The notes below the pieces were generated by a model. It made no database searches. It saw only the letters and a program-made list of their open reading frames with translations, and was not told where the DNA came from. The translations under genes were made by a program, and so were the position numbers. DNA of 64,000 bases from an uncultured Syntrophobacteraceae bacterium. Lineage in GTDB: Bacteria; Desulfobacterota; Binatia; UBA9968. Positions within the stretch are counted from its first letter, which is position 1; every line of letters begins with the position of its first letter. The stretch is from assembly GCA_964404195.1 (NCBI GenBank), contig CAYOJC010000002.1, positions 38,886-102,885 on the forward strand, read 5' to 3'. Shown one piece after another: positions 1-64,000 of the stretch.

Positions 1-841
1 TGAACTCGCCAAACGGCCCCTCGTTCATTTCAGCTCCCGGCTGCCAGTGTCCCTCGATGACCAGCTCCGCGTCCGCAGGAATCGGGAGTCCCGTCACCTC
101 GCCGCGGATGACCGGCATACGCCGCCCTTGAATGGCGCCGATGTAGCCGAACTCCTGGCTCTGGCCCAGGCTCCGCGGCAGCGGCCTGCCGCCGACAACC
201 GCATAGAGAGGATGCTGACCGAGACTGATTGCCACGGGAGCGGCTTCGCCGCGGCTGTGGTAGCCTTTCATATCGGCCAGCCCGTGCCGTATGGGCGCCA
301 TATAAATTCCCACCTTGCGCTTGTCGTGCAATTGAACGCGATAGACGCCGATGTTGAGCTGCTCCGTCTGGCAGTCTCGCGTTATCACCGCGCAGCCGGT
401 GCCGATGAAACGTCCGCCGTCCTTTTCGTGCCATCGCGGCGACGGGTATTTGAGCATGTCGATGTCGTCGTCGCGGTGGATTTCCTCCATCACCGGCCCG
501 TCGGCGACCCATTCCGGCGGAAAATTTTTGCACTCCGCTTCCCACTGAGGCATTTTCTCTTTGATCATGTAGACCAGTTCCTTGGTCGAGGCGGGGTCCT
601 TCTCGAGGCCCAGCGCGATCGCCGGCCGGATCGGATCTTCGCTCGCGTGGGTCACCGTATTCGCCGCGACGCGGTAGCCCTTCGGGTAGTCGACAATCTC
701 GTCGAAAAGAAGCGCGGGCGAGCCTTTTTTCTTGATCATCAGCTCGGTGATCGCGCCGATCTCCAAATCCCAATGGGCGCCGCGGACGACTTTGAGCTTG
801 CCGCGGCTGTCCACCTCACGAAGCCAATCGCGCAGATCCAT
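1..841 (-). CDS. UbiD-family (prFMN-dependent) decarboxylase, partial (3' end beyond window edge)
   Basis: Reverse-strand translation from ATG at 841 reads MDLRDWLREVDSRGKLK...RWHEKDGGRFIGTG...GPFGEF with no stop before position 1. It is clearly paralogous to the complete UbiD-like protein at 3483-4910 (same WHExDGGRxIGTG and FGEFTG blocks). It is absent from the ORF track because it is open-ended. Confidence 0.8.
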   Translation of the reverse strand, partial: MDLRDWLREVDSRGKLKVVRGAHWDLEIGAITELMIKKKGSPALLFDEIVDYPKGYRVAANTVTHASEDPIRPAIALGLEKDPASTKELVYMIKEKMPQWEAECKNFPPEWVADGPVMEEIHRDDDIDMLKYPSPRWHEKDGGRFIGTGCAVITRDCQTEQLNIGVYRVQLHDKRKVGIYMAPIRHGLADMKGYHSRGEAAPVAISLGQHPLYAVVGGRPLPRSLGQSQEFGYIGAIQGRRMPVIRGEVTGLPIPADAELVIEGHWQPGAEMNEGPFGEF

Positions 842-877
842 TTTATTGCCTCCTCGTTTTTATCCGGGACAAATTTT

Positions 878-1612
878 TCAAGACGATCCTCGATTCCACC
901 ATTCGCCCTTGCGCACTTTGTCCTTGTAGTAGGTCCATTCCGCGATGTAATGACGGGGACCCCTGACCTTGTCCAAATATTCACGATGCTTCTTCTTGGT
1001 GCCTTCCATGTAGCGGCGGAACTCGTCCGAGGTGCTTTGGAACCCCAGCGAATTTGCTACGGCTATGATTCGCGCCGTCCGCTCGAGATAGAGCGATCGG
1101 ATACATACCTCGTCGATGCTTTTTCCCAACATCACGATTCCATGACCATTGAGCACCATGGCGTTGCCTTGTTTCATCGCCGCCGCCAATTCTTTCCCTT
1201 CGTCCTCATCGATAATAAAAATGGGCTTCTCAAAGATCGGCACCCCGCCCGCAAAGGGGCCCGACTGCATGTGAACCGCATCGATCTTTGTTCCCGCCAG
1301 TCCGAGGGCGATGCACATCGGAGCATGGCAGTGCACGATCGCCTGCACGTCCGGCCGCGCCTTGAATATCTCCGTGTAAATCGCGGCCTCCGTCGGCGGG
1401 CGGCCGATGCCGGAAATCTTTTTCATGTCGAAATCGAATCGGATGATCCAATCCTCCACGTCTTCTTGTTCGGGCCGGCGAAACATTTTGAGCGTCACGC
1501 CGTCCCCCGACGGCATTCGCGTCCCGACGTGCCCCCAGATGTCGCCCACCTCCCATTCGAGAATCCTGGACGCGATCTTGAGATCTTCTTCAATCACATC
1601 AAGCTCACTCAT
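878..1612 (-). CDS. class II aldolase/adducin family protein
   Basis: 244 aa with HCHAP...NHGIV metal-binding motifs typical of fuculose-phosphate-aldolase-like class II aldolases/decarboxylases. The long + strand ORF 47-1633 covering it is antisense noise. Confidence 0.8.
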   Translation of the reverse strand: MSELDVIEEDLKIASRILEWEVGDIWGHVGTRMPSGDGVTLKMFRRPEQEDVEDWIIRFDFDMKKISGIGRPPTEAAIYTEIFKARPDVQAIVHCHAPMCIALGLAGTKIDAVHMQSGPFAGGVPIFEKPIFIIDEDEGKELAAAMKQGNAMVLNGHGIVMLGKSIDEVCIRSLYLERTARIIAVANSLGFQSTSDEFRRYMEGTKKKHREYLDKVRGPRHYIAEWTYYKDKVRKGEWWNRGSS

Positions 1613-1666
1613 TGTTGCCTCCTGTGTGTTTAACTATTTGTTTAACGCTTCGGAAACGCATTCGGG

Positions 1667-3472
1667 TTAGGCGGTTCCTCCCAGGCGGACGTTGCGGTCA
1701 CCGAGCTTCTGCATCACTAGAAACAAGATTCCCATAACCACAACCATAATGACGCCCAGGGCTGCAGCGACATTTAAGTCTCCCCTGATCCAGGCCGTCC
1801 AGACATAAGTCGAAAGGATCTGATTGTCGGGCCCAGAGAGCATCAAAGCGATACTGACTTCTCGGAAGCTCAGCAGACCCGTCCAGAGACCCAGAAACAG
1901 CATCGACCTGCCAATGATGGGCACAATCACCTTCCACCACACGATGATCTGCCTTGAACCGCATATATACGCGGCTTCCTCCAGCTCTCGGCTGATCTGC
2001 AAGAGAGCCGCATTCGTGACCCGTGTGCCGTAGGAAATCCTCGTGACCACAAAGGCCACCACGAGAATGCTCACGGTGCCGTAAAAGGGAACCGAGGGAA
2101 ACCACATACGAACCATCAAGCTGAAAACTAGTAGAGCCAACGCAAACCCAATGTTGGGAAAAGCATGGGGCAGCATCACGATGCTGTCCATAACGCCCCC
2201 GATGCGCATTTTGGTTCGGGTGACGATCCACGAGATCATCAAACTCAAGAACATGACCCAGAGGGAGACACTCACCATAAGGACCAAAGTGTTCCACACG
2301 ATCCTGCCGATTCCCGGCAGGTTCATGATTCTCTTGTACGATCCCAAGTTGAGCGCAGCAAAGGCTTCGATCGAAGGCATCTGTAAGTAAGGCAACAACG
2401 ACGCCCATACGAGAACGACCAACGGCAGGACCACGGCCAAAAGGAGATAAAACAAGACGAACAGGACGCCGAGGTTCTTGAACGAACCCAGATCGTGGAT
2501 TCGGGCAACGTAACCCTTGCCTGTTACCGTAACAAACCGATGGCTCTGGCGGATCGTGACGTAATAATAGTAGAGCGCGATCAACGACGGAACGGCGATC
2601 AGGGCCCCGTAGACTCCGCTGATGCCGTATTGCGGCACCGACGCGGTAAGCGTGTAAATGCTGAGAAACATCTCGGTCGCCAGAACCGGGTGTTTTCCCC
2701 CCAAGCTTCCCAGCAGAGCGGCGATCTCGAACATCGAAATCGCCGTCATGAACACATAGATCGCGCCGCCCAGCACTGCGGGCCAAAGAAGCGGAACGAT
2801 AACCCATCGGAACGTGCTCCAGCGCCTCGCGCCGCTGACTTCGCTAGCTTCCTCCAAGGCAGGATCCAGCGCGCGCATAGGACCCGATAAAAGAAAAACC
2901 AGCGTCGACGTCATCATCAATCCCTGGATATAAGCAATTCCCACCAGGCTCTGAATATCGAACAACGGCCGCTCGAGGTCGAAAACGTGCATCAAAAAGC
3001 GATTGATGAATCCGACATTGGGGCTGAGCAGAAGAATCCATGCGATTCCTTTGAGAAATCCTGGAACGATAACGGAGACTGCGATGAGCGTGAGGAAAAG
3101 ATTGGCGTAGGGCAAATTGGTGCGGTGCAATAACCAGGCGAGCGGTATCCCGAAGGCCAGAGCCACCGCGACGGTCCCGATCCCGACAAGCAAGGTATTG
3201 GGGATCACCTCGAAAAACAAATGGCTGTTGAGAACCGCCCTATAGTTTCCCAGCGACAACTTTGATTGAATCGGAAAATCCACCAGGAAACTGGCCAGCA
3301 GAACGATGGCTACGAGAATGAGGATGACCAAACAAACAGCGCCCGCAAACAAAAGAGGAATGGTGTTCCCGGCCAGAAATTTCTCGGCAATACCTTGCCG
3401 AAGGCTCGGGCGGGCCGCGCCTTTCGGCGGCACGGCGGAGCTTACGTCGATAGCTCGATGGCTTGAATCCAT
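1667..3472 (-). CDS. ABC transporter permease, fused two-domain Fe3+/thiamine/spermidine type (FbpB/AfuB-like)
   Basis: 601 aa and highly hydrophobic, with two tandem binding-protein-dependent permease domains. It is paralogous to 11185-12981. Confidence 0.85.
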   Translation of the reverse strand: MDSSHRAIDVSSAVPPKGAARPSLRQGIAEKFLAGNTIPLLFAGAVCLVILILVAIVLLASFLVDFPIQSKLSLGNYRAVLNSHLFFEVIPNTLLVGIGTVAVALAFGIPLAWLLHRTNLPYANLFLTLIAVSVIVPGFLKGIAWILLLSPNVGFINRFLMHVFDLERPLFDIQSLVGIAYIQGLMMTSTLVFLLSGPMRALDPALEEASEVSGARRWSTFRWVIVPLLWPAVLGGAIYVFMTAISMFEIAALLGSLGGKHPVLATEMFLSIYTLTASVPQYGISGVYGALIAVPSLIALYYYYVTIRQSHRFVTVTGKGYVARIHDLGSFKNLGVLFVLFYLLLAVVLPLVVLVWASLLPYLQMPSIEAFAALNLGSYKRIMNLPGIGRIVWNTLVLMVSVSLWVMFLSLMISWIVTRTKMRIGGVMDSIVMLPHAFPNIGFALALLVFSLMVRMWFPSVPFYGTVSILVVAFVVTRISYGTRVTNAALLQISRELEEAAYICGSRQIIVWWKVIVPIIGRSMLFLGLWTGLLSFREVSIALMLSGPDNQILSTYVWTAWIRGDLNVAAALGVIMVVVMGILFLVMQKLGDRNVRLGGTA

Positions 3473-3482
3473 GCGCGAAATT

Positions 3483-4910
3483 TCACTTCGCCAAATCGGC
3501 AGCCCATTTCCGTTCGACAGCGCGCCTCATCTCTTCGCCGAAACGGTTGACTATCGGGAACCGCTCGCGCCAGGAAAACGGCCGGCAGGCCGTCAGTACC
3601 GCGCGAGAACTGTTCGGTTGCCCGGCCAGATCCTTTTTCTCGGGGGCAATCAGAGGATCCAGAATCGTGCTGCGGCAGTTACGCACAATCTCGACGGCAT
3701 CCTGGGGCTCGCAGCGCGTCGCCAATGCCCACAGCACTTCCTGCTCGTTTGTCGGGTCGATATCGCTGTCGACGACGATCACGAAGCGCCCCAATCCGCC
3801 GAGGGAGATGGCCTTGGAGGCGACGTCCCTCGCGTGCCCCTCATACTGCTGGTCGATCGCGATCACCGTGATCATGCCGGAGACTCCCGCGGGAAGGATC
3901 CACACGGAGTGCAGTCCCGGCATTTCCGTCTCTTCGAGGCGTTTCCATAATTGGGCGGTCTGCAGATAATCGCGCAGCCGCTCCCCCGTGGGCGGGCGCA
4001 TCGGCGGCGCGCCCAACATCACCGGATCGTCGCGCCACATGATTTTCTTCACGTTGATGACCGGCCCTTTTTCATCCGACCACGTGTAGTATCCGGTGAA
4101 TTCGCCGAAGGGCGCCTCGGCGTGGCTCTTTTGATCTTTAGGAGGACATTCGCCTTCGATCACGATCTCGGCTTCAGCCGGGAAAGGAAGACCGGTACGG
4201 GAGCCGCGCAAGACCATCAAAGACTCGCCCGCCAATCCGCCGGCCATCTCGAGCTCGGAGACTCCCTGAGCCCACTTCATGCATCCCGAAGCCCAGATCA
4301 AAGGATGCTCGCCCGCGACGACGATCATCGGACAGGCCTGGCCTTTGCTCCAATACTTCTTGCAGATCGTGCTCCCGTTATTGCCGGGCGCCATGTATAA
4401 ACCGCCCAAATTTCGCTCGTGGACCTGGACGCGATAAGGCGCGGCGTTGATCGCCCCGGTCTCGGGATCGCGCACGATCACCAGATCTCCGGTCCCTATG
4501 TAGCGTCCGCCGTCGTGCTCGTGCCATTTCGGAGACGGGAAGCGGAACAGATCGATGTCGCTTCCCTCGGCGACATTTTCGAGAACCGGACCGGACTTCA
4601 CTTCCGTGAGCGGCATCGGCTTGATGGCCCGCAGCTTGTCCTTGAGTTGACGCACGAGCTCCAGAGGAGCCGCGTGCTCATCGACGCCGAGGGTGAAAGC
4701 GAAGCGGCGGTCGGTCACCAGCGCGTTCGTAAGAACACGGTGGCCCTTGGGATAACCGGAAATTTCATCGAAGAGCAGCGCGGGCCCTTTGCGCTCGGCG
4801 AAGAGTTCCGTGAGCACGCCGATCTCGAGGTCCCAATCCGCCCCGGCCAGCTTCTTGAGCTCGCCTCGTTCGTCAACCGCCTCGATCCACTTTCTGAAAT
4901 CAAAACTCAT
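3483..4910 (-). CDS. UbiD-family decarboxylase
   Basis: 475 aa, MSFDFRKWIEAVDERGELKK...GEFTGYY, with the characteristic UbiD/3-octaprenyl-4-hydroxybenzoate carboxy-lyase fold signature along the full length. Confidence 0.9.
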   Translation of the reverse strand: MSFDFRKWIEAVDERGELKKLAGADWDLEIGVLTELFAERKGPALLFDEISGYPKGHRVLTNALVTDRRFAFTLGVDEHAAPLELVRQLKDKLRAIKPMPLTEVKSGPVLENVAEGSDIDLFRFPSPKWHEHDGGRYIGTGDLVIVRDPETGAINAAPYRVQVHERNLGGLYMAPGNNGSTICKKYWSKGQACPMIVVAGEHPLIWASGCMKWAQGVSELEMAGGLAGESLMVLRGSRTGLPFPAEAEIVIEGECPPKDQKSHAEAPFGEFTGYYTWSDEKGPVINVKKIMWRDDPVMLGAPPMRPPTGERLRDYLQTAQLWKRLEETEMPGLHSVWILPAGVSGMITVIAIDQQYEGHARDVASKAISLGGLGRFVIVVDSDIDPTNEQEVLWALATRCEPQDAVEIVRNCRSTILDPLIAPEKKDLAGQPNSSRAVLTACRPFSWRERFPIVNRFGEEMRRAVERKWAADLAK

Positions 4911-4934
4911 CGTCGACCTCCGGCAGCGGTTTTA

Positions 4935-6071
4935 TTATTTTCCTCGCCACGCCTTAGCTATAGCCTCGGTCCATGCCTTGCCTTCCTCTGTTTCGCTCAT
5001 CCATTTGAGTTTCTTAAGACTCTCTTCATTGTCCACGTAGCTCACCATCTTCACTTTGTTGGTTTTCATCCTCTCCATCATCTCTCGTCCGATCTTGGAG
5101 CTCTTTAGATACAGGTGGGGCTGCGAAGTCGCCTTTTCGAAAACTCCCTGCCCTTCCTCGCTCAATGTCCACAGGACAAAGAGCGTCGCCGCGTTGGGAT
5201 GGCGGGCGCCCTCGCGCACGAAATACATCGCTTCGTTGATGGTCGTATAGTCGCGGAAAAATTCCAAACCGATCGGAGCGCGCGCATCCCTCTCCTTGAA
5301 CTCGTGATAGTAGTGGGCATTGGCATCGACGAACTTGAATTCGCCCAGGAGCATCCGGTTGACGGCGGCCGACTCGCGCTCGGTCGCCGCACTGTTTCTT
5401 CCCATGCCTCGGACGATCTCGAGCGCCTGATCCTTGTCGTAGGCCAACAGCGAGGCGTCGGCGTCCGAGGTCCAGGGCGGAAGCGCATACGTCCCTTTGA
5501 ATCTGGCCTCCCCCAAATCTTTATGGGTCTTCGGAAGGTCCTTGGCGGATATCAGCTTGGTGTTGTAAATGATCGCTTTCAGCCAGTGACCGAACGTAAA
5601 CACGCGGCCTTTGAAAGGACCGGGACTTACTTTATCGATGACGGGCAGCGCCTGGGGAGCGATCTCGCTCAAGACCGCTTCTAAATTGTCGATCCGCTTG
5701 ACGCCGTTGACCTCCAGGAGATGGATGATTTCATGGGCGCCGCCGAACTGCACGTCGTAGGTGGGGACGATCCCCTGTTTGGTTTCGCCGATCGCCTGGC
5801 TGATCTTCTGAAACGAGGCGCCCGAAGCATCGACCTTGAGCTCGATCTCCACGCCCAAACGCTTGAGATAATTCCTGAAGCCGGCGGTGACTTCATCGCT
5901 GCCGCTGGTCGTTGGATACAAGTAAACCTGTTTTTCTTTGCGAGCCCCTTCGACGAGCTGATTAAAAGCGGCCTTACCCGGGGAAGGCGCCGATGCAGCT
6001 CCGGCAGATGACGGAGTCTGGCTGATCAAAATCGATAACCCGACTAAAACAGCGGCTTTGAGCGTTTTCAT
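4935..6071 (-). CDS. ABC transporter substrate-binding protein (Fe3+/thiamine/polyamine SBP family), paralog 0
   Basis: Trimmed to MKTLKAAVLVGLSILISQTPSSAGA, which has a signal peptide with GGAGG 5 nt upstream. The rest is about 40-50% identical to the three SBPs at 13015-17717. Confidence 0.85.
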   Translation of the reverse strand: MKTLKAAVLVGLSILISQTPSSAGAASAPSPGKAAFNQLVEGARKEKQVYLYPTTSGSDEVTAGFRNYLKRLGVEIELKVDASGASFQKISQAIGETKQGIVPTYDVQFGGAHEIIHLLEVNGVKRIDNLEAVLSEIAPQALPVIDKVSPGPFKGRVFTFGHWLKAIIYNTKLISAKDLPKTHKDLGEARFKGTYALPPWTSDADASLLAYDKDQALEIVRGMGRNSAATERESAAVNRMLLGEFKFVDANAHYYHEFKERDARAPIGLEFFRDYTTINEAMYFVREGARHPNAATLFVLWTLSEEGQGVFEKATSQPHLYLKSSKIGREMMERMKTNKVKMVSYVDNEESLKKLKWMSETEEGKAWTEAIAKAWRGK

Positions 6072-6106
6072 ATTCCCTCCAATTACGATTCCACGCAGTC
6101 GCGCGA

Positions 6107-6571
6107 TCACTTGGAATTCTTGCTGGTCTCCACGACGGCCTGGACGATTTTTCGATAGCCCGTACAACGGCACAGATTGCCGGCCAGGTACCATCTGACC
6201 TCTTTCTCGCTGGGATGCGGTATCTTGTGAAGCAACGCTTTAGCCATCAGGATCATTCCCGAAGTGCAGTACCCGCACTGCGCCGCATCGTAGCGGGCAA
6301 AATTTTCCTGGAGGGGATCCAGCGGCCCGTCGGCCGCCAACCCCTCGATGGTAACGATTCGCTTCCCCTGGCATTTTGCCAACGGGGTCATGCATGAGTA
6401 GCGGGCCTCGCCGTCGATCAAAACCGTGCAGGCGCCGCAACCGCCGTGATCGCACCCTCGCTTCGCGCCCAAAAGATGCAGTCGGTCACGCAGCGCAGTC
6501 AGCAGCGGCTCCGACAATTCCGCCGACACGCTCTGCTCTTCGCCGTTTACGTCGAGCGAAATCTCAACCAT
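6107..6571 (-). CDS. molybdenum hydroxylase small subunit, (2Fe-2S)-binding (CoxS/XdhC-like)
   Basis: Two Cys clusters (CDHGGCGACTV and CGYCTSGM...CRCTGY). Start MVEISLDVNG lies 4 nt after the FAD-subunit stop, indicating translational coupling. Confidence 0.9.
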   Translation of the reverse strand: MVEISLDVNGEEQSVSAELSEPLLTALRDRLHLLGAKRGCDHGGCGACTVLIDGEARYSCMTPLAKCQGKRIVTIEGLAADGPLDPLQENFARYDAAQCGYCTSGMILMAKALLHKIPHPSEKEVRWYLAGNLCRCTGYRKIVQAVVETSKNSK

Positions 6572-7475
6572 GACGGTCGACCCCTTTCGCATCCCTTGCT
6601 TGCAAAACATCGATTTTCGCCGCTCCGGCAATAGCGTCGCGCAGCAAAAATCCGCACAACGACCTCTTGTAATCCGCCGAGGCGGTAAAGTGGTCCGTCA
6701 AGGTAAGCTCCGTGGAAACGATGCCGGGCACGGCCGCCAGCGCTTTGCCGTCGATTTGCTTTCCGATCAAAAATTGCTCGGTCCGCGTGAGAGAAAAATA
6801 ACCGTCGGCGCGCGCCCCGACGACGAGCTTCGCGTCCACGCAGCGCCCCGCGCCGTCCGAACGAATAGAGGCCGACGCGTTGACGACGGCCCAATCCGAG
6901 GCCGACCGGCGAAATTTCTTAAACTGAGAGCGGCTTCCCGGCGCCGGCCACGGCAGAAGAAACCCGCTGATGAGCGCGGTCTTTCCGAGGAGAGACTTCT
7001 CCGGTCCGCTCAGCAGATCGCCCACATCGATCGTCCGTATCTCCCGCGAAACCTGGACCACCGCCTTTGCCCGTAGCGACATGAGGGCGGGCACGATATC
7101 GATAATCGGAACCCCGCAGGCGACGGCTCCGCCCAGAGTCGCAGCGTTTTTGATCTGATCGGGCCCCGTGGCGTAGGCCGCCTGCACAAACGCTTCGAAT
7201 CCCGCGGCGCGAAACGCGTCGGAGCCAATGACTTTGTTGAGAGTGACCATGGCACCGGCTTTGATCGAGTCCCCGCCGTTCTCGATGGTATTGAGCCCGA
7301 GGCCCTCGAGGTCCACCACCGCTTTAATTTTCAGCAGCGCGCCGCGCTCTCGCTGTTCGTGAACGTAAGTTCCGCCGGCATAGAGCAAAGTCTCGCCGCG
7401 GTGCTCCTCCATTGCCGCGACGGCTTCGTTCAACGTCTTGGGAGTCAACCAATTACTGGAACTAAATCCACTCAT
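6564..7475 (-). CDS. molybdenum hydroxylase FAD-binding subunit (CoxM-like)
   Basis: 303 aa with a FAD-binding PCMH-type domain (LLYAGGTYV, AATLGGAVA) and a CO-dehydrogenase flavoprotein C-terminal domain. Confidence 0.85.
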   Translation of the reverse strand: MSGFSSSNWLTPKTLNEAVAAMEEHRGETLLYAGGTYVHEQRERGALLKIKAVVDLEGLGLNTIENGGDSIKAGAMVTLNKVIGSDAFRAAGFEAFVQAAYATGPDQIKNAATLGGAVACGVPIIDIVPALMSLRAKAVVQVSREIRTIDVGDLLSGPEKSLLGKTALISGFLLPWPAPGSRSQFKKFRRSASDWAVVNASASIRSDGAGRCVDAKLVVGARADGYFSLTRTEQFLIGKQIDGKALAAVPGIVSTELTLTDHFTASADYKRSLCGFLLRDAIAGAAKIDVLQARDAKGVDRHG

Positions 7476-7493
7476 GATGGTTTGGCGATTCTC

Positions 7494-10022
7494 TTACGGT
7501 CTCGTGTACCCGGTCGTCGTTTTTTCCTTCAAGGCGCGTTGAATTTTTTCCGCCGTAATCGGCAACTCTTTGACCCTGACGCCGATCGCGTTATAAATCG
7601 CATTCGCGAGAGCCGCGGGGACCGGAACGATCGCCACCTCCGCGAGTCCTTTGGCGGAGAACGGGCCTTCTTTATGAGGAGATTCCACCCAGAAGACTTT
7701 GAAGCAATCGATGTACGGCATGTCGGGAGCAGCGGGAATTTTGTAATCTCTGAAATCTCCGTTGAGGAGGCGGCCGTCGGCGAATTGCATCTCTTCCATC
7801 AAGGCCATGCCCACCGCCATACCGGCCGCGCCTTCGACCTGCCCTTCGGCAAGAAGCGGGTTGATGATCTTTCCACCGTCCACCGCGCAGAAAAGCCGGA
7901 GGATTCTCACCTCTCCTGTTTCCCCATTGACTTCCACTTCAGCGACTGCCGCAGCCGGCGTATAGAAAGAATTGACCCTTATATTGCCCGCGTTCGGGCC
8001 GGTGCCCGGATTACGGTTTGGCGCACCTCCCGCGCTCCAGGCGGGAGTCGCGGCCCCGGATAGCGCAGCCTCGCGTGCGCCCGTCGCGGTGGCCCCCTCC
8101 AACAAAGGAACTCCCGTAGTGGGATCCAGGGGAATCGATCTCACCGACCAGGTGCCCCTGCCGATAAATTCTTCGCCTTTCCTGTTGGTATGAAGGTACT
8201 CGATCGGACCGCGATAAGGGCCGTAATACGAACCGCCACCGAATAGAGCGCTGAGGTTGAGGACCGGCTCATCTTGTCCTTTGATGAATATCTTCGCATC
8301 GGCGTACACGAGCTCTTCGGGTTTGCTTCCCACCTCGGAAGCCGCTGCCGCGATAATTTTCGCTTTCAAATCACGAACGGCCATCCAGACGGCATTGCCG
8401 GTGTTGAACGTTTGCCTGCTGGAAATCGCCCCGCCGTCATGCACCCAGCGCCCTCTCTCGCCCGTATAGACATGAATTTTTTCTACCGGGGTTTTCAATT
8501 CTTCCGCCACAATCTGAGACATGACGGTTCGAAGGCCCTGGCCGACCTCCATTGCCCCGACGAACAACGACACCGTGCCGTCGCTGTGGATTTTGGCCTC
8601 CGAAGTCGCCGAAGTCGGCGCGGTGCTGTACTTTTGGCCCCAGGCTACGCCGAGCCCCTTTTTCCAGGGGCCCTTTTCAGTCGCTCCTTGACTCACCGGC
8701 CAGCCTATCGCCTGGGTGACGGCGTCGAGGCATTCGACGCTGCCGAAGCTTTCCATTTTCTCGCCGAGAATATTGGTGTCGCCTTGCCGCAGCATCTGGC
8801 GCTTCCTGTACTCGACGGCATCCAATCCGAGCTTCTCGGCAATGAGATCGGTCTGCTGCTCGATGGCCCAGGTCACGTCGGTAATGCCAAAGCCGCGAAA
8901 GGCGCCCGCCGCCGGCAGATGCGTGTAAACACGAAAAGCCTCGACCGAGACGTGGGGAATTTTGTAAGAGTTCGCGATTCCGAATGTGCAGTTTCGAGTA
9001 ACCGAAAATCCCGTAGAATAAGCCCCACCGTTCAGAATGACCCGAACGTCCCGGGCCAGAACGGAGCCATCGTTCTTCACGCCGTCCTTGACCTTCACTC
9101 TGAAGGCGTGCTTGGTAACCGTGAGGAACTCTTCTTCCCGTCCCAAGACGATCTTCACGGGGCGGCGGCTCTTGATCGCCAGAGCGGCGCAGATACCCTC
9201 GATCTGGCCGTCGCTCTTGCCGCCGAAAGTGCCTCCGATCTCCAGCGTCACGACCTGAAGCTTGTGCGGAGGAATTTTCAAGGTCTGGGGTATCAGGCTC
9301 AACACATGGTTCGGAACCCTGGCCGGGGACCAAACCGTCAGGCCTCCGTCGGGATCGGGCCGCGCGACGGCGCAATGCGGCTCCATCGGCACGTGCTGGA
9401 TCGGCGTGATCTCAAACGTGTTCTCGACAAAAAAATCGCTTTGCCGGAATCCCTCGGCAAGATTTCCCCTCTTGATCGCAAAGTAGTTGCTGATGTTGGG
9501 CCTGCCCAAGAAATCGGGAGTCCAAGCCGCTGCCCGCTGATAACTACTTAGATTCGGATGAACCAGAATCCTCTGCTTAGGATCCATCGCTGCTTCAGGA
9601 TCGAACACGGCCTCGAGAGGCTCGTAATCCACTTCCAGGCTGCGGATCGCCTCCTCGGCGCTTGCAGCGGATTCTGCGGCCACCGCCGCCACCGGTTCGC
9701 CCGCGTATCGGGCCACTTCGAGAGCCAGTAACGTTTTGTCAAAAACCCCGCTGCCGAACCGGATCGGCGGCAAGTCCAGAGCCGTGATCACGGCTCTTAT
9801 CCCTTTGACCTTGAGCGCGGGGCCGACGTCGATGGACCGGATGCGAGCGTGCGGATGAGGCGAGCGCAGGATTTTGCCGGTGAGCATTCCCGGCAACTCA
9901 TGATCGGCCGTGAAAACGGCCCTTCCCGTGACCTTTTGATCCGCGTCGACGCGGCGTATCGAACGGCCCACGTACTGTAGCTTATCTCGACTCCCGACCT
10001 GATCAGCCGAATTTGGCGCCAT
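7494..10022 (-). CDS. molybdenum hydroxylase large subunit, molybdopterin-binding (xanthine dehydrogenase/aldehyde oxidase family)
   Basis: 842 aa, with the N-terminal a/b hammerhead domain (VTGRAVFTADHELPGML) and MoCo-binding domains. It is first of an L-M-S gene order on the minus strand. Confidence 0.9.
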   Translation of the reverse strand: MAPNSADQVGSRDKLQYVGRSIRRVDADQKVTGRAVFTADHELPGMLTGKILRSPHPHARIRSIDVGPALKVKGIRAVITALDLPPIRFGSGVFDKTLLALEVARYAGEPVAAVAAESAASAEEAIRSLEVDYEPLEAVFDPEAAMDPKQRILVHPNLSSYQRAAAWTPDFLGRPNISNYFAIKRGNLAEGFRQSDFFVENTFEITPIQHVPMEPHCAVARPDPDGGLTVWSPARVPNHVLSLIPQTLKIPPHKLQVVTLEIGGTFGGKSDGQIEGICAALAIKSRRPVKIVLGREEEFLTVTKHAFRVKVKDGVKNDGSVLARDVRVILNGGAYSTGFSVTRNCTFGIANSYKIPHVSVEAFRVYTHLPAAGAFRGFGITDVTWAIEQQTDLIAEKLGLDAVEYRKRQMLRQGDTNILGEKMESFGSVECLDAVTQAIGWPVSQGATEKGPWKKGLGVAWGQKYSTAPTSATSEAKIHSDGTVSLFVGAMEVGQGLRTVMSQIVAEELKTPVEKIHVYTGERGRWVHDGGAISSRQTFNTGNAVWMAVRDLKAKIIAAAASEVGSKPEELVYADAKIFIKGQDEPVLNLSALFGGGSYYGPYRGPIEYLHTNRKGEEFIGRGTWSVRSIPLDPTTGVPLLEGATATGAREAALSGAATPAWSAGGAPNRNPGTGPNAGNIRVNSFYTPAAAVAEVEVNGETGEVRILRLFCAVDGGKIINPLLAEGQVEGAAGMAVGMALMEEMQFADGRLLNGDFRDYKIPAAPDMPYIDCFKVFWVESPHKEGPFSAKGLAEVAIVPVPAALANAIYNAIGVRVKELPITAEKIQRALKEKTTTGYTRP

Positions 10023-10069
10023 ATGCTCTCCGCAAAAATTATTCGGTCTTCGACGCGGGCCTGCCAGAA

Positions 10070-11170
<1,101 letters not shown>

Positions 11171-11184
11171 AAATTCCCCGTGGC

Positions 11185-12981
11185 CTAGCCTCCACCGCCC
11201 AGCTGAGGCAGACTCCTCGGCTCTCCTATTTTTCCGGTGGCTCTTTGCACGACGAGAATCAGCAGGCCGGTGATAAGGATCAAAACAATGCTGAGCGCGG
11301 AGGCTTGAGACAAATCTCCCTGACGCCATAGAATCCAGAGCTGGGTGGCGAGGACCTTGTTCCTCGGACCGATAAGCAGCAAAGCCATGCTCACTTCGCG
11401 AAAAACCAGGAGCGCCGTCCAGAGTCCGGCAAATACCAAAGAAGGCCGGATCAGCGGCATCATCACGCGCAACATGGAAACCCACTTGCGCGCGCCGCAT
11501 ATCAACGCGGCATCTTCCAGCTCCTGATGGACCTGGATGAGCGCCGCGTTGGTGATGCGAGTTGCGTACGACAGCCGGTTCAAAACATTGCCCGCAATGA
11601 TGATCCAGACCGTATTGTAAAAAGGCACCGAGGGAAACCACTTGGCGGTCATGATGCCCGCGATCAGCAATGCAAAAGCAAATCCTATTCCCGGAATGGC
11701 ATGGGGCAACATGGAAATCGTATCCACCAGTCTCCTCGTCCGAAGTTTGGTTCGGACCACGACCCAGGATATCATGAAGCTGAAAAACAATACGAGCACC
11801 GAGCTGCCGACGACTAGGAGAAGCGTGTTTCTCATGACGTCGAAGCCGCCGAGCAAGTAGTGAATCTCCGAGTACCACTTGAAGCTGACCAATGACAGCG
11901 CTTCGACGGAAGGCATTCTGAGCGAAGGAAGAAGGGAAGCCCATAGCAAAACCGCGAACGGCAAAAACACGGCCAGCGCGAGGTAGAAGAGGACAAATAG
12001 AATGGCGGGGTAGCGAAGACTTCCCAGCGGGAAGTCTTTGGGCTTGTAGCCTTTGCCCGTGATCACCGCGTAGCGGTGCGCCTGCTTGAGGGATTGGAAA
12101 TAGAAAAACAACGCGAGCAAACTCGGCGCCATGATCAGCAATCCATAGACTCCGGCGACGCCGTATTTGATCTCAGAGCTGCCTTCGAAGGGCTGGACGG
12201 CGAGAAAAATCTCCGTCGCCAAGATCCGGTTTTCACTCAACCCTCCAAGCAAACCGGCCACCTCGAACATGGCGATGGCCGTCATGAAAATGTAGATGAT
12301 CCCTCCCAGGATGGCCGGCCTGAGCATGGGCGAGGTAATCCAGATAATGGTCTTCAGGCGGTTCGCCCCGACCACCTCGGCGGCTTCCTCGAGGGCGGAA
12401 TCGAGGGAACGCATGGGCCCCGAGATAAGAAAGAACATCGACGGGGTCAGCATCAAACCTTGGATAAAAGAAATTCCCCACAGGCTGTTGATATCGAACG
12501 GGGCTTCGCGCAACTGGAAAATTCCCATCAGGAGCCGGTTGAGGAGACCGACCTGTGGACTCAGCAGCATGATCCATCCCATGGCCTTCACCAATCCCGG
12601 CATGATCACCGTCACGGCGAGCATGGTGATGAAGAGGGAGCGCATCGGGATGTCAGTCCGGTTCAGCAACCAGGCCAAAGGAATGCCGAAAAAAATGGTG
12701 ATCGTAACGGTGCCCAGGCCGACCCCGACCGTATTCAGAACAACCGTCCAGAAATGCTCGGAACCGAATACCTCGGCGTAATTGTCCAGAGAGAACCCGG
12801 ACTCGAAGGGCAGGCCGCGGGAGAAGCTCATCCACAGAATCAGCGTCGTCAACAGCAAGATGACCGCGCACGCCACCCAGGCGAAAAAAACGGCTATGGA
12901 GTTGCCGCTGATGATTTCCCGCAAGGATTTCGCCGCCTGTACACCAGACGACGAGAGCGGGACGTCGGCCACCTTTTCCAT
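11185..12981 (-). CDS. ABC transporter permease, fused two-domain (FbpB-like)
   Basis: 598 aa, paralog of 1667-3472, adjacent to the ATPase. Confidence 0.85.
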   Translation of the reverse strand: MEKVADVPLSSSGVQAAKSLREIISGNSIAVFFAWVACAVILLLTTLILWMSFSRGLPFESGFSLDNYAEVFGSEHFWTVVLNTVGVGLGTVTITIFFGIPLAWLLNRTDIPMRSLFITMLAVTVIMPGLVKAMGWIMLLSPQVGLLNRLLMGIFQLREAPFDINSLWGISFIQGLMLTPSMFFLISGPMRSLDSALEEAAEVVGANRLKTIIWITSPMLRPAILGGIIYIFMTAIAMFEVAGLLGGLSENRILATEIFLAVQPFEGSSEIKYGVAGVYGLLIMAPSLLALFFYFQSLKQAHRYAVITGKGYKPKDFPLGSLRYPAILFVLFYLALAVFLPFAVLLWASLLPSLRMPSVEALSLVSFKWYSEIHYLLGGFDVMRNTLLLVVGSSVLVLFFSFMISWVVVRTKLRTRRLVDTISMLPHAIPGIGFAFALLIAGIMTAKWFPSVPFYNTVWIIIAGNVLNRLSYATRITNAALIQVHQELEDAALICGARKWVSMLRVMMPLIRPSLVFAGLWTALLVFREVSMALLLIGPRNKVLATQLWILWRQGDLSQASALSIVLILITGLLILVVQRATGKIGEPRSLPQLGGGG

Positions 12982-13014
12982 GTCTATGAGACCCGTACCC
13001 GCAAAGCGGTGGGC

Positions 13015-14133
13015 CTATTTCCCCTCCCTCTGAGCTCTGGCAATTGCCTGGCTGTACTTCCGGCCCTCCTCGGTCCCGAGCCAGAGGAATTTGTCCAGGT
13101 TCTGCTGGTTATCGAACCAACTGACAGGCTTTACGTTGGCTTGCCGCAGTTTCTCCTGAGTCTTTCGCGTCACCGGACCCGTCCCGAGCGACAGGTTTTC
13201 TATCACCGAATATTTCTCGAAAATTCGGTTCGCTTCCTCCGTGGTGGCCCACAGAGCAAAGAGCTTGGCGGCGTTCGGATGCTTCGCGCCTTTGCGCACC
13301 ACGTAGGTGACCTCGCGCGTCGGCGTCAAGTCCGAAAAAAAACTCATTTCGATCGGCGCATTGGGGTCTTTCGCTTTGTGGTTGAAATAGTAATGGGTGT
13401 TGGTCTCCAAAAATTTCAAATCGCCGATCATCATCCGCTCGATCGCCGCGGCGTAATGGAGAACTTGCGGCTTGAGTTTTCCCCACGTCCGGACGATATC
13501 CAGCCATTCGTCCTTGTCATATCGAAGCAGGCCCATGAGAGTGATGGTGGTCCAGGGAGGAATCGTGAAAGCGCCCCGGTATTTCGGATTCCCCATATCC
13601 TTCCAGGTTTTGGGGAGATCCTGCTGCGGGATCGCCTTGGGGTTATACATTAAGACGGTCACCCGATTGGCCCACACGAAGCCGTAGCCCGCGACGCCCA
13701 CCGGGCTGGTTTTTTCTTTGACCTTGTAGGCTTCCGGCGAGACCGCTGCGAGGAAAGCTTCCCAATTTGCAATGCGCTCGATTCCCCCGGCCTGAATCAA
13801 ATCGAGCACCACGGGAGGTTCTCCTTGCATCACGTCGAAAGTCGGAGGAATTCCGGACTTTGCCTCCGCAACCGCCTGGTTGAACTTCTGGGACTCTTGT
13901 CCTGAAAGATCCGCATTGCCCGTTAGGTTGAGGCCGAATCGCTTCTTGAAAGCATCGGTCAGCTCTTTTCCACCCTTCTCTCCTTGAGAAGAAGTGATAG
14001 TGAGGTCCAATTGATCTTCGCGTCGGGCCGCCTCGATGAGACGAGCTAAAGGGCCGTCCCCCTGGGCAAGCGCCATCGTTGTGTTTCCGAGGGTCGTGAT
14101 AGCAAAAAGAACCGCAAGGATTTTGGTTTTCAT
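13015..14133 (-). CDS. ABC transporter substrate-binding protein, paralog 1
   Basis: Signal peptide MKTKILAVLFAITTLGNTTMALA with a GGAGA Shine-Dalgarno. It shares conserved blocks NPKxIPQxDLPKTWKDMG...KGAKHPNAAKLFALW with the other three SBPs. Confidence 0.85.
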   Translation of the reverse strand: MKTKILAVLFAITTLGNTTMALAQGDGPLARLIEAARREDQLDLTITSSQGEKGGKELTDAFKKRFGLNLTGNADLSGQESQKFNQAVAEAKSGIPPTFDVMQGEPPVVLDLIQAGGIERIANWEAFLAAVSPEAYKVKEKTSPVGVAGYGFVWANRVTVLMYNPKAIPQQDLPKTWKDMGNPKYRGAFTIPPWTTITLMGLLRYDKDEWLDIVRTWGKLKPQVLHYAAAIERMMIGDLKFLETNTHYYFNHKAKDPNAPIEMSFFSDLTPTREVTYVVRKGAKHPNAAKLFALWATTEEANRIFEKYSVIENLSLGTGPVTRKTQEKLRQANVKPVSWFDNQQNLDKFLWLGTEEGRKYSQAIARAQREGK

Positions 14134-14237
14134 GGAAATTATCTCCACTCAACCGGGTGTCAATCAGACGAGACTTTCACATTTTCGAATTCATCTTGAC
14201 CCGTAAGAAATACCGGGCGTTTAAGCCGGAGGAACTC

Positions 14238-15386
14238 CTACTTTCCCTCCCGCTGGGCTCTGGCGATCGACTGGCTGTATTTTCTCCCTTCCTCCGTGCC
14301 AAGCCAAAGAAACTTCTCAGCGGTCTTGGGGCTGTCGAACCAACTCGCCGGCTTGATGTTCTTCCGTTCCAGAATCTTCAAAATCTTGCTCGACACGGGA
14401 CCCCGAGCCAATGCTAAATTTTCTATGGAATTGTATTTTTCGATCACTCCATTGGCTTCCGCGCCCGTGACCCACAGAGCGAAGAGCTTGGCGGCGTTCG
14501 GATGTCGAGCCCCCTTCCTGACCAGGTACATCACATTTCTCCTCGGAGTCAGGTCTTCGAAAAAGGATACCTCGATCGGAGCGCTCGGATCGCTCGCCTT
14601 CTGCTCGATATAGATATCCGTGTTGCCGTAGGTAAACTTCAGATCGCCCAGCATGACTCGTTGAGCCGCCGCATCGTAAACGAGAACATCCCTTTTGTTC
14701 CTCCCCCAGGATCGTATGACGTCAAGCAATTCGTCCTTTTCGTATTTGAGGAGCCCCATCAGACTTAGCGAGGTAAAAGGGGGCACGGAAAAAGCCGCCT
14801 TGTATTTTGGATCCCCCATCTGTTTCCAGGTCTTGGGAAGTTCCGCTTCCGATATTGTTTTCGGGTTGTAAAGAATCGCCGCCGTGCGGGTAGACCAAAG
14901 AAACCCGTAACCCGCCAGGTTGTGAGGACTGACTTTATCTTTCACTTTGGCGGCCTCGGGAGCCGCCTCCGCCAAAAGCGACTCCCAGTTCGCAATAGGC
15001 TCGACACCGCCGGCTTCTTTGAGACTGAGGACATTCTCGTCGGTGCCCTGCATGAGATCGTACGTAGGAGGGATACCGACCTTGCTCTCCGTCACCGCTT
15101 GATTGAACTTCTGAGACTCCTGACCCGCGAGATCCGCATTGATCTTGAGCTCCAGCCCGAACCGACGTTTGAAAGCGTCGGTGAGATCTTTCCCTCCCTG
15201 CTCCCCTCCGACCGATGAGCTGATCATGAGGTCTAACTGGCCTTCCTTGCGCGCTCCATCGATGAGCCGCTGCAATGCGGCGGACTTCTGGGCGAGCGCA
15301 GGCGCCGCTGCGACCGTGATCGAGATAAAAAGCACGACGGCCGAAAACCTTTTCACTTTTTTCCTCTTCCAGGCAGGTTCTCTCAT
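14238..15386 (-). CDS. ABC transporter substrate-binding protein, paralog 2
   Basis: 382 aa with a signal peptide and the same conserved blocks (KGARHPNAAKLFALW, LGTEEGRKYSQSIARAQREGK near-identical to the paralog 1 C-terminus). Confidence 0.85.
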   Translation of the reverse strand: MREPAWKRKKVKRFSAVVLFISITVAAAPALAQKSAALQRLIDGARKEGQLDLMISSSVGGEQGGKDLTDAFKRRFGLELKINADLAGQESQKFNQAVTESKVGIPPTYDLMQGTDENVLSLKEAGGVEPIANWESLLAEAAPEAAKVKDKVSPHNLAGYGFLWSTRTAAILYNPKTISEAELPKTWKQMGDPKYKAAFSVPPFTSLSLMGLLKYEKDELLDVIRSWGRNKRDVLVYDAAAQRVMLGDLKFTYGNTDIYIEQKASDPSAPIEVSFFEDLTPRRNVMYLVRKGARHPNAAKLFALWVTGAEANGVIEKYNSIENLALARGPVSSKILKILERKNIKPASWFDSPKTAEKFLWLGTEEGRKYSQSIARAQREGK

Positions 15387-15553
15387 TTGTGAAACCGCAT
15401 TTCGGATAGTGAAAATGGCTGCGCGGCCACATTTATCTCTCGCTCACAGCCTTGTCAAGTCCCGTTTGGAATTTTTCGCGGGGAGTGAAGCGCTTGAGAT
15501 GTCGCGAGCGAATCTGATAGGGAGAATCAACTTTGCGCGACGGAGGGCCAACC

Positions 15554-16498
15554 ATGCCACGGATCAAAATCATTTCTACGGGCGGAACCATCGTGAACAC
15601 CACGAAGGGATTGATCGGCGTCGAGGAACTCTTAAAAGATATTCCACAAGCCAGGGAATGGGCGGAGTTTGACATCGACGAGGTGACCCGGATCAGAAGT
15701 GGATCGATTCGTCTCGATCAATGGATGGAAATTGCCCGCTCGGTCAACCAGGCCGCCAACGATCCGGCGATCGACGGCGTGATCCTCACGCACGGCACTT
15801 TTACCCTTGAAGAGACTGTCTACTTTTTGCATCTGTGCGTGCCGATCTCCAAGCCGATGGTCTGCGTCGCTTCGCAGCGGACGCATGCCTCGGTCGGCAA
15901 CGACGGAGACCGAAATTTTCTTGACGCCGTCCGAGTGGCGCTCTCGCCCGACGCCGGAGAGAAAGGAGTTCTCGTCGTTCTTCACGAGGAGATTCATTCC
16001 GCCCGAGATGTCGTCAAGACCAATCAACGGCCGGGAGGATTCGTCTCGCGAGCTCATGGCCTACTGGGCCACGTCGAAAATGATCAGGTCAGTTTTTACC
16101 ACGCGCCCATGCGCCGGCACACTTTCCGGTCGGAATTCGACATTCGCCGGATTACCGAGCTTCCGCGAGTGGACGTTATCGCCGCGTACGTGGGCGCGGA
16201 TGCCGCCGCGGCGCGAGCGTTCGTCAACGCGGGCGCGCGAGGACTGGTGGTCCATGGCTATGCGTTCAACGGCAATCCGGCGATCGATCAAAGGGAAGAG
16301 CTGAAGCGCATTGCGGCCTCAGGAACTCCGGTAGTGCTCTCGAGCCGCGGCGGATGGGGACGCGTGCCGGCGAGCTCAGACGACGGTTTCGTTCGAGGAG
16401 ACACTTTGCCCGCGCATAAAGCGCGCATCTTATTGATGCTGGGGTTGACTCAAACCTCCGACCCGCGTGAGATCCAGCGAATGTTCAACGAATATTAG
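15554..16498 (+). CDS. L-asparaginase (type I/II asparaginase family)
   Basis: N-terminal IISTGGTI threonine motif, HGTFTLEET, about 315 aa. Start MPRIKIIS has GGAGGG 5 nt upstream. It sits on the opposite strand inside the SBP array. Confidence 0.85.
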   Translation: MPRIKIISTGGTIVNTTKGLIGVEELLKDIPQAREWAEFDIDEVTRIRSGSIRLDQWMEIARSVNQAANDPAIDGVILTHGTFTLEETVYFLHLCVPISKPMVCVASQRTHASVGNDGDRNFLDAVRVALSPDAGEKGVLVVLHEEIHSARDVVKTNQRPGGFVSRAHGLLGHVENDQVSFYHAPMRRHTFRSEFDIRRITELPRVDVIAAYVGADAAAARAFVNAGARGLVVHGYAFNGNPAIDQREELKRIAASGTPVVLSSRGGWGRVPASSDDGFVRGDTLPAHKARILLMLGLTQTSDPREIQRMFNEY

Positions 16499-16516
16499 CC
16501 CGGATTATTCACTTAT

Positions 16517-16541
16517 GAGGGCAATCGAGCGGCAAGCCCTC
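16517..16541. terminator. candidate bidirectional terminator hairpin (GAGGGC-N13-GCCCTC) between convergent asparaginase and SBP genes
   Basis: A 6-bp GC-rich inverted repeat lies in the 73-bp convergent intergenic space. No obvious U-tract follows. Confidence 0.35.
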
Positions 16542-16571
16542 CGGAGCGACGGCAATGGGCGGTCGCGCAAC

Positions 16572-17717
16572 TTACTTTCCGTCCTTCTGCGCCCGGGCGA
16601 CCGCATTGGCATACTCTTTTCCCTCTTTGGACTCGAACCATTGGAATTTCGCCACAGTCTCCGGACTGTCAAACCAGCTCCAGACTTTAATGTTGCGATC
16701 CTTCAAGACCTTCGCGATTTTCTGGGAGATGGGGCCTTTGCTCAAAACCAAGTTTTCGATGTACGCGTGCCGCTCAAAAATCTCATTCGCCTCGGCGCTG
16801 GTGGCCCATAAAGCAAATAACTTTGCCGCGTTGGGATGCTTCGCGCCTTTCCTGACCACGTACAGGACCTGTCTCATGGTCGTCAAATCCTCAAGGAAGG
16901 TCTCTTCTATCGGGGCGCTCGGATCCCTCAGTTTTTGGTCGAAATAGATGTCCGCGTTGCCATAAAAAAACTTGAGATCCCCAAGCAGCATGCGTTGAGC
17001 GGCCGCATCATAGGTGAAAACCTGGCGCTTGTTTCTGCCCAACGCCCGCACGATCTCGAGCCACTCATTCTTGTCGTATTTAAGAATCCCCATCAGGAGC
17101 GCCGAGATCCACGGAGGCATCGAGAAGGCGCCGCGGTACTTCGGATCTCCCATCTGCTTCCATGTCTTCGGAAGCTCGGCTTCGGAAATGAGCTTGGGGT
17201 TGTACAACAGGGCAACGGTCCTCGTGGACCAGAGAAAACCCCACCCGGCGAGAGTCTCCGGACTCACCTTCTCTTTGATTTTAAATGCTTCGGGCACGGC
17301 CTCGGCCAAAACCGCCTGCCAGTTTTCCACCCGCTCTGCGCCGCCCACGTCCATCAAGCTCAAAACGTTCGCCGCCTCGCCCTGCATAAGATCAAAGGTG
17401 GGAGGGATACCGCTCTTCGCCTCGGCCACGGCACGGTTGAACTTCTGCGATTCCTGGCCGGAAAGATCCGGGCTGATATTGAGCGTGTCCAATCCGAAGC
17501 GCTTCTTGAAAACAGCAATCAGCTCGCGCGCGCCTTTCTCTCCGGCGGACGAAGTGATCATGACATCGAGCTGGCCTTCCTTGCGCGCCCCATCGATGAG
17601 GTCCTGGAGCATTTTTTTTCCGTCCGCCGATGCGGCTTGCGCCGAGGAATGCGTCGCAAACAAGAAGAACAGAGAAACAAGCAAAGACCGGCAAATCAAA
17701 GTCCGGCGCTCTACCAT
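16572..17717 (-). CDS. ABC transporter substrate-binding protein, paralog 3
   Basis: 381 aa with a signal peptide and the same family blocks. Confidence 0.85.
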   Translation of the reverse strand: MVERRTLICRSLLVSLFFLFATHSSAQAASADGKKMLQDLIDGARKEGQLDVMITSSAGEKGARELIAVFKKRFGLDTLNISPDLSGQESQKFNRAVAEAKSGIPPTFDLMQGEAANVLSLMDVGGAERVENWQAVLAEAVPEAFKIKEKVSPETLAGWGFLWSTRTVALLYNPKLISEAELPKTWKQMGDPKYRGAFSMPPWISALLMGILKYDKNEWLEIVRALGRNKRQVFTYDAAAQRMLLGDLKFFYGNADIYFDQKLRDPSAPIEETFLEDLTTMRQVLYVVRKGAKHPNAAKLFALWATSAEANEIFERHAYIENLVLSKGPISQKIAKVLKDRNIKVWSWFDSPETVAKFQWFESKEGKEYANAVARAQKDGK

Positions 17718-17897
17718 TTTGGCCTCCTATGAGTATTCAGTTTCGTCATCACGCGCGGCTCGGATCGCGTTTCACAAAGCGAACCCGCGTTTCGGTATTT
17801 GTTTTATCGCGTCGGCAAGACCGATGTCAAGCCGGCTTCGATCGCAGGCTGTTGACGGAGATCTCCGGCATCGGAGGAGAAGCGGAGCAGGACTCGT

Positions 17898-18827
17898 TTA
17901 TTTGCGTCGATAGCGTTCCATGGCCGGATTTACTTTGATTTTCTTTCCGTCTTCCCAGAGATAAAAACCCTTGCTGTTTTTCATGCCGAGAAATCCCGCC
18001 GCAACGAGCTTGCGGAGCAGATCCGGGGCCTTGTACCTCGGCCCGAGGTCCGTTTCCAGAACCTCGGCGATCGAGAGCGTGGTATCGAGGCCGACGTAGT
18101 CCAAAGTCGTGATCGGCCCCATTTTTTGGCCCAGGCACAGCGTGGTTTTGTCGGCATTCTCGCAGTCCATCACGCCCTCTTCGACGACCCGGACCGCTTC
18201 GATAAGAAAGGGAACAAACATGTGGTTGATGCCAAAACCCGCCTTGTCTTCAGCGAAAATCGGCTCTTTGCCGAGCTCGCGGCTGAAGTCGGTAACTCGA
18301 TTGTACGTCTCATCGGAGGTGAGCAGGCCGCGTATCAGCTCGCACCCGGGCTGCACCGGCACGGGATTCATAAAGTGCATGCCCATAAATTTTTCCGGCA
18401 GAGCGTAGACGGAAGCCAGGCGGGTGATCGAGATCGAGGACGTGTTCGAAACGAGAAGCTTTCGGTAGCCTGACTCGGCGAGCGAGGCGATGACATTTTT
18501 TTTGACGACCTCGTTCTCGACAGCTGCCTCGATCACGATGTCGGCGGCCAGGAAATCTCTCGAATTCAAAGAGCACGTGATCGCCGCCAAGGTCTTACTC
18601 TGCTGATCGGCGGAGATCCCTCTGCTCCCCGAGGATTTTTCGTAGGCCTCGATCAAACGTCCGAGGCTCTCCCGGATGCGCTCCAGGCCCTTCTGCAAAA
18701 TGACTTCATTGACGTCGCTTAGCGTGACTTCGAACCCGCGCATCGCCGCAACCTGTGCGATGCCGCTGCCCATCAATCCTGCACCTATGACGCCGACTTT
18801 TTTGATTTCGGAACCCATCGTCAACAC
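17898..18827 (-). CDS. hbd: 3-hydroxyacyl-CoA (3-hydroxybutyryl-CoA) dehydrogenase
   Basis: Rossmann motif VGVIGAGLMGSGIAQV and a C-terminal 3HCDH domain. Confidence 0.85.
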   Translation of the reverse strand: MLTMGSEIKKVGVIGAGLMGSGIAQVAAMRGFEVTLSDVNEVILQKGLERIRESLGRLIEAYEKSSGSRGISADQQSKTLAAITCSLNSRDFLAADIVIEAAVENEVVKKNVIASLAESGYRKLLVSNTSSISITRLASVYALPEKFMGMHFMNPVPVQPGCELIRGLLTSDETYNRVTDFSRELGKEPIFAEDKAGFGINHMFVPFLIEAVRVVEEGVMDCENADKTTLCLGQKMGPITTLDYVGLDTTLSIAEVLETDLGPRYKAPDLLRKLVAAGFLGMKNSKGFYLWEDGKKIKVNPAMERYRRK

Positions 18828-18828
18828 C

Positions 18829-19161
18829 TCACGCGTTTTCGCCGTTGTCAGATCGGCCCGACCAAACTCGTTCTACCCTGTACGGCAACGCCACTCCAAG
18901 AGCCGCCTGTCGAGCTGGCGCCTGACCCAACCCTGCGGAGAGGACATTCCCCATGATGACCTCGTCGACCTCTTCCCCGCTCAGATTGATTCGATTCAAG
19001 CTCTCTGCAATTGTGACACTCCTGAGCTTCGTAGCCGACAGTGGGCCGAGAGAACCGCTGAAACTGCCAATAGAGGTACGAACGGCACTGACGATACCAG
19101 CTTCCTTTACATTTCCCCGCTTTCCGTTCAAGGAGCAGCGTGCGAGATCGCCGCTCGGCAT
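18829..19161 (-). pseudogene. acetyl-CoA acetyltransferase (thiolase) N-terminal fragment, 3'-truncated
   Basis: The first 85 aa or so match the thiolase N-terminus (IVSAVRTSIGSFSGSL...EVDEVIMGNVLSAGLGQAPARQAALG). It then diverges and stops after 110 aa, directly abutting hbd, whereas thiolases are about 390 aa. Confidence 0.7.
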
Positions 19162-19273
19162 CTGGAAAAGCTAACGACCGGGAAAAATCTCCGCAGGTAT
19201 GAAGAGGGAGTTAGAAAACCGATTCCGTGTGCAGGGAGCGCAGGTCGCCGCTTGATGACCCGTCGGTCGGGGA

Positions 19274-19289
19274 GGCCTCCAGCTGGAGG
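19274..19289. repeat. perfect 16-bp palindrome GCCTCCAGCTGGAGGC
   Basis: Self-complementary 16-mer in the non-coding stretch upstream of the truncated thiolase. Confidence 0.5.
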
Positions 19290-19712
19290 CTAGCATTATT
19301 CCTATGAATTTTCCTGCCCTCGTCGCCACGGACAGAACCACCACCATTTCGTTTTCCTAGGGGCCTCTGAGGGAAGAATGGACGGGGTATGATCGTGATT
19401 TGTCGATAGATCCTCCATCGAGCGGAATGTATCCGGCAAAAATTCACGGCCCTCCAATAACGTGCTAGATACCAACCCAAACCACCAGGGGATCCTCGCG
19501 GATTCGTTTTTTCTTTTCAACTGTTGCTCCGCAATGCGTCTTCAAATGTGAGAAGAGCTGTGAAAAGATTAACTCAACGTTTCCATGCCTGTCAACAGGT
19601 CTTCATTAGCATCCGGCTGTCGGCACGTTAAGCATTTGATTTTACAAAGACAGAAGGTAAGGTGCTTCACCGGAAGTTTGATTGTTGTCGTGATCCAACT
19701 GTACTACCCCAC

Positions 19713-19805
19713 TTAATTTTGGATAGGTTGTTTCTTGTTCTTGACGATCCATTCCGCATAGAACTCGGCTGGTAAGCGCATCTCCAGGGCGCTGTGGGGG
19801 GGGCT
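19713..19805 (-). mobile_element. remnant of DDE transposase C-terminus (IS3/IS481-like ...PHSAL..LPAEF...)
   Basis: Reverse-strand reading gives ...SPPHSALEMRLPAEFYAEWIVKNKKQPIQN*, resembling the conserved C-terminal RPHSxLgxxTPxEF tail of integrase-core transposases. There is no upstream catalytic domain, and local GC is low. Confidence 0.4.
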
Positions 19806-20029
19806 TGCTGATTGTAGTGTTCGATCCACTGCGGCACTTGGCATCTCACCACCGCTAATGTATCCAGGCATGGCTAATAAACGTAGTCTCTCTTGAAGCT
19901 CCCGAAGAACACCTCCGCCAGCTTCTGCTCGGCAGGCCACCGACGCTTCCGACCACCTCATTTATACCTGTCCGAATCCTAAGTGGAGCACGACAAGAGC
20001 AAACCGGACCGAATTCCCATGCCACGGGG

Positions 20030-20470
20030 CTATTTCCTGGGCGAACCCTGATCGTGAAGGACAGGGGAAATCGAAGATTCATACTCAACGAGCCCAGCAA
20101 GTTTACTCAGGGTCTGATCTGTAGGTCTTCTACTTTTGCCCTGCTCTAGCTTCGCCAAGGTGCTTTCATTAAGGCCGGTAAGTGTCGCCGCCTGCTTCCG
20201 CGATAGACCGAGGAGCTTCCGGCCAGCCTTCAAGCTTTCGGCTAATGATTTGCCGGCAACGATAGGTTTATATCCGACGAACCTTAAGATTTTTGGCACG
20301 TGCCGGTTGGGTGGTCGGGTTGCATGGCGCTCCCAGTTGTAAATGGTTGCCTCGGACACTCCGATTTGCTCCGCAGCTTGTCTTTGGAACAGCCCGAGAT
20401 CGAGTCTCCGCTTGCGAATATAGTCGCCTAATGTCTTGAGTTCACGAGGATATTGGGGATGCTTGGGTTT
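20030..20470 (-). pseudogene. tandem HTH (XRE-type) transcriptional regulator lacking a canonical start, likely 5'-truncated
   Basis: Two HTH_XRE domains (LGDYIRKRRLDLGLFQRQAAEQIGVSEATIYNWERH and LKAGRKLLGLSRKQAATLTGLNESTLAKLEQGK). The open frame runs from a TGA near 20480, but the first ATG/GTG/TTG is the GTG at 20359, inside the first HTH. Confidence 0.5.
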
Positions 20471-20506
20471 TTGTCCGGTTAGGGTCAGGTGGCAAAAAGG
20501 TAACGC

Positions 20507-20985
20507 ATCCCTGCCCGTGCGGATTTTTTACCGACCCGCAAAAAGAATGCGGCTGCACGCCGCCGCAGATCCAGCGCTATCGCTCCAAAGTTTCCGGCCC
20601 GCTGCTCGACCGCATCGACATTCAAGTCGAAGTTCCGGCGCTGCGCTATCAGGAGCTTGCGAGCAAAGACGCGGGCGAGCCGTCTTCAGCCATTCGTCAG
20701 AGAGTCAATGCCGCGCGTCAAATCCAGCTCGCGCGCTTTCAAAAAAGAAATCTGCACGCCAACGCGCAGATGGGCACGAGAGACATCAAGAAATATTGCG
20801 CCGTGAAGCCGGAAGCGGAAAAACTTCTCGAAGTCGCGATCAATAAACTAGGACTCAGCGCCCGCGCCTACAGCCGCGTCCTCAAAGTCAGCCGCACCAT
20901 CGCCGATCTGGAAGGCTCCGAAGACATCCAGCCGTCGCACGTGTCAGAAGCGATTCAATATCGGAGTTTGGATCGGAGATTGTAG
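20507..20985 (+). pseudogene. comM: comM/yifB (Mg-chelatase-like ATPase) 3' fragment, 5'-truncated
   Basis: Reads HPCPCGFFTDPQKECGCTPPQIQRYRSKVSGPLLDRIDIQVEVP...LGLSARAYSRVLKVSRTIADLEGSEDIQPSHVSEAIQYRSLDRRL*, the zinc-ribbon and C-terminal blocks of ComM/YifB. The N-terminal two thirds or so, with the ATPase domain, is missing. Confidence 0.75.
20857..20915. repeat. direct repeat (left copy) of comM 3' coding segment
   Basis: gcctacagccgcgtcctcaaagtcagccgcaccatcgccgatctggaaggctccgaaga matches 35774-35832 with 2 mismatches, with weaker similarity flanking it. Confidence 0.8.
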
Positions 20986-21033
20986 TCAGCGCTCCCCTGC
21001 CACGTACTGAGTTTACTGGGATAATTCGGACGC

Positions 21034-21745
21034 TCAAGTTTTTGGGTCTCTAAGGCTCATCCTCACGAAGCGCGCGAACCATCCGACAATGTCGGGAAAC
21101 CGCCAGGCGAAGAAAAATAAATAAACTGGCACCAGAAGAAAGAAGAGCACAACCGACGTGGTGATGCCGATAACGCGGCCCAACACGCCGAAAAAGCGGC
21201 CCGTCCCCGTAAACAGCGTCTGAAACGTGGGGATGGGATCCTTCCTGATCGCTTCGCCTACCTTCGCGATCTGCGCGGGCAGATCGCCCATGCGAAGATC
21301 GGTATTGTTTGGATAAGCGATCGATATAGCCGGGGAGATTTTGTACGAAACTGACCGCCTGCCTCGCCAAAATCGGACCAAGCCACGCGACCATAACGAT
21401 CGCGGTTACAGCAAAAATGACCAGGAGCAGCAACCTAGTCATTAGCCACGGCATACGCCAATGGCGCTCGGCCCAGTCGATCACCGGGTCAAAAAGATAG
21501 GCCAGACCGAGGCTGATGAGAATCGGCGCAAAGACGTCGCGCAGATAATAGACCAGAAAGAGTGCGACGACTGCGAGAGTAAGCGAGAAAAGGTCCCGGA
21601 CCGCGGTGATTTCCCAGAGATGGCGATCATGGCCGGACTCTTCCTCCAGGCAATCGCCACCGGGGATTCTTTTTCCCCTTCTATTCACGACTGGAGCGGA
21701 CGAGCTCACCGGCCTGGAGCGCTCTGGCTTGCTCACGCGAGGCAT
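21034..21745 (-). pseudogene. AI-2E family transporter (PerM/TqsA-like), frameshifted and C-terminally truncated
   Basis: Track ORFs 21050-21745 and 21034-21381 together carry AI-2E blocks (LFLVYYLRDVFAPILISLGLAYLFDPVIDWAER; FFGVLGRVIGITTSVVLFFLLVPVYLFFFAWRFPDIVGWFARFV) but in two frames. The C-terminal ~120 aa is absent. Confidence 0.55.
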
Positions 21746-21839
21746 AGATCTGACAGCGTTGCTGGGGCGGCTTCAGCCCCTTGTCGTCCACGTTCCCCCG
21801 GTGCATCTCCATTTCGGCGGCGACCTGTGTAAACCTATC

Positions 21840-22325
21840 CTAACGCAGTCTGTCCCGAGGCGGCTGCTGGTTTTCGGTGCTACGGCGACGCGGTGGCGGC
21901 TGAACGCCCGTGCCACAAACATTAACCATTTCGCCTCCAAGCCATCCGGAAACGGCGAGAAGAATAACCCCAAGGATCGAGAGCGCAATAGGAAGAGGAT
22001 CTCCAGGAAGACTGGTCGCGCGGCGATATAAATTGACGGTGAAGATCGCGATGACCATAAAATTTAGAATCAAGTGATACACGCCGATCTTCCAAACTTT
22101 AGAATCGGAAGTCGATAGTAAGTCGAAAAATCCAGGTATCGCCGCCAAAAGAGCGCCAACCAATCCGCCCGCCATCGTGTAGAAGGCGAGATCATTCCAT
22201 AGGGTTGTTCTTAAACCCGTAACTAAAACGAGATCGTTGATAAGAGAAAAAATCCATAAACCGATGGGAAAGACCACCAACATCGGATGGATCGGATGCT
22301 TAGCAATGGCCGCGGCAGTGCTCAC
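21840..22325 (-). CDS. DUF2231-type integral membrane protein
   Basis: 161 aa with 4 predicted TM segments and an N-terminal HPIHPMLVVFPIGL motif. Confidence 0.55.
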   Translation of the reverse strand: MSTAAAIAKHPIHPMLVVFPIGLWIFSLINDLVLVTGLRTTLWNDLAFYTMAGGLVGALLAAIPGFFDLLSTSDSKVWKIGVYHLILNFMVIAIFTVNLYRRATSLPGDPLPIALSILGVILLAVSGWLGGEMVNVCGTGVQPPPRRRSTENQQPPRDRLR

Positions 22326-22407
22326 AGCGATCTTCTTTTATGCATTATAGAGCTAAGAGCCGACGGTGGGAGCTTTAGGCTCCCACCGCTTGGCCTTCCG
22401 CACCCGG

Positions 22408-22533
22408 CTATTCCTTTCCTTGCTGCCGACCTGGGCAGGCTCTTTCGTGCTCACGAAGCTCGCTTTCCGATTTAAAGGTCTTGCCGCACGAGCTACACTT
22501 TAGCTGATCCTCTTGGGGATTCTCCTTTGCCAT
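22408..22533 (-). CDS. 41-aa C2HC zinc-finger/zinc-ribbon small protein
   Basis: MAKENPQEDQLKCSSCGKTFKSESELREHERACPGRQQGKE, with AGGAGGTGA 6 nt upstream of the ATG. The upstream part of track ORF 22408-22653 lacks a Shine-Dalgarno. Confidence 0.45.
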   Translation of the reverse strand: MAKENPQEDQLKCSSCGKTFKSESELREHERACPGRQQGKE

Positions 22534-22609
22534 GCTATTCACCTCCTTTCCTGATGAATTGAATTTAGACGTTTCAGGTTTCATGAACGAGTAAGACGGC
22601 CCCATATCT

Positions 22610-23074
22610 TCAATATGGTTTCTCACCGTAAAAGGAATGAATCTCAGATCCATACTTACGGTCGGCCAGATTCGGCCAATTATTATTATCGAAGCCCGGA
22701 GCCATTTTGAGTCGCTCTTTAGCCACGTTAAGTACTAAGACATCCTTGTCACGATCCATTCTCAAAGCTTTCCAAGGCACGGCAAAGAGCTTATCACCCA
22801 TTCCCAAAAAGCCTCCGAAAGAAACGACCGCATAAGCGATGCGGGCTTGTTCTGGATCGATCACAAGTTCTTTGATTTCCCCCAGATTCTCTCCTTCGGG
22901 ATTCTTTACATTTTTGCCGATTAAATTACTGGCCTTTAATACGCCAGGTTCTTTTCCGCTAGATAAGTTTTGTTGCTTTGCTTTCTTCTCCTGTCCACCA
23001 CCAGGTCCAACTGTCACAAGAGAGCTAAAACCCAGCATCAAAATCAATGCCAGTATTTTCCCCATATTTTTCAT
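22610..23074 (-). CDS. PRC-barrel domain protein, secreted
   Basis: Signal peptide MKNMGKILALILMLGFSSLVTVG and AGGAGG 5 nt upstream. PRC-barrel block GKNVKNPEGENLGEIKELVIDPEQARIAYAVVSFGGFLGMGDKLFAVPW. Confidence 0.65.
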   Translation of the reverse strand: MKNMGKILALILMLGFSSLVTVGPGGGQEKKAKQQNLSSGKEPGVLKASNLIGKNVKNPEGENLGEIKELVIDPEQARIAYAVVSFGGFLGMGDKLFAVPWKALRMDRDKDVLVLNVAKERLKMAPGFDNNNWPNLADRKYGSEIHSFYGEKPY

Positions 23075-23517
23075 AAAATCCTCCTTTAAGGCTGACCAAA
23101 ATAGAATTCGGACTTGCATTTACCGGGTGCTCGCATCGGGTGGCGCTCGTTGGTGGTTATTCCTTTGGATATCCTCCATCACGAGTTGTTAGAGCAATGC
23201 TTATGCCAAAAGGTGTTTATCTGTACCTTTGCATTTTCATCCTTCCCTTCTATCGGGCTACTTTCGACGGGATATATATTTGACCGATCCGCAAAGGATG
23301 CGCCAACGAGAAGCTTGACTGACAAAATACCAGCCTTCACTTCTTCATTGCCTCTGCAGGCTTCATCTTTTTCTCTGATATCTTTGTTGTCGCTCGCGTA
23401 AAGATAAGGAGCGCGACCGGTTTGTTGCAAAATTTGTATCGCCAAGGAGACAAGCGTATCGATGGTTGGACAATTTGGCGGGGATACGAAAAGGCGATGC
23501 GCCGCTTGGTTCGTGCA

Positions 23518-23715
23518 CTAAAAAAGATTGAAAATGCCGACGCGCGGTGTCCGGATATATAAACAGAGGAGACTGGCTAACGCTTTAGGAAGAATTACAA
23601 GCGGGAGTAAGTAAGCAGGAGCTCGAGCGGCAATCCGCGCCAGAAAAAGGAGTACCAAGGAAAACATGCCAAACGATGAATCAATGAGTGTTACGACGTT
23701 AATGAGGGCACGCAT
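23518..23715 (-). CDS. hypothetical 65-aa two-TM membrane peptide
   Basis: MRALINVVTLIDSSFGMFSLVLLFLARIAARAPAYLLPLVILPKALASLLCLYIRTPRVGIFNLF, with AAGGTG 6 nt upstream. AT-rich codons and no homology recognised. Confidence 0.3.
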   Translation of the reverse strand: MRALINVVTLIDSSFGMFSLVLLFLARIAARAPAYLLPLVILPKALASLLCLYIRTPRVGIFNLF

Positions 23716-23826
23716 AAGTGACACCTTGCGATGATCGAAACGACAACAGAAATGGTAGGTTGCAACTGTTCCGCGCAGGACAAAGTATATTCTGCACCTG
23801 GTTGCACGAATAGGTGAATTCCCTTA

Positions 23827-23855
23827 TTGACAACTACCATATCTCTTAGTAAAAA
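23827..23855 (+). promoter_or_regulatory. candidate sigma-70 promoter for the kinase gene (TTGACA-N17-TAAAAA)
   Basis: Perfect -35 hexamer TTGACA at 23827-23832 and a weak -10 at 23850-23855, about 30 nt upstream of the ATG at 23885. Confidence 0.3.
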
Positions 23856-23884
23856 GTGTCTTTGCTGACGGAGGAAATGGAGAG

Positions 23885-26689
23885 ATGAAACACGGAACCA
23901 TGGAGCGGAAAATTCAGGTCGCACAGCATCGCCTGGAATCTTTGTGGCAACGTATCCAGAAATCGCCCGAACCACAGAAAGAGTTATTTGCGGAGACCCT
24001 TCAAGAACTCGGCCTAGCTCTCGAAGAACTACAACTATCCCAAGAGGAGTTGCGCCAGCGGAACAAAGAACTGGCCAGCACATCCCAGGCGTTGGCTAGA
24101 GAGCGACAGCATTATACCGAGTTGTCGGACCACGCCCCGGACGGCTACTTGGTGACAGACCCCGAGGGAGTCATCCGCGAGGCTAATCGCGCCGCAGGGG
24201 CCCTGCTCCAGGTGCGCCACAAGTTTCTCATCGGCAAACCACTCTCCCTCTATGTCGCCGCAGAACAGCGCAAGGACCTTTGTGACCTGCTGACCCGCTT
24301 GTCCCAGAAAAAGGAAAAGGAAGTAAGGGAGTGGGGGATGCTTATGGCGCCGCGTGAAGGCCCGCCCTTCCCTGCCGCGGTGACTATCACTACGATCCAC
24401 GACGGTCAATCCGATTGGTCTTCTGAATCCTTAACGGGCTCATTGATCGGCCTGCGCTGGCTTGTACGTGACATCACAAATCGTGTCGTTCAGACAGAGA
24501 ACGTGCGGCGCCAGAGCGAGGAGCAATTCCGCTTGCTAGTAGAGGGATTCAAAGACTATGCCATCTTCATGTTAGATCCCGAGGGAGTTATCGTCAGTTG
24601 GAACACGGGGGCGGAACGGATCAAGGGTTATCGGCCAGAAGAAATCCTTGGCAAGCACTTTTCCTGTTTTTATTCCCCGCAAGACATGGAGCTCGGCAAG
24701 CCCCAACGAGGCCTAGAGGCAGCTGCCGCCGAAGGCCGGTTTGCAGATGAGGGCTGGCGTTTACGCAAGGACGGATCCCTTTTCTGGGCCAGCGTCGTCA
24801 TAACGGCATTGCGAGACGAGTCGGGAAGCCTACGCGGCTTCTCAAAAGTCACGCGCGATATCACAGAGCGGAAGAATACCGAGGATAAATTGCGTAGGCA
24901 AGCAGAGCTTTTGGATCTGGTCCATGATGCGATCATCGTAAGAGACCTGGAGAACAGGGTTGTCTTTTGGAACTCCGCCGCGCAGCAAACCTACGGCTGG
25001 ACAGCTGATGAAGCGCTGGGGAAAGAGGTTCACATTTTACTCCAAACAGTATTCCCTCAGCCTTTAGAAATCATCAAGGCTACAGTTCTTCGAAATGGAA
25101 GTTGGGAAGGTGAAGTGATCCACACCCGACGCGACGGCGAACGTATCGTCGTGGAAAGCTGTTGGGTATTGCAGAAGAGCCGAGATGGCTTCCCGATAGC
25201 GATTCTAACCATCAATAGGGATATCTCCGATCGTAAGCGGGCCGAGAAACAAATTCGAGAGAATCTCCACCGCATCACCGCCCTGCGTGATATCAACGTT
25301 GCCATTACGTCAACTCTGGATCTGCAATCGGTGCTGAGCCTTTTGCTGGAGAAACTCGAAGACTTTTTTCCCTATCCGACAGCGATGACGGTCAGGTTAT
25401 TCAACCGGGAAACCGGCGAGCTGGAGCGTTTATTCTGCCGGAATATCGACCCGGCGGAATGGAAAGCCGGCGCACAAAGCTCACCCGGCGGTCGGGACCA
25501 AGAGGCGATCCGGATTAAGGCTCCTGTGGTCGTCCGTAATGTTCAACTCGACCCGCGCTCCCACAGACCCGACTTCTACAGCCGCATGGGCCTGGTATCT
25601 TCTCTTGCCGTTCTGTTGAGCGTTAAGGAAGACGTCCGGGGAATCCTGTCCTTATACACCCGGGAGGAACACGAATTCAGTGGAGAAGAAATCGAGTTCC
25701 TTTCTTCCCTGGCAGTTCAGGCGGCCATAGCCATTCACAACACCCGGCTCTACGAGCAGCTCATAAAACAGGCGGTCGAACTGGAGAGAGCCCACGACGA
25801 GTTGGAAGAGCGAGTGCGTGAGCGAACGTTTGAGCTGGCCAGGACAAACGACGCTCTCAAGACCGAGATCTCGGAACGCAAGCGGGTCGAGGAGCAACTG
25901 CGCGAGAGCGAGCGTCAATTGAGCAATCTCGCCAAAGGTTTGGAGCAGCAGCTCATCGCCTCGGACCGGCTGGTTTCGGTCGGCGAGCTGGCGGCGTCGA
26001 TCGCCCATGAATTCAACAACCCGCTGCAGATCATCCTGGGCTTTACACAGGAGGTTCTCAGTGAGCTGAACCCCGCTCAACCTCACTACGAAATCTTAAA
26101 GATTGTTGAGACGGCAACCCACCGATGCGGGGAGATTATTAGAAATCTCTTGGATTTTGCCCGTCCGGACCATGATCTATCATTGTCGGTGGTTGAACCT
26201 ATCATCCGGAACAGTATTAAATTAACTCTCGCCCACCTGGAGAAGTCAAAAATCAAAGTCGAGATCGATGCCCAGCCTGATCTACCCGAGATTTACGCAA
26301 ACCCTACCCAACTGCAACAGGTGTTGATAAATCTCTTTTTTAACGCCGCAGATGCAATGCCCAAAGGCGGGACGCTGACTATTCGGGCGGCGGCTAATCC
26401 TGCGTCCTCGGTCCAGGCTGATGAAAACCGCGAGGCAAGTCGCCAGGAGTTGACTATTGCGGTGTCTGATACGGGCACGGGTATACATCGCGAGGCGCTG
26501 CCTAACATCTTCCGCCCTTTCTTCACTACGAAGAAAAAGAAAGGTATGGGGCTGGGACTATCAATCTGCGAACGGATCATGAAGTCCCATGGCGGCAGAG
26601 TCACCGTGGACAGCGCGCGGGGGAAAGGCACCACCTTCTATCTTCATTTCCCTATGATGGAGGCAAGAGACTATGGACGAGCCTCATGA
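23885..26689 (+). CDS. cytoplasmic multi-PAS/GAF sensor histidine kinase
   Basis: 934 aa with no TM segments. It has three PAS-like blocks, a GAF-like region and a coiled coil, then HisKA (SIAHEFNNPL, His present) and HATPase_c (N, DTGTGI, GMGLGL boxes). Confidence 0.9.
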   Translation: MKHGTMERKIQVAQHRLESLWQRIQKSPEPQKELFAETLQELGLALEELQLSQEELRQRNKELASTSQALARERQHYTELSDHAPDGYLVTDPEGVIREANRAAGALLQVRHKFLIGKPLSLYVAAEQRKDLCDLLTRLSQKKEKEVREWGMLMAPREGPPFPAAVTITTIHDGQSDWSSESLTGSLIGLRWLVRDITNRVVQTENVRRQSEEQFRLLVEGFKDYAIFMLDPEGVIVSWNTGAERIKGYRPEEILGKHFSCFYSPQDMELGKPQRGLEAAAAEGRFADEGWRLRKDGSLFWASVVITALRDESGSLRGFSKVTRDITERKNTEDKLRRQAELLDLVHDAIIVRDLENRVVFWNSAAQQTYGWTADEALGKEVHILLQTVFPQPLEIIKATVLRNGSWEGEVIHTRRDGERIVVESCWVLQKSRDGFPIAILTINRDISDRKRAEKQIRENLHRITALRDINVAITSTLDLQSVLSLLLEKLEDFFPYPTAMTVRLFNRETGELERLFCRNIDPAEWKAGAQSSPGGRDQEAIRIKAPVVVRNVQLDPRSHRPDFYSRMGLVSSLAVLLSVKEDVRGILSLYTREEHEFSGEEIEFLSSLAVQAAIAIHNTRLYEQLIKQAVELERAHDELEERVRERTFELARTNDALKTEISERKRVEEQLRESERQLSNLAKGLEQQLIASDRLVSVGELAASIAHEFNNPLQIILGFTQEVLSELNPAQPHYEILKIVETATHRCGEIIRNLLDFARPDHDLSLSVVEPIIRNSIKLTLAHLEKSKIKVEIDAQPDLPEIYANPTQLQQVLINLFFNAADAMPKGGTLTIRAAANPASSVQADENREASRQELTIAVSDTGTGIHREALPNIFRPFFTTKKKKGMGLGLSICERIMKSHGGRVTVDSARGKGTTFYLHFPMMEARDYGRAS

Positions 26690-28034
26690 ACGGATCCTCA
26701 TCGTAGACGATGAACAGAACGTCCTGGCCCTTTTTAGGAGGATCCTGCAAAAGGAGGGGTACGAGGTTGAGTGCGCCTCCTCCGGCGAAAACGCGCTGAA
26801 GAAGCTGGAGGCGGAATGGTTCGACTTGGTTATCACGGATTTGAAGATGCCGGGGATGGACGGGTTGGAGTTGTTGAAAAAGGGGAAGGCGGCGAACCCG
26901 GGCATGTCATTTATCATGCTAACGGCTTTCGGAACAATTCATTCGGCCGTGACAGCTATGAAGGAAGGAGCCTATGATTACCTTATCAAACCCATCGATA
27001 CTGAAGAACTCAAGATCGTGGTGCAAAAAGCCCTGGAGCTGCATCGGCTTACCCGCGAGTTGGAGCGCCTGCGAAGCCAACTGGATCTCGATCCGGACTT
27101 TCAACAAATCGTCGGCCATAGCGAGCCGATGCGGGGCGTTTTCCGCCTGATCAAGATGGTGGCCAACAGCAATGCCACGGTTCTCGTTCAAGGGGAATCT
27201 GGCACGGGTAAGGAACTGATAGCCAGAGCCCTGCACTACCACAGCCAAAGGAATAATCGGCCCTTTGTCGCTATCAATTGCGCCGCTCTGCCGGAGACCT
27301 TACTCGAGAGCGAGCTTTTCGGGCATGTGCGCGGCGCCTTTACAGGGGCCATCTGCAATAAAAAGGGCCTCTTTGAGGAAGCTCATGAGGGAACGCTCCT
27401 GCTCGACGAAATCGGAGATACCACCACGGCCTTTCAGTCCAAACTATTGAGAGTCCTCCAAGAGAATGAAATTCGGCCGTTGGGGAGCAATAAGAGTATC
27501 AATATCGACGTCAGGGTAATCGTCGCAACGAATAAGGATCTCAAGAACCAGGTGGAGAGGCAGGCTTTCCGTGCGGATCTCTTCTACCGCCTTAACGTAG
27601 TGCCGATCGTTATCCCGCCTCTGAGAAATCGAAGAGAGGACATACCACTTTTAGTCAACCACCTCATCAGTAAACACTGTAAGCGGAATCGGCTGGAGCC
27701 GAAAGGAATCTCCCCAAACGCTCTAAGACTCTTGCTAGATCATTCTTGGCCTGGAAATGTGAGAGAGCTGGAGAACGTCATCGAGCGCGCCGTGCTGATC
27801 AATCCAGGTCCTGAGATTAATACCGATTCCCTGTTCACTAGTCCGGTCGCAGTAGACGAATCTCCGATATCCCTGCGTCAGGCAACGAACGGGGCTAGGG
27901 AAATCGTAGAGAGGGAAAAAATTGCCCACGCATTAGAAAGGGCAAAAGGTAATCGATCCGAAGCTGCAAAGCTGCTAGGTATTAGCCGATCCGCGCTCTA
28001 TAATAAGCTTAGGGTCCTAGACCTCGCTCACTGA
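26673..28034 (+). CDS. sigma-54-dependent response regulator (NtrC/Fis family)
   Basis: REC domain (DDEQN...D...K), an AAA+ sigma-54 activator domain with Walker A GESGTGKE and GAFTGA, and a C-terminal Fis-type HTH. It overlaps the kinase gene by 17 nt. Confidence 0.9.
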   Translation: MDEPHERILIVDDEQNVLALFRRILQKEGYEVECASSGENALKKLEAEWFDLVITDLKMPGMDGLELLKKGKAANPGMSFIMLTAFGTIHSAVTAMKEGAYDYLIKPIDTEELKIVVQKALELHRLTRELERLRSQLDLDPDFQQIVGHSEPMRGVFRLIKMVANSNATVLVQGESGTGKELIARALHYHSQRNNRPFVAINCAALPETLLESELFGHVRGAFTGAICNKKGLFEEAHEGTLLLDEIGDTTTAFQSKLLRVLQENEIRPLGSNKSINIDVRVIVATNKDLKNQVERQAFRADLFYRLNVVPIVIPPLRNRREDIPLLVNHLISKHCKRNRLEPKGISPNALRLLLDHSWPGNVRELENVIERAVLINPGPEINTDSLFTSPVAVDESPISLRQATNGAREIVEREKIAHALERAKGNRSEAAKLLGISRSALYNKLRVLDLAH

Positions 28035-28055
28035 TCGACCGACCTGGAACGCGGC

Positions 28056-28080
28056 TGTCTATTCCGGTAGACACTGTCCA
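28056..28080. promoter_or_regulatory. candidate enhancer/UAS: overlapping palindromes TGTCTA-N6-TAGACA and GACA-N1-TGTC
   Basis: ctGTCtattccggtaGACactGTCca lies about 85-110 bp upstream of the sigma-54 -24/-12 element, the usual position for bEBP binding sites. Confidence 0.45.
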
Positions 28081-28165
28081 CAGCAACACACATTCAAGGG
28101 AATTGCCGGCCTAGTTTTATCCTATAGTTCTGCTCCTATCGGGCATTCAAAACATATTTTTTTGG

Positions 28166-28180
28166 TGGCATAGGAATTGC
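28166..28180 (+). promoter_or_regulatory. sigma-54 (RpoN) promoter, TGGCAT-N5-TTGC
   Basis: tggcataggaattgc has GG (-24) and GC (-12) with exact consensus spacing, 38 nt upstream of the ATG at 28219 and 111 nt upstream of the alternative ATG at 28291. Confidence 0.7.
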
Positions 28181-28218
28181 GCTACTAACTCAAGGAGCGC
28201 ATTAGCCGTAAGAGGCCA

Positions 28219-28506
28219 ATGCCTTGGAAGTTTCTTGGAGAGCAGGCCGCTCAACCCGAGCCAGAGGGCTCAGAAGGAGGAAAATCCAAAATGGCGAACC
28301 TTGTGATAGCGACCTGCCGTAGATGTGGAAAAGAAATTAACCTAAGAAGCGTCATGACCTACAGGGTCCTGCAAGATTATCGAATAGTCTGTAAGGAGTG
28401 TACAAGAGTAGTAGAAACTCCTTTGATTGACTCAGAAAGGAAAAGAAACACGACCACCGGTTCGAATAAGAAAGAGGGACCGCAAAGCGAGACAGAAAGA
28501 TTATAA
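28219..28506 (+). CDS. small zinc-ribbon protein (CxxC...CxxC); alternative start at 28291
   Basis: Core MANLVIATCRRCGKEINLRSVMTYRVLQDYRIVCKECTRV with GAAGGAGG 10 nt before 28291. The acidic N-terminal extension starting at 28219 has AAGAGG 4 nt upstream. Confidence 0.55.
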   Translation: MPWKFLGEQAAQPEPEGSEGGKSKMANLVIATCRRCGKEINLRSVMTYRVLQDYRIVCKECTRVVETPLIDSERKRNTTTGSNKKEGPQSETERL

Positions 28507-28625
28507 CCTTACCTTGAGTGAGGACTAGAAAACCCCCGTGAATATGAGGGTGCGGGTTTTTGGGAGGAGCGGCGGTAGGAAGCCTCGCGACAGGAGGAGC
28601 ATACGAATATAACGCCAATCGACAG

Positions 28626-28724
28626 ATGGATATGCTTGAGGAGAATCTTAGAAACGACAGAATATCACGTCAAGAATATGAATCACGGAAAAAGCAAATA
28701 GAGACTGGCTCTATCATTTATTAG
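28626..28724 (+). CDS. possible SHOCT-like small ORF (about 32 aa; TTG start at 28560 would give 54 aa)
   Basis: MLEENLRNDRISRQEYESRKKQIETGSIIY resembles the SHOCT short C-terminal motif (L..L...G.I...EY...K). Not in the ORF track. Confidence 0.25.
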   Translation: MDMLEENLRNDRISRQEYESRKKQIETGSIIY

Positions 28725-28824
28725 CGGTCCCCCATCCCGGAGGATTTGTAATAAAGAGAACCGCTAACCCAGAGGCAGATAATTGACTATGTAACAGATG
28801 AACAAGACGATGGAGGACAACCCT

Positions 28825-29391
28825 ATGAACCAAGAAATATTTGCGGGCCAGTGGAAGCAAATGCGCGGCGTGGTGAAATCGTGGTGGGGCAAACTTGCCG
28901 ATGATGACTTCGACAAGATCGGGGGGCAGAAAGACAAACTGATCGGCTTGATACAAGAGAAATACGGATCTACTCGCGATCAGGCCCAGCAAGAGGTTGA
29001 GCTGCGCTTAAAAGAATATAGCGACAAAATGGCCAGTCGCAGCGGCAGCGGAATACCGGAGCCAAGTGAAACTGTCGGCAGCATGACGGCCAAGGCACAG
29101 GAGGTCGGCGCGACTGCTGGACGCAAGGCCAGCGAGGCTGCAATAGTCGTTGGTGAGAAGATAGGATCGCTGGCGAGCGTGATTCGGAAAAATGCTCCGC
29201 ACGAAGGCGCGATCGCCAGAGCTGCAACAGCAGTAGCGGGTGGGCTGGAATCGGCGAGCTCTTATTTACAAGAAAAAAAATTCGCAGAGCTGGCAAAAGA
29301 CCTAACCTCCTTGGTTCGCAGCTACCCCGTCCAATCGATTTTGGTCGGGGTCGGCCTTGGCTATTTATTGGCGCGAAGCACGAAACGGTAA
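28825..29391 (+). CDS. CsbD-like general stress domain fused to DUF883 (YqjD/ElaB-type) membrane-anchored protein
   Basis: N-terminus AGQWKQMRGVVKSWWGKLADDDFDKIGGQKDKLIGLIQEKYG is CsbD-like. C-terminus SYPVQSILVGVGLGYLLARSTKR is a DUF883-type anchor. GGAGGA lies 7 nt before the ATG at 28825. Confidence 0.65.
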   Translation: MNQEIFAGQWKQMRGVVKSWWGKLADDDFDKIGGQKDKLIGLIQEKYGSTRDQAQQEVELRLKEYSDKMASRSGSGIPEPSETVGSMTAKAQEVGATAGRKASEAAIVVGEKIGSLASVIRKNAPHEGAIARAATAVAGGLESASSYLQEKKFAELAKDLTSLVRSYPVQSILVGVGLGYLLARSTKR

Positions 29392-29405
29392 CCCACCGGT
29401 AACGC

Positions 29406-29765
29406 ATGGACAACAAGTCGCAACACGCCTCTGAGCCGAGCATAGTAGCTCTGCTTGGAGGCATTATTAACGATGCCAAGAGTTTGCTGGCACTAGGAAT
29501 GGCGCTGGGAAAGCTAGAAGTGCAGGACCAACTGCGCAAAGGCAAAACCGCCGCGATAACACTGGGCATCGCGATAGGGATTGTCGCGGTCGGTGGACTG
29601 TTGCTGATGCACATGCTTGTCCAGGCGCTGGCGGCATTCACGGAGATTCCACTCTGGGGGTGCTTCGGCATAGTTGGAACCGCGCTTGTCGCTATCGGCG
29701 GGGTGCTGCTCGCCATCGGCAAAACCAAAGCAGAGGAACTCGACGTGGTGCCCCAACAACGGTAG
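29406..29765 (+). CDS. YqjE-like (DUF1469 / holin-X superfamily) inner-membrane protein
   Basis: 119 aa with two TM helices (AAITLGIAIGIVAVGGLLLMHMLV, WGCFGIVGTALVAIGGVLLAIG). It has the classic position between two DUF883 genes, as in yqjD-yqjE. Confidence 0.6.
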   Translation: MDNKSQHASEPSIVALLGGIINDAKSLLALGMALGKLEVQDQLRKGKTAAITLGIAIGIVAVGGLLLMHMLVQALAAFTEIPLWGCFGIVGTALVAIGGVLLAIGKTKAEELDVVPQQR

Positions 29766-29787
29766 AGACAATGAAGGAGAATGCGCA

Positions 29788-30324
29788 ATGGCTCGCAAGG
29801 CGGACGACATCCGACAAGACATAAAAGGCACCCGCCAAGACATCCACGACACCCGTTTGGCAATGACGGAGAAGCTAGAAATGATGGAAGAGCGTGCACG
29901 GCAGACCATTGAAGGCGTACAATCATCGGTGGAAGATATCGTGCAGAAAGTGAAAGGGACGGTGGACACGACCGTCGAAGGGGTGAAGCGTAACTTTGAT
30001 CTACGCTATCAAGTGGACCGGCATCCGTGGCTAGTGTTTGGCGGGTCACTCGTCGTGGGCTATATGCTCGGAAGCCGGCGTGGCGGCCGAATGTCTTCTT
30101 CTTTCTCCACAAATGGTGCAGCGTTCTCTCTCAAAATCATAGTCGTTGGCGCTGTGATGAGCACGCTGCGGGAAATGCTCAAGCGGGCCCTGCTGGCGCC
30201 AGCCGCACAAGTCAATAACGCAATGACCAAGCCGGGGCGTCAGCCCATCGATAGGCCGGAGCAGAATCCGGCACCAATTTCCAGTTCAAAAGTAAAAGGA
30301 CAACCAATTCGGATAGAGCCTTGA
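29788..30324 (+). CDS. DUF883 (YqjD/ElaB/YgaM-like) ribosome- and membrane-associated stress protein
   Basis: Start MARKADDIRQDI with AAGGAGA 7 nt upstream. Coiled-coil N-terminus and a DRHPWLVFGGSLVVGYMLGSRRGG anchor motif. Confidence 0.6.
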   Translation: MARKADDIRQDIKGTRQDIHDTRLAMTEKLEMMEERARQTIEGVQSSVEDIVQKVKGTVDTTVEGVKRNFDLRYQVDRHPWLVFGGSLVVGYMLGSRRGGRMSSSFSTNGAAFSLKIIVVGAVMSTLREMLKRALLAPAAQVNNAMTKPGRQPIDRPEQNPAPISSSKVKGQPIRIEP

Positions 30325-30440
30325 GGGTGAAAACCTCTCGCGGGTGAAGCAGACAGAGAATCAAAAACGTTACCGGTTGGTTCGACGACTCTTAGGAAGG
30401 CGAAAGCTTTCTCGAACCCGAGACGCGTGGAAGGAGAGTT

Positions 30441-30551
30441 ATGCAGTTTTTTAAAGAAGAGAAAGGTAAGATCGGTTGGATCCTGCTATGGGCGATAGGA
30501 GTGCCCATACCTGTGTTAGTCGTTTTCTTTCTGTTGCGTGGTTGCACGTAA
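30441..30551 (+). CDS. 36-aa single-TM small protein
   Basis: MQFFKEEKGKIGWILLWAIGVPIPVLVVFFLLRGCT with GGAAGGAGAG directly upstream. Not in the ORF track. Confidence 0.4.
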   Translation: MQFFKEEKGKIGWILLWAIGVPIPVLVVFFLLRGCT

Positions 30552-30601
30552 CGGAAACGATTGGCCTTAGTTAAAAGAAAGCCAGATAGAAGGAGGTACG
30601 T

Positions 30602-30910
30602 ATGCGGCAGGTATTAAAGTCTTTTGTAGTTATGGTGTTGATTCTCTCGCTCGCTGGCTGCCAAGCTATGACAGGCAGAACCGCCGGGCAGAACATTGAT
30701 GATGCCGCCATTACGGCTTCAGTGAAGTCAAAACTTGCGGCGGATAAGATTTCGAGTCTCACACGGGTGGACGTCGATACCACCAGCGGCACCGTTTACC
30801 TAAACGGTGTAGTCGAATCTGCTGATCAGAAGGCACGGGCCGGGCAACTCGCATCGCAGGCAAGCGGCGTCAATAACGTAGTCAATAACCTTCAAGTCCA
30901 AAAAAAATAG
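30602..30910 (+). CDS. BON-domain lipoprotein (OsmY-like)
   Basis: Lipobox LSLAGC and BON pattern AAITASVKSKLAADKISSLTRVDVDTTSGTVYLNGVVESADQKARAGQLASQASGV. GAAGGAGG is upstream. Confidence 0.75.
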   Translation: MRQVLKSFVVMVLILSLAGCQAMTGRTAGQNIDDAAITASVKSKLAADKISSLTRVDVDTTSGTVYLNGVVESADQKARAGQLASQASGVNNVVNNLQVQKK

Positions 30911-30971
30911 CACGACTTCAGTTAATTTTTGGGCCAGCAGGCTACTGGCATTTTTCGTTAAGTGGTACGGC

Positions 30972-30977
30972 TTATAA
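30972..30977 (+). promoter_or_regulatory. candidate -10 box (TATAAT) upstream of the catalase gene
   Basis: Perfect TATAAT about 66 nt upstream of the katE ATG, with no convincing -35. This is compatible with an RpoS-type promoter but unproven. Confidence 0.25.
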
Positions 30978-31043
30978 TGTTAGCCCAAAATGCACAGAGA
31001 CTCTCGCTTGAGACCCACAATAAGTTAGAAAAAGAGGATTTCA

Positions 31044-33227
31044 ATGGGTAAAGGCAAACAGAAAGACAATAATGACAAGGTAAATGACTTGGCGAGATTT
31101 CGTGAAGACGGCTCGGGGGAATACCTCACCACTAATCAGGGTTTACGCATTAATGACGATCAGAACTCACTCAAAGGAGGCTCTCGCGGGCCGTCGTTAT
31201 TGGAAGATTTCATCCTCCGTGAGAAAATCACGCACTTCGACCACGAACGCATTCCCGAACGGGTCGTTCACGCGCGCGGCGCGGCGGCTCACGGTTATTT
31301 CCAAGTATACAAATCCCTGGCCCCCTACACAAAAGCCAAGTTTCTCCAAGACCCGTCAGTCAAGACGCCGGTCTTCGTGCGCTTCTCTACCGTAGTCGGG
31401 TCGCGTGGTTCAACCGACCTGGCGCGTGATGTGCGCGGATTCGCCGTTAAGTTCTATACCGAAGAGGGCAACTATGATCTGGTCGGCAATAACATTCCCG
31501 TTTTCTTCATTCAAGACGCGGTCAAATTTCCCGATCTTATCCATGCCGTCAAGCCGGAACCGCAACACGAAATGCCCCAGGCGGCGTCAGCGCACGACAC
31601 CTTCTGGGACTTCATTTCATTGATGCCGGAAACCATGCACATGATTATGTGGGTGATGTCCGATCGCGCCATTCCGCGAAGTTTCCGCATGATGGAAGGC
31701 TTCGGCGTCCACACGTTCCGCTTCATCAATGAAAAAGGCAAAGCGCGTTTTGTAAAGTTTCACTGGAAGCCCCTACTTGGCGTTCACTCGGTGGTTTGGG
31801 ATGAAGCGCAGAAGATTTCCGGTCAAGACCCGGACTTTCTCCGACGCGACCTGTGGGAAGCAATCGAGAACGGCGATTATCCTGAATGGGAATTCGGCGT
31901 CCAGATCATTGAGGAAGAGGACGAGCACAAGTTCGACTTCGATTTGCTAGACGCAACTAAAATCATTCCTGAGGAATTGGTTCCCGTCAAACGCATCGGC
32001 AAGTTGACCCTTAACCGCAACCCCGACAACTTTTTCGCCGAGACGGAGCAGGTCGCTTTTCATCCGGGCCACATTGTGCCCGGAATTGACTTCACTAATG
32101 ATCCGCTCCTGCAGGGCCGGCTTTTCTCTTATACGGATACGCAACTGATTCGCTTGGGCGGCCCCAACTTTCACGAGATTCCGATCAACCGTCCCTTGGC
32201 GCCCGTTCACAACAATCAACGCGACGCCCATATGCGTCAAACGATCAATCGCGGCCGCGTCAGTTATCAGCCGAATTCGATTGGCGGGGGCTGTCCCATG
32301 CAATCGAAAGAAAGCACGGGCGGCTTTGTCAGCTACGCCGAACATATTGACGCCCCGAAGGTTCGGGAGCGGAGTGAAAGGTTCTTCGATCATTTCAGCC
32401 AGGCGGCGCTTTTTTGGAACAGTCAATCCGATCCGGAGAAAGAACATATCGTGCAGGCCTTGCGGTTCGAATTAGGCAAGGTGGAAGTCACAGACATCAG
32501 AAAACGGATGGTCGGAATGCTTGCTCATGTTGACAAAACTTTGGCCAGCCGTGTCGCCCAAGGTCTCGGCATCAGCGTCGCAGGGAAGCTGGACACTCCT
32601 TTGAACATGAGTGTGCCGGCAGACGGCAATGTAAAGCAGTTTCAACCAAAGCCAGCAAATACATCAATCGGCAACTCGCCTGCCCTGAGTATGGCGAACA
32701 CCGTCAAGGACAGCATCAAAACCCGCAAGGTAGCCGTCCTCACCGCTGACGGATTCGATGACTCCGCTCTTTCCAACATGAAGCAAGCGTTGACGGCAGC
32801 CGGAGGCCAGGCCAAGGTCGTCGCACCGAGACTCGGATTTTTGACGAGCGCGAAGGGCGCTGAAGTCAAAATAGATTTCAGTTTGCTCACAGCCAGTTCA
32901 GTCATGTTCGATGCTGTTTATATCCCTGGAGGAGAAAAGAGCGTTGAAGCTCTCAAGAGTGAGGCTTCCGCTCTCCACTTCGTTAAAGAGGCGTACAAAC
33001 ATTGCAAGACGATTGCTGCAAGCGGCGCAGGGATCGAGTTAGTACGCGCGCCTTATGTCGGCGCGGACACGGCCAAGAATGACGCCGAAGGAAATCAACT
33101 CATTGCAGAAGAGGGAGTCATCATCGGTCACGACGCTCAAGCTGCAAAAGTTGCGTCGGAATTCATCAAAGCTATCGCTCGACATCGCCATTGGAGCCGA
33201 GAGATGAAAGGCCAAGTGCCAGCTTGA
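31044..33227 (+). CDS. katE: large-subunit monofunctional catalase, HPII type, with C-terminal DJ-1/PfpI-like domain
   Basis: 727 aa with catalase core motifs ([30 protein letters not shown], heme-ligand Tyr region) and a class-I glutamine-amidotransferase-like C-terminal extension. Confidence 0.95.
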
Positions 33228-33313
33228 TCCCTCGTCGCAAATGGCCAGTCGGAAAAACGTCGTCGGATTCGGAAAAAGGTCATGAAGCATCATAACATTA
33301 ACAGGAGGGGACA

Positions 33314-33907
33314 ATGAAAACGGATCAGTTGATTCAGCTTCTTTATGAGGCATTAGAAACCGAGATGGGCGGTGTGAAGGTCTATGAGACGGCAATACGC
33401 TGCGCCGTGAACGAGGACCTCAAAGAAGAGTGGAAAAAATACCTGGATCAGACCCGTAGGCATGAAGAAATCCTCCGGGAACTTTTGGGAAAGTTACAGC
33501 TGGACCCCGAGTTGGAAACTCCAGGACGCCACGTCGTGCGTCATATCGGAGAGTCGCTGGTGAAGGCTATGGATATGGCGCTGGTATCCGGCAAGCCCGA
33601 AGCCGCCCAAATAGTCGCTGCCGAGTGCGTGGTCGAAGCTGAGACCAAGGACCACTTGAACTGGGAGCTGATTGGCGAGGTAGCCAAAAAAATCAAAGGA
33701 GAAAAGGGGAAAGCCCTGAAGGAGGCCCACGAGCAGGTGGAGCCAGAGGAGGACGAGCACCTCTATCATACTACGGGCTGGAGCCGGGAATTGTGGATCC
33801 AGTCCCTGGGCTTGCCCGCTGTAATTCCTCCGCCAGAGGAAGAAAAGGATGTTAAGTCAGCAATCGGCGCTGCTCGCGCCAAGCAGAGTCGCACGGAAAT
33901 GCTGTAA
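33314..33907 (+). CDS. ferritin-like/rubrerythrin-like domain protein
   Basis: 197 aa with paired E...E..H-type helices (LYEALETEMGGVKVYE, EEDEHLYHTTGW). AGGAGGGG is upstream. The family call is tentative. Confidence 0.45.
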   Translation: MKTDQLIQLLYEALETEMGGVKVYETAIRCAVNEDLKEEWKKYLDQTRRHEEILRELLGKLQLDPELETPGRHVVRHIGESLVKAMDMALVSGKPEAAQIVAAECVVEAETKDHLNWELIGEVAKKIKGEKGKALKEAHEQVEPEEDEHLYHTTGWSRELWIQSLGLPAVIPPPEEEKDVKSAIGAARAKQSRTEML

Positions 33908-34023
33908 GGTTCGGCGCGCGTTTGTTATAGACAACTGCAGGCTTTTCGTGTTCGCTTGTCTTTGAGAAGCTGGCATAAGATGGCGTTTTAAAGTCCCATG
34001 ACAGGTATGAAAGGAGATATTAT

Positions 34024-34305
34024 ATGGAAACTGATACAAAGAGCCCGACCAGTCGATCGAGCCCGACCGAGGACGAATTCACAAAAAATGTGGAGAAGTA
34101 CACAGCGCAGATACCTTCTTCCGCGTTTCTCGGCGTCGCCATTGGCTCAATGGCGCTTTCACTCGCGTTCCAGTTGATGGGACGGGGCAAGTGGGGAAAT
34201 TTCATTGCGCAATGGGTTCCTACATGGCTAATCATCGGGGTGTACAACAAACTGGTGAAGCTCGAAGGGCATGATCATATCGATACACCAAGGAGGTCTT
34301 TCTAG
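34024..34305 (+). CDS. hypothetical small membrane protein
   Basis: 93 aa with AAAGGAGA upstream and two hydrophobic helices. Confidence 0.5.
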   Translation: METDTKSPTSRSSPTEDEFTKNVEKYTAQIPSSAFLGVAIGSMALSLAFQLMGRGKWGNFIAQWVPTWLIIGVYNKLVKLEGHDHIDTPRRSF

Positions 34306-34562
34306 TGGGTATTATAGGATGGATTCTGTTTGGACTTGTCGTTGGGATTGTGGCCAAGTTCATGACGCCGGGCCGTGATCCAGGGGGATTCGTTGTTACC
34401 ATTCTTCTGGGAATCGCGGGAGCGCTTGCCGGCGGTTTCATCGGCCGCGCTCTCGGCATATTTGGAGAAGGCGACCCGGTCGGTTTTGCAATGGCCGTCA
34501 TCGGGTCGATTGTATTGCTCCTACTTTACCGGCTCGTAGCAGGCCGCCGTCGGTTTGCGTAA
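34305..34562 (+). CDS. GlsB/YeaQ/YmgE family stress-response membrane protein (transglycosylase-associated)
   Basis: MGIIGWILFGLVVGIVAKFMTPGRDPGGFVVTILLGIAGALAGGFIG is the canonical family signature. GTG start with AGGAGG upstream. Confidence 0.85.
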   Translation: MGIIGWILFGLVVGIVAKFMTPGRDPGGFVVTILLGIAGALAGGFIGRALGIFGEGDPVGFAMAVIGSIVLLLLYRLVAGRRRFA

Positions 34563-34781
34563 GGATCGGCTCGCTTTCTTTGCTAGGGAAGGTGGACAAG
34601 CGATCCCTACAGCGGAACGTTGAACAATCGCCTGGTAAAAAGTATCAGTTCGAGAAGACGACCGCTCTATCTTTTATCTAGCGTTGCTAGCGATAGGGTG
34701 TACCAGCGACGGATCTAAAAGTGATCCTCGCCGTGAACCGCCGACGTTGGTCGGCGCTGGTCAGCCTCGCTCGAACCACAC

Positions 34782-34829
34782 AAGTTTCTCCAAGACCTGT
34801 CAGTCAAGACGCCGGTCTTCGTGCGCTTC
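34782..34829. repeat. 48-nt direct repeat of an internal katE coding segment (copy of 31338-31385, 47/48 identical)
   Basis: aagtttctccaagacc[c/t]gtcagtcaagacgccggtcttcgtgcgcttc occurs inside katE and again 3.4 kb downstream in non-coding DNA. Weaker similarity continues for about 15 nt more. Confidence 0.8.
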
Positions 34830-34922
34830 GCGACTGTCGTTGACTTGCCCCCCTAAATTTGGACCATTGCGAAAGTAAGCCCTCCAGACCTTGTTTAAGC
34901 ACGCCTTGGCAAGGCCCCATTT

Positions 34923-34940
34923 TAGACTATATAAAGTCTA
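34923..34940. promoter_or_regulatory. 18-bp perfect palindrome TAGACTATATAAAGTCTA abutting the antitoxin start codon
   Basis: Inverted repeat TAGACT/AGTCTA around a TATATAAA core, 1 nt before the ATG at 34942. This is typical of an autoregulated TA operator/promoter with a leaderless transcript. Confidence 0.45.
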
Positions 34941-34941
34941 T

Positions 34942-35220
34942 ATGAAGACTCTGACAACCACTGACGCGAAAAAAAACCTCAGCCGCTGGCTGAGCGCCGC
35001 AGCCCGTGGCGAAGATGTCGGTATCGTCTGTGGGGCGGATATTATAGCCCTGCGTAAAGTGGAGGTGGAATCAACCGACTACGCCCAGCGCGAATATGCG
35101 GCGACCCCCGATCAGGTAGCGGCTTTGGAAAAAGCTACGGACGCACGTTACCGGAAGCTCAAGCGCTCTGGAAAACTCGTCACCGTCACGGCTGAACAAC
35201 TGGGAAAATTGCTAGCCTAA
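34942..35220 (+). CDS. Phd/YefM-like type II antitoxin
   Basis: MKTLTTTDAKKNLSRWLSAAARGEDVGIVCGADIIALRKVE matches the Phd/YefM N-terminal fold consensus. It lies immediately upstream of the toxin-like gene. Confidence 0.5.
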   Translation: MKTLTTTDAKKNLSRWLSAAARGEDVGIVCGADIIALRKVEVESTDYAQREYAATPDQVAALEKATDARYRKLKRSGKLVTVTAEQLGKLLA

Positions 35221-35242
35221 GCTTCTCTCCATCGACCCCGGC

Positions 35243-35503
35243 GTGTTCCGACGGCTGCGAGATCTGCCCAAAAGCGAAAGAGTAGAGTGCCTGTTGGCGT
35301 TGTGCGACTTGGCTGAAAGCTTCGGACGACCTCACGTCCACAGCGGCCTTGGCATTCGCAAATTGGGCAATAAGCTGTTTGAATGTCGCGGAAGTATTGC
35401 ATTGCGTTTCATCTTCCAAGACCGTCCGACCGATCTTTTCGTCTCATTCTTAGGCAACCACGATGAAATCAAAGCGTTGCTGAGAGGCGGGAAATATCGC
35501 TAA
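35243..35503 (+). CDS. RelE/ParE-superfamily toxin-like protein (HigB/Gp49-like)
   Basis: ...LPKSERVECLLALCDLAESFGRPHVHSGLGIRKLGNKLFECRGSIALRFIFQDRPTDLFVSFLGNHDEIKAL fits the RelE-fold pattern (k.L.g..lyElR..g..R.i...d..l.vl.lg.gkHd). GTG start. Confidence 0.45.
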   Translation: MFRRLRDLPKSERVECLLALCDLAESFGRPHVHSGLGIRKLGNKLFECRGSIALRFIFQDRPTDLFVSFLGNHDEIKALLRGGKYR

Positions 35504-35756
35504 CCCTGATCGCTGACCTGGCAGGCTCCAAAGAAATCCAGGCTGTAGCCATCGTGGATACATGAGTCTTTTTTATCATGTAAAAACGACTTTGCAAGGC
35601 CGATTTGATGATCTACAGCCCGGCCGGCAGAACGACTCCTAATTCGAATTTCCCGGCAATGGCAGCGCCTATCTCAAATTGAGGATCGGCTGCGGAACGG
35701 TTGATCCAAAACTCAAATTTGACCCGAGCCTTGATTAGCCGGGCGGCACTTGCAGA

Positions 35757-35870
35757 ACCGCGGGGTTGATTCGATCCGCCCGAGCCTACAGCCGCGTCCT
35801 CAAAGTCGCCCGCACCATCGCCGATCTGGAAGGCTCCGAAGAAATCCGTCCGGTTCAAATCTCCGAGGTG
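35757..35870 (+). pseudogene. comM: second, short comM/yifB 3' fragment (about 38 codons, no stop, runs antisense into lpxD)
   Basis: GLIRSARAYSRVLKVARTIADLEGSEEIRPVQISEVIFGY is homologous to the C-terminus of the left comM fragment. The core 35774-35832 is the right copy of the direct repeat. Confidence 0.7.
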
Positions 35871-35900
35871 ATATTTGGATATGGGCAACCAAAGCTGCCC

Positions 35901-36923
35901 TCACCGCCGCTTTGCTGTCGCCGCCTTGCGGCCGGAGAGCGCCTTCACCTTCTTCACCAGATTCGGCAGGTTCGTCAGCTCGGCGTAGGTTTTTTTGAAC
36001 TCCGCCAGCGGCCGCGCGGGTGTGCCCCACATGGTGAGCCCGCGGCGCACTATTTTCCCGGTGGGAATTCCCGCCTGCGCGCCGATGATCGCTCGATCCT
36101 CGATGCGCACCGCGTTGCCGACGCCGACCTGGCCGCCGATCACGACGTAATCGCCGATCTCGGAGCTGCCGGCGATGCCGGTCTGCGCCGCGATCACGCA
36201 GTGGCGGCCGACACGCACGTTGTGGCCGATTTGCACCAGGTTATCGATCTTGGTGCCCTGGCCGATGACGGTGTTTTCCAGCGCGCCGCGGTCGATCGTC
36301 GTATTGCTGCCGATCTCGACGTCGTCCTCGATGATCACCAGTCCGATCTGCGGAAATTTATGATGCCGGCCGTCGGCGAATACGTAGCCGAACCCGTCCG
36401 AGCCTATAACGGACCCGCTGTGAATCGCTACCCGATCGGCGATGCGCGCTGAATAAACCGAGACACGGGGGCGTAGAATGCAATCGGCGCCGATCGCGAC
36501 CCCGTTGCCGAGAAAAACTCCCGCTCCGATCGATGTTCGAGCCCCTATGGTGACTTGATCTTCGATCACCGCGTGCGCGCCGACCGCTGCGTCGCCTGCC
36601 AGGCGGGCGCCCGAAGATACGACGGCCGTGGGGTGAATGCCGGAGTTAACCGGCGCTTTCGGCAGCAGCGCGGCGGCGGCACGAATCAAGGCCAGCTTTG
36701 GATGTTTGACGGCGATCGTTGTGCGGCCGGAGACCGCGCTTCCTTCGGCCACGAGAATACAACCCGCCGATGAGCGCCCGGCGAGGGCGAGCGCGCGGGC
36801 GCCTTCGGCAAAGGTTAAGTCTCCTGCCGCCGCGTTTTCCAGTCCCGCTACGCCAAGGACTTCTCTCGTCCCATCCCCCTTTAATTTTCCACCGAGCAAA
36901 CGCGCGATCTCTTCGACCTTCAT
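35901..36923 (-). CDS. lpxD: UDP-3-O-(3-hydroxyacyl)glucosamine N-acyltransferase
   Basis: 340 aa with an N-terminal LpxD domain and long left-handed beta-helix hexapeptide repeats ([19 protein letters not shown]...). Confidence 0.9.
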
Positions 36924-37160
36924 CTTATTCTCCTATGTTATTTGGCAATCGAAGCATCCCAACGATATCCCAGTTTGTCTCGGTGAACAAACCGGCGGCC
37001 CGTATGCAACTCCTAACTGACACAGAGCCCGCCGGGACTCGTTCATTTGAAAGTGCCCCGAGAAGCTGCTAGACATGCCGTAGACATTTCGTGGAGATGG
37101 AGTTCTCCGTTTAACCGCCCACAGGCTGATAACGCCTACTTTCATTCCGGAGGTAGAGTT

Positions 37161-38324
37161 ATGGAACAGCTCTGGTGGGACGCCTCAGTCTGGATCGCTC
37201 TCGCCCTGATATCCAGCCTAGTTTCTCTCCGAATCGGTATCTCCGCCGCTCTTGTCGAGCTGATCGTAGGAATACTTGCCGGGAACTCTTTTCATCTGCA
37301 AGTTTCCGAGTGGATTAATTTCCTCGCCAGTTTTGGCGCTATCATCCTCACGTTTCTCGCCGGCGCCGAGCTTGAAAGCCAGACCTTAAAAAGATTTTGG
37401 AAAGAAAGCCTCGTTCTTGGAATCATAGGTTTCTTTGCCCCGTTCGCTTTGTCATGGGCGGCAGCTCAGTTTCTCCTCGGTTGGGATCTCAGAGCATCCC
37501 AAATCGCTGGAATCGCCATGTCCACGACATCGGTCGCGGTGGTCTACGCCGTCATGGTGGAGACCGGGCTTAACGAGACTGCCATTGGGAAGCTGATCCT
37601 GGCCGCCTGCTTTGTGGACGATCTTGGAACCGTGATTGCCCTCGGGCTGCTCTTTACCAGCTTCGGAGTTTGGTTCTGGATCTTTATTGTTGTAACGGTT
37701 CTTGCGCTTCTACTTCTGCCGAAAATTACGCCCTTCTACCTTAAGCGAGTCAACGCGCATTCGAGCGAACCCGAGGTCAAGTACATCTATCTTGTCCTTC
37801 TCGTTCTCGCGTATTTGGCCGTGCGGGGCGGCAGCGAGGGCGTGTTGCCGGCCTATCTGGTCGGCATGGTGCTAGCCGACACCTTCCTCGCAAACAAAGA
37901 ACTCATCAGGCGAATGCGCGCGACCACGTTCGCCTTGCTCACGCCGTTCTACTTTCTCAAGGCCGGAAGCCTGGTGGATGTGAGAGCCGTGCTCACAGCT
38001 TTTGGCTTAGTCATCGTGTTCTTCTCGGCGAAGAGCCTGGCGAAATTTTTCGGTCTGTACCCGGCAGGGGTATGGTTCCGATTCACCACAAAGATCAATC
38101 TATATATCACGCTGATGATGAGCACGGGTCTTACGTTTGGAACTATTTCCGCCCTTTACGGGTTCACGCACGGAATCATCAACCGGGACCAGTACTCCAT
38201 CTTAGTCGTTGTTGTTATCTTAACCGCCATTATTCCGACACTCATAGCTCAGACCTTCTTCGAGCCCAAAGGAAAAGAACGCGAGGCTTTGTTTACGGAA
38301 AAAGGAGGAAAAGAAAATGTTTAA
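37161..38324 (+). CDS. cation:proton antiporter (CPA2/Kef-type membrane domain)
   Basis: Start MEQLWWDASVWIALALISS with GGAGG 7 nt upstream. About 12 TM helices and a Na+/H+-exchanger-family pattern. Confidence 0.8.
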   Translation: MEQLWWDASVWIALALISSLVSLRIGISAALVELIVGILAGNSFHLQVSEWINFLASFGAIILTFLAGAELESQTLKRFWKESLVLGIIGFFAPFALSWAAAQFLLGWDLRASQIAGIAMSTTSVAVVYAVMVETGLNETAIGKLILAACFVDDLGTVIALGLLFTSFGVWFWIFIVVTVLALLLLPKITPFYLKRVNAHSSEPEVKYIYLVLLVLAYLAVRGGSEGVLPAYLVGMVLADTFLANKELIRRMRATTFALLTPFYFLKAGSLVDVRAVLTAFGLVIVFFSAKSLAKFFGLYPAGVWFRFTTKINLYITLMMSTGLTFGTISALYGFTHGIINRDQYSILVVVVILTAIIPTLIAQTFFEPKGKEREALFTEKGGKENV

Positions 38325-38745
38325 GAAAATACTGCTGGCCTACGATGGGTCTGAAGGCGCCAAGCTCGCTTTGACCAAAGTTGCGGAGATGGCCAAGACT
38401 GCGGCGGCCGAGCTTCATCTTCTGGCAGTCGGCAGAATCCCGGAATATGCGGAGACGGTGAGTGAGGTGGAAGAGGCGAGAGAGCAGGCTAAGGGATTTT
38501 ATTCAAAGATTATGGAAGAAGCCGCTGCAAGCTTGCGGCAAAGAGGTCTTTCTTCAACGGTCCATATAGACTATGGCAAGCCCGCCGATGTTATTCTAAG
38601 GATTGCAGAGGAGTGGGGCGCTGATCTCATCGCAATCGGGACAAACCCTCACTCCGCTCTGAGGAGACGAGTTCTCGGCGCCACTGTAGACAAAGTCGTA
38701 GACCACGCGCACTGCTCCGTATTGGTTGTGAGAGACGGCAGTTGA
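38317..38745 (+). CDS. universal stress protein (UspA family)
   Basis: 142 aa, MFKKILLAYDGSEGAKLAL...GTNPHSALRRRVLGATVDKVVDHAHCSVLVV. It overlaps the antiporter gene by 8 nt. Confidence 0.9.
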   Translation: MFKKILLAYDGSEGAKLALTKVAEMAKTAAAELHLLAVGRIPEYAETVSEVEEAREQAKGFYSKIMEEAAASLRQRGLSSTVHIDYGKPADVILRIAEEWGADLIAIGTNPHSALRRRVLGATVDKVVDHAHCSVLVVRDGS

Positions 38746-38796
38746 TTTTGTTCGGCGGAATCAGCCCCCTCGACAGCAATAGTAAATCACCGCGGC

Positions 38797-39861
38797 CTAT
38801 TTCGCCCGCGCGACCGGCGGCATCCGGAATTGAACTCCTTCTTTCACCACCTCGGCCTCGTACATCGCGCGGATCTCCGGCGGCTCGTCCTCGTGTTCGA
38901 GCATGTGGCCGCCGTCGCGCTCGCTGACTGAAGGAAGCCAGTTGACGCCGATGCCGCGCAGCCCGCGGCGGAGAGCGAGATGGCGCGCGGCGTCGCGGCT
39001 GGTCGTGAAGTGGTGGTGATACCAGCCTTCGGGCGGAACCAGCAGACTCCCCTTCTGCCAATCGACGCGCACGAATTTTCCGCCGGGCGGCCACATCAAG
39101 CTGTATCCCTTGCCGCCGAGCACGATCACCTGCGCGCCCGCGTGATGGCGGTGCGCCTTTTTGTAGGTGCCGGACTTGATCGCCATGATGTGGCCGACCA
39201 TGGAATTACCCGAAAGATGAATGCCGAGACGGCTGAAGCCAATGCCGCGCTCGGGATGATCGTTCAGCGGCACGGCGTAAACGTCGGGAATAAAATTTAC
39301 CGCCTTGTCTTCGAGGTCGCTGGGCTTGAACTCGCTGCTGAAAAAATCGCGCTGGCCGCTGAAGCGATTGGTAAAATCGAATGGCGCGTCGAAAATAAAT
39401 TCGGCCGACTTGTAGATATTGAAAATCACCGGCGCGTTGTTTACCGCCACGAACCGCACCGGCTCAGACGACGAGCCGTTGAAATGCTGGTGCCGCGCGT
39501 TGAGCGGCGGCGAGAAGAGGCTCCCGGCCTGCCATTCGAGCGTAACCGCCGGCCCGCTCCCGTCGCTCCAAAACTGCGTCCCGCCGCGTCCTTCCAGAAT
39601 TAAAACTTGCTCTTCGTAAAGATGACGGATCGGCCGCAAGCTTTTCCCCGGCGGAATCTCCGCGACCATCGCGCCGACGAATCCCTGCGATCCTTCGAGG
39701 TGGCAGTAGGCCGCCGGCCCGCCGAGCCGCTCCCAGTGAGAAAGCGGCAGCGCGCGCAGGTCCTCGACGCCGTAGCCCGTCGCAACCGGCAATCCCTCGC
39801 TGTCGCACCATTCCAAGAACGGCGATTTTTTTAACGCTCTCTGCTTGGACAAGTTTTCCAT
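38797..39861 (-). CDS. bicupin protein (gentisate 1,2-dioxygenase-like cupin family)
   Basis: Start MENLSKQ with AAGGAGA 6 nt upstream. Two cupin barrels with His-rich motifs (ARHQHFNGSSSEPVRFVAV; KAHRHHAGAQVIVLGGKGY). Confidence 0.55.
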   Translation of the reverse strand: MENLSKQRALKKSPFLEWCDSEGLPVATGYGVEDLRALPLSHWERLGGPAAYCHLEGSQGFVGAMVAEIPPGKSLRPIRHLYEEQVLILEGRGGTQFWSDGSGPAVTLEWQAGSLFSPPLNARHQHFNGSSSEPVRFVAVNNAPVIFNIYKSAEFIFDAPFDFTNRFSGQRDFFSSEFKPSDLEDKAVNFIPDVYAVPLNDHPERGIGFSRLGIHLSGNSMVGHIMAIKSGTYKKAHRHHAGAQVIVLGGKGYSLMWPPGGKFVRVDWQKGSLLVPPEGWYHHHFTTSRDAARHLALRRGLRGIGVNWLPSVSERDGGHMLEHEDEPPEIRAMYEAEVVKEGVQFRMPPVARAK

Positions 39862-39943
39862 CTTGTCTCTCCTTGCTTTAAGCAGTCCAATAATAAGTTC
39901 GGGAAGAAAGCGCAAGCCACAACCACCGCGCCGAACCACCGCA

Positions 39944-41239
39944 CTAACGCGCGTTGGCTCTCTTCGGCTTTTGCGGGAGAAAATAATAAAAAAGTGTCGA
40001 GGTGAGGAACAACGAGATTACCGAGGTGAGCGCCAGTCCGAGATCGGCGCCGAAGAAGCTGGCGAAAATACCCATGACCAACGAGCCGACCGACCGCATT
40101 CCCTGGTCCATGACGAATACGCTCATGACCCGGCCCAAGAGCGCGTTCGGCACGTCCATTTGGATGATCAGGCGGCTGACGGTGCGGAAGGCGATCTGCC
40201 CGCCGCCGACGAGTCCCAGAAGAACGGCGGAGAGCCAGAAATTGTGCGAGAAACAAAACAGGATGAGAAAAACCGGAGTCAGAGCGGTGGTCACCCAGAG
40301 CATGGTTTCTTTGCGCCACCGCTCGGCGGCGCTGCCCAAGAAGAACAACGATGCGACCGCGCCCAGCCCGGGAGCGGCCATCAAAATTCCCAATCCTTCG
40401 GGCCCGACTTCGAGCATCTCCGTGGCGAATATCGGGAGAAAACGCTGGTAGGTGCCGACGAAAATACTGAGAATGTACGCCGCCGCGATGCTGCTCAAGA
40501 TCACCGGCGCGTGCCGTATATAGCGGAAGCCCTCCTGAACCTCGTGGAGCAGCCCATGCTCGCCCCTGACGACCTCTGCCGGAGAAAGACGGACGAAGAG
40601 AAGTCCCAGGCCGGCGAGAATCAAAGTGACGCCGTAAATCAGGAAACAGCCTCCGACGCCGAGCCAGAGGATGAGAACTCCGCCCACGGATGGGCCGATG
40701 ATGCGCGCGAAGTTGAACTCCATGGAGAAAAGCGCGATCGCGCTCATGAGCGCGTGGTCCGGGACCAGCTCGCGGACGAGCGATTGGGACGCCGAGGGGT
40801 TGATGCTTCGAACGACGGAAGAGACGATCTGAAAAACGAGAAGGTGCCAGAACGCCAGAGTCCCCGAGAAATACAACGCGATGAAAACAAAGATCGGCAC
40901 CGCGGTGAGATACTGGATGAGAATCACCACGCGCAAACGGTTGTAGCGGTCGACCAGCGCGCCGCCGACCGCGCTCAGGACCAACCGCGGCCCGGCCTCG
41001 CAGACGCCCAGGATCCCCAGCGCGAGGGCCGACTTGGTGATCTCGTAGGCGATCCAGTAGAGCGCCACCTCCTGAATGAATTGCCCGATGGACGAAACAA
41101 AATCGCAGGAGAGGAAGACGGCGTAATTTTTGTGAGTGAGGGGGCGAAAAACGCGAAGCAGTTGATGTTCCTCCCGGGGCGTTGCTCGATCCAGGAATTT
41201 TATACCGTGTGATCGCTCTCGGTTACAACCGTTCAGCAA
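39944..41239 (-). CDS. MFS transporter
   Basis: 431 aa with 12 predicted TM segments and MFS_1 N-terminal pattern (VFRPLTHKNYAVFLSCDFVSSIGQ). Confidence 0.8.
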   Translation of the reverse strand: MLNGCNRERSHGIKFLDRATPREEHQLLRVFRPLTHKNYAVFLSCDFVSSIGQFIQEVALYWIAYEITKSALALGILGVCEAGPRLVLSAVGGALVDRYNRLRVVILIQYLTAVPIFVFIALYFSGTLAFWHLLVFQIVSSVVRSINPSASQSLVRELVPDHALMSAIALFSMEFNFARIIGPSVGGVLILWLGVGGCFLIYGVTLILAGLGLLFVRLSPAEVVRGEHGLLHEVQEGFRYIRHAPVILSSIAAAYILSIFVGTYQRFLPIFATEMLEVGPEGLGILMAAPGLGAVASLFFLGSAAERWRKETMLWVTTALTPVFLILFCFSHNFWLSAVLLGLVGGGQIAFRTVSRLIIQMDVPNALLGRVMSVFVMDQGMRSVGSLVMGIFASFFGADLGLALTSVISLFLTSTLFYYFLPQKPKRANAR

Positions 41240-41403
41240 AGTCCGTCAATCAGGCGGGTCAAAAAGGTCCCAGCGAAGTAGATGGGCCTTTGTGGCCGGC
41301 CTGCGGGGCTTGACAGAAATTGGGCGTGGGGAATAGAAGATAAATGCCATCGCACCTTACGAAAGCGGCAGCATAGAGCCGCTCCATTTAGAAGGAGGCT
41401 GAG

Positions 41404-42921
41404 ATGAACCGGCGACAAAAACTTTTGCTCGCGGGACTGACGGCGCTACTGCTGATAACTGCGCAGGCGCGGCCTGCCGAAGCGCAGACGCGCGTTTCCA
41501 TCGGCGTCACCGAAACGATGGAAACCTACAACCCGTACGGCGACAGCGTCTCGCTGCTCTACGGCATCTGGTGCCAGGTCATGGGGTGTCTCGGCACCTA
41601 CGATTTCGACAAGGGCGATTACGTCGGGATGCTGGCCGAGCGTTGGGAGGTCAAAGACCCGAACACCTGGATTTTTTACCTGCGCAAAGATATCCGCTGG
41701 CACGACGGCTCGCCTTTCACGGCCGACGACGTGGTTCACTCTTTCAATCGCGCCAGAAACGATCCACAGAGCAAGCAGACGCAGAACATCGCTCCGATCG
41801 CCTCGGCCGCGGCGGTGGACAAATATACCGTCCGCTTCACGACCAAGCAGCCCACCGCTCCCCTGCTCGAATATCTCTTCGACCGCCTGATCATCACGAA
41901 CAAGGCGGTGTACGAAAAATACGGCGTAGAGGCCGACCGGAAATATCCCATCGGCGCCGGTCCCTATAAATTCAAGGAGCTCGTGCCCGGCCAGCATTTC
42001 GTGATTGCGAAAAATCCAGACTATCCGGGAATGAAGCAGTTGACGCAGGCGCCGGACGAGGTCATCTACCGCGTCATGCGCGAGGACGAGCAGAGAGTCA
42101 CCGCGCTCTTGAACGGTGAAATCCAGATCGCCCAGTTCATTCCTCCGCACCTGCGCAAGCGCGTCGAGAGCGATCCCAACGCAAAAGCTACGACGGTGGA
42201 TTCCGTCGAGATCATGTTCCTCGCGATGCAGCCCAAGCCACCCTTCGACAAGAAGGAAGTGCGCCAGGCGGTCTGCCACGCGATCGACCGGGATCGGATC
42301 ATTGCAACCCTACTCCAAGGCCTCGCCGCGCGGCTCGACGGCCCAATCGGACCGGGTCAATATGGTTACGATCCGAACCTGAAGCCCAAGTACGATTACA
42401 GCCTCGAGAAATCACGCAAGCTCTTGGCCCAAGCCGGCTACCCCAACGGCGTGGACGTGGAACTTCAAACGCCGGTCGGGCGCTACACGCTGGATAAACA
42501 ACTCAACGAGGCGATCGTACAGATGCTCAACGGCGCGGGCTTCCGCGCCAAGCTGCTTACGCCGGAGTGGGCGACGCTCTGGTCCAACGTCCAGGCCGGG
42601 AAGACGCCCTTCTATTACATGGGCCGAGGATCGATCGTCGATCCCAGTGTGGCGCTGTCCCAATATTTCGAGACCGGAGGCTCGCCGCGCATCGGCTACT
42701 CGAACCCAAAGTTCGACAAGCTACTCGCCACCGAGCGGCAGACCTTCGATCCCGCGAAGCGGCGCAAGGTGCTCGCCGAAGCGATGAGTCTCCTCACCGA
42801 CGACGCGCCCGCCTGCTTCCTGTGGCGCCATAAGATGATCTACGGCATGGCAAAAAATATCGACTACAAGCCGACGCCGAGCGGCCGCATCTTCGGCGAA
42901 GATATCCGAGTGCTCAAATAG
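41404..42921 (+). CDS. ABC transporter substrate-binding protein, family 5 (peptide/nickel/opine type)
   Basis: 505 aa with a signal peptide and SBP_bac_5 pattern. Confidence 0.85.
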   Translation: MNRRQKLLLAGLTALLLITAQARPAEAQTRVSIGVTETMETYNPYGDSVSLLYGIWCQVMGCLGTYDFDKGDYVGMLAERWEVKDPNTWIFYLRKDIRWHDGSPFTADDVVHSFNRARNDPQSKQTQNIAPIASAAAVDKYTVRFTTKQPTAPLLEYLFDRLIITNKAVYEKYGVEADRKYPIGAGPYKFKELVPGQHFVIAKNPDYPGMKQLTQAPDEVIYRVMREDEQRVTALLNGEIQIAQFIPPHLRKRVESDPNAKATTVDSVEIMFLAMQPKPPFDKKEVRQAVCHAIDRDRIIATLLQGLAARLDGPIGPGQYGYDPNLKPKYDYSLEKSRKLLAQAGYPNGVDVELQTPVGRYTLDKQLNEAIVQMLNGAGFRAKLLTPEWATLWSNVQAGKTPFYYMGRGSIVDPSVALSQYFETGGSPRIGYSNPKFDKLLATERQTFDPAKRRKVLAEAMSLLTDDAPACFLWRHKMIYGMAKNIDYKPTPSGRIFGEDIRVLK

Positions 42922-42995
42922 AGCGGATGTCTACGCGCGGCGCCGGCGGATAGCCGCGGAAAGGAGACATCATCGCCGTCTATCTGCTCCAACGG

Positions 42996-43973
42996 TTGTT
43001 CGGCACGCTGCCGGTGCTGCTTCTGATCACGCTGCTCGTCTTCGTTCTGCTCCATGCCGCGCCCGGCGACCCGGCGACGATGCTTCTCGGCCAGGAGAAC
43101 ACGGCCGCCGACCTCGCCGAAGCGAAGCGACGCTGGGGACTGGATCAGCCGGTTCACGTCCAATACGTCAAATTCGTCCTTGCCGCGGCTACCGGCGATC
43201 TCGGCAAGTCTTTTCGCTTCTCGGCCCCGGTCAAAGAGGTCATCGCGGAGCGATTGCCGGCGACCATCGAGCTTGCGGCGTTTTCGATTTTGATCGCCGT
43301 CGTCTGCGCCATCCCGCTCGGCGTTTGCGCCGGCGCGCGGCCCAACTCGTGGATCGACAACGTCGGGACAAGCTTCGGGCTCTTCGGCATCAGCATGCCG
43401 AACTTCTGGCTCGGCATCATGCTGATCCTTCTCCTCGCGGGAAACTTCCACCTGGTTCCCTCCGGCGGCCGCAGCACCTACGGCATCGCCGGGCCCTCAC
43501 AAACCGGTTTTTACTTTCTCGACAGCGTCATGCAGCGAAACTGGGCCGCTCTCAAAGACGCGTTTCTGCACGTGCTGATGCCCGCGCTCGCGCTCGGGGT
43601 CAACATGATCGGAATCCTGATGCGAGTCACGCGCTCATCGGTCCTGGAAACGGCGACCGAAGAATACGTCGTCACGGCCCGCGCCAAGGGGCTGGCGGAA
43701 CGGATCGTTCTTTGGCGTCATATACTCAGCAACGCGCTGATCCCGATCATCACGGTCGTCGGTCTGGAGCTCGGGACTCTTCTCAGCGGCTCGATCATCG
43801 TGGAGACGGTGTTTGCCTGGCCGGGAGTCGGCAGCTTGCTGATCACCGGCGTCACGTCGCGGGATTACCCATTGGTCACGGGTCTCGTGCTCATGTATAC
43901 CGTCGCTTTTGTCACGATCAATCTCATTATCGACGCCCTCTATGCTTTCATCGATCCCAGAATCCGCTACTAG
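42996..43973 (+). CDS. ABC transporter permease (DppB/OppB-like)
   Basis: BPD_transp_1 permease. The conserved N-terminal helix IAVYLLQRLFGTLPVLLL begins upstream at about 42971, where only ATC/ATT codons are available (AAAGGAG at 42962). The annotated TTG at 42996 therefore probably truncates it. Confidence 0.75.
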   Translation: MFGTLPVLLLITLLVFVLLHAAPGDPATMLLGQENTAADLAEAKRRWGLDQPVHVQYVKFVLAAATGDLGKSFRFSAPVKEVIAERLPATIELAAFSILIAVVCAIPLGVCAGARPNSWIDNVGTSFGLFGISMPNFWLGIMLILLLAGNFHLVPSGGRSTYGIAGPSQTGFYFLDSVMQRNWAALKDAFLHVLMPALALGVNMIGILMRVTRSSVLETATEEYVVTARAKGLAERIVLWRHILSNALIPIITVVGLELGTLLSGSIIVETVFAWPGVGSLLITGVTSRDYPLVTGLVLMYTVAFVTINLIIDALYAFIDPRIRY

Positions 43974-44859
43974 CGCCGCGACCCGCGCCGTTCCGAAAAG
44001 CAACGAGCGCTCGCGGGCTCGGCGGCGTCCGTGGATGCAGCCGAAATTCGTCGTCGGCGCATCGATCGTTTGCGTCCTGACGGTCGTCGGCGTTCTAAGC
44101 CCGTGGCTCGCGCCGTACGATCCGGGCAAGCAAACACTCGAAGCCGCTCTCAAAGCGCCGCAATGGTTCGGCGGCGCGCATTTCCTCGGGACCGATAGCC
44201 TCGGCCGCGACATCTTGAGCCGCGTCATCTACGGCGCGCGCGTCTCTCTGCTCGTCGCCTTCGCGGTCGTGCTCATCTCCGGCTTCGTCGGAATATCGCT
44301 GGGCGCGATATCGGGTTACTTCGGCGGCAAGATCGATTTCACCATCCAGAAAATGGTCGAAGTCGTCTGGGCTTTTCCAGCACTTTTGCTCGCGATCACC
44401 ATCCTCGCCTTTCTCGGCCAGGGTCTGTTCAATTTGATTCTAGCGCTGGTGGCCCAGCGCTGGATTCAGTACTGCCGCGTCGTGCGGGGCCAGACGCTGG
44501 CGCTTAGAGGCCGCGACTTCGTGACGGCAACCCGCGCGCTCGGCGCCAGCGATCAGCGCATCATCCGCCGCCACATTCTTCCCAATCTGATCCAGATCTC
44601 GCTCGTCATAGGCACCTTTTCCATGGCCTCGGCCATTATCTCGGAGGCGAGTCTCAGTTTTCTCGGCCTCGGAGTTCCACCGGAGATTCCCACCTGGGGC
44701 ACGATGCTCGCCGACAGCCGCAGCTACATCAGCACCGCCTGGTGGCTCGCGCTCTTTCCCGGTCTGTGCATCTTCTTGACCGTTCTCGGCATCAACCTGC
44801 TCGGCGACGCGATAAGAGATCTGTTGGACCCGCGGCTCAAACGGACGGTCAAGGCTTAG
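43909..44859 (+). CDS. ABC transporter permease (DppC/OppC-like)
   Basis: 316 aa permease with an N-terminal OppC-type extension. The start is uncertain (alternative Met at 44035). No ATPase genes follow. Confidence 0.75.
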   Translation: MSRSISLSTPSMLSSIPESATSAATRAVPKSNERSRARRRPWMQPKFVVGASIVCVLTVVGVLSPWLAPYDPGKQTLEAALKAPQWFGGAHFLGTDSLGRDILSRVIYGARVSLLVAFAVVLISGFVGISLGAISGYFGGKIDFTIQKMVEVVWAFPALLLAITILAFLGQGLFNLILALVAQRWIQYCRVVRGQTLALRGRDFVTATRALGASDQRIIRRHILPNLIQISLVIGTFSMASAIISEASLSFLGLGVPPEIPTWGTMLADSRSYISTAWWLALFPGLCIFLTVLGINLLGDAIRDLLDPRLKRTVKA

Positions 44860-44913
44860 TGAAGCCGCTTTCCCGGGACAGTTTCGTTCCTCTATTCATT
44901 CATGTAAGTTAGA

Positions 44914-46320
44914 GTGATGCGTCGCACCAAAATCGTCTGCACGATCGGACCCGCGAGCCAATCCGAAAAAATTTTAACCGGGTTGATTCAAGCCGGGATG
45001 GACGTGGCCCGGCTGAACTTCAGCCACGGCGACTACGGCTTTCACGAAAGAACCATCCAGAGAATTCGCCGCATCGCCCGGCGGCTCGGGAAACCGGTCG
45101 CCATCCTGCAGGACCTCCAGGGACCGAAGATTCGCATCGGCGCGATCGAAAGAGACCGGGCCAGGCTGCAAACCGGACGGCGCTTCGCGCTCACGACGCG
45201 AAAGATTTTGGGCGACAGCCGGATCGTCTCGGTCAATTTCAGGCGGCTCCATCGGGTGATCAAAAAAGGCGACCGCATCCTGCTGGGCGACGGCGAGATC
45301 GAGCTGGCGGCCGTGAGCGTCAAGCCGGAGGAAGTCGTTTGCAAGATCATCGTCGGCGGCGTTCTTACCTCGCACAAGGGCATCCACTTTCCCCAGGGCA
45401 GCCTGCGCCTCCCGTCGCTCACGCCGAAAGACCGGCGCGATCTGGCGTTCGGCGTCGCGCACGGCGTGGACCTCATCGCTCTTTCTTTTGTGCGGCGACC
45501 GAGCGATATCGTCGTCGCGCGCCGCGAGATTCAAAAAAGAGGCGCGCGCATTCCGCTCGTCGCCAAGATCGAGAAACACGAGGCGCTGGAGCACATCGAC
45601 TCGATCCTCGAAGAAGTGGACGCGATCATGGTGGCGCGCGGGGACCTGGGGCTGGAAACCGCGCTCGAAAGAATCCCGGCGCTGCAAAAAATGATGATCC
45701 GCAAGGCGAACCGGCTGGGCAAGCCGGTCATCACCGCGACCCAGATGCTGCGCTCGATGGTGCAGAATCCGCGCCCGAGCCGCGCGGAAGTCGCGGACAT
45801 CGCCAACGCGGTCCTCGACGGCACGGACGCGCTGATGCTTTCGGAAGAATCGGCCGTCGGCCTCTATCCTATTCAAGCCGTGAAGACAATGGCGCAAGTC
45901 GCGGTGGAAACCGAGAAGATCCTGGAGCCGAGATTTCAATTCGACGGGCTCAACAACAGCGTTCCCGAGGCGATCAGCCACGCCGCGGTCTCGCTGGCGC
46001 GCGACCTTCAGGTCAAAGCTTTTTTAATTCCGACCACGTCGGGGAGCACCGTGCGCATGATCGCGCGCTACCGCCCGACCCAGCCGCTGATCGCGATCAC
46101 ACCCGAGCCGGGGACCGTCAAGGCGCTCTGCCTCGTCTGGGGCGTCCATCCCGTTTTGATTCCTTCGTACCGCAGCACCGACGCGATGCTGCGCCTGGCG
46201 CAGAAAAAAGCGCTGGCCTCGGGATACGTCAAAAGAGGAGATCTGGTAGCCATCACCGCCGGGCTGCCGCTCCATATCGCGGGCACGACGAACCTCATCA
46301 CGGTGCAAAAGATCGAATAA
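44914..46320 (+). CDS. pyk: pyruvate kinase
   Basis: MRRTKIVCTIGPAS...FSHG...MVARGDLG, full-length at 468 aa. Confidence 0.95.
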   Translation: MMRRTKIVCTIGPASQSEKILTGLIQAGMDVARLNFSHGDYGFHERTIQRIRRIARRLGKPVAILQDLQGPKIRIGAIERDRARLQTGRRFALTTRKILGDSRIVSVNFRRLHRVIKKGDRILLGDGEIELAAVSVKPEEVVCKIIVGGVLTSHKGIHFPQGSLRLPSLTPKDRRDLAFGVAHGVDLIALSFVRRPSDIVVARREIQKRGARIPLVAKIEKHEALEHIDSILEEVDAIMVARGDLGLETALERIPALQKMMIRKANRLGKPVITATQMLRSMVQNPRPSRAEVADIANAVLDGTDALMLSEESAVGLYPIQAVKTMAQVAVETEKILEPRFQFDGLNNSVPEAISHAAVSLARDLQVKAFLIPTTSGSTVRMIARYRPTQPLIAITPEPGTVKALCLVWGVHPVLIPSYRSTDAMLRLAQKKALASGYVKRGDLVAITAGLPLHIAGTTNLITVQKIE

Positions 46321-46321
46321 A

Positions 46322-46415
46322 AAAGATTGGAGTACTGGAGTGCTGGAGTATTGGAAAATCGGAGCATAGGGTTCTTAAACCCATCACTCCATGACTCCAC
46401 TACTCCATCACCCCA
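46322..46415. terminator. long imperfect palindrome with CTGGAGT repeats between convergent pyk and etfA
   Basis: ggagtactggagtgctggagtattgg ... ccatcactccatgactccactactcc. About 21 of 26 positions are complementary, consistent with a bidirectional terminator-like stem-loop of moderate GC. Confidence 0.4.
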
Positions 46416-46418
46416 TTC

Positions 46419-47387
46419 TTATTTTCCTTTGCGTTTTTTGATTTCTTCGATGAGCTGAGGCACGACTTTGAAGACGTCGCCGACGATACCGAGGTCGGCA
46501 AACTGAAAGATCGGCGCCTCGGGATCTTTGTTGATCGCGATGATCGTCTTGGAAGTCTTCATTCCCGACAAATGCTGCACGGCGCCGGAAATGCCGCAAG
46601 CGAAGTAAAGGTCTGGCTTCACCGTTTTACCCGTCTGTCCCACTTGCATGGAATAGGGCACCCAACCCGCATCGACCGCGGCCCGCGTCGCGCCGACCGC
46701 GCCGCCGAGCAAATCGGCCAGATCCTTCAACATCGTAAAATTTTCCTCGCCTTTGAGCCCGCGTCCGCCGGAGACAATCACTTTGGCGCCTTCGAGTTGC
46801 GGCCCTTCTTGCTTCACGGTTACGCGCTCTTTCATGTGGACTTTGCGCAGCGCTTCGCCGGAAGCTGCGGGCACCTCTTCGACCGACAGCGATTGTTCAT
46901 TGGCTTTCGGCTCGAAAGACTTCGGCCTGACCAACAAGAGCTTGGTACCCTGACTGAGCAGCGTGCTGGTATTCTGGTAGCTCGCGCCTAACGCGGGAAT
47001 GGTCGCTTCCACGCTGCCGTCTTTCAAGACGAAATCACCGACATCCGCGATGGCGCCCGAGTCCAGCCTGGCGCTGAGCGCCGCAGCCAGGTCGCGCCCC
47101 GCGAAGCTCGATGCGAAGAGCATCACAGGAGGATTGTATTTCTGAATCAGCCCCGCGACGGTCTCTACGGCCGGTAGAGTCAAATATTCTCCGTAGACCG
47201 GATCCGCCGACCGGTAGACTTTACTTGCGCCGTAATGGGCCAGCGTCGGCGCGGCATCGTCCTGCGCAGGGCCGAGGAGCACCGCCTCCGCCTTACCCAC
47301 TTCTGCCGCCTTGGTCAGCATCTCCAACGTGGTTGGAGTGATTTTACCATCGACGACTTCGGCGTATACCCAAATCAGTTCAGCCAT
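46419..47387 (-). CDS. etfA: electron transfer flavoprotein subunit alpha
   Basis: 322 aa, with an ETF alpha N-domain and a C-terminal FAD-binding domain. Confidence 0.9.
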   Translation of the reverse strand: MAELIWVYAEVVDGKITPTTLEMLTKAAEVGKAEAVLLGPAQDDAAPTLAHYGASKVYRSADPVYGEYLTLPAVETVAGLIQKYNPPVMLFASSFAGRDLAAALSARLDSGAIADVGDFVLKDGSVEATIPALGASYQNTSTLLSQGTKLLLVRPKSFEPKANEQSLSVEEVPAASGEALRKVHMKERVTVKQEGPQLEGAKVIVSGGRGLKGEENFTMLKDLADLLGGAVGATRAAVDAGWVPYSMQVGQTGKTVKPDLYFACGISGAVQHLSGMKTSKTIIAINKDPEAPIFQFADLGIVGDVFKVVPQLIEEIKKRKGK

Positions 47388-47521
47388 TTAGAGAACCTCA
47401 ATGGAAAATGCAAAGCGCAAATTGAAAAATACAAAATTTAATCAGAAGAGATGGACCTTCAGAATCTTGTTCAGACATTTTGACTTTTGCATTTTGCAAT
47501 TTTCATTTTGCCTTGTTGTGC
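47388..47521. repeat. AT-rich repeat/palindromic element in the etfB-etfA intergenic spacer
   Basis: A 134-bp spacer of about 33% GC in a roughly 65% GC genome. It has three CATTTTG copies on one arm and the complementary GCAAAATGCAAA-type arm on the other. Confidence 0.5.
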
Positions 47522-48301
47522 TTAGATGATTTTTAGCTCCGCCAAAAATTCCGCGATCTGGGTGCCGCCCTGCCCTTCGTCGGTAATGAGTTGACCCCCC
47601 TGCCGCTTCGGCGGCCGGCCCACGGTCAGAACTTTTTCCTTGGCGCCGGACTCGCCGATCTGATCCGGCCCGAGCCCGAGATCCGCTGCCGTGTAGATTT
47701 TGATCTCCTTTTTCTTCGCCGACATGATCCCTTTGAGCTGAGGATAGCGCGGCTCGTTGATTCCGCTCGTCGTGGTCACGAGCGCGGGTAACGTCGCCTC
47801 CACCACGTCGTAGCCGCTCTCACTTTGCCGCTTGATGGTAAGCTTGTTGCCGTCCACGCTCACCTCCTTGGCGAAGGTCACGGCGGGAACCCCGAGGAAG
47901 TGGGCCACTTGACCCGGCACGATGCCGGAATAGCTGTCGCTGCTCTCCGTGCCGCAGATCACGAGATCGAACGGCTGTTTCTTGATGGCCGCCGCCAACA
48001 CCTTGGCGGTTCCGAGAGTATCCGAGCCGGCGACGGCGTCGTCGAGGATGTGCACTGCGGAGGCGGCGCCCATGGCCAGCGCGCTGCGAATGCCGATCGT
48101 CGCATCGCTGATGCCCATCGTAACGAGGGTCACCGTGCCGCCATGCTTCTCGGTCAGGCGCAAGGCTTCTTCAACGGCGCTGGCGGCCGCAGGGTCGAGC
48201 TCGTGCGGCACTCCCTTGCGCACCATACGCTTGGTCGATGGATCGATTTCGATCGTCACCGAGCTGGCGGGAATGACCTTGCCGCAGACGACGATGTTCA
48301 A
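47522..48301 (-). CDS. etfB: electron transfer flavoprotein subunit beta
   Basis: 259 aa ETF beta/FixA pattern. Confidence 0.9.
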   Translation of the reverse strand: MNIVVCGKVIPASSVTIEIDPSTKRMVRKGVPHELDPAAASAVEEALRLTEKHGGTVTLVTMGISDATIGIRSALAMGAASAVHILDDAVAGSDTLGTAKVLAAAIKKQPFDLVICGTESSDSYSGIVPGQVAHFLGVPAVTFAKEVSVDGNKLTIKRQSESGYDVVEATLPALVTTTSGINEPRYPQLKGIMSAKKKEIKIYTAADLGLGPDQIGESGAKEKVLTVGRPPKRQGGQLITDEGQGGTQIAEFLAELKII

Positions 48302-48573
48302 AGCTACTTCTCCTTAGGATAAAACTAGAACGTGCTTCGACGGGCTCAGCACGAACGGAAAAAATTCGACGACTTCAGCTTCCACTCCGTTCGCCCTGAC
48401 CCCTCGACAGGCTCGGGACTAAAGGCTGTCGAGGGGCCTGCCCTGAGGCCCCTCGAAGGGTCGAAGGGTGAACGTTGATCGCAGCGCCCGGCCCGATACG
48501 ACGAAGGCGCCCGAGGATCAAGGCGCCTTCTATAAAAGACTAACGGACCGGCCGGAATGCGCAGAGCAGCAGC

Positions 48574-48771
48574 TTACGAAAGCCACTCCTTGACGTCGCC
48601 TTCCATCACCACACCGAGAATTTCTTCGCAGTCCGCGATCGCCTTATCGACGACTTTGGGATCGTCTTTCAGGTGTGGCAGGGCGGAACTCACGGCTCCC
48701 TTCAGGGCTTGGATAAATTCTTTGAACTGCTGATCTAAAGCGTCCGTGTTGGCTGCTGGTTGCATGATCAT
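48574..48771 (-). CDS. hypothetical 65-aa protein
   Basis: Stops 8 nt downstream of the PaaA-like gene. No recognisable family. Confidence 0.4.
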   Translation of the reverse strand: MIMQPAANTDALDQQFKEFIQALKGAVSSALPHLKDDPKVVDKAIADCEEILGVVMEGDVKEWLS

Positions 48772-48779
48772 TCTCCTGA

Positions 48780-49523
48780 TTAGGTATAGAGACGGCCCTT
48801 CATGGGATCGGGGAGCGTAAGACCCATTTTCACAATCAGGGCATCGATCTCATCCTTATATTGCTGGCGCGCCACCGCATTCTGCCGCCGCTTCAAGCCC
48901 CAGTGCATGTAGCGCTCGGAACGGTAAGATTTCGAATTGCCGAACATGTCGAGGCCTTTGACGTACCAGAAATCCACCGCCCTTTGAATCCGTTCTTTGT
49001 ACTCGCCGCCTTTTGCCGCAAACTCCGCCGACAGGTTGGTGCCGAAGTCGACGTGCCCTTCTTCCTCCCGGATAATGTCGGGGTCCTCGACGACGCGGGC
49101 AAGCGGCAGGTAGGTGCAGTCCAGGAATTCCTCGAGCTGAAAACGGCCCACGCGGTCGACCAAGAAACCGAAAACGGCATAATCTTCCCACGTCGTGATC
49201 TGGCCGCGAAAGGCTTCGACGTATCGCTCTTGATTGGGCCGGCTGAGCGTATAGGAAACATCGACCCCGACGTCGCCGGCGAGCTTGGCCATTTTTCTGA
49301 AATGGTCCATCTCCTCGGCCGCCGTTCGGGCGACGATCAACTGATCCAGTTTCGTCGGCGCATTGGGCAAGATGTCCTTGACGTAGAGATTCGGCCCGCC
49401 GATCTCGCAATCCGCTTGAATGGCCAGGACGCGCCGTATCAGGTCCTGGTATTCGGGGTCCGTCTTCTCGAAATCTTTAACCTCGACCTTGTCCGTGAAC
49501 ATCGTAGCTACCTCCGCGTCCAA
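48780..49523 (-). CDS. PaaA/PaaC-family ferritin-like diiron oxygenase subunit (phenylacetic acid catabolic protein family)
   Basis: Alignable by eye to E. coli PaaA (AEEMDHFRKMAKLAGDVG vs QDEAGHGLYLYSAAETLG; EEEGHVDFG vs EESFHQRQG; MGLTLPDP vs LGMTVPDP). It is shorter, at 247 aa. Confidence 0.6.
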   Translation of the reverse strand: MDAEVATMFTDKVEVKDFEKTDPEYQDLIRRVLAIQADCEIGGPNLYVKDILPNAPTKLDQLIVARTAAEEMDHFRKMAKLAGDVGVDVSYTLSRPNQERYVEAFRGQITTWEDYAVFGFLVDRVGRFQLEEFLDCTYLPLARVVEDPDIIREEEGHVDFGTNLSAEFAAKGGEYKERIQRAVDFWYVKGLDMFGNSKSYRSERYMHWGLKRRQNAVARQQYKDEIDALIVKMGLTLPDPMKGRLYT

Positions 49524-49603
49524 GATTTTCTAACGATCGTTCTAAAAAGTCCTTAACATAAAGAGCAGCGCGAAATCAATAGCCTTGCACAAGCTTCTCT
49601 TTA

Positions 49604-49624
49604 CTTAGTGTGACTTTGACACTA
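49604..49624. promoter_or_regulatory. palindromic operator candidate TTAGTGT-N7-ACACTAA upstream of pncB
   Basis: Perfect 7-bp inverted arms about 40 nt upstream of the likely GTG start of the nicotinate phosphoribosyltransferase gene. Confidence 0.35.
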
Positions 49625-49660
49625 AACTTGGTTTTATCCGCATCGAAACGAGACGCCGCC

Positions 49661-51049
49661 GTGGAACATTGCCCCGACCTCGCCCTGCTCACCGACCTCT
49701 ACCAGCTCACGATGGCGCAGAGTTATCTCCAGAGCGGCAGGCTCGAGCCCGCGACCTTCAGCCTATTCGTCCGCGCCTATCCGCCCAACCGCGGCTACTT
49801 CGTCGCCGCGGGCTTGAAAGACGTGCTCGATTTTCTCGAAGGCTTTTCTTTCAGCCGCGAAGCGATCGACTATCTCCATTCCACCGGCCTGTTCGCCTCC
49901 AACTTTCTCGACTACCTGCGGCAGCTCCGCTTCACCGGAGAAGTCTGGGCGGTTCCCGAGGGCCGTATCTTTTTCAAGGATGAGCCGATTCTCGAGATCA
50001 CCGCGCCGATCGTCGAGGCGCAAATCGCGGAGACCTTCGCCATCAACCAGATCCATCTTCAGTCTTTGATCGCGACCAAGGCGTCGCGCTGCGTTCACGC
50101 CGCCCGCGGCCGGAGAATCGTGGATTTCTCGCTGCGGCGGACGCACGGAATCGACGCGGGCGTCAAGGTCGCGCGCGCGAGTTACCTCGCCGGCTTTGCC
50201 GGCACCAGCAACGTTCTCGCCGGAAAGAAGTACGGCATCCCCGTGGTCGGAACGATGGCCCATTCTTTCGTTTCGAGCTTCGAGCGCGAGATCGAGGCTT
50301 TCCGCGCGTTCGTTAAAAGCTTTCCGGAGAACTCGATTTTGCTGATCGACACCTACGACACGATCGCAGGCGCGCGCAAAGCGGTGGAGGTCGCGCGCGA
50401 GATGGCGGCGCGCGGCGGGAAGCTCCGCGGCGTCCGCATCGACAGCGGCGATCTCGCCGCGCTCGCGCACGCGGTCCGAAAAATATTCGACGAAGCGGGA
50501 TTCCGCGACGTGAAAATCATCGGCAGCGGCGGCCTGGACGAATACGATCTGGCCGGGTTCTCCGACGCCGGCGTCCCCTACGACAGCTACGGAGTCGGCA
50601 CCCGGATGGGCGTTTCCGCCGATCAGCCATGGCTGGACATGGCTTACAAGCTCGTGCAGCAGAACGGCAGGCCGGTGCTGAAACTCAGCTCGGGCAAGTC
50701 CTACTACCCGGGACGGAAACAGATCTTTCGCCTGCAGGACGGCGGCCGCAAGCTCAAGAAAGACGTGCTCGCGCTCCGCGACGAGACGCTCCCCGGCGGC
50801 GAGCCGCTGCTCGAAAAAGTAATGAAAGACGGGAAGACGCCGGGCGCCTATCCTTCGCTGAATGATATTCGCGCGCGGTTTCTCGCGGAGTTTGAGCGGC
50901 TCGACGAAAAATTCCGGGCGATTCGCGATCCCGCGGTGTATCCCGTTGAAATCAGCCCCCGGCTCATGCGCCTGAACGAAGAGGCCTCCCGCCGGATAAC
51001 GCAAGCCGAGCTCCAACCCGGCGTCCGGCGCGCGTCGGGCCAAGGCTGA
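49661..51049 (+). CDS. pncB: nicotinate phosphoribosyltransferase (NAPRTase family)
   Basis: N-terminus LLTDLYQLTMAQSYL, plus SGGL and RIDSGD motifs. Start probably the GTG at 49661 (VEHCPDLALLTDLYQ) rather than 49610. Confidence 0.85.
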   Translation: MEHCPDLALLTDLYQLTMAQSYLQSGRLEPATFSLFVRAYPPNRGYFVAAGLKDVLDFLEGFSFSREAIDYLHSTGLFASNFLDYLRQLRFTGEVWAVPEGRIFFKDEPILEITAPIVEAQIAETFAINQIHLQSLIATKASRCVHAARGRRIVDFSLRRTHGIDAGVKVARASYLAGFAGTSNVLAGKKYGIPVVGTMAHSFVSSFEREIEAFRAFVKSFPENSILLIDTYDTIAGARKAVEVAREMAARGGKLRGVRIDSGDLAALAHAVRKIFDEAGFRDVKIIGSGGLDEYDLAGFSDAGVPYDSYGVGTRMGVSADQPWLDMAYKLVQQNGRPVLKLSSGKSYYPGRKQIFRLQDGGRKLKKDVLALRDETLPGGEPLLEKVMKDGKTPGAYPSLNDIRARFLAEFERLDEKFRAIRDPAVYPVEISPRLMRLNEEASRRITQAELQPGVRRASGQG

Positions 51050-51069
51050 GCGAGTCCGAGCCCGTTCCC

Positions 51070-52104
51070 TTGACAGTCCGCAGCGGGCACTATAGGACTC
51101 GCACTGTGAAGCGCACCGTTGCGAGCTGCGGGATTTTGGCCCTGTCGCTGCTCGCTTTCAGTTCACCCTCGATCGCCCAGGGAAAGCCGGAGAAGGAACG
51201 CATTCGCATCGGTTACGCCGCGCGCGCCGTGGTGCACTCGATTCCTTACGTGACCAAAGAGGCGGGATTTTTCCGCGAGGAAGGACTTCAGGTGGAAGTT
51301 GTGAGAACGGCCGGCAACGTCGCGCCGATGACGCTCGTTTCGGGCGACGTGGAGTTTTCCATCATGTCGGCGTTTCTGCTCCTGCCGGCGGCGGTCCAGG
51401 AGCGTGACCTTGTGATGCTGGCCGGCTTCACGCGCTATGCCTCGATGTATTTGGTCGCGCGGCCGGAAATTTCGACCGCGAACGATCTCCGAGGGAAAAT
51501 CGTCGGCCTGCAGCGTCCCGGCGACGCCTACGAAAAAAACGCCCGCGTCGCGCTGCGCCACCTGGGACTCGACCCGGACAAGGACGTGAAATTTCTTTAT
51601 CTCGGAAGCAACGAAGTGATGTGGACATCGCTGAACGCACGCCGGGTCGGCGCCACGATGCTGACGCCGCCGAGCACGCTGTTCGCGCGTAAAAGCGGTA
51701 TGAATTTTCTCGTCAATCTCTCGGATCTAAAGATCGAGTACCAGGGATCGAGCCTGACCGCGCGAAGATCGTTCCTCAAAGAAAATCCAAACGTCGCGCT
51801 CCGCGCGGTGCGCGCCATAGTCCGCGGAATTCACTTTTTCAAAACGCGAAAAGAAGAGACTCTGCGCATCCTGGCGAAATTTTTCGGCACCACCGACCGG
51901 GATGCGCTCGAAGAATCGTGGAACTATGCTTCCGACGTGCCGACTAAACCTTACGCCTCCGAAAGCGCGGTCCAAGCGGTCATCAACCACCTGGTCGAGT
52001 TGAATTCGCGCATCGGCCAGCGCAAGGCCGCCGAGTTTATCGACTCGGGCCCGCTCGCGGAATTGGATCGGGCCGGCTACATCGATCGGCTTTACGCAAA
52101 ATAA
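51070..52104 (+). CDS. ABC transporter substrate-binding protein, NMT1/THI5-like (nitrate/sulfonate/bicarbonate family)
   Basis: 344 aa with a signal peptide. No cognate permease or ATPase is nearby. Confidence 0.65.
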   Translation: MTVRSGHYRTRTVKRTVASCGILALSLLAFSSPSIAQGKPEKERIRIGYAARAVVHSIPYVTKEAGFFREEGLQVEVVRTAGNVAPMTLVSGDVEFSIMSAFLLLPAAVQERDLVMLAGFTRYASMYLVARPEISTANDLRGKIVGLQRPGDAYEKNARVALRHLGLDPDKDVKFLYLGSNEVMWTSLNARRVGATMLTPPSTLFARKSGMNFLVNLSDLKIEYQGSSLTARRSFLKENPNVALRAVRAIVRGIHFFKTRKEETLRILAKFFGTTDRDALEESWNYASDVPTKPYASESAVQAVINHLVELNSRIGQRKAAEFIDSGPLAELDRAGYIDRLYAK

Positions 52105-52141
52105 TAAAAGAAAGGGTCGCAAACTAAGCGCGCCAACAACT

Positions 52142-53329
52142 ATGCCATTCGCCAAACTCGATCTTTCACCCAAAGTGCTCGAAGGCGTTCGCGCCGCGGG
52201 CTACACCGATCCTACTCCGATCCAGCTTCGCGCCATCCCGATCGTCATGGAGGGACGCGACCTCATCGGCTGCGCGCAGACCGGCACCGGGAAGACCGCC
52301 GCCTTTGCGCTGCCGATACTCTCCCGACTCGGGCAGCACGGCGCGCTGCGCTCGCTCGTGCTCGAGCCCACGCGCGAGCTTGCGGCGCAGGTCGAGACCG
52401 CCATCCGCGATTACGGCCGCTTCACCAACCTGCGCACCACGGTCGTCTTCGGCGGCACCGGCTACGGCCGGCAAGACGAGACGCTCAGGAAAGGCGTGGA
52501 CATCCTCGTCGCGACGCCGGGCCGCTTGCTCGATCAGATGCAGCGCGGCATGATTCGGCTCGACAAGATCGAGATCCTCGTCCTGGACGAAGCGGACCGC
52601 ATGCTCGATATGGGTTTTATGCCCGACGTGCGCCGCATTCTCGAGCGCTGCCCGCGCACGCGCCAGACGATGCTGTTTTCCGCGACGATCCCGCCCGAGA
52701 TCGAGCAGCTTTGCAAGTGGGCAATGCGAACTCCCGAGACCATCGAGATCGGACAGCGCCGCGCGCCCGCCGAGACCGTGACGCACGCGCTCTATCCCGT
52801 CGCCAGCGATCAGAAGCAGGATCTCCTGGAGGAGCTTTTACGGCGCACCGAATACAACCAGGTGCTGATCTTCTGCCGCACCAAGGACCGCGCCGACCGC
52901 GTCGCGCGCAAGCTCAACCAGGAAGGCCATGCCGTCGCCGTGCTGCACTCCAACCGCACGCAGCGCGAGCGCGAGCAGGCGTTGAACGGTTTTCGCAACG
53001 GCCGTTATGAAGTCATGGTCGCCACCGACATCGCCGCGCGCGGCATCGACGTCGAGCAGATCAGCCACGTCATCAACTTCGACGTGCCGCACCATCCCGA
53101 GGACTACGTCCACCGCATCGGCCGCACGGGCCGCGCGCTCGCCGCGGGCGACGCCTTCACCATCGTGATCGCCGAAGACCTGCAAGATATCGCCGCCATC
53201 GAGCACTTCATCGGCCAGAAGATTCCCCGCGTCAAGCTCGAAGGATTTCCTTACAAGTACACGCGCCTGCTCGAAGCGGCCCCGCCGCCGCCCTTCGGCG
53301 CACGCTCCCGCCGCAAAAGCCGGTGGTAG
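52142..53329 (+). CDS. DEAD-box ATP-dependent RNA helicase (RhlE-like)
   Basis: Q motif, AQTGTGKT, DEAD, SAT and HRIGRTGR motifs. Confidence 0.95.
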   Translation: MPFAKLDLSPKVLEGVRAAGYTDPTPIQLRAIPIVMEGRDLIGCAQTGTGKTAAFALPILSRLGQHGALRSLVLEPTRELAAQVETAIRDYGRFTNLRTTVVFGGTGYGRQDETLRKGVDILVATPGRLLDQMQRGMIRLDKIEILVLDEADRMLDMGFMPDVRRILERCPRTRQTMLFSATIPPEIEQLCKWAMRTPETIEIGQRRAPAETVTHALYPVASDQKQDLLEELLRRTEYNQVLIFCRTKDRADRVARKLNQEGHAVAVLHSNRTQREREQALNGFRNGRYEVMVATDIAARGIDVEQISHVINFDVPHHPEDYVHRIGRTGRALAAGDAFTIVIAEDLQDIAAIEHFIGQKIPRVKLEGFPYKYTRLLEAAPPPPFGARSRRKSRW

Positions 53330-53424
53330 ACAAGCCGCCTGCTCGATCGGAATAGCCGTCCAATTTCTCGCCGCTACTTGCGGCGACAATTTCAATGATA
53401 TTGGATTGAGGGAAGTACGCGATC

Positions 53425-53640
53425 ATGAATCACGTCGTCGTCAAGACGTTAAAGCAAACGAAGCGACTGATCGTCATCGTCGTTGGCTTCACCGTCCTTG
53501 CGATCGGGATCGCGATGATCGCCTTGCCCGGCCCGGCCTTTATCGTCATTCCGCTCGGCCTGGCTATTCTCGAGAGCGAATTTGTCTGGGCCAGGCGGCT
53601 GCTCAGTAAAATAAAAAGTAAAATTTCGAATGCAAAATAA
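53425..53640 (+). CDS. PGPGW-motif small transmembrane protein
   Basis: 71 aa, containing LPGPAFIVIPLGLAILESEF. Confidence 0.55.
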   Translation: MNHVVVKTLKQTKRLIVIVVGFTVLAIGIAMIALPGPAFIVIPLGLAILESEFVWARRLLSKIKSKISNAK

Positions 53641-53695
53641 CGAAGACGGGAACCGGCGCCGCGATGATGCGGATTGATTGAGACCTGAGATATTC

Positions 53696-53896
53696 GACCA
53701 TTAATAATAAAAAATGTCAGGGTCTCCGTAAGATGCCTTGTTACCTGAGATACTTGTGCCGATAATGGTACTGTAGCCGGCTTCAAGGAGCCCGCCACCG
53801 ATGAGGGCCGTATTTTTCGTGACCGTGCCGCCCGAGAGGTACAGATACCCCGGGTTATAGTTAAGAATGCCGCCGCCCAGTCCACCATAGAAATAG
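53696..53896 (-). pseudogene. orphan C-terminal fragment of a Pmp-like beta-helix repeat protein
   Basis: Reverse-strand reading is *TYTYFYGGLGGGILNYNPGYLYLSGGTVTKNTALIGGGLLEAGYSTIIGTSISGNKASYGDPDIFYY*. It shows the same GGG..N...L..N.TI.GN repeat as the protein at 56466-57845, but starts immediately after a stop with no start codon. Confidence 0.5.
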
Positions 53897-53940
53897 GTGT
53901 ACGTTTAGCTGCCATAGCGGCAAGTATGGCTGGAAATAAT

Positions 53941-56358
53941 TCATGCAAGCTCCTTATTTTCCAACGCCACTACCACCCTTCCAGTTTTGGTTTTGAAGTT
54001 TCGAGTCTCACGCACCGGCCATTCCCGGTCTTTCAGCGCCTGCGCGACGCGCTCCATCACGCCCAGCCAATCGTCGAGCGCGGTCTGGCGGAAAAGGCGC
54101 ATCGTCGGATACCACGGCGTGGTCTCGCCCTCCAAACCCCAGCGCCAATCCACCACCTCGCTCAGCAGCGTCCAGACCGGTTTACCCAAAGCGCCGGCGA
54201 CGTGCGCGACCGAAGTATCGACGCTGATGACTAAATCCAACTGCTCGACGATCACGGCCAGATCGCCGAAGTCGCCGAGCTTGGGATCGAGATCCTGCAC
54301 CTGAAGCTCGGTCGGAAGATCGGCCAAATCCCGCGCGCGTTCTCCTTTCTGCAAGCCGTAGAACGCGATGCCCGGAGTTTGGAGAACCGGCAGAAATTCT
54401 TTCAATGAAACGGAGCGATGACGATCGTTGCGATGCGTCGCGCTGCCGGCCCAGACGATGCCGACCTTGGGACAAGACGACTCGGGAAGGACGAGCGCCG
54501 GATTATCTTTGCGCCGGCGGATGGCCGAGACATCGATGTACGGCGTATCGGCCGGAATATTTTCTCGCGTCGCGCCGAAAATACGCGGCAGGCTAAGCAG
54601 CGGGATATGGGCGTCGAATTCCGCGACGCCGGTCTGTCCCGGCGCGCGGATCTGCGCGATGCCGGGGATAGCGGCGAAGATCGGCGTCAAATCGGCGGTG
54701 CACACCAGGACGAGCTTGCCGCAGCGCGCGGCGGCCTGCGGAATGTAGCGCGCGAACTGAATCGCGTCGCCCGCGCCCTGCTCGGTATGGACGAGCAGCG
54801 TCTTCTCCGGGATCGGAGTGCCGTCCCATTTGGGATGCGGACAGCGGAACGGAGTGAACTGTCCCGTGTGCCAGCGCCACTCGTATTCGACAAGTCCGCG
54901 CGCGTAATCGCCGACCAGCAGCAGATTCATGCCGAGATTAAAATGGGCTTGAGCATAATTCGGCTGCAGCTCGATCGCGCGCTCGTAATAGGGAATCGCC
55001 TTGTGCGGCTGCCGCTGCCGGCTGATGATGTATCCCAGACCGTTGTATGCCTCGGCGCGCTCGGGCTCGGCCTGAACGACTTTCTCCAGGCAGGCGGCCG
55101 CCTCCTCGCACTGCTCCGCGTCGCCGAGCGCGATGCCCAAATTATAGAGCGCGTTGGGAAACTCGGGTTGGATGGCGACGCAACGCCTGTAGGCGGCGAT
55201 CGCCTCGTCGAGCTTTCCTTTCCGGTAAAACTCGTTGCCGCGCTGGAAATGAAAACCCGGCGAGCGCGCCAGCTCTTCTTCGGTCGGCAGAATAACCTGC
55301 GCCAGCGCTTCGTCCGGCAGCACGTAGGATTGCGCGAGCCGCGGGTCGTTCCATTCCAACACCTCGGGAAAACGGATTCCTTGCAGCGCCTGGACGGCGA
55401 AGATCTCCTGCACGCCGGCCTCGAAGCGGAGAAAGCCGACGGTTTGCCCGGTTTCGATATTGACGACCCAGACTCCGCACGTGCGCTCGCGCAGCCGCTG
55501 GACCAAAGGGATGCCGCTGAAGACCGCGCTCTCGCGCACCTGCGAGAGGCCGATGAAGGCGAGCGGCCCGACGAAGTCTATTCCGCGGGTGAAACCCGGC
55601 ACTTGCGCCACCGTGCGCCACGAGTGCCGCTCGAGATCCACCTCGGCCAAACTTCCCTCGCCGGATTCCAGCACCCACAACTTATCTCGATACCAGCGCG
55701 GCGAGTGCGGCATCGAGAGACCGCGCAGCAAAATCTCGTTCGTCTCGATATCCATCAACAGGCCGCCTCTGGCCTTGTTCGCGCGCCAGCCGCCGGGCGT
55801 GTCGGTCTCGCCCAGAGCGGTGACGTATTTCGGGCGGCCATCGACCATCGCGAGGCCGTTCAAGTGGCAGCGGTCCTCGGGCGCGAGGCCGCTCAAGAAC
55901 GGCGGGCGCCAGCGGGGATAAAAGCTGTGGTCCCGGTCGAGCGTGCAGAGACAGCAGAAACGGGTGTTGACGATCCACAACTCGTTGTCGCGGTCCCAGG
56001 CGAGCTCGTGGATGTCGATGTCGCCGGTCACGTGAATACGCCGGGGAATATAGCAGCCGTCGTGCTTGCCGGGCGGCTCGAGCTTCACGGCCACCGCGGG
56101 CATGTTGCGGTATTCCCAAACCGTATTCGAGCCGCCGATCGTCAGGCGCGAGTGATCGGCGGCGATGCCCATCGGCTTGGCGAACGTGCGGAAATGGGTG
56201 TTGATCGTGCCGTTGTCGTTGCGGACGACGATCGCTTTGCCGGCCTGGTAGGTGGAAACGACGAGACTGATTCCGAGCCGGTCCAAGAGAGCGGGAAGAT
56301 TCGCGGTGTGTACGCTGCGCAACTCAGCGTCGGGAGACAATGGCGGGGCTTCAGACAT
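53941..56358 (-). CDS. three-part fusion protein: N-terminal TIGR03032-like domain, central TPR repeats, C-terminal GT9 glycosyltransferase
   Basis: 805 aa. Residues about 1-330 form a conserved uncharacterised domain (CGVWVVNIETGQ), followed by TPR repeats (AEAYNGLGYI..., AQAHFNLGMNL). The C-terminus has GT9 blocks (KVGIVWAGS...DTSVAHVAGALGKPVWTLL). Confidence 0.7.
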   Translation of the reverse strand: MSEAPPLSPDAELRSVHTANLPALLDRLGISLVVSTYQAGKAIVVRNDNGTINTHFRTFAKPMGIAADHSRLTIGGSNTVWEYRNMPAVAVKLEPPGKHDGCYIPRRIHVTGDIDIHELAWDRDNELWIVNTRFCCLCTLDRDHSFYPRWRPPFLSGLAPEDRCHLNGLAMVDGRPKYVTALGETDTPGGWRANKARGGLLMDIETNEILLRGLSMPHSPRWYRDKLWVLESGEGSLAEVDLERHSWRTVAQVPGFTRGIDFVGPLAFIGLSQVRESAVFSGIPLVQRLRERTCGVWVVNIETGQTVGFLRFEAGVQEIFAVQALQGIRFPEVLEWNDPRLAQSYVLPDEALAQVILPTEEELARSPGFHFQRGNEFYRKGKLDEAIAAYRRCVAIQPEFPNALYNLGIALGDAEQCEEAAACLEKVVQAEPERAEAYNGLGYIISRQRQPHKAIPYYERAIELQPNYAQAHFNLGMNLLLVGDYARGLVEYEWRWHTGQFTPFRCPHPKWDGTPIPEKTLLVHTEQGAGDAIQFARYIPQAAARCGKLVLVCTADLTPIFAAIPGIAQIRAPGQTGVAEFDAHIPLLSLPRIFGATRENIPADTPYIDVSAIRRRKDNPALVLPESSCPKVGIVWAGSATHRNDRHRSVSLKEFLPVLQTPGIAFYGLQKGERARDLADLPTELQVQDLDPKLGDFGDLAVIVEQLDLVISVDTSVAHVAGALGKPVWTLLSEVVDWRWGLEGETTPWYPTMRLFRQTALDDWLGVMERVAQALKDREWPVRETRNFKTKTGRVVVALENKELA

Positions 56359-56465
56359 AGCGCTACGAATCTGCGCTACATAATCTCTAGTGTAAGAGTC
56401 GTTGTCAAATGCTCACATTACCGGTGGTTTGAAAGGAAAATGCCAGAAAAAACGCACCGGCGAAA

Positions 56466-57845
56466 TTACGGCTCTTTTTCGAAAGAACCGATGTCGCAGA
56501 GTGTCCCCTGCGGCCGCAACACGCCGCGCTGGTCGCCTGCGGGACAGTCGCCATCGGCCGGCGCCGCGTCGATCGCCGGACTGCCGGTAACAAGCGCATG
56601 CGTCTGCGTCGGGCCGCCGTTGGCGGCGAGAGGCACCAGGATAGCGCTGATGAACACGCCCGATCCTGGAACGATGTCGCTGGCTCCCGGCGAAAAACCG
56701 CGGACACCGTCGTAGTTGTTGGTGCCGAAGAGATTGTAATTGTCCCTCGTCACCGTGCCGGAGAAGCGGTCGATCTCGCGGCCGAAGAACGCCTGATTGC
56801 CGGATATGAGACTGCGCTTAAGCGTAAGATCGCGCGCGGTGAATATTCCGCCGCCGTCGCCGGCGTTGTTTCTCGCGATCGTGCTGTTGGAAACAGTCAG
56901 CGTCGCCCGGTTGTAAACCCCGCCGCCTACCGCTGCTTTATTGCCGGATATGGTGCTGTTCTCGACCAGCGTCTCGCTCGACCGATCGTAGATGCCGCCG
57001 CCATAGCCGAAAAATCCCGTCTTGTTGCCGGATATCGTGCTGTAAGTGATCGTGGCGGCGCTGTCGCGATTATGCATTCCGGCGCCGTCGCGGCCGGAAG
57101 TATTTTTGGAAATCGTGCTGTACGCGATGTCGAGGGTACCTGCATATTCGTAAATGCCGCCGCCGTCGACGATCGCCTTGTTGCCGGTGATCGTGCTGTT
57201 GGTGATGCTGACGGCGCCGCTGTAATCGTACACTCCGCCGCCGTAGCCGGCTGTATTCTTCGAAACGGTGCTGCCGTCGATGTTGAGGACGGCGGCCGCG
57301 CCATTGAATACGCCACCACCCAAGTTGGCTTTGCTCCCGGTGATGGTGCTGTCGTTGATGGTGAGAGTGCCGTAGTTAAATATCGCGCCGCCATGATTCT
57401 GCGACCCGCCGCTCACGGTCACATTCGACAGGGTGAGATCCCCGGAACTTTCCACCGCAATCAGACGAAACGACGCGCCTTTTTTACCGGCGATCTTGCC
57501 GCCGTTTCCCTCAATGGTGATTTCGCTTGTAATGGTCGGCAACCCTGTGGCGCCAAAATAGTTGGTGAACTTGTTTGTGACCGTATGCTTGCTCGCCGCC
57601 GGCAGTTGAATGACGTCGGCGCCGCTGCCCGCCACGCAGTCGGAGTGAGTCGCCGCGTCATCGTTCGCATTGATGATCGCCTCGATCAGCGAGCATTGCC
57701 CGTCCGACTTGATCTTTGGAACATTGGTGTCAACGGTGATCGTCGCCGCGTGACCTACTCCATGTCCCAATGCAAGCAACAACGCCGCTCCGGCCAACGT
57801 GCGCGCGAGTTTGTGTTGCAGAGCGATTCCATTGCCACGCTGCAT
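56466..57845 (-). CDS. secreted polymorphic-outer-membrane-protein-like beta-helix repeat protein with N-terminal CSLREA-type domain
   Basis: Start trimmed to MQRGNGIALQHKLARTLAGAALLLALGHGVGHA (signal peptide). CSLIEAIINAN motif, then about 10 Pmp-type repeats (GGAIFNYGTLTINDSTITGSKANLGGGVFN...). C-terminal CPAGDQRG...CDIGSFE. Confidence 0.7.
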   Translation of the reverse strand: MQRGNGIALQHKLARTLAGAALLLALGHGVGHAATITVDTNVPKIKSDGQCSLIEAIINANDDAATHSDCVAGSGADVIQLPAASKHTVTNKFTNYFGATGLPTITSEITIEGNGGKIAGKKGASFRLIAVESSGDLTLSNVTVSGGSQNHGGAIFNYGTLTINDSTITGSKANLGGGVFNGAAAVLNIDGSTVSKNTAGYGGGVYDYSGAVSITNSTITGNKAIVDGGGIYEYAGTLDIAYSTISKNTSGRDGAGMHNRDSAATITYSTISGNKTGFFGYGGGIYDRSSETLVENSTISGNKAAVGGGVYNRATLTVSNSTIARNNAGDGGGIFTARDLTLKRSLISGNQAFFGREIDRFSGTVTRDNYNLFGTNNYDGVRGFSPGASDIVPGSGVFISAILVPLAANGGPTQTHALVTGSPAIDAAPADGDCPAGDQRGVLRPQGTLCDIGSFEKEP

Positions 57846-58438
57846 CCACTCCGGCAAAACCGCCGCCAGTTCTGGCGAGCGCGCCAGTTGACGCTGCAGC
57901 GCGCGGCGAGCGCCACGCGGCAACTCGCGCAACTCGGCGTAGCAAAGCGCGAAGCGCGGGAACAGCTCGTTTGCGGCGTGGGTGAGCGCCTCCGCTAAAG
58001 ACGAATTTTCCGCCGCTTGCGAGACCTGCGAGTCCCACGCAGCGAGTACCGTCTCGTCTGGCGGAAGTGACAATGGTCTGAAATAGTTCATGGGTGCCCC
58101 CTAATATCTAGCGAATCCGACCTTCTGCGTCAGGTTGGGAAACAATGAGACCGGTACGAGTGGGCCAAAAGGCAGGTATCGACGCGTGGATGTTGCACAC
58201 GCTACATGGGACATAATGGTAAAACCCCAAAAACGTAAACGGGCAGCACTCGGTTAGACGCGGATCTCAGAAAAAGGTTTACAGACGCGAAAATACGGAG
58301 GGTTTGTTGAGAAGTCGAGCCGCCCTACGCAGTCTGCATATGGACTTAACCTTCGCCGGGTATTCACCGCATTGAACAACCCGTGCCGGGAAATTAGGAT
58401 ACCGATCGTCCTTTTCTTAAGACTCCACTCTAGGGCAT

Positions 58439-58660
58439 CTAATTTTTGATCAGTATTTTACAAACCCCTGTCCTGCCCGCATGCCCTACGGCGTCGAGCG
58501 CTCCACTCAGCGGATAAATCTTTTCGATCATCGGCGTGACGGCGATTTTTTTCTGCGCGAGCGCGTCGAGTGCCGGAGGAAAGACGCCGCAGCGGGAGCC
58601 GATGACGGTGATCTCGTTGACGACAAGCGGCGAGAGCGGAGAATTCTTTAGCCGCCTCAA
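58439..58660 (-). pseudogene. duplicated 3' fragment (about 73 codons) of the Zn-dependent alcohol dehydrogenase gene
   Basis: ...VVNEITVIGSRCGVFPPALDALAQKKIAVTPMIEKIYPLSGALDAVGHAGRTGVCKILIKN parallels the C-terminus of 59224-60177. Positions 58524-58620 are 97/97 identical to 59309-59405. Confidence 0.8.
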
Positions 58661-58750
58661 CCCGATCCTGTCGGACGGCTGATGGAGGGGACAGCCATTT
58701 CATCATTTAAGCGCTACCCCGAGCTTGTTCCCAAATTGAGAACGGGGTAG

Positions 58751-58816
58751 TTGGTTTACATTCGGTTTCTCGGCACCCAAGCGGAGTACGACAAGATCAA
58801 CGCAGAGGAGATTTGA
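58751..58816 (+). pseudogene. HigB-type toxin remnant (last ~21 codons only)
   Basis: LVYIRFLGTQAEYDKINAEEI* matches the conserved C-terminal tail of HigB/COG4680 toxins (...IRFIGTHAEYDKI...). It is preceded in frame by TAG, and its TGA lies 1 nt before the higA ATG. Confidence 0.45.
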
Positions 58817-58817
58817 C

Positions 58818-59168
58818 ATGACGATTAAACCGATCAAAACAGAGCGCGATTACCAGAAGGCGCTTAAGGAGATCAAGAGACTCTGGGATACCAAACCGAA
58901 CAGCCCCAAGGGAGATCGATTGGAGGTGCTGGTTACTTTAGTCGAGGCGTATGAGCGGAAGCATTACAAGATTGAGCCCCCCGATCCAGTTGAGGCCATA
59001 AAGTTCCGCATGGAACAGCTTGGGCTCAAGGCGTCGGACCTCGCTAAAATTCTGGGCGGCCGAAGCCGCGTGTCGGAAGTTCTCAACCGGAAAAGGAAAC
59101 TCACAGTTGATATGATGCGCTCGTTACGGAAGCGCTTGGACATCCCCGCCGAATCGTTGCTGGCCTAA
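58818..59168 (+). CDS. higA: HigA-like HTH antitoxin (COG5499-type)
   Basis: 116 aa. TERDYQKALKEIKRLWDTKPNSPKGDRLEVLVTLVEAYERKHY plus an HTH (GLKASDLAKILGGRSRVSEVLNRKRKLTVDMMRSLRKRLDIPAE). Confidence 0.7.
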   Translation: MTIKPIKTERDYQKALKEIKRLWDTKPNSPKGDRLEVLVTLVEAYERKHYKIEPPDPVEAIKFRMEQLGLKASDLAKILGGRSRVSEVLNRKRKLTVDMMRSLRKRLDIPAESLLA

Positions 59169-59223
59169 GCAGAACTCAGTCCTGCGGTTGACGCCGCCAA
59201 CGCGGCGCACCAGAGCCTCGCTG

Positions 59224-60177
59224 TTAAGACCTCAGCAAAATTTTTCGTGCTCCCGCCTTCCCCGCGTGGGCGACCGCCTCGATTCCTTCACTTAACGGGT
59301 AGACCTTCTCGATCATCGGCGTGACGGCGATTTTTTTCTGCGCGAGCGCGTCGAGTGCCGGAGGAAAGACGCCGCAGCGGGAGCCGATGACGGTGATCTC
59401 GTTGATCACGACGGGAGCGAGGGAAAGCCTGTGCTCTTCGGCGCAAGTGCTTTTGAGCACGAGCGTGCCGCGCGGGCGTACGGCGCTGAGCGCCGTCTCC
59501 AGACCGGAGCTTGAGCCGGTCGCCTCGACGACGATATCCGCCGATTGCGGCTTCCAGTCGGCGAGCAATACCGTGCGGACGCCCGCTGCCTTCGCTAGCC
59601 GCAGTTTGTCGGGATGTTTGCCGACGAGCGTCACGCGCGCGCCCGTGAGCGCAACGACTTGCGCGCAGAGGAGACCCAGCTTGCCGTCGCCGAAAACCAG
59701 AACCTCGCGCGTGAAGTCGATCTCGACCTGTTCGAGGATTTCAAACGCCGCGGCCAGCGGCTCGGTAAAAACCGCCTCTTCGTCGGAGACACCGTCGGGG
59801 ACCAGGTGAAGATTTCGCGCCGGCACGGCCACGGCTTCGGCGAAGCAGCCGTCCGCGCCGAGAATTCCCATGACTTGTCGCTTGGCGCAGTGGCGGCCCA
59901 GCCCGCGCCGGCAAAACTCGCAGCGGCCGCAGGCGAAGTTGATCTCGCCGACGACGCGCTTGCCCATGAACGCGGGCGGCCCTTCGACCGCCTCGCCGAC
60001 GAACTCGTGGCCCGGCACGCCGCGAAATCCCATGTAGCCTTTGAATATCTGTAAATCGGTGGAGCAGATGCCGGCGAGACGCACGCGCACGAGCGCCTGA
60101 TCGCGCACCGGCTCCGGCGACGGCTGCGACGCTTTGAGCGTTAACTTCTGCCCGTCCCAGTAAAGAGCTTTCATGGT
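59224..60177 (-). CDS. zinc-dependent alcohol dehydrogenase family (MDR superfamily) oxidoreductase
   Basis: Start MKALYWDG at 60177; the 5' part of track ORF 59224-60633 is Arg-rich noise. GHEFVGEAVE and CGRCEFC structural-zinc motif, plus a Rossmann fold. Confidence 0.8.
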   Translation of the reverse strand, partial: TMKALYWDGQKLTLKASQPSPEPVRDQALVRVRLAGICSTDLQIFKGYMGFRGVPGHEFVGEAVEGPPAFMGKRVVGEINFACGRCEFCRRGLGRHCAKRQVMGILGADGCFAEAVAVPARNLHLVPDGVSDEEAVFTEPLAAAFEILEQVEIDFTREVLVFGDGKLGLLCAQVVALTGARVTLVGKHPDKLRLAKAAGVRTVLLADWKPQSADIVVEATGSSSGLETALSAVRPRGTLVLKSTCAEEHRLSLAPVVINEITVIGSRCGVFPPALDALAQKKIAVTPMIEKVYPLSEGIEAVAHAGKAGARKILLRS

Positions 60178-60316
60178 TCCAAAAACTGCTTTCCTTGGCG
60201 TGCTTTGCGTCTTTGCGCGAGTCGTGTGGTGTTCCTTCGAGACCTTCGTGTCCTTCGTGGTTAAAATCGTCTCACCACGAAGAGCACGAAGTTTGATGCC
60301 TCCTGCTTGCTGAATC

Positions 60317-61159
60317 CTACCGCGACCACTTCGTCCGTAGCTTCGGCAACTCCTCGCCGTCGACGAAAATCGTCGTCTCGCGCTCTTGAAAGAAGCAGAC
60401 GAGACCTTTGATCTTCGGACACTCGGGAATCGGATCGAGATAGCTCCAGGCGAGGTCCGGAAAGACTTTGCCGCCGATCTCGACCGACCAATAAGACGCG
60501 ATGCCTTTATAAGGACAACGCGAGCTGGTCTCGCTCGACGCCAAAAAATTCTGCCGGATGTCTTCGAGCGGAATGTAGTAGCGGGTGGGATGGCCGGTCT
60601 CGAAGAGAAGCCGCGGCCGGCGCGTATCGGCAACCGTTTCTCCGGCGACCGCGACGCGCACGTGCCGCGAGCTTTGCAGCACGTCGACGCGCTTGTACGG
60701 ATCGCGCGGATGGACGAATATTTCTTCCTCTTCTTCGCGCCACGCGTCCATCAGATTCCATTGAAAGGCGAAATAGCCCCGGATTGCCGACGCCGGCGCC
60801 GGCGGGTCGAGATAACTCCAGGCTGCGTTTTCCGCGGCCTTTAAGCCCACGTGGATGGTCCAGTAAGAAGCGTCGCCTTTATAGGGACAATGAGTTCGAT
60901 GAGCCGTGGAATGCATGAAGTCGATGCTAACGTCTTCGCGGGGGAAATAATAAACCGGCAAGCACTTGCGCTCGCGAAGCAGCAGCGCGCGCTTGCTGTC
61001 GGCGATCGTCTCGCCGCCGAAATCGACGCGCACGCGCCGCGGACTCTGTTCGATGTGGATCCAGTGATCCGAATCTGCGACAGCGGCGTCCTGCGGCCAC
61101 TCGGGAACCATCGATCCCTCGCCGGGAACCGTCTGAAGCGGCTTTGCGCGGTCGGACAT
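60317..61159 (-). CDS. tandem DUF427 domain protein
   Basis: Two copies of the DUF427 pattern (RVRVDFGGETIADSKRALLLRE...CPYKGDASYW; HVRVAVAGETVADTRRPRLLFE...CPYKGIASYW). Confidence 0.7.
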   Translation of the reverse strand: MSDRAKPLQTVPGEGSMVPEWPQDAAVADSDHWIHIEQSPRRVRVDFGGETIADSKRALLLRERKCLPVYYFPREDVSIDFMHSTAHRTHCPYKGDASYWTIHVGLKAAENAAWSYLDPPAPASAIRGYFAFQWNLMDAWREEEEEIFVHPRDPYKRVDVLQSSRHVRVAVAGETVADTRRPRLLFETGHPTRYYIPLEDIRQNFLASSETSSRCPYKGIASYWSVEIGGKVFPDLAWSYLDPIPECPKIKGLVCFFQERETTIFVDGEELPKLRTKWSR

Positions 61160-61161
61160 GA

Positions 61162-61704
61162 TTAATTTTCTTCGCGAAGCGCTTCACCCTTCGCGACGGA
61201 GACCGCCGTCTTCGACAGTGCGACGGGGCTCGGGCGGTCCGACGCGCTGTCGCCGGCGTAAATCCAGCGGACGATCCCAGCGCGATCGACGACGAACGTG
61301 ACGGGATGCGAGATGAGTCCGGCCCAGTGGCCTTCGTTCGCGACGCCGGCCGCGCGGATCAATTCCGCTTTAGGATCCGAGAGGAGGCGGAGCGGATAAG
61401 GATCGAGAGGAATGTGCGGCCGGTCTTCCCGGCAGTCGCGCGTCACGCGCTCGATGAATTTTCTTCCCTCTTCCGCCGGCTCGACGCTGACGCCGAGGAT
61501 CTGGATCTTCTCGGGAACGTATCTCTCAGCTTCGTAAACGAAGGCCGTCACCTGGGCCCGGCACCACGGTCACCAGCGTCCGCGATAGAAAAAGACGACG
61601 GTCGCGGGAGCGCGGGAAAATATTTTTGGCAGCTCGACGGTCGCGCCGTCGATATCATCGAGCCTGGCGGAAGGAAATTTGTCGCCTATCTCCGGTCGGG
61701 GCAT
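61162..61704 (-). CDS. AhpC/TSA-family redoxin with in-frame TGA (61570-61572) at the first Cys of CxxC: selenoprotein candidate (UxxC) or nonsense pseudogene
   Basis: Frame from ATG 61704: MPRPEIGDKFPSARLDDIDGATVELPKIFSRAPATVVFFYRGRW-TGA-PWCRAQVTAFVYEAERYVPEKIQILGVSVEP...HPVTFVVDRAGIVRWIY. Cys-containing homologues read FYRGxWCPYC. The ATG is 4 nt after the upstream gene's stop. The track shows only the downstream GTG-started piece. Confidence 0.55.
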
Positions 61705-61708
61705 AAGA

Positions 61709-63928
61709 TCACGCGCCGCGCAGCGCCGCCAGCACTTTCTCCGCGGTGATCGGCAAGGAATGGATTCTCACTCCCACCGCGTCCTCGACGGCGTTGGCGA
61801 TCGCCGCCGCCACCGGAATGTTGGCGGTCTCGCCGATCGGCATGCTGTTGTACGGCCCGGCGCCCTTGGACTTTTCCATCACCAACGTTTTGAACGCGGG
61901 CACGTCTTTGATCGTGGGAATTTTGTAATCGCCGAAGTGGGTCGTCGTCACCTTGCCGTCGGAGATCATCAGATGCTCCATCAAGGCGTAGCCGATGCCC
62001 ATCATCGCGCCGCCTTCGATCTGCCCCTGGTGCATGAGCGGGTTGATGACCGTTCCGGTGTTGTGCGTCGAGGTGAATTTTCTGAGCTTCACCTGTCCGG
62101 TCTCGGGATCGACTTCCACTTCCGCAACCTGCGCGCACATCGAAGCCTCGTGAACTTTCGAGGTGTCGCTGTAGGCCGCCTCGACCGCGATCGGCGATCC
62201 TTTCGCTCTGACCAGCTCGGCATAGCTCACGCGCCGCCCGCCGCGCCTGGGCATCACGCCGCCCTTGGCGAGCGCGATTTGATCCGGAGTGGTCTTCCAT
62301 TGCTCCGCGGCAACTCTCTTGATCTCTTCGACGGCCTTGACGGCCGCCCGGTAGGCGGCGTTGCCGTAAACGCGCGTCGCCCGGCTGCCGCCGACGCCGG
62401 TGTCCTTCGTGCCGGTCTTGGTATCGAGAATTTCGACTTTGATCTGACTGAGAGGAACTTCCAACTCCTGCCCGATGATCTCGCATAGGAGCGTGTAGGT
62501 TCCCGCGCCCTGATCGAGCATCGCCGAAGAGATCGTCATCATGCCTTGTTCGTCGATCTTGATGGCCACGGTGCCCGAGCCGCCGTTCGGCGTCCATTGA
62601 ACCAGCGCGACGCCGCGGCCGACGTTCTTCGGCTTGGGTTTGTAAAAGCCCGCTTCTTTGAGCGCGCGCCGGAGCGTTTCTTCGGTCTTGATGTAATCGA
62701 CCTTCTCGCCCGTCGGATCCAGGTCGCCGTCGCGCATCAAATTTTTCTGCCGGAACTTGATCCGGTCCATGCCGAGCTTCTTTGCGACGAGATCGAGCTG
62801 GCTCTCGTTGGCGAAAAATCCCTGCGGATCTCCCGGCGCGCGCATGTGGCCGCACGGAATCTTGTTCGTGTAGACCATGTGCTCCTCGATGAGCACGTGC
62901 GGGATTTTATACGGCCCGGCGGAAATATGCGGCCCGCCCAGAAAGGCGTTGGGTTTGAATGCGCCGTAGGCGCCGCTGTCGAAAATAAAATGCATGTGAT
63001 GCGCGACGATCGTGCCGTCTTTCTTGACGCCGGTTTTTACCCGGACGATCGAGGCGTGGCGCGGATTTCCCGCGACGAACTCTTCGTCGTAGTCCATCAC
63101 CATCTTCACCGGCCGCCCGCTCTTCTTCGACATGAAGTAAACCAGCGCGACGTCCATGAAGTCGCCCTTGCCGCCGAAGTCGCCGCCGATATAGCAGGGA
63201 TGCACGACGAGCTTCTGGGAATCGATCCGCGCCGCGTTGGCGACCTGCTCGCGCAGGCCATACGGCACTTTGCTGCACGCCCAAATTTCCGCCGAGCCGT
63301 CCGGCGCCGTCTTGACCACGCACGAATGCGGCTCGATGTAGGCTTGATGGACCGGGTTGGTGAAGAAGGTATTCTCGACGACGACGTCCGCCTGGCGAAA
63401 GCCCTCCTGAATATCCCCCTTCTTCCACGTGACATAGATGAAGTCGTTGGTCGCCGCTTCCAGCTTGTTGGGCAAACCTTTGTAGCCCGGCACGTCGGGA
63501 TGAATAATCGGCGCGGAAGGCTCCATCGCCTTCTCTGGGTCCAGCACCGGCTCCCATTCTTCGTATTCCACCTCGATGAGATTCACCGCTTCCTCGGCGG
63601 TATGCTCGTCGTCCGCCGCGACCGCGGCGACTTTCTCGCCGATGAAGCGGACGAGGCCGTCGGCGAGGATCGGCATGTCGTAGAGCTTTCGGCCGATCTT
63701 GAGGCCGGTCACGTCTTCTCCGGTGAGGACCGCGTGAACGCCCGGCAGCTCCAGCGCGCGGCTCGCGTCGATGCGCTTGATGCGCCCGTAGGGAATCGGA
63801 CTGCGCAGAACTTTGCCCCAGAGCATTCCGGGCAGAGTCACGTCCACGGCGTAGACCGCTTTGCCGGTTACTTTGTCTTCGCCCTCGACGCGCGGCGTCG
63901 GATTGCCTACGACTTTTTTTTGCGCCAT
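61709..63928 (-). CDS. molybdenum hydroxylase large subunit (xanthine dehydrogenase/aldehyde oxidase family), second copy
   Basis: 739 aa with an N-terminal hammerhead (VTGKAVYAVDVTLPGML) and MoCo-binding domains. No adjacent FAD or FeS subunit genes. Confidence 0.85.
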   Translation of the reverse strand: MAQKKVVGNPTPRVEGEDKVTGKAVYAVDVTLPGMLWGKVLRSPIPYGRIKRIDASRALELPGVHAVLTGEDVTGLKIGRKLYDMPILADGLVRFIGEKVAAVAADDEHTAEEAVNLIEVEYEEWEPVLDPEKAMEPSAPIIHPDVPGYKGLPNKLEAATNDFIYVTWKKGDIQEGFRQADVVVENTFFTNPVHQAYIEPHSCVVKTAPDGSAEIWACSKVPYGLREQVANAARIDSQKLVVHPCYIGGDFGGKGDFMDVALVYFMSKKSGRPVKMVMDYDEEFVAGNPRHASIVRVKTGVKKDGTIVAHHMHFIFDSGAYGAFKPNAFLGGPHISAGPYKIPHVLIEEHMVYTNKIPCGHMRAPGDPQGFFANESQLDLVAKKLGMDRIKFRQKNLMRDGDLDPTGEKVDYIKTEETLRRALKEAGFYKPKPKNVGRGVALVQWTPNGGSGTVAIKIDEQGMMTISSAMLDQGAGTYTLLCEIIGQELEVPLSQIKVEILDTKTGTKDTGVGGSRATRVYGNAAYRAAVKAVEEIKRVAAEQWKTTPDQIALAKGGVMPRRGGRRVSYAELVRAKGSPIAVEAAYSDTSKVHEASMCAQVAEVEVDPETGQVKLRKFTSTHNTGTVINPLMHQGQIEGGAMMGIGYALMEHLMISDGKVTTTHFGDYKIPTIKDVPAFKTLVMEKSKGAGPYNSMPIGETANIPVAAAIANAVEDAVGVRIHSLPITAEKVLAALRGA

Positions 63929-63962
63929 TACCCCACCTCTTCAGTGCGCGGATTAATAGGGT

Positions 63963-64000
63963 TGGCTCCCCGGGAGGGACTCGAACCCCCGACCTAGTGA
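63963..64000 (-). tRNA. partial tRNA (3' acceptor strand and T-arm only; anticodon outside window)
   Basis: The reverse complement ends ...GGGGGTTCGAGTCCCTCCCGGGGAGCCA, with a T-loop GGTTCGAGTCC, a 7-nt acceptor strand, a discriminator and an encoded CCA. Confidence 0.6.

Follow-up and report, generated by a model that had tools for sequence, protein, structure and literature searches.

A toxin-deleted higBA cassette inserted at the 3' end of an alcohol dehydrogenase gene in an uncultured Candidatus Binatia

Introduction

How did an antitoxin gene of the HigA type, preceded by a mere tail of its toxin, come to lie between two copies of the 3' end of an alcohol dehydrogenase (ADH) gene? The arrangement lies in a 64,000-nucleotide stretch of DNA from an uncultured Candidatus Binatia, referred to here as the window. 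The original prediction described a small element that had inserted at the ADH 3' end with its own copy of the target and had then lost its toxin, or, alternatively, a gene-conversion tract. Here, the locus is compared with related genomes, with sister copies of the cassette, and with known systems of similar anatomy.

Results

In close relatives (L001 and L002/L003), ADH is followed by ca. 350 nt and a 541-aa gene, with no interruption. Both loci are collinear with the window (94-98% identity over more than 8 kb), and each is without 785 bp that are present in the window. We therefore conclude that, in the window, 785 bp have been inserted at the ADH 3' end. The AhpC-DUF427-ADH synteny is conserved, and positions 58158-58620 are 93% identical to L001. 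The insert consists of a minimal, Escherichia coli-type higBA cassette with a foreign ADH tail on one side (the last 27 codons and a 55-nt spacer) and an ADH-derived stub of ca. 35 nt on the other (Table 1). Placed head to tail and taken together with one copy of a 97-nt core, these arms make up one contiguous ADH 3' fragment. No recombinase is encoded in the insert (where higA is the only gene), in sister inserts (higBA only), or nearby. Within 10 kb on either side, the window had no extra gene relative to L002, whose neighbourhood yielded no recombinase among its Pfam calls. A search of positions 57900-59600 against Rfam gave no match; the insert had no phage matches, and plasmid matches were limited to family-level HigBA similarity.

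Table 1. Features of the insertion and its surroundings, in window coordinates
Feature	Coordinates	Strand	Supporting comparison
Native intergenic DNA, from the start of the 541-aa gene to the original stop of ADH	58092..58438	.	Collinear with L001/L002
Displaced native ADH 3' tail (stop and last 27 codons), pseudogene fragment	58439..58523	-	Continues the L001/L002 ADH after the core
Repeat copy A, ADH codons ~257-288, resident allele	58524..58620	-	97/97 with 59309-59405
ADH-derived stub (f_up) carried by the cassette, out of frame (5-nt deletion)	58621..58655	-	38/40 to L004 stub
Upstream spacer, specific to the ADH-associated cassette version	58656..58722	+	Common to L004 and L130/L131
Putative higBA operator/promoter remnant	58723..58750	+	Comparison with sister loci
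HigB remnant, last 21 codons and stop	58751..58816	+	PF09907 positions 59-74 of 74, E=0.011
HigA antitoxin, intact, 116 aa, now orphan	58818..59168	+	HTH_3; E. coli HigA 5IFG_B
55-nt spacer separating the convergent stops of higA and ADH, imported with the cassette	59169..59223	.	Near-identical in L130/L131
Chimeric MDR/zinc-dependent alcohol dehydrogenase-family gene, 316 aa	59224..60174	-	ADH_N, ADH_zinc_N
Imported ADH tail, stop and last 27 codons (59227-59308)	59224..59308	-	60% identical to native tail
Repeat copy B, inside the functional ADH, resident allele	59309..59405	-	97/97 with copy A

The polarity of the exchange was read from the empty site. The L001 ADH tracks the intact gene of the window through the core and then continues into the fragment tail (39/43 identical over the distal part) and the DNA downstream of it (48/50). 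Because positions 58439-58620 match the empty-site ADH and run straight into the native downstream intergenic region, they represent the native end of the gene. Thus, the proposal that the element brought a copy of its target was right in that ADH-derived sequence was carried, but the copies were assigned the wrong way round: the cassette-borne parts are the stub and the last 27 codons of the intact ADH. In the 73-codon copy of the ADH C-terminus described in the original prediction, the first ca. 10 codons are out of the ADH frame owing to a 5-nt deletion, and the intact gene spans 59224-60174 rather than 59224-60177. Protein comparisons gave the same polarity. One database homolog (P0001) is 100% identical to the ADH, and hundreds in Binatia metagenome-assembled genomes (MAGs) are 70-94% identical. 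The closest ADH proteins (93-94% identity) have fragment-type tails (24-27 of 28 residues, against 15-18 of 28 for the intact-gene tail); for the closest full-length homolog, P0003, the values are 27/28 and 15/28. The imported tail matches that of sister locus L131 at 44/45 and 42/43 positions, counted as identical (97.9% with the spacer included), and at the protein level resembles tails of more distant ADH homologs (25/28 in P0093). As a result of the exchange, the last 28 residues of ADH and the residues that the displaced native tail encodes differ at 13 positions.

In an exact in-register comparison at an offset of 785, the two repeat copies were identical at 97 of 97 positions, as predicted, and the block occurs just twice in the window. 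Given 82% identity between other allele pairs of this segment, such a match has a chance probability of ca. 8e-9. The flanks are clearly diverged, which also agrees with the prediction: towards the gene 3' end, 51 of 85 positions (60%) are identical, and on the other side homology is gone within about 35 nt. Relative to the L001 ADH, the displaced copy is identical at 95/97 and the copy in the intact gene at 96/97 positions, i.e., both are of the resident allele. The edges of the block are abrupt (ca. 60% to 100% identity), and each coincides with a change of parentage: in the gene, the block gives way directly to the imported tail, and in the fragment it is directly preceded by the stub. Between the ADH copies of sister loci L130/L131, no exact match exceeds 17 nt, and no recombinase was found; an att site and a target-site duplication are therefore both rejected as explanations of the block. 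An insertion sequence or transposon was also rejected: there is no transposase ORF, the duplication is at least 97 nt, the inner flanks are themselves homologous to ADH, and no terminal inverted repeats were reported at the insert ends. A diversity-generating retroelement was rejected as well, there being no reverse transcriptase among the neighbours and no mismatches in the repeat, while the flanks differ at all base types. Judged from these allele comparisons, the block appears to be a piece of the resident allele bounded by two homologous-recombination junctions, or else a conversion tract. The alternative offered in the original prediction is the better account of the perfect block itself.

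HigA is intact, as predicted. It matched HTH_3 above the cut-off (E=6e-6), TIGR02607 (antidote_HigA) below it, and, across residues 6-109, E. coli HigA 5IFG_B (E=7e-7). It is an antitoxin with an Xre/HTH_3 DNA-binding domain at its C-terminus and a homolog of characterised HigA. Proteins 97-99% identical to it adjoin full HigB elsewhere. No complete RelE-fold HigB lies directly upstream of higA in the window. What is left of the toxin gene matches the last 16 positions of the Pfam HigB_toxin family and is identical at 65 of 67 nt to the 3' end of the full, 97-aa HigB in sister locus L004. Relative to L004 and L130/L131, ca. 237 nt are deleted, comprising higB codons 1-76 and part of the presumed -10 box; positions 5697-5933 of L004 have no counterpart in the window. 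A clean microhomology junction for the deletion could not be defined.

The promoter was assigned provisionally, by comparison with the sister loci. There, a perfect palindrome (CTTGTTCCCAATTTGGGAACAAG; 11+1+11), overlapping the putative -35/-10 region, is followed by TATGCT and then by the GTG start of higB. In the window, the palindrome (58727-58743; GTTCCCAAATTGAGAAC) is degraded, with one arm mutated; the putative -35 element, TTGTTC, is kept, the putative -10 element, TATGCT, is broken by the deletion, and new 8-bp arms are found at 58714-58721 and 58743-58750. A simple promoter scan of the window made no call at this site; the fold of positions 58690-58760 had a z of -2.5. Positions 58661-58750 are higBA upstream and promoter sequence rather than HigB coding sequence, and 85 of the 89 positions from 58661 to 58749 are shared with L004 and L130/L131. 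The possibility that 58682-58750 is a frameshifted HigB was rejected, the same non-coding sequence being present upstream in L004. As had been proposed, only an orphan antitoxin remains: the toxin gene is reduced to 21 terminal codons, and the putative -10 box is damaged. Both the route of recombination and the expression status of higA are parts of our best explanation that we infer. On the other side of higA, the 55-nt spacer contains a GC hairpin (ca. 59190-59209), and no T-tract terminator was found between the higA and ADH stops.

The same insertion with an intact toxin was found in two other JGI samples (L130 and L131), in agreement with the proposal that the toxin was lost after insertion. 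The order there is 534-aa gene, ADH fragment, promoter, HigB, HigA, the same 55-nt spacer, the same imported tail, and ADH, with about 1.0 kb between repeats. A full 97-aa HigB occupies the same position in L004, L130, and L131 (PF09907, 6e-32), and the sister-locus toxin matched solved HigB in the PDB over residues 1-93 (E=6e-10). Between the window and the L004 fragment, the position of the stub-to-core switch agrees to within 14 nt. The allele behind the stub varies: it is L001-like in the window, L022-like in L004 (141/142), and, in L131, L022-like in the core followed by a WTEN-type (L004-ADH-like) distal tail. Since the L004 fragment core is the resident L022-type allele, the idea that the cassette carries a diverged core of its own ('core_m') was dropped. 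The stub matches the resident ADH upstream of the core at only 9 of 16 positions; the L130 stub and the L130 ADH allele agree at 14 of 16. L130 and L131 have identical left halves and different ADH alleles on the right, and the gene-side junction of L130 differs from that of the window and L131.

The cassette itself is 94-98% conserved, while the L131 host flank is 74% identical to the window and 94.6% identical to L022. An old, vertically inherited insertion, in which the 97 nt are a recent intrachromosomal conversion and the empty-site relatives have lost the cassette between the repeats, would explain the abrupt identity boundaries and the presence of one allele in both copies; the L130/L131 ADH fragments are diverged, frameshifted, and older-looking, and deletion between the repeats would recreate exactly an L001-type locus. 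However, the fragment tail and the DNA downstream of it are also L001 resident sequence, and so far more than 97 nt is 'fresh'; moreover, better conservation of the cassette than of host genes across host backgrounds argues for recent transfer. We consider this explanation unlikely.

The perfect repeat, the higB deletion, and the combination of stub and L001-like core are all known from a single MAG contig; P0121 and P0001 are single-contig NCBI entries, and related strains clearly coexist in such samples. An empty-site strain could accordingly have been joined to the higBA locus of another strain through shared ADH-core k-mers during assembly. Yet the right junction (higA, spacer, imported tail, core, and ADH) and the stub-promoter junction were seen independently in L130/L131, and a chimera would still require a real molecule with the core on both sides of the cassette. 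In addition, the repeat is probably shorter than the final k of common assemblers, so that reads should have phased it. An assembly artefact is thus very improbable.

The ca. 690-bp higBA unit is also present in other contexts. Copies in L132 and L050 are without the upstream spacer, their similarity beginning at the palindrome, and the 55-nt spacer is unrelated to the sequence after higA in L004/L012. The pattern of higB truncation seen in the window recurs in L012-L021, L053, L095, and L122. In a HigA-based metagenome scan, an ADH fragment was found in 0 of 80 loci, and the 24-nt stub/promoter junction pattern had no match in metagenome contigs. An unrelated, RelE/MqsA-like TA family is found in the same ADH/TA/ADH-fragment arrangement in another Binatia lineage (L135-L140; polarity in the L135 lineage was read from protein-level comparison only), and a third TA family abuts the ADH stop with no duplication (L028). 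Both TA versions are compact, lying within 26-100 nt of ADH pieces.

Discussion

The kinds of elements involved here, a HigBA cassette, an orphan antitoxin, and replacement of a gene 3' end, are already known, and the locus is a real but fairly ordinary recombination scar. Like the K-12-type HigB/HigA pair of E. coli (YgjN/YgjM; PF09907 and HTH_3; PDB 5IFG and 5YCL), the cassette is a toxin-first operon, in which the stop of higB lies one base away from the start of higA and, judging by its sequence, a palindrome overlaps the putative promoter; unlike that pair, the window retains the last 21 toxin codons only and has a damaged -10 box. Antitoxins kept after toxin loss are common in surveys of E. 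coli and Klebsiella TA loci (PMC10790755, PMC7192599). As in such decaying loci, with which the anti-addiction idea is connected, the intact antitoxin has outlasted its toxin; in the window, the deletion also clipped the presumed -10 box.

The closest anatomical parallel is provided by e14 and phage 21 in icd, where a replacement tail is supplied, the native C-terminal fragment is displaced as the icdC pseudogene, and a chimeric or native gene is regenerated when the two copies recombine (PMC13626634). As there, an element sits in the 3' end of a protein gene that remains intact through a supplied, slightly different tail, and the flanking direct repeats, the displaced fragment, and empty sites in relatives were all found. 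However, e14 spans 15 kb, encodes a site-specific integrase, and has a fixed att core, whereas inserts of the window type are 0.8-1.0 kb and hold a TA pair only, with junctions and identity blocks that vary between copies; no tyrosine or serine recombinase was found in the insert, sister inserts, or neighbourhood. A constant core and crossover point is only partly contradicted by the 17 nt in L130/L131 (the switch point is shared with L004).

The shared architecture of icd, e14, and icdC (PMC13626634) would also fit a stump of a larger integrase-bearing island or prophage that used the ADH 3' end as attB, supplied a replacement tail, and then lost everything but its TA module. TA modules often survive island decay, and the stub-to-core switch point is common to two host alleles. 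On the other hand, even the full-length sister copies contain no integrase, the compactness of both TA versions and the 17-nt limit on identity among integrated copies speak against a decayed island, and no viral contig encoding this ADH fragment was found; for HigA, relatives from proviruses did not exceed 59% identity. Among 28 species-level genomes, none showed another ADH 3' end within 8 kb, a result by which the ADH 3' end was also rejected as a general duplication hotspot. Descent from an island is, in our view, decidedly improbable.

We consider it somewhat probable, from the sequence comparisons, that the cassette was inserted by host homologous recombination at ADH homology and that ca. 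237 nt of higB were deleted afterwards. The variation between copies of both the identity block and the alleles behind the stub was counted in favour of this reading. A shared stub-to-core switch is also predicted by a site-specific mechanism, yet the switch falls in the longest identical block between the alleles; a dedicated mechanism could also lie behind the recurrence of this architecture with a second TA family. On the homologous-recombination reading, the cassette would have entered, and would move between strains, through ADH homology and with no recombinase of its own. The product would be a chimeric ADH (native body, imported tail), then the cassette, then the displaced native 3' end, with the 97-nt repeat as the resident allele between the tail/core junction in the gene and the stub/core junction in the fragment. 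Both copies being fully resident-type, an identical donor core, gap repair, or conversion is needed, rather than one simple reciprocal crossover with a diverged donor; the repeat may thus date from the integration itself, by a single crossover or gap repair with a near-identical donor, or from later conversion between the copies. Through the later deletion, higB codons 1-76 and some of the -10 box would have been lost, so that an orphan higA now follows the 21 terminal codons of the toxin gene. Neither a circular nor an excised form was seen.

In 2002, de Vries and Wackernagel reportedly described homology-facilitated (illegitimate) recombination of DNA with one homologous anchor. Homology-facilitated and Campbell-type single-crossover integration are known from laboratory transformation experiments. 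As in these processes, foreign DNA would have been fixed beside a conserved gene by one- or two-sided homology, the target is duplicated and mosaic, and variable crossovers favour the longest identical blocks; here, however, we infer the process from comparative anatomy in an uncultured lineage. The term homology-facilitated recombination is also used in PMC6382021.

A bolder and rather doubtful reading is that minimal TA cassettes of Binatia are integrase-free integrative elements, with the ADH piece of ca. 200 nt as a homology handle. Host RecA would integrate such a cassette into the ADH 3' end, the gene being repaired with the cassette tail; loop-out between the repeats would be possible, with the toxin penalising loss. 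If true, the RelE/MqsA-like (L135-L140) and L028 TA loci would be products of one general route of TA-cassette mobility.

Movement of small chromosomal TA cassettes with no recombinases of their own is poorly documented. The loci compared here form a series, comprising the empty site, the full cassette, the toxin-deleted cassette, the cassette outside the ADH context, and an equivalent arrangement around a second TA family. Across this series, a TA pair is seen to travel with a piece of a housekeeping gene, whose C-terminus it rewrites. For annotation, the 73-codon ORF is a pseudogene, the ADH a natural chimera, and the HigA an orphan. With the toxin now gone, the insert is predicted to be lost frequently and precisely by way of the perfect 97-nt direct repeat.

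An exact direct repeat and an imported ADH 3' end

In-register comparison at an offset of 785 revealed a single run of 97 identical bases between 58524-58620 and 59309-59405, as the original prediction had it; no third copy of the block was found within the window. The predicted divergence of the flanks was also seen: toward the gene 3' end identity fell immediately to 51/85, and on the opposite side discernible homology, with a 5-nt deletion, stopped after ca. 35 nt. At the ca. 82% identity found between other allele pairs of the same segment, the probability of 97 matches in 97 is near 8e-9. We therefore conclude that coding constraint does not account for the block.

The empty-site contigs L001 and L002/L003 match the window collinearly (94-98% identity across 8-15 kb; gene order AhpC, DUF427, ADH, ca. 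350 nt, 541-aa gene, TPR gene), and all lack 785 bp of it. The L001 ADH tracks the intact ADH of the window through the end of the 97-nt block with one mismatch, and beyond it tracks the tail of the displaced ADH fragment and the DNA downstream of that fragment. The nearest full-length ADH proteins (93-94% identity) match fragment-type ends at 24-27 of 28 residues, versus 15-18 of 28 for the intact-gene type. Judging from this switch and from these ends, 58439-58620 and 58092-58438 are the native sequence; the imported part comprises the cassette, the 55-nt spacer, and the final 27 codons of the intact ADH (59227-59308). The ADH is thus a natural chimera: compared with what the displaced native tail encodes, 13 of its 28 C-terminal residues are different. 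Imported-type tails occur naturally in more distant homologues (P0093, 25/28). An element that had inserted carrying a copy of the ADH end was originally proposed. The insertion is supported by the 785 bp without counterpart in the relatives, but the supposed copy at 58439-58620 is the native one, and it is the tail of the intact gene that is imported.

Genes of the locus

Features of the ADH-higBA locus (window coordinates)
Feature	Position	Size and start	Evidence
ADH gene	59224-60174	316 aa, ATG at 60174	ADH_N and ADH_zinc_N domains
HigA ORF	58818-59168		HTH_3 domain; match to solved E. coli HigA 5IFG_B (E=7e-7)
HigB remnant	58751-58816	21 codons	final 16 positions of PF09907 HigB_toxin matched
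Non-coding higBA upstream sequence	58661-58750		no toxin remnant

The ADH gene is shorter than the 59224-60177 first assigned to it; hundreds of homologues of its 316-aa product, at 70-94%, were found, the majority from Candidatus Binatia MAGs. The HTH_3 and 5IFG_B matches of HigA confirm the proposed antitoxin, its match to TIGR02607 being below threshold. The HigB remnant is identical at 65/67 nt to the 3' end of the full 97-aa HigB gene of related loci, the product of which matches solved E. coli HigB (E=6e-10); together with the PF09907 match, this identifies the tail peptide as a HigB C-terminus, as had been suspected.

The 541-aa neighbour (56466-58091, minus strand) combines a choice-of-anchor Q domain with a rhombotarget A-like repeat region, and its internal ca. 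78-nt periodic repeats account for repeat families D2-D4 (56848-57355). A 765-aa ORF (54418-56715, plus strand) was rejected as a gene, being the antisense shadow of the minus-strand TPR/DUF4915 gene, which is homologous to 803-805-aa genes of L001/L002/L004. The intergenic region separating the DUF427 gene stop from the ADH start contains an 18-nt inverted repeat (60244-60291, 89% complementary, 12-nt loop). An 82-nt GC-rich segment (48387-48467), single-copy in the window, is 96% identical to L002:8145-8226, located non-syntenically between a xanthine-dehydrogenase-like gene and AhpC; it is a possible small dispersed repeat. In a Binatia MAG (L033:8807-8947), the ADH ortholog is apparently frameshifted near its 3' end, with the protein called at 286 aa (P0065).

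Toxin deletion and the putative higBA promoter

Two loci from two other JGI samples, L130 and L131, have the arrangement of the window with the toxin intact, in the order 534-aa gene, intergenic region, ADH fragment, upstream region, HigB (97 aa), HigA, spacer, imported tail, ADH. The 55-nt spacer and imported tail are common to all three, and L131 1137-1843 is 96.9% identical to window 58751-59457. Compared with these loci and with L004, which also has intact HigB, ca. 237 nt (L004 5697-5933) are absent from the window, in agreement with the predicted toxin loss. The cassette is a member of the E. coli-type HigBA family that lacks a complete toxin; HigA, itself whole, is thus the orphan that had been predicted. 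Orphan antitoxins are common (PMC10790755, PMC7192599).

In intact copies, a perfect palindrome, CTTGTTCCCAATTTGGGAACAAG, overlaps the inferred -35 (TTGTTC) and -10 (TATGCT) elements, and the higB GTG start lies 5 nt beyond the inferred -10. The window has one mutated palindrome arm and an inferred -10 of TAGTTG, which puts higA transcription in doubt. New perfect 8-bp inverted arms, CTACCCCG (58714-58721) and CGGGGTAG (58743-58750), flank the higB deletion junction and the degraded operator palindrome; sister loci have AAGGTATG in place of CGGGGTAG. The arms may reflect a quasi-palindrome template-switch event.

Genes for higB reduced to the last ca. 21-28 codons before intact higA, with unrelated upstream sequence, were also found in L012-L021 (e.g., L012:5829-6011), L053:1196-1270, L095:154-237, and L122:475-543, the cut in L012-L021 coinciding in position with that of the window. 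These recurrent cuts suggest that a cis element required for higA expression lies within the higB 3' end.

Mobile unit, junctions, and proposed mechanism

When L131 is compared with higBA copies from unrelated surroundings (L132, L050), similarity starts exactly at the palindrome and stops within 7 nt of the higA stop, defining a mobile unit of ca. 690 bp. The ADH-associated version (window, L130/L131, L004-L011) has an extra ca. 70 nt of private upstream sequence and an ADH-derived stub; in L004-L011 the site is not ADH, a block of Phd/PIN_3, ADH fragment, and higBA being found between the TPR and 534-aa genes. The cassette is 94-98% conserved across hosts whose flanking genes are 74-88% identical.

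The 16 nt of stub adjoining the 97-nt core are 13-15/16 identical among all copies versus 9/16 to the window's own ADH, the nearest ADH allele being that of L130 (14/16). What follows the stub varies: in the window, core and tail are of the L001 type (95/97; then 36/45, 39/43, 48/50); in L004, core and proximal tail are L022-type (141/142); in L131, an L022-like core with a 1-nt deletion gives way to WTEN-type (L004-ADH-like) sequence in the distal tail and downstream (42/43, 45/51). At the gene-side junction, the imported tail starts directly after the core in both the window and L131; L130, identical to L131 in its left half, has a different ADH allele and switches ca. 40 nt into the tail. 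The two ADH copies within L130/L131 have at most 17 identical nt in common. Taken with the cassette conservation, such junctions and alleles bear the signature of repeated homologous recombination within a recombining population, and not that of a fixed att site or a target-site duplication. However, the window and L004 share the position of the stub-to-core switch, which also coincides with the longest identical block (16-17 nt) between those alleles.

Neither the insert, nor the full sister inserts, nor the neighbouring DNA encodes a recombinase. Circular permutation of the insert joins stub, core, and imported tail into one uninterrupted ADH 3' fragment, the product that a Campbell-type single crossover leaves. 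Both 97-nt copies are entirely resident-type. This is expected from gap-repair integration, from integration from a donor with an identical core, or from later conversion, but not if a diverged donor entered by one simple reciprocal crossover. The gene-conversion tract originally offered as an alternative is one of these routes. Given the resident-type copies and the contiguous permuted fragment, we lean toward the 97 nt being a resident stretch between two recombination junctions. An old insertion, with the identity merely due to recent intrachromosomal conversion, seems unlikely. A stump of an integrase element would match the e14/icd architecture, but the lack of a recombinase and of a constant core makes it still less probable, and an assembly chimera is hardly credible because both cassette junctions were observed independently.

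Recurrence at ADH 3' ends

Other short ORFs for ADH C-termini emerged when the fragment peptide was used as a query. One occurs in L135-L140, a lineage with an ADH ca. 71% identical to that of the window: ADH is followed by an MqsA/HTH antitoxin and PF06296 RelE-like toxin, convergent with it, and these by a 74-aa ADH fragment (L135:4992-6891; also L136-L140). The TA family differs from that of the window, but architecture and orientation match. The fragment begins ca. 7 codons later than the window's stub, and the longest exact repeat is only 17 nt. The closest ADH homologues of that lineage match the fragment's core at 32-33/34 versus 29-30/34 for the gene's, which weakly suggests the same polarity as in the window. 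At L028:8948-10421, a third TA family (HTH_3 antitoxin, PF05015 HigB-like toxin) lies convergently 22 nt past the ADH ortholog stop, followed by Phd/PIN_3, with no ADH duplication. An ADH-tail pseudogene with an in-frame stop (L016:2343-2480, minus strand), inside a PIN/Phd/VapB TA island, is nearer to the window's imported tail (75.7% nt) than to the native one. A duplicated ADH end was found in 0 of 28 species-representative genomes. In Binatia, toxin-first TA cassettes have thus landed repeatedly at the ADH 3' flank, and the unequal boundaries of the fragments speak for independent recombination rather than a single site-specific system.

Discussion

The locus falls within already known kinds: the HigBA family, orphan antitoxins, and gene-end replacement, in which the window ADH resembles icd/e14/icdC (PMC13626634), although its insert has no integrase. 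That integrase-free movement of TA cassettes via a homology handle is a general mobility route is a doubtful proposition at present, and unless a general mechanism is demonstrated the locus would not surprise specialists. As a well-documented locus it nevertheless offers lessons for annotation and for TA mobility.

Follow-up and report, generated by a model that had tools for sequence, protein, structure and literature searches.

A probable UxxC selenoprotein gene of the Prx-like type, with a narrowly constrained hairpin past its UGA, in Candidatus Binatia

The window (the whole 64,000-nt stretch of DNA that was analyzed; G+C content, 57%) contained a minus-strand ORF, 61704..61162, that was interrupted by a single in-frame TGA and closed with TAA. 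As the earlier note had described, its start codon ATG (61704..61702) lay 4 nt past the TGA stop (61711..61709) of a 739-aa upstream gene, and the in-frame TGA at 61572..61570 came after ...VVFFYRGRW and was followed in the same frame by PWCRAQVTAF.... The features recognized at this locus were as follows, with the U of UGA taken as +1 in RNA numbering:

61709..63928, minus strand: upstream gene for a molybdopterin-binding subunit of the XDH / aldehyde oxidase family (Ald_Xan_dh_C, MoCoBD_1, and MoCoBD_2 in orthologous loci)
61162..61704, minus strand: putative Prx-like (AhpC/TSA fold) selenoprotein gene, 180 codons including Sec45, plus stop (translation, Pfam, orthologues in 44 loci)
61573..61704, minus strand: N-terminal 44 codons M1 to W44, 5' of the UGA (coding-type divergence, invariant residues)
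61570..61572, minus strand: UGA codon predicted to be read as Sec, U45 (orthologous TGA; Cys at the column in distant homologues)
61561..61572, minus strand: predicted redox motif U45-P46-W47-C48 (translation, orthologues, PDB alignments)
61542..61559, minus strand: candidate bacterial SECIS core, nt +14..+31 (suppressed synonymous change, fold, compensatory variants)
61559..61555, minus strand: 5' arm GGGCC of the candidate SECIS core
61554..61547, minus strand: 8-nt loop CAGGUGAC of the candidate SECIS core, with GGU at +21..23
61546..61542, minus strand: 3' arm GGCCU of the candidate SECIS core
61530..61543, minus strand: CUUCG-UUUA-CGAAG hairpin, probably outside the element
60317..61159, minus strand: downstream gene for a tandem DUF427 (NTP_transf_9) protein, starting 2 nt past the stop codon of the putative selenoprotein gene
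about 59224..60279: Zn-dependent alcohol dehydrogenase gene, after the DUF427 gene

The redoxin fold that had been proposed for this ORF was borne out by the 180-aa read-through product, which matched the whole Pfam domain AhpC-TSA (PF00578) over residues 6-147 (E = 1.2e-23; 83.8 bits versus a cut-off of 26) and also matched Pfam Redoxin (E = 2.8e-15); since the AhpC-TSA domain spanned the stop, neither half was a complete fold. No NCBIfam model scored above its cut-off for this protein, the best being that of the SelL-related redox protein NF040769 (34.5 bits versus a curated cut-off of 120, over residues 9-89 in the N-terminal half only), and an exact database look-up of the window's own protein returned no record. 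Gene callers dropped the N-terminal part or called it as a separate 44-aa ORF. The 26 family-confirmed genes of the window ended with TGA (8), TAA (10), or TAG (8); TGA was thus an ordinary stop for 8 of the 26, so TGA has not been reassigned genome-wide.

In most loci with enough flank, the XDH-family gene immediately preceded the Prx-like gene, and because its TGA stop was only 4 nt before the start of the putative selenoprotein, the two genes were probably co-transcribed. Its product scored below every NCBIfam equivalog cut-off, that of 'selenium-dependent XDH' included. The synteny with the DUF427 and Zn-dependent alcohol dehydrogenase genes was found in closer relatives only.

A search of 5.8 billion proteins gave 344 homologues, the best 120 of which were inspected: 117 of these 120 were 123-142-aa fragments that started just past the TGA (MTAFVYE...) and covered only the C-terminal ~70% of the query, as is typical of gene callers that stop at a conserved UGA and restart at the next GTG. 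The DNA of relatives was fetched from GTDB genomes and from JGI, ENA, and NCBI metagenomes. TGA was present at the identical column in 39 loci (36/36 distinct sequences, 69-97% protein identity), as well as in the more divergent L049 (67% identity), L046 (50%), and L051 and L052 (both ~40%); with L050 added, TGA occupied the column in a total of 44 loci at ~40-97% identity, and TAA, TAG, or the Cys codon TGC was found at this column in none of these 44 loci and close orthologues. The possibility, raised in the earlier note, that close orthologues would all carry TGC and that the TGA allele would be unique was therefore reversed: TGA was the shared state, with no close Cys orthologue. The source MAGs were labelled as Candidatus Binatia, 'Deltaproteobacteria bacterium', or Syntrophobacteraceae, and the Binatia carrying this FFYRGRW-U-PWCRAQVTAF subfamily came from soil and groundwater.

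The exceptions among orthologues were one Leu variant and one Arg variant. Three 'full-length' database proteins were considered as Cys forms and rejected: (i) P0003, in which the TGA had been rendered as Trp by the JGI caller; (ii) P0001, which had a genuine TTA (Leu) codon in two independent samples (L047 and L048); and (iii) P0044, which had Arg at the column, as read from the protein sequence alone. Trp, Leu, and Arg are all residues that lie one nucleotide from TGA. Several relatives were damaged: L003/L034 (one contig) and L040 had N-terminal frameshifts, L011 combined U23C with an early stop, L050 had a 2-nt deletion inside the hairpin (see below), L012 was a C-terminal remnant only, and the active-site segment was missing in P0088 (by an in-frame deletion) and P0137. 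These look like occasional decay or assembly errors amid strong conservation.

Codon divergence was of the coding type on both sides of the TGA. Across the 43 codons 5' of it, pS was 0.672 and pN 0.202 in frame (pN/pS 0.30), versus pN/pS of 1.30 and 1.96 for the same codons in the two shifted frames; the residues F, P, F, A, V, and FFYRGRW were invariant here, while third positions varied freely. Past the TGA, codons +10..+100 had a pN/pS of 0.19. Purifying selection on both halves in one continuous frame excluded a pseudogene and counted against two independent products (see below). The idea that the window held a nonsense pseudogene or a sequencing artefact could draw on the relatives that look decayed (L003, L011, L012, L040, and L050), but it conflicted with the recurrence of the same TGA in dozens of independent assemblies at 40-97% identity and with the strength of purifying selection on either side; it was effectively refuted, its probability being close to nil.

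Cys forms were found at greater distance. When 1.84 billion cluster representatives were searched exhaustively with HMMER, only 111 relatives of the C-terminal part were obtained, again mostly fragments, and the full-length Cys relatives, at no more than ~45% identity, were the nearest Cys forms. At the aligned column, P0168, P0183, P0189, and P0192 displayed (F/Y)RGxW-C-xxC, P0172 had Cys in a CxxS motif, and the loci L041-L043 encoded RGRW-C-PFC with TGT or TGC. The motif YRGxWCPYC that the earlier note gave for Cys homologues was near the forms seen without matching them to the letter, these being FYRGNWCRQC, FFRGHWCPHC, FFRGTWCPSC, and RGRWCPFC.

U45-P-W-C48 took the CxxC position of the fold, in alignment with the CxxC of these homologues. 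When aligned to the peroxiredoxins 2bmx and 5xbq, Sec45 fell on the Thr of PxxxTxxC and Cys48 on the peroxidatic Cys, while the Pro of peroxiredoxins was replaced by Arg41 (FYRGRW) and the catalytic Arg by His-Pro (DRVTF versus HPVTF); of the canonical peroxiredoxin signature (PxxxTxxC plus catalytic Arg), only the Cys was kept. With Sec on the Thr position and with Pro and Arg replaced, the site would be a UxxC of the thioredoxin type borne by a Prx scaffold rather than a canonical peroxidase site.

The candidate SECIS core was delimited by constraint on nucleotides. Nucleotides 14-32 were invariant in the 36 sequences save one U23C and one C26U, and codons +5..+9 (GCC CAG GTG ACG GCC; four of the five fourfold degenerate) displayed zero synonymous variation across these sequences. 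Among the 93 columns that were degenerate and conserved in amino acid, only six had zero entropy, and these codons supplied five of them; such a run was matched by 0 of 100,000 permutations. The pS value for codons +4..+9 was 0.041 versus 0.63-0.67 in the flanks, namely a 15-fold drop; in L046 (50% protein identity, on a contig of 52% G+C), the 30 nt past the TGA were identical.

This block folded into a 5-bp stem (G14-U31, G15-C30, G16-C29, C17-G28, and C18-G27) with an 8-nt loop (C19-AGGUGA-C26), at an energy of -7.2 to -8.4 kcal/mol depending on the context, and the variable positions 6, 12, 13, 33, 36, and 39 were all outside the hairpin. The C13A variant added an A13-U32 pair. Two divergent lineages carried changes within the element: (i) in L049, C13A, C18G, and G28U broke two pairs in the original register and jointly rebuilt a 6-bp stem (A13-U31 ... 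G18-C26) that closes on the loop CAGGUUA (-7.2 kcal/mol); and (ii) in L051/L052, loop positions 24 and 25 were changed from GA to UG, which allows the pairs C19-G25 and A20-U24 and reduces the loop to a GGU triloop. Nucleotide-level constraint fell exactly on the hairpin, and diverged relatives compensated; since the element was nearly invariant, the covariation rested on these two lineages. The absence of any SECIS-like structure, which the earlier note had named as a ground for doubt, was not what was found. Folded alone, the hairpin had no stability advantage over shuffled GC-rich sequence (z -0.8 to 0.0). The Leu variant L047/L048, the single confirmed loss of TGA, carried the stem-breaking G16A; this variant no longer needs a SECIS.

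The same block bears on a two-product reading, in which the TGA would be a genuine stop separating a 44-aa peptide from a 129-aa C-terminal piece that starts from the GTG at 61551, with the RNA block serving re-initiation or other regulation. All automatic annotations call a 125-135-aa ORF from that GTG, and the conserved block overlaps it (nt +22..24). Against this, a genuine stop codon would be expected to vary between TGA, TAA, and TAG, while TGA was seen in all sequences; the 'start' GTG was GTT in L051 and GCG in L011; and neither piece would be a complete thioredoxin fold, as the Pfam domain (6-147) crosses the stop, and the C-terminal piece would have no redox motif. Together with the selection in one continuous frame, this made two products very improbable.

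Other folds were also compared with the alignment. The region past the UGA, the two hairpins of the earlier note included, had no folding advantage over shuffled sequence (z +0.4 to +1.1); because of this lack of a folding signal, thermodynamics alone could not pick the element, and comparative data were used instead. The bulged-U hairpin (G8-U31 ... G14-C26) proposed in that note could be drawn, being the MFE structure of a 31-nt excerpt (-9.9 kcal/mol), but the comparative data spoke against it: C13 was A in 5/36 sequences, so that C13-G27 is lost there, two more of its pairs are disrupted in L049, and conservation starting at nt 14 was left unexplained. The second proposal, the CUUCG-UUUA-CGAAG hairpin, could likewise be drawn but did not hold as a SECIS: C30-G43 was lost in 28/36 sequences, the remaining changes were transitions at twofold codons that keep wobble pairs trivially, the loop contained no G, and synonymous sites varied freely. 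Two further structures were rejected: the lower stem C5-G9 / U36-G40 of a 43-nt fold, in which positions 6 and 39 varied independently and gave C-C in 13 sequences, and an MFE hairpin including the UGA, which left the conservation of nt 27-31 unexplained. Rfam searches at gathering and permissive thresholds returned nothing relevant. A scan of the window for other TGA-interrupted ORFs with SECIS-like hairpins gave seven further candidates, none of them credible; most lay on the opposite strand of confirmed genes or in another frame within them, and the one candidate inspected in detail, at 33859, was antisense to a real gene.

The published bSECIS rules specify an upper stem of 4-16 bp, an apical loop of 3-9 nt, an MFE of no more than -7.5 kcal/mol, a G (usually G[G|U]) at loop position 1 or 2, and a UGA-to-loop distance of 16-37 nt (PMC13188914). 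The candidate element agreed with the rules on stem (5-6 bp), loop (8 nt; 7 nt in L049 and 3 nt in L051), and energy, the last marginally. With loop CAGGUGAC, GGU occupied loop positions 3-5 and the spacing from the UGA was 15 nt, versus the 16-37 nt of the rule; closure of the loop by C19-G24 (AGGU) would place G at position 2 and give a spacing of 16 nt, and the predicted GGU loop of L051 has a spacing of 17 nt. In G position and spacing, the element thus lies only at the edges of the rules, and the agreement is marginal.

The Sec machinery was searched for in the DNA at hand. E. coli SelA, SelB, and SelD had no tblastn match in 354 kb (the 64-kb window plus ~290 kb of related loci), out of genomes of multi-megabase size; ARAGORN found no tRNA-Sec in the window or the 39 loci, which likewise make up a small part of such genomes; and none of the sel families of Pfam/NCBIfam was represented among 29 window ORFs. 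As the genomes are several megabases long, the absence of sel genes from 354 kb was uninformative. A literature search on Binatia/Binatota together with selenocysteine or selenoproteins found no paper connecting the two, apart from one irrelevant reference-list mention.

A second gene of the clade displayed a Sec/Cys pair. Between the XDH-like and Prx-like genes, L006 and L018 had an OsmC-family gene (Pfam 1e-13) that contained an in-frame TGA (...YFVAAVGF-U-MFSQ...), while its orthologues in L009, L010, and L029 had TGC or TGT at the column and no strong hairpin. The TGA forms only had the hairpin CUGACGCG-GUA-CGCGUC(G/A)G past the TGA (~-19 kcal/mol over 57 nt; GGU at +23..25), in which a U.G to U-A change between L006 and L018 kept the pair. 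OsmC-like selenoproteins are a catalogued family (PMC13188914). The OsmC gene shows what appears, from codons and fold, to be a second Sec/Cys pair in the same clade and an independent sign of Sec use, and the two genes together indicate that Candidatus Binatia probably use selenocysteine. The window itself contained no OsmC gene.

These data also bear on a Sec-independent read-through of the UGA, in which a near-cognate or suppressor tRNA (Trp, Cys, Arg, or Gly) would decode it, the hairpin would be a generic stimulator, and the full-length product would contain no selenium. Such a reading would accommodate the failure to find Sec machinery in 354 kb of multi-megabase genomes, the marginal fit of the hairpin to the bSECIS rules, and the existence of the Leu and Arg variants as intact ORFs. 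It is at odds with the place of the column, which is the catalytic Cys of CxxC, where only Cys or Sec would leave the center active; a lineage needing Cys could have fixed TGC, and 0 of >40 sequences did so. In addition, the GGU recognized by SelB in fdhF was kept in the loop, almost equally far from the UGA, and the neighboring OsmC gene had the same TGA/Cys alternation with a GGU-topped hairpin. Read-through of this kind was accordingly judged unlikely.

The reading preferred here is that ORF 61704..61162 is very probably one genuine Sec-encoding gene, whose product would be a 180-residue Prx-fold thiol:disulfide oxidoreductase with Sec45-Pro-Trp-Cys48. The candidate UxxC selenoprotein of the earlier note is thereby supported by the TGA conservation, the two-sided selection, the Cys homologues, and the constrained hairpin. 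We infer that SelB, Sec-tRNA(Sec), and sel genes are present in the genome, that Sec is the inserted residue, and what the substrate may be, and on these premises the following course is proposed. The UGA at 61572..61570 would be recoded to Sec by the standard bacterial route: SelB with Sec-tRNA(Sec) would bind the hairpin at nt +14..+31 (GGGCC/GGCCU, GGU at +21..23) and then deliver Sec to the ribosome paused at the UGA. In the product, Sec at the N-terminal nucleophile position of CxxC would attack an oxidized substrate (disulfide, sulfenate, or peroxide), and a Sec45-Cys48 selenenylsulfide would form and be resolved by a thiol reductant.

A functional link between the Prx-like and XDH-family genes is conjecture. 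That the Sec-redoxin and the XDH-family molybdenum hydroxylase, joined in some relatives by the Sec/Cys OsmC protein, form a conserved peroxide/thiol-repair module of Binatia is a tentative idea to which a rather low probability was given. If it were true, the selenoprotein would clear the H2O2 or organic peroxide that the oxidase generates, or would re-reduce active-site sulfur/selenium species; the redoxin would be a dedicated partner of a molybdoenzyme, not a free-standing antioxidant enzyme; and the clade, from which no selenium use has been reported so far, would have fixed Sec in a redoxin whose SECIS is unusually frozen.

Predictions of Prx-like UxxC selenoproteins from computational surveys date back to 2004-2008, and so no new category is opened by this gene. 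What is specific here is the Binatia host, a fixed Sec that no close orthologue replaces by Cys, the frozen candidate SECIS, and the universal mis-annotation: 117 of the best 120 database copies were fragments that had no active site, and one copy was translated in the wrong genetic code. Reading the UGA as Sec would restore a complete redox enzyme in a widespread soil/groundwater lineage. With 18 nt frozen across 50% protein divergence and two natural compensatory variants, the putative SECIS is unusually sharply delimited and could be a compact test case for SelB-SECIS recognition beyond enterobacteria.

The SECIS of E. coli fdhF, whose sequence was verified in 5,419 genomes, is the system in which G23/U24 and the bulged U17 have roles in recognition by SelB. 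Like it, the element here is a short GC-containing stem in a coding region with an AGGU apical loop, CAGGU being located at +20..24 in fdhF versus +19..23 here and GGU at +22..24 versus +21..23. It differs from fdhF in having no bulged U and another stem sequence, in being one nucleotide closer to the UGA, and in the size of the loop (6 nt in fdhF versus 8 nt, or 4 nt plus a 2-nt bulge, here), and binding by SelB is putative here.

With canonical peroxiredoxins, the product shared the fold and the domain model, and its Cys48 fell on the peroxidatic Cys. It was unlike the TxxU Sec-Prx (PF00578; PMC13188914), in which Sec is at the peroxidatic position instead of the Thr position occupied here. 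SelL is a eukaryotic Prx-like UxxU selenoprotein (PMC2398784); SelL / NF040769 had the Prx-like scaffold and a redox motif at the same place, and was the best NCBIfam match, but the motif here was UxxC, not UxxU.

The closest known system was Prx-like 1 (PF00578, UxxC; reference WP_010940744.1), to which the subfamily was likened by family features. Selenoproteins of this type were predicted by Kryukov, Zhang and Gladyshev (listed in PMC13188914 and PMC2398784), and they are abundant in marine metagenomes, the GOS data having given 225 Prx-like Sec sequences and 2,740 Cys homologues (PMC2398784; PMC13188914). The two shared the PF00578 fold, Sec as the first residue of UxxC, a SECIS-like hairpin directly past the UGA, Cys homologues, and a function that is predicted only; they differed in that the Binatia subfamily had no close Cys orthologue, matched no NCBIfam model above its cut-off, and was usually linked to an XDH-family gene. 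The gene thus appears to carry the defining features of the Prx-like UxxC family, and, as judged from its predicted product, it is best filed there.

The Sec column of the Prx-like gene, which is TGA in the window, was recorded otherwise at these related loci:
L047 1247..1798 and L048 828..1379, Leu variant of the Prx-like gene (database protein P0001)
L049 295..834, Prx-like gene recorded with Trp (database protein P0003, JGI Ga0633541_02393377)

The Leu variant carried TTA at the Sec column in two independent samples and retained an intact ORF despite this codon, and it additionally displayed G16A in the stem of the candidate SECIS hairpin plus a nearby Tyr-to-Asp change; it is a putative natural Sec-loss variant, which may have lost Sec recently or be a paralogue that is redox-dead. 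P0003 had Trp at the Sec column, while the L049 DNA contained TGA; evidently, a code in which TGA=Trp had been applied to the L049 contig. This Trp is an annotation artefact by which a selenoprotein was hidden.

Several further relatives of the selenoprotein gene look damaged, through either faulty assembly or decay in particular lineages, perhaps:
L003/L034 (one contig) 9893..10375, N-terminal frameshift
L040 524..952, N-terminal frameshift
L011 489..826, early stop plus U23C in the hairpin
L012 10001..10240, C-terminal remnant only
L050 1441..1923, 2-nt deletion within the hairpin

Downstream of the selenoprotein gene, the final ~70 codons of the Zn-dependent alcohol dehydrogenase gene were present twice, the second copy about 0.8 kb downstream, and this duplication together with the intervening ORF looks like an insertion that doubled the gene end:
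58439..58660 (-) versus 59224..59440 (-), duplicated gene end (including ...VVNEITVIGSRCGVFPPALDALAQKKIAVTPMIEK...)
58818..59168 (+), small ORF between the copies (116 aa, MTIKPIKTERDYQKALKEIKRLWD...)

A tRNA-Asn (GTT) gene was found just 5' of the upstream XDH-family gene, at a conserved position in many related loci (L003 7563..7638, L004 7667..7742, and L005, L007, L012, L016, L020, L023, L033, L034, L036, and L039); the equivalent place for the window would lie just past position 64000, outside it. Elsewhere, the window harbored a second XDH-family gene pair, adjoined by UbiD-family decarboxylase and ABC-transporter genes, and a fluoride riboswitch located at the 5' end of a Na_H_Exchanger-domain ORF (37047..38324):
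6564..10022 (-), second XDH-family gene pair
6564..7475 (-), its FAD-binding subunit
7494..10022 (-), its 842-aa MoCo subunit
37084..37145 (+), fluoride riboswitch (crcB motif; Rfam RF01734, 53.7 bits, E = 4.6e-12)

The window contained no OsmC-family gene; some related loci had one between the XDH-like and Prx-like genes, in two forms:
L006 9443..9991, TGA form (TGA at 9692)
L018 2428..2976, TGA form (TGA at 2677)
L009 9645, L010 4387, and L029 1973, Cys forms

The TGA forms read ...GF-U-MFSQ... at this column, while the Cys forms read ...GF-C-MFSQ..., and a strong hairpin topped by GGU was located 3' of the codon in the TGA forms but not in the Cys forms; the OsmC-family gene is a predicted second Sec/Cys pair, in addition to the Prx-like gene.
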